A stretch of 11,731 bases of DNA from Promethearchaeota archaeon. GTDB taxonomy: Archaea > Asgardarchaeota > Lokiarchaeia > Sigyniarchaeales > SOKP01. The stretch spans positions 1-11,731 of the forward strand of contig JABXKD010000098.1 of assembly GCA_013375475.1 (NCBI GenBank), written 5' to 3'. Made by a program: the position numbers and the translations under genes. Below the pieces are notes generated by a model. That model was not told where the DNA came from. It was given only the letters and a program-made list of their open reading frames with translations, and ran no database searches. The stretch's first letter is position 1, and each line of letters opens with the position of its first letter. This document shows, in pieces, positions 1-11,731 of the stretch.

Positions 1-1
1 C

Positions 2-496
2 GTCGAGTTAACCGTGCCTTCCGATCTTTTTGCGTTTGAGTCGAATGGGACGACCGTTGCAGAGATTAACATGATAAATCCTGTAAAGAAAAAGTACACG
101 CTATACGATTATCCCAAATTGGGATTAAACACAGAGATGGAATCTGCTGGCGGGAGTCTACATAAATTACTTATGATAGATAGCGAACAAAGCGCTAACG
201 CCGGTAACCCTTTCGTCAACTTAATTTATTCGATTACAGAAGTTGCGAAAGCTGATCCGACCTTTACCATCGCAGACGATTTATATCACGTGGAAACGCA
301 AAATTATCCAGTTTGGAACGGAGAAAAACTTATACACGACCCGACTCTTACCATATATTACGATCCTCAAGTTTCTGAAGAAGAACCATCGGTGCCGATC
401 GCGATCCCGGGATTCAACTTGTACGCGACGATTGCCGTTGCAAGCGCGGTCATAGCGATCCAAATAATAAAGCGTAGAAAAGGAATCAACCCCTAA
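2..496 (+). CDS. Cell-surface/secreted protein, C-terminal part (5' end outside window), with PGF-CTERM/Loki-CTERM-like sorting signal
   Basis: Frame is open from base 2 (VELTVPSDLF...), so the GTG at 14 is probably internal. It ends in an acidic/Pro linker, then IPGF, a hydrophobic helix (NLYATIAVASAVIAIQII) and KRRK, the tripartite archaeosortase-type signal. A T14 run follows. Confidence 0.8.
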   Translation, partial: VELTVPSDLFAFESNGTTVAEINMINPVKKKYTLYDYPKLGLNTEMESAGGSLHKLLMIDSEQSANAGNPFVNLIYSITEVAKADPTFTIADDLYHVETQNYPVWNGEKLIHDPTLTIYYDPQVSEEEPSVPIAIPGFNLYATIAVASAVIAIQIIKRRKGINP

Positions 497-505
497 ATTC
501 ATTTA

Positions 506-519
506 TTTTTTTTTTTTTT
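506..519 (+). terminator. Oligo-T archaeal terminator after surface-protein gene
   Basis: Run of 14 T starting 10 nt after the TAA at 494-496. Confidence 0.55.
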
Positions 520-750
520 GGCAGTAAAAAGAACTTAGAACGGAAAATAAAAATAAATAATAGATAAAATAGAAGGAAAAAACCTCTTCCGGAGTAGAAA
601 ATGACAGAATCTTTACAGTTTGGAAGTATCAAACCGAACGATCAAAATCTTATTTGGAATAAGTTTTCTATTTTTTATTCTAAATTGAATATTTCTCGGG
701 AATTCTCTAAAAACGACTTAAGAACTTGATGTTCCCTTAAAAAATAAGTG

Positions 751-760
751 AAAAAAAAAA
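751..760 (-). terminator. Oligo-T terminator of the proteasome alpha gene
   Basis: A10 on the + strand reads as T10 on the minus strand, 5 nt after the stop codon at 766-768. Confidence 0.55.
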
Positions 761-765
761 TTAAT

Positions 766-1530
766 TTAAGCTTTCGTCTCCTCGTTTATAAGGTTCAAGA
801 ACTCTTCCACTTCGTCCTTTGAGCACATATGGAATTTCTTATCTTCGGATTTTACATACGCGAATCTTGTGTTATCCTTCGTTGGTTCTTCGTTTATAGA
901 TTCTTTAAGAGCTCTTAATGTTAGTTTTACCGTTTCATCAAACGACAAGTCCTCTTTGTAATTCTCCTTCAAGTAGTCTCTCGCCGTTGCCTCTCCGCTC
1001 CCTAAGGCATATGCTTTAAACGCCCGATAAATGCCGCTCGGAGATGTCGTGTAAATCTGCGTTCCCGCTGGATCGATAGCAATAAAAAACAGAGCACACC
1101 CGAAAGGTCTGATTTAGGCCATGACTCTAATTGAGTCAAGATTTCCTCCGAACTGGGTGTACTGTTGCTTTATGTCAGCTAAGGATTTTACTAACATGTT
1201 TAATCTGACAGGCTCGTCGTAGGTTAAGCGAAAGGATTGCGCTTGAACGCGAGCGTAATTAATTAAAGTTCTTGCATCAGCGTGTAATCCTGAAATAGCT
1301 ACTCCAATATGTTCGTCAACTTGAAATAACTTGTCAATTGAGTCAGCGTCAATTAAATTCGAAGGAATTTTAATTTCAGCTGCTAAACAAACGCATTCTT
1401 TAGTTTTTACCGCTACAGCCAGGGTTCCCCTCCTAACCGCCTCTAGAGCGTATTCCACTTGAAAAAGGCGCCCTTCTGGACTGAACACCGTTAGAGCGCG
1501 GTCGTATTTAACTTGGCCACCGCCAAACAT
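766..1530 (-). CDS. psmA: Proteasome subunit alpha, interrupted by a 30-nt in-frame insertion/putative intron; join(1530..1143,1112..766) gives 244 aa
   Basis: N-terminal alpha signature YDRALTVFSPEGRLFQVEYA, then GTLAVA, VDEHIGVAISGLHADAR and KQQYTQFGG. After the TAA at 1114-1116 the same frame continues IRPFGCALFFIAIDPAGTQIYTTSPSGIYRAFKAYALGSGEATARDYLKENY... to the stop at 766. GTGAT SD-like motif lies 6 nt before the ATG. Confidence 0.95.
1113..1142 (-). other. Putative 30-nt bulge-helix-bulge (BHB)-type intron in psmA mRNA
   Basis: mRNA reads ...UUCG GAGG AA^A UCUUGACUC AAUUA GAGUCAUGG CCUA AA^U CAGA.... It has an inner hairpin UGACUC/GAGUCA, a central helix GAGG/CCUA (3 WC pairs plus one G.A), two 3-nt bulges and an outer exon-exon helix AGUACACCC/GGGUGUGCU. 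Cutting after the second bulge nucleotide on each side removes 30 nt and yields GGA GGA AUC AGA (G-G-I-R). Confidence 0.7.
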
Positions 1531-1600
1531 TTTACAATCACATTTTTGGTATTATTATATAATTTCAATTATGTGATTATATAGTGTAGAGAATTTTAAT

Positions 1601-1789
1601 TTATTGTTTATAAGCTAAAAAAAGAGTTTTATCATCATACACATAAAAACCTTGTTTAAAAAAAATATAAGGATCACCTTCCGAACTAATAATTCCATAC
1701 TTTCTTTGAAAATTAAAATATTTTATATATCCATATTTCTTTTCAGATTGAGCTACATCAGGTAAATAGTTTGTATGCATAGCTAGCAT
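1601..1789 (-). pseudogene. Cold-shock-domain (OB-fold)-like gene fragment or small protein
   Basis: GYIKYFNFQRKYGIISSEGDPYIFF resembles the CSD beta1-beta3 pattern GxVKWFNxxKGYGFI...D.FV. The domain appears incomplete, and the frame stays open upstream of the ATG up to the junction at about 1804. Confidence 0.4.
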
Positions 1790-1803
1790 TTTAAATTTTT
1801 GAG

Positions 1804-2118
1804 GATCCAGCAGGGCCTCAAATTTATACTACATCCCCAAGTGGAATTTATCGAGCATTTAAAGCTTACGCGTTAGGGAGTGGAGAAGCTACAGCAAGAA
1901 ATTACTTAAAAGAAAATTACGCAGAAGATTTGACATTCGACGAGACCGTCAAATTAACTTTAACCGCACTTAAGGAATCTATTAATGAAAAACCCACAAA
2001 AGATAATACACGTTTTGCTTACATAAAATCCGAAGATAATAAATTTCACATGTGCTCGAAAGACGAAGTAGGGAAATTCTTGAGTCTAATAAAGGAAGAG
2101 CCAGAACCTAAAGTTTAA
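1804..2118 (+). pseudogene. psmA: Proteasome subunit alpha, orphan 3'-half fragment (104 codons, no start)
   Basis: Translates DPAGPQIYTTSPSGIYRAFKAYALGSGEATARNYLKENYAEDLTFDETVK...EEPEPKV*. By hand alignment 87/99 residues are identical to the 1074..766 segment. There is an in-frame TAA at 1792-1794, and homology stops abruptly at GATCC (1804). Confidence 0.85.
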
Positions 2119-2243
2119 ATTAAAGCTTTTTTTAAGCTATTTCTATTTCGAAATTTTTAATTTTACATCAGGAAATAAATCACTAATAAGAACTAAAATC
2201 GATATTTCTTAAATTTAAAATAAATATAAAAAAAAATTAGTTA

Positions 2244-5243
2244 TTAAAATACTAATATTAGGTTTTCTGGAGAAGTATAGATCAGGGCATCGTCTACAAT
2301 TAGGGTCCATTTGTAAAATATGATAATGTTTCCTTTTGTAGTATTAACAAATCCATTTAAAACTAATCCTTCACCAAAATACAGATTAGTATCGACCACT
2401 GTGAAGTTTGTTACCGTGTTAGGACCATCAACATATGTAGTATTTTCAATTGGATACAAGTACGGTGGTAGAATTAAGTCGTAATCGACATTATTCGTCG
2501 TAGCGGTGTAAATCGAAAGGTTAACTTTAACTTGCAAACTAGGAGCGGAGAAATTAGTATCTAAATTCTGAAGGTCAACCATGAAGTTTGCCGGATTATT
2601 TGGGTAATTCATTGAGGATTCCATGTCAAAATTATAGGATATAGATAAATTAGAAGGAGTTGCGCCACCTGTCAAATTTAGATTTATGTAAGCATCTTGC
2701 GCGTTCTCACCATAACCTACTTCTCTGTCAAATGCTTCTACGAATCCTGCTAGTTTCAGTTGTTGGAGACTACCTGCTGTACTGTAGGTCGGAATATAAT
2801 AATAGATTGACCCCCCAATTGGATAAAGTAAGGTGTTTCCATTTCTAGCACCCGAAATTAGTGAGATTTGTTGAGTTGCTTCAGATCCATAAGTTTCCCT
2901 AGCTGTTTTTGGACCTATTAAATTTTCGCCAGAATCTCTAGTATAATAGAAAATGGCTTCCCCAAAATGATCTCCATGCCTAACAACGTACATTCCAGCT
3001 AGTAAAGTCGCTGTTAGTCCTTTGTATTCTACTAAATCTAAACCGACATATTCAATTCCTTCCCCTAAATCAGACTCTATGTAAAATAAGTCTCCGTCTT
3101 CTGGTCTTTCGTGGAAATCATCAGCTCGCCTCCAAGAAACTGAATTTTGTACGTGGTATATGTAATTTGCTTGAAGTTGTAACTCAAATAAATCTTCAGG
3201 ATATCTCAATTGATCTTTAAGCCAAGTTGGAGTTGGTTGCCAATTATATTTGTTTAGATAAATTTTCCAGAGAGGATAAGTTGGATCGTTAGCTGTTTCT
3301 AAGGAGGGATTTTTATAAAAAGACATCTCTCCAGTTAGTACATCCACAAGACTAATGCCCAAGAATCTTAACACCGGAAACTGAGCATAAGCACCAATAT
3401 TAATATAAGTATAAATCGAAACAGCGTAGAACATTTTACCTGATTCCATATTAAATACTAGATATGGATCATTATCAATTCTTAGTTGAGGAAGAAGTAT
3501 ATTCTCTACTCTAGATCTTACATTTCTATGGATAAGGTACTGATGTTCAGCTTCAAATGCGTATGCAAACAGTCCTATATTTAATGTTTTCCAAAATCCT
3601 TCTAAGCCATAAAGAGTTCCATCCGGTTCTCCTTCGTATGTGAATTCATTATTTGGAATTCCTAAAGACCATTCCGTACCAAGTAAGATGTCAGAATCGT
3701 AAGCTCCTAGTGATCCTTCTTCATAATAACCTAATGTCTGTTCAAGATATCGTGGACTTTCGCTTTCCCCAAAAAATATCGGGTAATTTTCAGATATATT
3801 AAACGTTGATGTCACATTTACTAAATTGCCAGTAAAAGTGTCCATTGCTAAAAATCCTTCAACATGATCATATAATTCTGTATTAGTCTGAACTGCATCT
3901 CCAGCAATTTCTGAGAACCTAACTGTTTTAGGAGCGACCCAATATTCCTTGTTGTTTATATATATGATATCCGAATCTGCTAAACCCTCAAAAGTAGAAC
4001 CTATTGAAGCTGCTAAATATTGAACTGCAAAGTTCTGATCAAATTGTCTAACTTGAGAAACCATTAAAGCGTCTGAGGTTGTAGACGATTCTGTAAAGTT
4101 TAAAATGGGTCGTTCTTCGAACATGTCTAATCCAGCGCATGCCCTCGTCCACTCTATTTCCCTACTGTATTTTTTAATCCATTGTTGTTCTGTCCACACT
4201 GCGGTGTTATTTAAGTTCAATGAAGGTCCAATGCTTATTATCAAGGGTGATATTACGAAAACTACTGCAACTACGATAACAAAGATAATTTTTTTCTGAC
4301 TAGTTCTTGAAAATATATAATTTTTTACATCCTTTTTGTATTGGGCTTTTCCATATACATAAATGAGAGCTCCTAATGATGTAAACGAGAAAAATCCGAA
4401 AATTAGTCCTAAAATTTGAATGACATTTATTCCATCTAAAGAAAGGGTAGGAATAAAAATGAATCCTAATCCACATATTAAGCCAATGATTGCTAAAATA
4501 TTTCCAGCTACCAAAAAATCGTTCCGACGTAAATAAATATTCTTCACAATATTAAGAGCTAATCGAAAAATTATAACGCCAATTACAAAAATTGCAATTG
4601 GTACGACTAAATTCGAATATACATAAACTGTAACGAAATCCGTATTATTTGCGTTGAAAATTACATTGAACGCATCAAAGATTAGGCTAGGAGATAATGG
4701 AATTTCTCCGTTTTCAATCAAATAAAGCGTCCAGGCAAAACCTCCGTTATTAGCATTAAGGGTTAATCCTAAGAAATAGAATAGTACAAAACCGATAGTC
4801 CACCAAAATATTAATGCTTTCAAATATGATGGTTTACCAAATCTTAATTTTGTCCCAATAACAGTTAACAAATTCCTCTCAGGTGGGATACTCATTAGGA
4901 TACTTCCAATAAATGCTCCTATTAACGCAGTTTTGTTGAATAAGAAACTAGTTGACCAAAAATTTAAGAAGAAAAAATCAAAGTAATCTAACCCACCCGC
5001 TTTACTTTCGTACAATTGGGATTGAAGATTAATACTGCCAAACCAAGCAGGCCACCACCAAAAAATCGCTAATACAACAATGATAGCAGCAATTATAATG
5101 GGGAGTATAATTAATCTTTTATAACGACCTTTTTTTTTAAAACGGCTGTATTTAAATCGACTTTCACTCTCTAGATTTAGTGCTTGACAATCTTCACAAT
5201 AATAGTTAAATGTTTTATGTTTTTCACAAGATTTTTTTGTCAT
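2244..5243 (-). CDS. UPF0182 (COG1615)-family membrane protein, 999 aa
   Basis: Multiple N-terminal hydrophobic helices are followed by a large soluble region with family-like motifs (EIEWTRACAGL, QVRQFD, YPIFFGE, IHRNVRSRVENILL..LRIDNDPYLV, VDVLTGEMSFY, LRYPEDLFELQ, NLIGP, GNTLLYPIGGSIYYYIPTY). Length is typical of the family. Confidence 0.8.
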   Translation of the reverse strand: MTKKSCEKHKTFNYYCEDCQALNLESESRFKYSRFKKKGRYKRLIILPIIIAAIIVVLAIFWWWPAWFGSINLQSQLYESKAGGLDYFDFFFLNFWSTSFLFNKTALIGAFIGSILMSIPPERNLLTVIGTKLRFGKPSYLKALIFWWTIGFVLFYFLGLTLNANNGGFAWTLYLIENGEIPLSPSLIFDAFNVIFNANNTDFVTVYVYSNLVVPIAIFVIGVIIFRLALNIVKNIYLRRNDFLVAGNILAIIGLICGLGFIFIPTLSLDGINVIQILGLIFGFFSFTSLGALIYVYGKAQYKKDVKNYIFSRTSQKKIIFVIVVAVVFVISPLIISIGPSLNLNNTAVWTEQQWIKKYSREIEWTRACAGLDMFEERPILNFTESSTTSDALMVSQVRQFDQNFAVQYLAASIGSTFEGLADSDIIYINNKEYWVAPKTVRFSEIAGDAVQTNTELYDHVEGFLAMDTFTGNLVNVTSTFNISENYPIFFGESESPRYLEQTLGYYEEGSLGAYDSDILLGTEWSLGIPNNEFTYEGEPDGTLYGLEGFWKTLNIGLFAYAFEAEHQYLIHRNVRSRVENILLPQLRIDNDPYLVFNMESGKMFYAVSIYTYINIGAYAQFPVLRFLGISLVDVLTGEMSFYKNPSLETANDPTYPLWKIYLNKYNWQPTPTWLKDQLRYPEDLFELQLQANYIYHVQNSVSWRRADDFHERPEDGDLFYIESDLGEGIEYVGLDLVEYKGLTATLLAGMYVVRHGDHFGEAIFYYTRDSGENLIGPKTARETYGSEATQQISLISGARNGNTLLYPIGGSIYYYIPTYSTAGSLQQLKLAGFVEAFDREVGYGENAQDAYINLNLTGGATPSNLSISYNFDMESSMNYPNNPANFMVDLQNLDTNFSAPSLQVKVNLSIYTATTNNVDYDLILPPYLYPIENTTYVDGPNTVTNFTVVDTNLYFGEGLVLNGFVNTTKGNIIIFYKWTLIVDDALIYTSPENLILVF

Positions 5244-5299
5244 ATAATAAAATCATCAGTTTTCTTTTTTACTTAAAATTAAAAAGTTAAATTTTTTTT

Positions 5300-5325
5300 T
5301 AGATATATAAAGCTTTAATATAAAA
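5300..5325. promoter_or_regulatory. Candidate back-to-back TATA boxes for the divergent 5243(-) and 5377(+) genes
   Basis: TTTATATAT on the minus strand (5303-5311) and TTTAATATA on the plus strand (5314-5322) overlap the palindrome TAAAGCTTTA (5308-5317). The AT-rich background lowers significance. Confidence 0.35.
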
Positions 5326-5376
5326 GATAATCAATTATATTAAGTATTTTCTTTTTAGAAATTAAGGTGTTCACTG

Positions 5377-5772
5377 ATGGTCAATAAGAAAAAAATTCGC
5401 GAAGAATTCGATAGAATCTTTGAAAGTGGTAATGAAAGTGCAATTAAATTGATGTTAGATAAGTTTCCTTGGTTACTTGATGAAGTATCAAATAAGATGA
5501 AAGGCGCAATAGGGGCCCAACAGCAAATAATTGCAGCTTTAGGCGTTATGGAAGATGAACTTGGACGTCCAGTTCCTATAGATGAGATTGTTTTTAGTTT
5601 GCGGATTGATTTTGATATTAAGAAAACAGAAGAAGAAGTACATAGCATTTTAAGGAGCACTGAAGAACTTAATTTAGCTAAGAAAGACTCAAACGGTTGG
5701 ACTTTAACTGTTGAAGGAGAAAAAGTATGTGACAATTATTTGAATAAAAATCTCGGAGACATTGAATTTTAG
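5377..5772 (+). CDS. Hypothetical protein with probable C-terminal winged helix-turn-helix, 131 aa
   Basis: Clean ORF with AAGGTG SD-like motif upstream. VPIDEIVFSL...TEEEVHSILRSTEELNLAKKDSNGWTLTVEGEKV matches the wHTH pattern (helix, recognition helix, wing, LTxxG). Confidence 0.7.
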   Translation: MVNKKKIREEFDRIFESGNESAIKLMLDKFPWLLDEVSNKMKGAIGAQQQIIAALGVMEDELGRPVPIDEIVFSLRIDFDIKKTEEEVHSILRSTEELNLAKKDSNGWTLTVEGEKVCDNYLNKNLGDIEF

Positions 5773-5883
5773 TTAAAATTTCTCTTTATTGCAGTTAAAA
5801 GTAATGTAAATAGCTTATTTCTAAAACGAAAATAACTAATATCATTCATTTATAAAATTAATTAATTCCAAAATGATATAAAA

Positions 5884-8800
5884 ATGAACGAACGGGATCC
5901 AACAAAAGAGGCGTTTTTTTCTGACATGGGGAATATTGAGGAAGAAATAGCTTCTGAAGCATATGAATTAGTACGCCACGCATTATCGTTAGTAGAAGCG
6001 CAATTCTATGACGACAGTATCGAGATTTTAAGGCAAGCGATTGGGTTATATTCACAAATCAATAAATCATCAGAAATTGAAGCCTTAAATGGTAAAATCG
6101 ACGAAATTTATTTATTAAAAGAGAAAACATTTAGAGAACGCGAATTGAAAACGGGTATTGAAATTGAGATGGCTCAGGAAGAAGACTTATTAGCCCAGAA
6201 TGAGGAGGAATCTTATAAAGAAGCAGATTCGCTTATTGTGAAGGCTATAGAACTCGTAAATAATAAACAATTTAATGAGGCTCTTGATATGTATGACGAT
6301 GTAATAAAAATTTTAACGAAATTAAGAAAGAGCTCTGAACTAGAGAAGATAAACGATTTAATTGAAGACTGTTATAATAGAAAAGCTGATTTCTTACGAA
6401 AACAGAAAATCCCAACTACCGAGGAAACGACTACGACGCAACAAGAACCTGAAGGTGAAATGTCTGAATTAGAATTAAAAGCGCAGAAAATTAGAGCATA
6501 TGAGGAGGCAAAGAGGAATGAAAGTGAAAAATCTAATCAAGCTTATGAAAAAATAGGAAAAGCAACAGAATTAAAAAATATTCGTCAGTATGATGAATCT
6601 TTAAAACTATTTAAAGAAAGCGTTTCCTTATTTGGAGAAATTAATTGGATTAATGAAGTAAAAAAGATCGAAAATATGATAGAACAAGTCGAAAGAGAAA
6701 AAGAACGATTCTTACTTGAAAAGCAACAAATCAAGGATAGAGAACAGCTAGAGCTTGATAAAAAGAAAAAACATGAGGCTCAATTAATAGAACTCGCTAA
6801 TATTGAAGAACAGATAAAAATACAAGAAAAAGCAGAAAAAGTAAAAATACAAGTTGAAAAAAAGCAAGAAGAAATTAAATTCCAAAATGAAATTTCTGAG
6901 ATGGTAAACTACGCTGAGATGGTAGCAAGAGAATATGATATTAGCATGAAAAAGGCTGTTAAAAAAGGAGAAATTGTTGAGGAATGCGCTTACTCTACAG
7001 TAATAAAGATCTATGAGCAAGTAAAACAAAAAGTAAATGAAAAAGGATGGAAAGATCGAGTAGCTATTTACGATAATCAAATTAGGTATTATCACGATCT
7101 TTTAGAAAAAGACAACAAACTACGGGATATTGAGAGTCAAAAAATTCAAAAGCAAAAAGAATTCGATGAATCTTTAAAAATTAAAGAAGAAATATTAGTA
7201 AATGTTGTGAAAAATGATCAATTAGCACAACTTAAAGAACAAAGAAATGGTGAAGCAGAAATTAAAGAATTTAAAAATGTAATTGAGAAATCTGTCAAAG
7301 AGGCAGAAAAAATGGCTCGCGAATACGACTCTACTTTTAAAAAAGCTGCTAAGTTAGGAAATTTAAATTTTGATTCCAAATATCCTGAAATTATTAAAAT
7401 TTTTGTTGAAGCAAGAGAAAAAGTATTAGCAAAAGGATGGAACGAGGACGCAGTTATTTACTCAAGCCATGTTAAGAAATACACTGAATTGTTCGATAAA
7501 GAAAAGAAAGTTAGAGAACTTGAAAGTAAGAAAGATGAAGAAAAAAGAGTGTATGAAGAGTTTCAAAAGCCTCAAAGAGACGGTGTTGATGTAGAAAAAT
7601 TAAAACTGATTGAAGCTAAAAAACTAAAGGAATTCGATGAAAAGAAATTTCAAGATGAAATTAGCAATCTCGTAAATGAAGCCGAGAAAATGGCAAGGGA
7701 TTACGATGTATCACTTAAAAAAGCGTTGAAGGAAGATAAACTTATCGAAGATTCACCATTTGGTAAAATAATTGAAATTTACAATCGTATAAAAGATACT
7801 CTTATTTTAAAAGGGTGGAAAGACCAAGCTTTAATTTATACTAATCAAATAAAGATTTATCAAGAAAAATGGGGGAAAGATAAGAAATTACGAGAGTTAG
7901 AGCATCAAAAGATGCAGAAACAAAGAGAATATGAAGATTCCTTGAAAATTAAAACAGAAGAGGGAATATCTGGAGGAAAAACTCAAGAATTTGAATCTAA
8001 ACAGCAAAAGGAGATCGTGGAAAAACACTTCCAAGACGAAATTGCTGAACTCGTAAACAAAGCAGAAAAAATGGCTAGAGATTACGAAATGACTCTGAAA
8101 AAAGCGTTGAAAGAGGGTAAACTAATAGGAGAATCTCCATATCTCGAAGTAATTGAAATTTACACGAATTTAAGAAGAAAAATATTAGAAAAAGGTTGGA
8201 CGGAGCAAGGACTGATCTACACGAACCAAATTAAGATTTACCAGGAAAAACTGGAAAACGATAAAAAATTGCGAGAAATTGAGCGTAATAAAATTCTTAA
8301 ACAAGAAGAATTTGAGAATGCACAAAAAATGTTGAACCCAGAGAGACCTGTTGGCGTTGACATTGATAAACTCAAAAAACTCGAAGAGTTAACTAAGATA
8401 GAATCCGAGGAAGAAAAATTTGAGCGAGAGATCGATGAAGTTATAGAAAATGCTGAAAAAAAGGCTCGCGAGTATGAATCGGCTCTTAAAAGAAAAGAAT
8501 TTGAAAAAGAATGTCCCTATTTGGAAATCGTTGAAACCTATAAGAAAATAAGAGAATCAGTGTATGCTAGAGGATGGAAGGATGAAGCTGAAATATATGG
8601 TAACCAAATTTTGCTTTATCAAGAAAAATTCGAAAACGATAAGCATTTGCGTGAAATAGAAGCGGAAAAAATAGAAAAACAAGTGGAATTTAAAGAAGCT
8701 TTGAAAACAACAAAAAAGGAGAAAACACTTAGACTTCAAGAATTGGATGAACTCAGCAGTCAAGATAGAGAAACTGAAGAATTAACAAAAAAAGCAATGG

Positions 8801-10713
8801 ATCTGATAGGTGAAGCAGAAAAAGTTGTGAGAAGTTATGAATTGAGTCTTAAAAAGGATATTTTAACATATAAAAGTCCCTACGATCAAGTAATTTTGAA
8901 TTATGAAAACGCACGAAAATTATTCCAGAAGATAGGATGGAAAGAAGAAGCGCATAAATTAGGGGGCACGATAAATTTTTATAAAGATAAAAAAATGAAT
9001 GACGATAAGCTTCGAGCGCTTGAACAGCAAAAGTTAGAAGTCTCTAAACAAAAAGTACCGATAGCTGCCAAAAAAGAAGTCTTCGCTCACGAGCAAAGAA
9101 TAATTGATTTTGAAAAGATAAAGGAAGCAAAATCTAAAGAATCTGAAGAAGTGTTAAGTAGCATTAATCATGCCGAAAGATTAGCTAAGGAATATGAGCT
9201 AAAAAAGAAAGAAGGAATTCTAACCATCGATTCCCCATTCGAAGAAATAATTAGCATATACAAAAAAGCAAAACTTGATTTCAATCATATTGGTTGGATT
9301 GAAGAAGCAATTCAGTTAGATAATTCTTTGAATTATTACAAAGAAAAATTGATTGCTGACAAAAGATTAAGAGCTTTAGAAAAACAAAAAACCATCAAAC
9401 AAGAAGCAAAAATAAAGAAGCAGAAAATTGAGAAAAAATTAGCAAAAGAAGCTGAAGAAGAGTTATTAAAATTGAAAGCTCAAGCTCTTGAAGTTAAAAA
9501 AAGAAGTGCTATGGAATACGAATCTAAAAAAGACCAAGCGTTTAACTTCATGGACCTTGCTAAAAAGGAGTTGAAACAATACAATTTTGAAAAAGCAGTG
9601 AGTTATTACAAAGAAAGCGAGAAAATATTTGCCGAGATAAATTGGCCAGAAGGAGTCAGGATGATAAAAGAATCAATAAATGTTATCAAGATAAAAAAGG
9701 AAAGAATTGAGCGTGAAACAAAATTAAGTGAAGCGAAAAAGATAGAAAAATTAAAACTTGAGGCTCAAATTCAAGATAAGATTAGTAAAGCAAAAGATTT
9801 ACAAAATATGCAGCAAGAACAAAGAAGAAAAGAATTACTAACAATTCAAGAGGAAAAGGAAAGAGAGAGGGAGATTTCAGAAAAGGCTTATGGTTTCTTG
9901 GGAGAGGGAACTAGGCTAAAGGACAAAAAGAGATTCGAAGAAGCCTATGAAAAATATATTTTGGGAAGGGATATGTTCAAAAAAATTGGATGGGAGCATG
10001 AGGTTAGCAGGATTAATAACGATCTTTTGATCATACTCAAAAAAGAAATGAAACAAACTGAAAAACTAAAAGCTTACCAGCAAAAGAAAGTAGAAGAGAA
10101 AAAAGAACTTGAAGAATTGTTAAAAGATGCGGACGAAAAACAAAAGGAACTCGACCAACAAAAGAAAGTAGAAAAACGTAAACAGCGTGAAAAATTAATT
10201 CAAAAAGAACGTGATATCGCTAGTGATATAATTAAGACGCTTAAATACAATGAAGGCGTTTTAGCTTTAAGAAGAATAATCAAGAAAATAGAAAACACAG
10301 ATCAGGATAAAATGATTAAAGAACTGAATAAGCAAATTGAGGTACTGGAAAACGCAAGTCAGGTTCCAATTATAACAAAAGTTGATCTCGATAAAGATGA
10401 GAATCTTGATAAATTCAAGCTAGCTTTTCAAGCATTAGATAAAGCGCAGATTTCCTTATCAACAAATTCTTTTCTGAGAGCAATTACAGAATTAAACGAA
10501 GCTTTGTATAACTTGCGAGAAACTCAAATAGGAATAAGATTTATCTCTGTAATAGAAGATAGAGTGAATACTTATAAGAAAGAATTGGATATTAAAAAAG
10601 CTCCAGAACAGAAAAAAGAAGCTCCAAAAATCGAAACTGACGATATTAGAAAAAAAATAGCAGCTAGGCGTGCTGAAAGACGAAGAAGAATAAAAGAGTT
10701 GATGGATCATTAA
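5884..10713 (+). CDS. Giant Glu/Lys-rich alpha-helical repeat protein (TPR/MIT-like three-helix modules with charged coiled-coil linkers), 1609 aa
   Basis: Uninterrupted 4.8-kb ORF with no signal peptide or TM segment. It shows recurrent AEKxAR(E/D)Y...GW...IY.NQI..Y.EK...DKKLR units and A..L...A......Y.EA...Y units. Confidence 0.9.
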   Translation: MNERDPTKEAFFSDMGNIEEEIASEAYELVRHALSLVEAQFYDDSIEILRQAIGLYSQINKSSEIEALNGKIDEIYLLKEKTFRERELKTGIEIEMAQEEDLLAQNEEESYKEADSLIVKAIELVNNKQFNEALDMYDDVIKILTKLRKSSELEKINDLIEDCYNRKADFLRKQKIPTTEETTTTQQEPEGEMSELELKAQKIRAYEEAKRNESEKSNQAYEKIGKATELKNIRQYDESLKLFKESVSLFGEINWINEVKKIENMIEQVEREKERFLLEKQQIKDREQLELDKKKKHEAQLIELANIEEQIKIQEKAEKVKIQVEKKQEEIKFQNEISEMVNYAEMVAREYDISMKKAVKKGEIVEECAYSTVIKIYEQVKQKVNEKGWKDRVAIYDNQIRYYHDLLEKDNKLRDIESQKIQKQKEFDESLKIKEEILVNVVKNDQLAQLKEQRNGEAEIKEFKNVIEKSVKEAEKMAREYDSTFKKAAKLGNLNFDSKYPEIIKIFVEAREKVLAKGWNEDAVIYSSHVKKYTELFDKEKKVRELESKKDEEKRVYEEFQKPQRDGVDVEKLKLIEAKKLKEFDEKKFQDEISNLVNEAEKMARDYDVSLKKALKEDKLIEDSPFGKIIEIYNRIKDTLILKGWKDQALIYTNQIKIYQEKWGKDKKLRELEHQKMQKQREYEDSLKIKTEEGISGGKTQEFESKQQKEIVEKHFQDEIAELVNKAEKMARDYEMTLKKALKEGKLIGESPYLEVIEIYTNLRRKILEKGWTEQGLIYTNQIKIYQEKLENDKKLREIERNKILKQEEFENAQKMLNPERPVGVDIDKLKKLEELTKIESEEEKFEREIDEVIENAEKKAREYESALKRKEFEKECPYLEIVETYKKIRESVYARGWKDEAEIYGNQILLYQEKFENDKHLREIEAEKIEKQVEFKEALKTTKKEKTLRLQELDELSSQDRETEELTKKAMDLIGEAEKVVRSYELSLKKDILTYKSPYDQVILNYENARKLFQKIGWKEEAHKLGGTINFYKDKKMNDDKLRALEQQKLEVSKQKVPIAAKKEVFAHEQRIIDFEKIKEAKSKESEEVLSSINHAERLAKEYELKKKEGILTIDSPFEEIISIYKKAKLDFNHIGWIEEAIQLDNSLNYYKEKLIADKRLRALEKQKTIKQEAKIKKQKIEKKLAKEAEEELLKLKAQALEVKKRSAMEYESKKDQAFNFMDLAKKELKQYNFEKAVSYYKESEKIFAEINWPEGVRMIKESINVIKIKKERIERETKLSEAKKIEKLKLEAQIQDKISKAKDLQNMQQEQRRKELLTIQEEKEREREISEKAYGFLGEGTRLKDKKRFEEAYEKYILGRDMFKKIGWEHEVSRINNDLLIILKKEMKQTEKLKAYQQKKVEEKKELEELLKDADEKQKELDQQKKVEKRKQREKLIQKERDIASDIIKTLKYNEGVLALRRIIKKIENTDQDKMIKELNKQIEVLENASQVPIITKVDLDKDENLDKFKLAFQALDKAQISLSTNSFLRAITELNEALYNLRETQIGIRFISVIEDRVNTYKKELDIKKAPEQKKEAPKIETDDIRKKIAARRAERRRRIKELMDH
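6889..9381 (+). repeat. Seven tandem degenerate ~120-130-aa protein repeats within the 1609-aa ORF
   Basis: Conserved Gly-Trp codon pairs start at 7045, 7435, 7813, 8194, 8572, 8935 and 9292 (spacings 130, 126, 127, 126, 121 and 119 codons). Confidence 0.9.
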
Positions 10714-10715
10714 AT

Positions 10716-10739
10716 AAATCTAAAAATTTTTTTAGATTT
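10716..10739. terminator. Palindrome/oligo-T element between convergent genes; candidate bidirectional terminator
   Basis: AAATCTAAAAA-TT-TTTTTAGATTT (11-bp inverted repeat) lies just after the TAA at 10713, followed by A-runs that read as T-runs for the minus-strand gene. Confidence 0.5.
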
Positions 10740-10767
10740 TAAAAAAAGAAAAAATTGGAATAAAAAA

Positions 10768-10998
10768 TTAAATTATTTCCTGTATTTGATTTTCAATCTC
10801 TGATTGAGACATCAAAGCGGGACTTATGTTTCGCTTTACGCTCTCTTCAATTAGATACTCCGTTCTTATTAAATCCCTAATTCCCACTCGAATAGCTTCA
10901 CTTCGATTGGGAAACTTTCCCTCGACAACAAGTATTTCTAAGACTTTTAAATATGATTCTGGTAAATTAACTGAGATTAACTTTATTTTAATCACCAA
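10768..10998 (-). CDS. Ribbon-helix-helix (CopG/Arc/MetJ) transcriptional regulator, CdrS-like; start codon uncertain
   Basis: KLISVNLP (beta ribbon) ESYLKVLEILVVEG (helix A) KFPNRSEAIRVGIRDLI (helix B). The GxFPNRSEAIR motif is typical of archaeal CdrS-type RHH proteins. There is no in-frame ATG near the 5' end. Confidence 0.85.
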   Translation of the reverse strand: MVIKIKLISVNLPESYLKVLEILVVEGKFPNRSEAIRVGIRDLIRTEYLIEESVKRNISPALMSQSEIENQIQEII

Positions 10999-11196
10999 TT
11001 TTATGAGGTTCTTAGAAAAACTCTACGTTTTTCTATACAATTATATATACCGAGGTGATATTTAAGCATTTAGTGGAAATTGACCCTAAGTAATCCGACG
11101 AAATAAAATTAGAGAAGATTAAACGACTAATCGATCGTTTGGGATTTTTGTCTGCTCAGTTTTAAGATAAAGATTCAAGTTTTCAAGATCAAAAAG

Positions 11197-11260
11197 TTTT
11201 TATATACCTTAAAGTATATATATTACACCTTATATGTAACACCTAATATATATATAATAA
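11197..11260. promoter_or_regulatory. Candidate promoter/operator region between the divergent RHH gene and the 11286 gene
   Basis: TATA-like TTTTTATATA preceded by an A-rich BRE-like AAAAAG. Inverted repeats TATATAC-N6-GTATATA (11201-11220) and TTACA-N7-TGTAA (11223-11239). Three A(C/T)ACCT(T/A)A repeats. Confidence 0.45.
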
Positions 11261-11285
11261 TTTTTAAAAAAAGAAGTGATAAATT

Positions 11286-11609
11286 TTGGCAGATATTGAA
11301 GCTCAGTTAAAAGCTCACCTAAAAAATGGAGCCGATTGGGAGAAGATGGAAACTCCAGTACCTGGAGTGAATGTGGTTAAAGTTCCTGCGACTAAAACTC
11401 GTCCGGCTCTATTATTCTTGGAAGTAAATCCTTTAAAAGAGGATGGGAAACCGTTGAAAAGAAAAGGATTATTCGTTGGTTCTAAAGAAATGTTAATTAA
11501 ATTTGGTGAGGCTTTAAATGATGACAAAGTTTTCCAATTAATTGGAGAACTGGAAAAAATTAACCCCCAAGGGACAGCAAACGGGGTAACTAAAAAGTTA
11601 GAAATGTAA
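11286..11609 (+). CDS. Conserved archaeal hypothetical protein, 107 aa (possible nucleic-acid-binding protein)
   Basis: TTG start 5 nt after GAAGTGAT SD-like motif. Protein-like composition with DWEKMETPVPGVNVVKVP and LEVNP..DGKPLKRKGL motifs. Followed by oligo-T. Confidence 0.8.
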   Translation: MADIEAQLKAHLKNGADWEKMETPVPGVNVVKVPATKTRPALLFLEVNPLKEDGKPLKRKGLFVGSKEMLIKFGEALNDDKVFQLIGELEKINPQGTANGVTKKLEM

Positions 11610-11615
11610 CATTCC

Positions 11616-11629
11616 TTTTTTTTATTTTT
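11616..11629 (+). terminator. Oligo-T terminator
   Basis: T8-A-T5 starting 7 nt after the TAA at 11607-11609. Confidence 0.5.
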
Positions 11630-11731
11630 AATTTATTTAATTATATTTAAAATTCATTTTCGAAGCAATTTTAAATGTGGAATACTTTATTTTTTTAAAT
11701 ATTCACACTAATTATTTATTAATCAAAACAT

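Follow-up and report, generated by a model that had tools for sequence, protein, structure and literature searches.

A second proteasome alpha paralogue in Promethearchaeota with a candidate bulge-helix-bulge micro-intron in its pre-mRNA

The intron in crenarchaeal cbf5 is reportedly the subject of Watanabe et al. 2002, which is cited for it in Yokobori et al. 2009. In the latter (PMC2738675), the cbf5 pre-mRNA intron of Crenarchaeota is short, lies in coding sequence, often has a relaxed bulge-helix-bulge (BHB) motif and goes with a hetero-oligomeric splicing endonuclease (EndA) of relaxed specificity; it occurs patchily and was lost in particular lineages. A BHB intron in the 5' UTR of HVO_1309 of Haloferax volcanii was shown in vivo and in vitro, and that source names crenarchaeal cbf5 as the sole published example of a BHB intron in a coding mRNA, apart from the Haloferax case (PMC7714728). 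Asgard archaea have an (alpha-beta)2 EndA with an L1 loop that is linked to relaxed BHB cleavage (PMC5829648). A study of Asgard tRNA introns describes a pair of EndA paralogues, as would fit an (alpha-beta)2 enzyme, in 44 of 60 genomes, together with frequent intron gain or loss among close relatives and many relaxed motifs; in its text the term 'mRNA' never occurs and protein-coding genes appear only as neighbours (bioRxiv 10.64898/2026.10.13.758758). In the open-access literature without supplements, we found no report of coding-mRNA BHB introns in Asgard archaea or in proteasome genes.

Here we analyze a 30-nt insert in psmA2, which we consider likely to be an archaeal BHB micro-intron within the transcript of a second proteasome alpha paralogue of a Promethearchaeota (Asgard) archaeon. 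The evidence is comparative, and we infer cleavage and ligation themselves. The host had originally been predicted to be a probable Asgard archaeon, which is right, as its closest records are Promethearchaeota MAGs. Like the cbf5 intron, the psmA2 insert is short, coding, relaxed in its BHB and patchy in distribution, but it lies in another gene and another phylum, there are at least two host genes here (the proteasome alpha paralogue and aIF2-gamma), and its length of 29–32 nt changes in single-base steps between species, with splicing predicted from sequences. The cbf5 gene of the genome under study (G000) is one open, uninterrupted frame of 355 aa. As with the HVO_1309 intron, the tRNA splicing endonuclease would here act on an mRNA rather than on tRNA or rRNA, but the Haloferax intron lies in an untranslated leader and the psmA2 insert interrupts a reading frame. 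The non-canonical Asgard tRNA introns belong to the same lineage and presumably the same machinery but lie in tRNA genes. In eukaryotes, Ire1/RtcB-type splicing of XBP1/HAC1 is comparable in that proteins, without a spliceosome, remove a very short mRNA intron at hairpin cut sites with RtcB-type ligation and a change of frame; its endonuclease and motif are different and it is a regulated stress response.

The interrupted psmA2 gene and its predicted RNA fold

The window, which is the whole stretch of DNA analyzed, is the 11,731-nt contig JABXKD010000098.1 of assembly GCA_013375475.1. Translation of its minus strand from 1530 to 766 gives ...QQYTQFGG NLDSIRVMA* IRPFGCALFF..., in which 10 codons (30 nt), with an in-frame TAA at 1114–1116, separate FGG from IRPFG while exons 1 and 2 share one frame. 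Exon 1 matches Proteasome_A_N and positions 1–98 of the Proteasome profile, and exon 2 abuts it with positions 101–184, so that PF10584 (E 1.4e-15) and PF00227 over both exons identify the gene as a proteasome alpha subunit. Translation and Pfam thus confirm the earlier claim of ten extra codons with a TAA splitting two intact halves in the same frame. Read without splicing, the frame would give a product of 138 residues that ends in NLDSIRVMA. The first in-frame ATG, GTG or TTG past the insert is the TTG at 972, with none in exon 2 before codon 48; exon 2 therefore offers no early restart codon, as had been anticipated for ATG. Searches of the window with Rfam at gathering scores and with ARAGORN for tRNA genes gave 0 matches each. 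The features are collected in Table 1.

Table 1. Features of the psmA2 locus in window coordinates
Feature	Positions	Strand	Description or basis
psmA2 exon 1	1143..1530	-	Starts with ATG at 1530, ends after FGG with one base of the Ile codon; Pfam
Candidate BHB micro-intron, 30 nt	1113..1142	-	74 distinct intron-less orthologue junctions without insert; 7 other alleles with homologous 29–32-nt inserts
psmA2 exon 2	766..1112	-	UC of the Ile codon, RPFG..., stop codon 766–768; Pfam and dN/dS
Central helix H, 5' strand GAGG (exon 1)	1145..1148	-	Predicted pairing with CCUA 1115–1118 (intron 3' end): 3 standard pairs and a G.A mismatch
Bulge 1, AAA	1142..1144	-	Predicted 5' cut 1143/1142; invariant in 8/8 alleles
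Bulge 2, AAU	1112..1114	-	Predicted 3' cut 1113/1112; invariant in 8/8 alleles
Inner hairpin h'	1119..1141	-	Arms 1133–1141 and 1119–1127, loop AAUUA 1128–1132; in MFE
Proximal outer helix h, 5' strand GUUCG	1149..1153	-	Weak pairing with CAGAC 1107–1111
Distal exon-exon helix, 5' strand AGUACACCC	1155..1163	-	9 bp with GGGUGUGCU at 1093–1101
Truncated remnant of a second, intron-less-type psmA2	1804..2118	+	Last 104 codons; inverted relative to the full gene; sequence identity and Pfam

The insert is genuine DNA. The window is an entire 11.7-kb contig of a MAG with an estimated contamination of 6.4%, which could favor an assembly or binning artefact; nevertheless, an independently produced DNA contig (run X4, from another study) covers 700–1198 including the insert with a single substitution, at 1139, the metagenome contig L062 has the same insert arrangement, and related inserts occur across many independent assemblies, so that we give an artefact practically no weight. 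The occurrence of the organism is traced by DNA runs X1–X12.

In the proposed mechanism, the GAGG at the end of exon 1 would pair with the CCUA that lies in the intron directly ahead of the 3' bulge, and this helix would be flanked on opposite strands by the two 3-nt bulges AAA and AAU, with a 9-bp intron hairpin inside and a weak exon-exon helix followed by a 9-bp distal exon-exon clamp outside. EndA, which in G000 is of the two-paralogue (alpha-beta)2 type with specificity loop, would cut after the second base of each bulge, and RtcB would ligate the exons to ...GGA GGA AUC AGA CC..., yielding a normal alpha subunit with FGG-IRPFG.

The inner hairpin and the 9-bp exon-exon helix both fall within the minimum-free-energy (MFE) fold (-26.3 kcal/mol, z -2.76, equalled by 3 of 200 shuffles); the hairpin itself had been pointed out before. 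The GAGG/CCUA helix with its AAA and AAU bulges, also part of the original prediction, exists in the sequence but is missing from the MFE; the full BHB model has -21.5 against -24.4 kcal/mol for the MFE, and it lies 2.9 to 8.9 kcal/mol above the MFE, which counts against the intron reading. The predicted exon-exon pairing is likewise real as a 9-bp helix, except that its 3' strand is one base off the predicted 1092–1100. On the outer side, a G-C and 2–3 of 4 further pairs precede the distal clamp. It should be noted that the motif is relaxed, as expected from its G.A in the central helix and its weak proximal outer helix. The strict hBHBh' form does not describe the psmA2 intron because of the central helix, which has a purine-purine mismatch at one of four positions in 8/8 alleles, and the weak pairing of one allele, L056. 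The relaxed form, a substrate of (alpha-beta)2 or epsilon2 EndA in which a recognizable BHB core adjoins one or more flanking helices, does describe it, with three standard pairs and a mismatch, two 3-nt bulges and an inner helix of 9 positions. By a relaxed BHB rule calibrated on the psmA2 gene itself, 0.19% of position-length pairs in the whole genome qualify at lengths of 29–32, and 0.028% when 7/9 inner pairs are also demanded.

Same-site inserts in relatives

At the identical site, orthologues from other Promethearchaeota (Asgard) genomes and from metagenome contigs are interrupted as well, by 29, 30, 31 or 32 nt; in total, 8 distinct alleles have an insert and 74 distinct junctions have none. 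The insert is 31 nt in G015, 32 nt in G042 and 29 nt in CSMAG_2517 (L110) among the genomes; among the metagenome contigs it is 31 nt in L055, L057, L058 and L060, 30 nt in L062, and 31 nt in L056, whose hairpin differs from the others. In 6 of the 8 distinct alleles the insert shifts the frame, and all of these keep exon 2 open in the new frame. When each bulge is cut behind its second base, exactly 29, 30, 31 or 32 nt drop out and GGN GGA AUC AGA is left in 8/8 alleles; these symmetric cuts thus restore GG-IRPFG in every one. The claim that BHB geometry would excise 1142..1113 and restore GGA-GGA-AUC-AGA is therefore backed by a rule that fits all alleles. Three of nine metagenome pattern hits (L054, L059, L061) were unrelated sequences. 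The psmA matches flagged '1 TAA' or '1 TGA' in other families of the order (L038–L042) have no insert at the junction, and the TAA flagged in G012 (L009), seen directly, is the terminal stop of the gene.

Covariation was scored on a MAFFT alignment of the 8 alleles that was not fitted to the structure. In this alignment, 86% of cells are paired, 8 pairs have changes on both sides, and the score of 0.296 compares with 0.128 +/- 0.021 for shuffles (reached by 0/500) and at most 0.130 for slid registers, although the shuffle controls overstate independence because the alleles are related. An earlier run with 7 alleles gave the same picture. Compensatory changes affect 6 of the 9 pairs of the inner hairpin. 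In the central helix, the column pair 20-53 switches from A-U to U-A (UA in 5, AU in 2 and UG in 1 allele), while the column pair 19-54 is unpaired in 8/8 alleles, as G.A in 7 and G.G in 1; in L056, the central helix consists of only a G-C and two wobbles. The proximal outer helix is paired in 75% of cells, with no covariation, an invariant 3' side and two poorly paired positions. Aligning psmA from relatives, suggested at the outset for finding variable same-site inserts with covarying stems, has thus yielded both.

The exon bases of the motif are constant where the intron is present and vary where it is absent. GGA, AUC and AGA are each present in 8/8 intron-bearing alleles, whereas of the 74 distinct intron-less junctions only 12 have GGA, 3 have AUC and 46 have AGA, and the distal exon-exon helix has 7–9 of 9 pairs with the intron against a mean of 6.3 and a maximum of 8 without it. 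The intron-less G057, in or adjoining the G015 clade, reads GGAGGA-AUC-AGA-CC, which equals the predicted spliced junction.

The protein could also be made without RNA splicing if ribosomes bypassed the 29–32 nt or read through them. A hairpin and an early in-frame stop after a GGA codon superficially resemble the take-off site of phage T4 gene 60, where ribosomes skip a short stretch that holds a hairpin and, after GGA, a stop codon, and where matched take-off and landing codons are required. Such codons are absent from psmA2: AUC is preceded by UAA in G000 and by AAA in both G015 and G042, with no GGA downstream, and programmed bypass was rejected for these three genomes. Read-through, in turn, could not repair the alleles of 29, 31 and 32 nt, and the conserved features, two symmetric 3-nt bulges around a helix of four positions, are the substrate geometry of EndA. 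We consider recoding extremely unlikely.

A second interrupted gene, splicing enzymes and RNA libraries

The original prediction also proposed scanning the genome for other split core genes with short BHB inserts, and such a gene was found in aIF2-gamma. The genome-wide scan combined the BHB rule with ORF merging and returned 4767 raw candidates, nearly all of them boundaries of adjacent genes; the filtered ones were judged by eye from their junction peptides and thus do not amount to a census. Besides psmA2, aIF2-gamma is the only convincing candidate in the G000 scan. Three HdrA-like candidates have in-frame TGA codons rather than introns, and candidates at the start of an MvhD-like gene and inside an aminoacyl-tRNA-synthetase-like motif were dropped. 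The aIF2-gamma gene is interrupted inside the P-loop, GHVDHG|KTT, in 11 of the 36 congeneric copies examined; the insert measures 30 nt in G000 (contig C33, 22268–22297) and 29 nt in the remaining 10. This insert has a 4/4 central helix, bulges AAU and AAA, and a hairpin with a compensatory change of U-A to C-G, and its exon-exon clamp forms 8/9 pairs in 11/11 alleles with the intron, whereas the 25 without it average 5.7. Ten genomes, G000 among them, have no aIF2-gamma match other than the interrupted gene.

The presumed enzymes, a splicing endonuclease and the RtcB ligase, are both encoded in G000. Two EndA paralogues (PF01974; 200 aa on contig C215 and 202 aa on contig C133) each have both EndA domains, and RtcB is represented by one PF01139 gene. 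The 200-aa EndA is most similar over its full length to chain 3p1z_B, with the aligned Lys of the 'EKPR' loop present; judged by this similarity, one of the paralogues appears to resemble a broad-specificity catalytic subunit.

In the RNA-library run X13, a 163-nt contig with a depth of 3.5 spans 1120–1282, crossing from exon 1 into the intron for 23 nt; because it is contiguous into the intron, it represents unspliced RNA or carried-over DNA. Those of X16 and X18 lie in exon interiors and are therefore uninformative on splicing. Among the contigs of the three RNA-library runs, which are of very low depth, none contains an exon-exon joint and none crosses the 3' junction. The RNA runs share 0.06–0.19 of sampled words, a figure not taken as evidence of habitat or expression.

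Selection, locus history and implications

Exon 2 differs between G000 and G014b by 10 nonsynonymous and 56 synonymous changes. The dN/dS of exon 2 is 0.08 (G000-G015) and 0.06 (G015-G042) for intron-bearing pairs, against 0.04–0.10 for intron-less controls, and 0.06–0.23 across pairs involving intron-bearing alleles; within the G015 clade it exceeds the controls at 11 nonsynonymous to 12 synonymous changes (0.23) and 4 to 2 (0.55), which are small counts. These values indicate that psmA2 exon 2 is under purifying selection.

This result bears on the possibility of a young pseudogene, in which a short insertion killed a dispensable alpha paralogue whose exon 2 has not yet decayed, while the copy on contig C11 of G000 supplies the proteasome. 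That copy is an intact alpha paralogue of 238 aa, and because of it, proteasome synthesis overall does not depend on the psmA2 splice; the dependence on the tRNA-splicing machinery that had been claimed was overstated, and loss of the psmA2 copy might be tolerated. The orthologue in G043 has a frameshifting deletion and looks decayed, 6 of 41 congeners have no psmA2 orthologue at E <= 1e-60, and the contig in the RNA library that enters the intron, if RNA, is unspliced. Against these points, the homologous and structurally conserved insert recurs in 8 alleles at 4–5 separate tree positions with no other lesion, stop or frameshift in any of them, selection on exon 2 persists between intron-bearing alleles, the exon bases of the motif are fixed, and the same architecture interrupts aIF2-gamma, the sole match in 10 genomes, mostly by a frameshifting 29 nt. 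An intact psmA elsewhere combined with decay of this copy had been named in advance as speaking against an intron; the intact paralogue exists, but the intron-bearing copy has no decay. A pseudogene is, in our judgment, an unlikely explanation.

The locus has also been rearranged. The remnant at 1804–2118 has 97.8% nucleotide identity to the intron-less gene of the congener G014 and 76.8% to the adjoining full psmA2; the intron-bearing allele in G000 thus adjoins a truncated remnant of an intron-less native copy. The orientation of psmA2 relative to a UPF0182 gene varies among relatives, and in L056 a lone exon-2 copy starting at the intron junction lies beside an intron-bearing psmA2, which hints at homing-like allele replacement; Pfam identified no recombinase in the four ORFs between the two L056 copies. 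Such rearrangements, together with AAAUC at both ends of the insert, would suit a DNA-level mobile mini-element (a hairpin of MITE type flanked by a target-site duplication), or a recombination scar or attachment-site remnant of allele replacement, that stays in the RNA. However, the AAAUC copies are spaced 29 nt apart for an insert of 30 nt, so the target-site-duplication model was rejected, and removing one unit fails to recreate the intron-less GG-I-R-P. When G000 was searched with a covariance model of the intron at E <= 10, with 150 of the 1868 first-look candidates scored, the source locus was the sole hit, and neither multiple copies nor an in-register duplication, as expected of a miniature transposable element, were found. 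The stem covariation, fixed 3-nt bulges and frame-restoring cuts lack a rationale at the DNA level, and selection on exon 2 also argues against it. We regard such an element or scar as very unlikely. Within the genus, the psmA2 intron is probably old, with many precise losses since, movement along with whole alleles, or both.

The central proposal of a BHB-type mRNA micro-intron is strongly backed by the homologous inserts, compensatory stems, conserved bulges and selection on exon 2, and further by suitable EndA and RtcB genes and the analogous aIF2-gamma intron. A wider reading, which we hold only tentatively, is that BHB micro-introns are recurrent and dynamic in protein-coding genes of Promethearchaeota, with at least psmA2 and the essential aIF2-gamma affected, and spread or persist with whole alleles. 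If this were true, mRNA splicing by the tRNA-splicing machinery would be routine in the closest prokaryotic relatives of eukaryotes. Were splicing confirmed, mRNAs of Asgard core genes would be processed by EndA and RtcB, which would inform ideas on how cells coped with introns in protein genes before there was a spliceosome. Interrupted genes of this kind are now mis-annotated as split genes or pseudogenes, affecting completeness estimates and marker-gene phylogenies, aIF2-gamma being a universal marker. The polymorphic introns of 29–32 nt and their closely related intron-less alleles would offer a tractable system for intron gain and loss.

The psmA2 insert and its predicted RNA fold

The window is an entire contig (11,731 nt) of a 3.9-Mb metagenome-assembled genome, G000. 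Its psmA2 gene, a paralogue of the proteasome alpha subunit, reads ...QQYTQFGG, continues with ten codons (NLDSIRVMA and TAA), and resumes in the same frame with IRPFGCALFF... up to a normal stop. The original prediction had described this 30-nt, stop-containing split of an otherwise intact gene, and the translation confirmed it. In Pfam, the upstream part matches Proteasome_A_N and positions 1-98 of the Proteasome profile and the downstream part positions 101-184, leaving the Gly-Ile at the junction as the sole part of the Proteasome profile absent from the matches. Exon 2 was said to lack an early restart, and its earliest possible start codon is indeed a TTG at codon 48. Also found as described were the hairpin, both A-rich triplets and the 9-bp complementarity between the exons. 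An assembly artefact is excluded because the insert is present in independent assemblies: a DNA contig of another study (X4) spans 700-1198 with a single substitution, at 1139, coinciding with the U.U mismatch of the hairpin, and an independent metagenome contig (L062) carries the same locus. [quoted passage not shown]

Coordinates of the features discussed (positions without a prefix refer to the window)
Feature	Position	Strand	Remarks
C-terminal protein part	2-496	+	ends ...IPGF, hydrophobic stretch, KRRKG; no Pfam match
psmA2, proteasome alpha subunit	766-1530	-	frame broken by insert
Candidate psmA2 intron	1113-1142	-	30 nt
ORF, 62 aa	1601-1789	-	no Pfam match
Truncated psmA2 copy	1804-2118, possibly from about 1783	+	last 104 codons; inverted orientation
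Candidate BHB micro-intron, aIF2-gamma P-loop (GHVDHG/KTT)	G000:C33:22268-22297 = L147:1697-1726	-	30 nt, TAG inside
In-frame TGA, HdrA-like gene	G000:C281:11035		probable selenocysteine codon
In-frame TGA, HdrA-like gene	G000:C282:8262 and 8568		probable selenocysteine codons
Lone psmA2 exon-2 copy	L056:225-569	-	starts at exon junction GG-IRPFG
Deletion in psmA2 orthologue of G043	L037:1350-1385		about 14 nt
Full intron-less psmA2 copies of G014	C179:14890-15621; C46:32316-33044		

All eight alleles known from the window and its relatives share one layout. Exon-1 G-N-G-G is followed by a bulge AAA and a roughly 9-bp hairpin whose loop is 5 nt long; on the 3' side, four bases complementary to N-G-G (CCUA, CCAA, CCAG or CUGA) precede a bulge AAU and exon-2 CAGAC. 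If each bulge were cut after its second base, exactly 29, 30, 31 or 32 nt would be removed, leaving GGN GGA AUC AGA in every case. The geometry of the tRNA-splicing endonuclease EndA, originally applied to one insert to restore GGA-GGA-AUC-AGA, would thus work for all eight.

Covariation was measured on MAFFT alignments, none of which was fitted to a structure. Standard pairs occupy 86% of the cells and eight pairs show changes on both sides; the covariation score is 0.296 against 0.128 +/- 0.021 for shuffles (0 of 500 reached 0.296) and at most 0.130 for slid partners. Compensatory pairs account for six of the nine in the hairpin, and the variable pair of the central helix is A-U, U-A or U.G depending on the allele. 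The motif is a relaxed rather than a strict BHB, because the fourth central-helix position has a purine-purine mismatch in every allele, no covariation is seen for the proximal outer helix in the alignment of intron-bearing alleles, and the minimum free energy (MFE) is 2.9-8.9 kcal/mol lower than the energy of the BHB model; a relaxed motif had been anticipated from a G.A in the central helix and a weak proximal outer helix. The relaxed rule, which was tuned to psmA2, fits 0.19% of position-length pairs genome-wide; a further demand for 7 of 9 inner pairs lowers this to 0.028%.

Same-site inserts in relatives and constraint on the exons

The search for relatives covered 42 genomes from the genus and 17 from three other families of the order. 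Variable inserts with covarying stems, which the prediction had suggested looking for, were found at the same site with lengths of 29-32 nt. Among the genus loci examined, FGG-IRPFG is contiguous in 33, and inserts of 31 and 32 nt occur in G015 and G042, respectively. In the G043 orthologue, a deletion immediately before the junction region shifts the reading frame; the copy looks decayed, unless the deletion stems from an assembly error. A scan of GTDB species genomes gave 80 loci, 77 without an insert and three with inserts of 32, 31 and 29 nt, the 29-nt one, in L110, being new. In metagenome contigs, an exon-anchored pattern scan returned nine matches, six of them psmA2 with an insert, including a one-base variant of the G000 allele, two variants of the G015 type and, in contig L056, a 31-nt insert whose hairpin is entirely different; the other three were unrelated sequences and were discarded. 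The 121 loci in total comprise 8 distinct intron-bearing and 74 distinct intron-less junctions. Insert length is not a multiple of three in six of the eight alleles, and exon 2 is open in the matching shifted frame in all six. Translational bypass, with ribosomes passing over the insert, is rejected since landing codons are absent in G000, G015 and G042. Insertion of a transposon with target duplication is rejected as well, given AAAUC repeats 29 nt apart and a covariance model that found no other copy in G000 among the 150 of 1868 first-look candidates scored.

The exonic bases of the motif are fixed in insert-bearing junctions and free in insert-less ones. The second Gly codon is GGA in 8/8 intron-bearing versus 12/74 intron-less junctions, the Ile codon AUC in 8/8 versus 3/74, and the Arg codon AGA in 8/8 versus 46/74; the distal exon-exon helix has 7-9 of 9 pairs in the former, whereas the latter average 6.3 and never reach 9. 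Either the RNA fold is selected for at synonymous sites or the flanks are inherited together with the intron, and each reading implies a real entity. Intron-less G057, within or beside the G015 clade, has the junction exactly as predicted after splicing, the rare AUC included, which would fit precise intron loss.

In lineages with the intron, purifying selection acts on exon 2. G000 and G014b differ there by 10 nonsynonymous and 56 synonymous changes, and dN/dS is 0.08 for G000-G015 and 0.06 for G015-G042, with 0.04-0.10 in intron-less controls; values inside the G015 clade are higher (0.23 and 0.55), from just 23 and 6 differences. This selection, the lack of any other lesion in the eight alleles and the parallel in aIF2-gamma led us to reject a young or decaying pseudogene.

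The window stretch is mostly covered in twelve DNA runs from four studies, and small shares of it in six RNA runs. Across psmA2, the contigs of three RNA runs and one DNA run contained no exon-exon joint. One RNA library (X13) yielded a 163-nt contig at a depth of 3.5 that runs from exon 1 into 23 nt of the intron, representing either unspliced pre-mRNA or DNA carry-over; the contigs of the other two RNA libraries lie inside exons only.

A second candidate in aIF2-gamma and the splicing machinery

Both strands of G000 were scanned for relaxed BHB motifs of 14-100 nt that, once excised, would join two open frames, each 70 codons or longer, and the candidates were filtered and inspected by eye. 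The scan recovered psmA2 and, as proposed for other split core genes with short BHB inserts, one more clear case, aIF2-gamma. Its insert in G000 has a central helix AUGG/CUAU with 4/4 pairs, bulges AAU and AAA, and a hairpin. Within the genus, 25 copies are uninterrupted, 11 carry an insert and 4 are cut at contig ends, with no match in 3 genomes. Ten of the 11 inserts are 29 nt long and shift the frame, that of G000 being 30 nt, and G000 and nine other genomes have no aIF2-gamma match besides the interrupted gene. The hairpin shows one compensatory change (U-A to C-G), all 11 intron-bearing copies form 8 of the 9 pairs of an exon-exon clamp, of which the 25 intron-less copies form 5.7 on average, and the MFE fold has a z of -3.03. 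A frameshifting insert in an essential single-copy translation factor of ten genomes is hard to explain without removal at the RNA level, an argument that extends to psmA2.

Scan candidates in two HdrA-like genes were rejected as introns; these genes contain in-frame TGA codons, in the contexts ...DDCGI*VLAP... and ...CIDCKN*ERVCP..., which probably encode selenocysteine.

G000 has an RtcB ligase gene and two proteins of roughly 200 aa, each with both EndA domains. One paralogue aligns full-length, loop Lys included, with chain 3p1z_B, which we take to be the Aeropyrum pernix catalytic subunit. By eye, in unaligned sequences, the second paralogue has no counterpart to the E-H-S-P His motif of the first. 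The loop Lys is residue 44 by count, and PMC5829648 numbers the specificity-loop Lys 44; it also assigns Asgard archaea an (alpha-beta)2 EndA with an L1 loop tied to relaxed-motif cleavage. The link between EndA and relaxed motifs is made for the cbf5 intron, too, in PMC2738675. PMC7714728 gives cbf5 as the sole archaeal mRNA with a reported BHB intron besides its own 5' UTR case, and mRNA introns are not mentioned in a 2026 Asgard tRNA-intron preprint (bioRxiv 10.64898/2026.10.13.758758). Searches of open-access main texts yielded no account of such introns in Asgard protein genes or in proteasome genes.

In G000 (estimated 100% complete), ARAGORN gives only 22 uninterrupted tRNA genes plus 21 further calls in which the anticodon loop contains an intron of 10-77 nt, in agreement with reports of heavily interrupted Asgard tRNA genes.

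Locus history and the proteasome gene family

The truncated psmA2 copy is 97.8% identical in nucleotides to the intron-less G014 gene but 76.8% to the adjoining full psmA2, which is itself 77-80% identical to its nearest relatives. The truncated copy sits where the closest relatives have psmA2 and shares its orientation there, converging on a UPF0182-family gene. Given this and the divergence of the full gene, the intron-bearing psmA2 appears to be a divergent allele that has taken the place of the native one. The 62-aa ORF between the two copies is also present in L062. The protein end at the window's edge resembles an archaeal PGF-type C-terminal anchor.

L056 has a comparable arrangement: its lone exon-2 copy, nearest to intron-less G046, shares the strand of the intron-bearing gene and is 7.5 kb away from it. 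The ORFs in between, which include a protein with a weak PCNA_N match and a 1495-aa protein without a Pfam family, contain no recombinase according to Pfam. In gene trees, intron-bearing alleles occupy 4-5 separate positions among intron-less ones, with related introns in related genes (G015 with G042, L056 with L110). An old intron that was lost precisely many times, transfer of alleles, or the two combined would fit this pattern. Among close relatives, psmA2 and the UPF0182-family gene are convergent in some and tandem in others, even inside one clade (G016 versus G005 and G042), as compared at L007, L009, L011, L013, L016, L019, L029, L036, L043, L044, L058, L060 and others; this points to repeated inversions.

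Two complete psmA2 copies without the intron occur in the G014 assembly (9% estimated contamination) and share 94-95% identity with the protein of the window; either the gene was duplicated or the bin contains two strains.

Five Proteasome-domain matches were found in G000: psmA2, one C-terminal fragment, an intact 238-aa alpha paralogue on contig C11 (about 47% identical to psmA2), and ORFs of 205 and 217 aa taken, from their sequences, to be putative beta subunits. Most genomes of the genus have two alpha-type matches, one per paralogue type. Because both types are present in most congeners, and an intact one in G000, the original proposal that proteasome synthesis depends on splicing was too strong; only the psmA2 paralogue, not proteasome synthesis as a whole, would depend on the splice.
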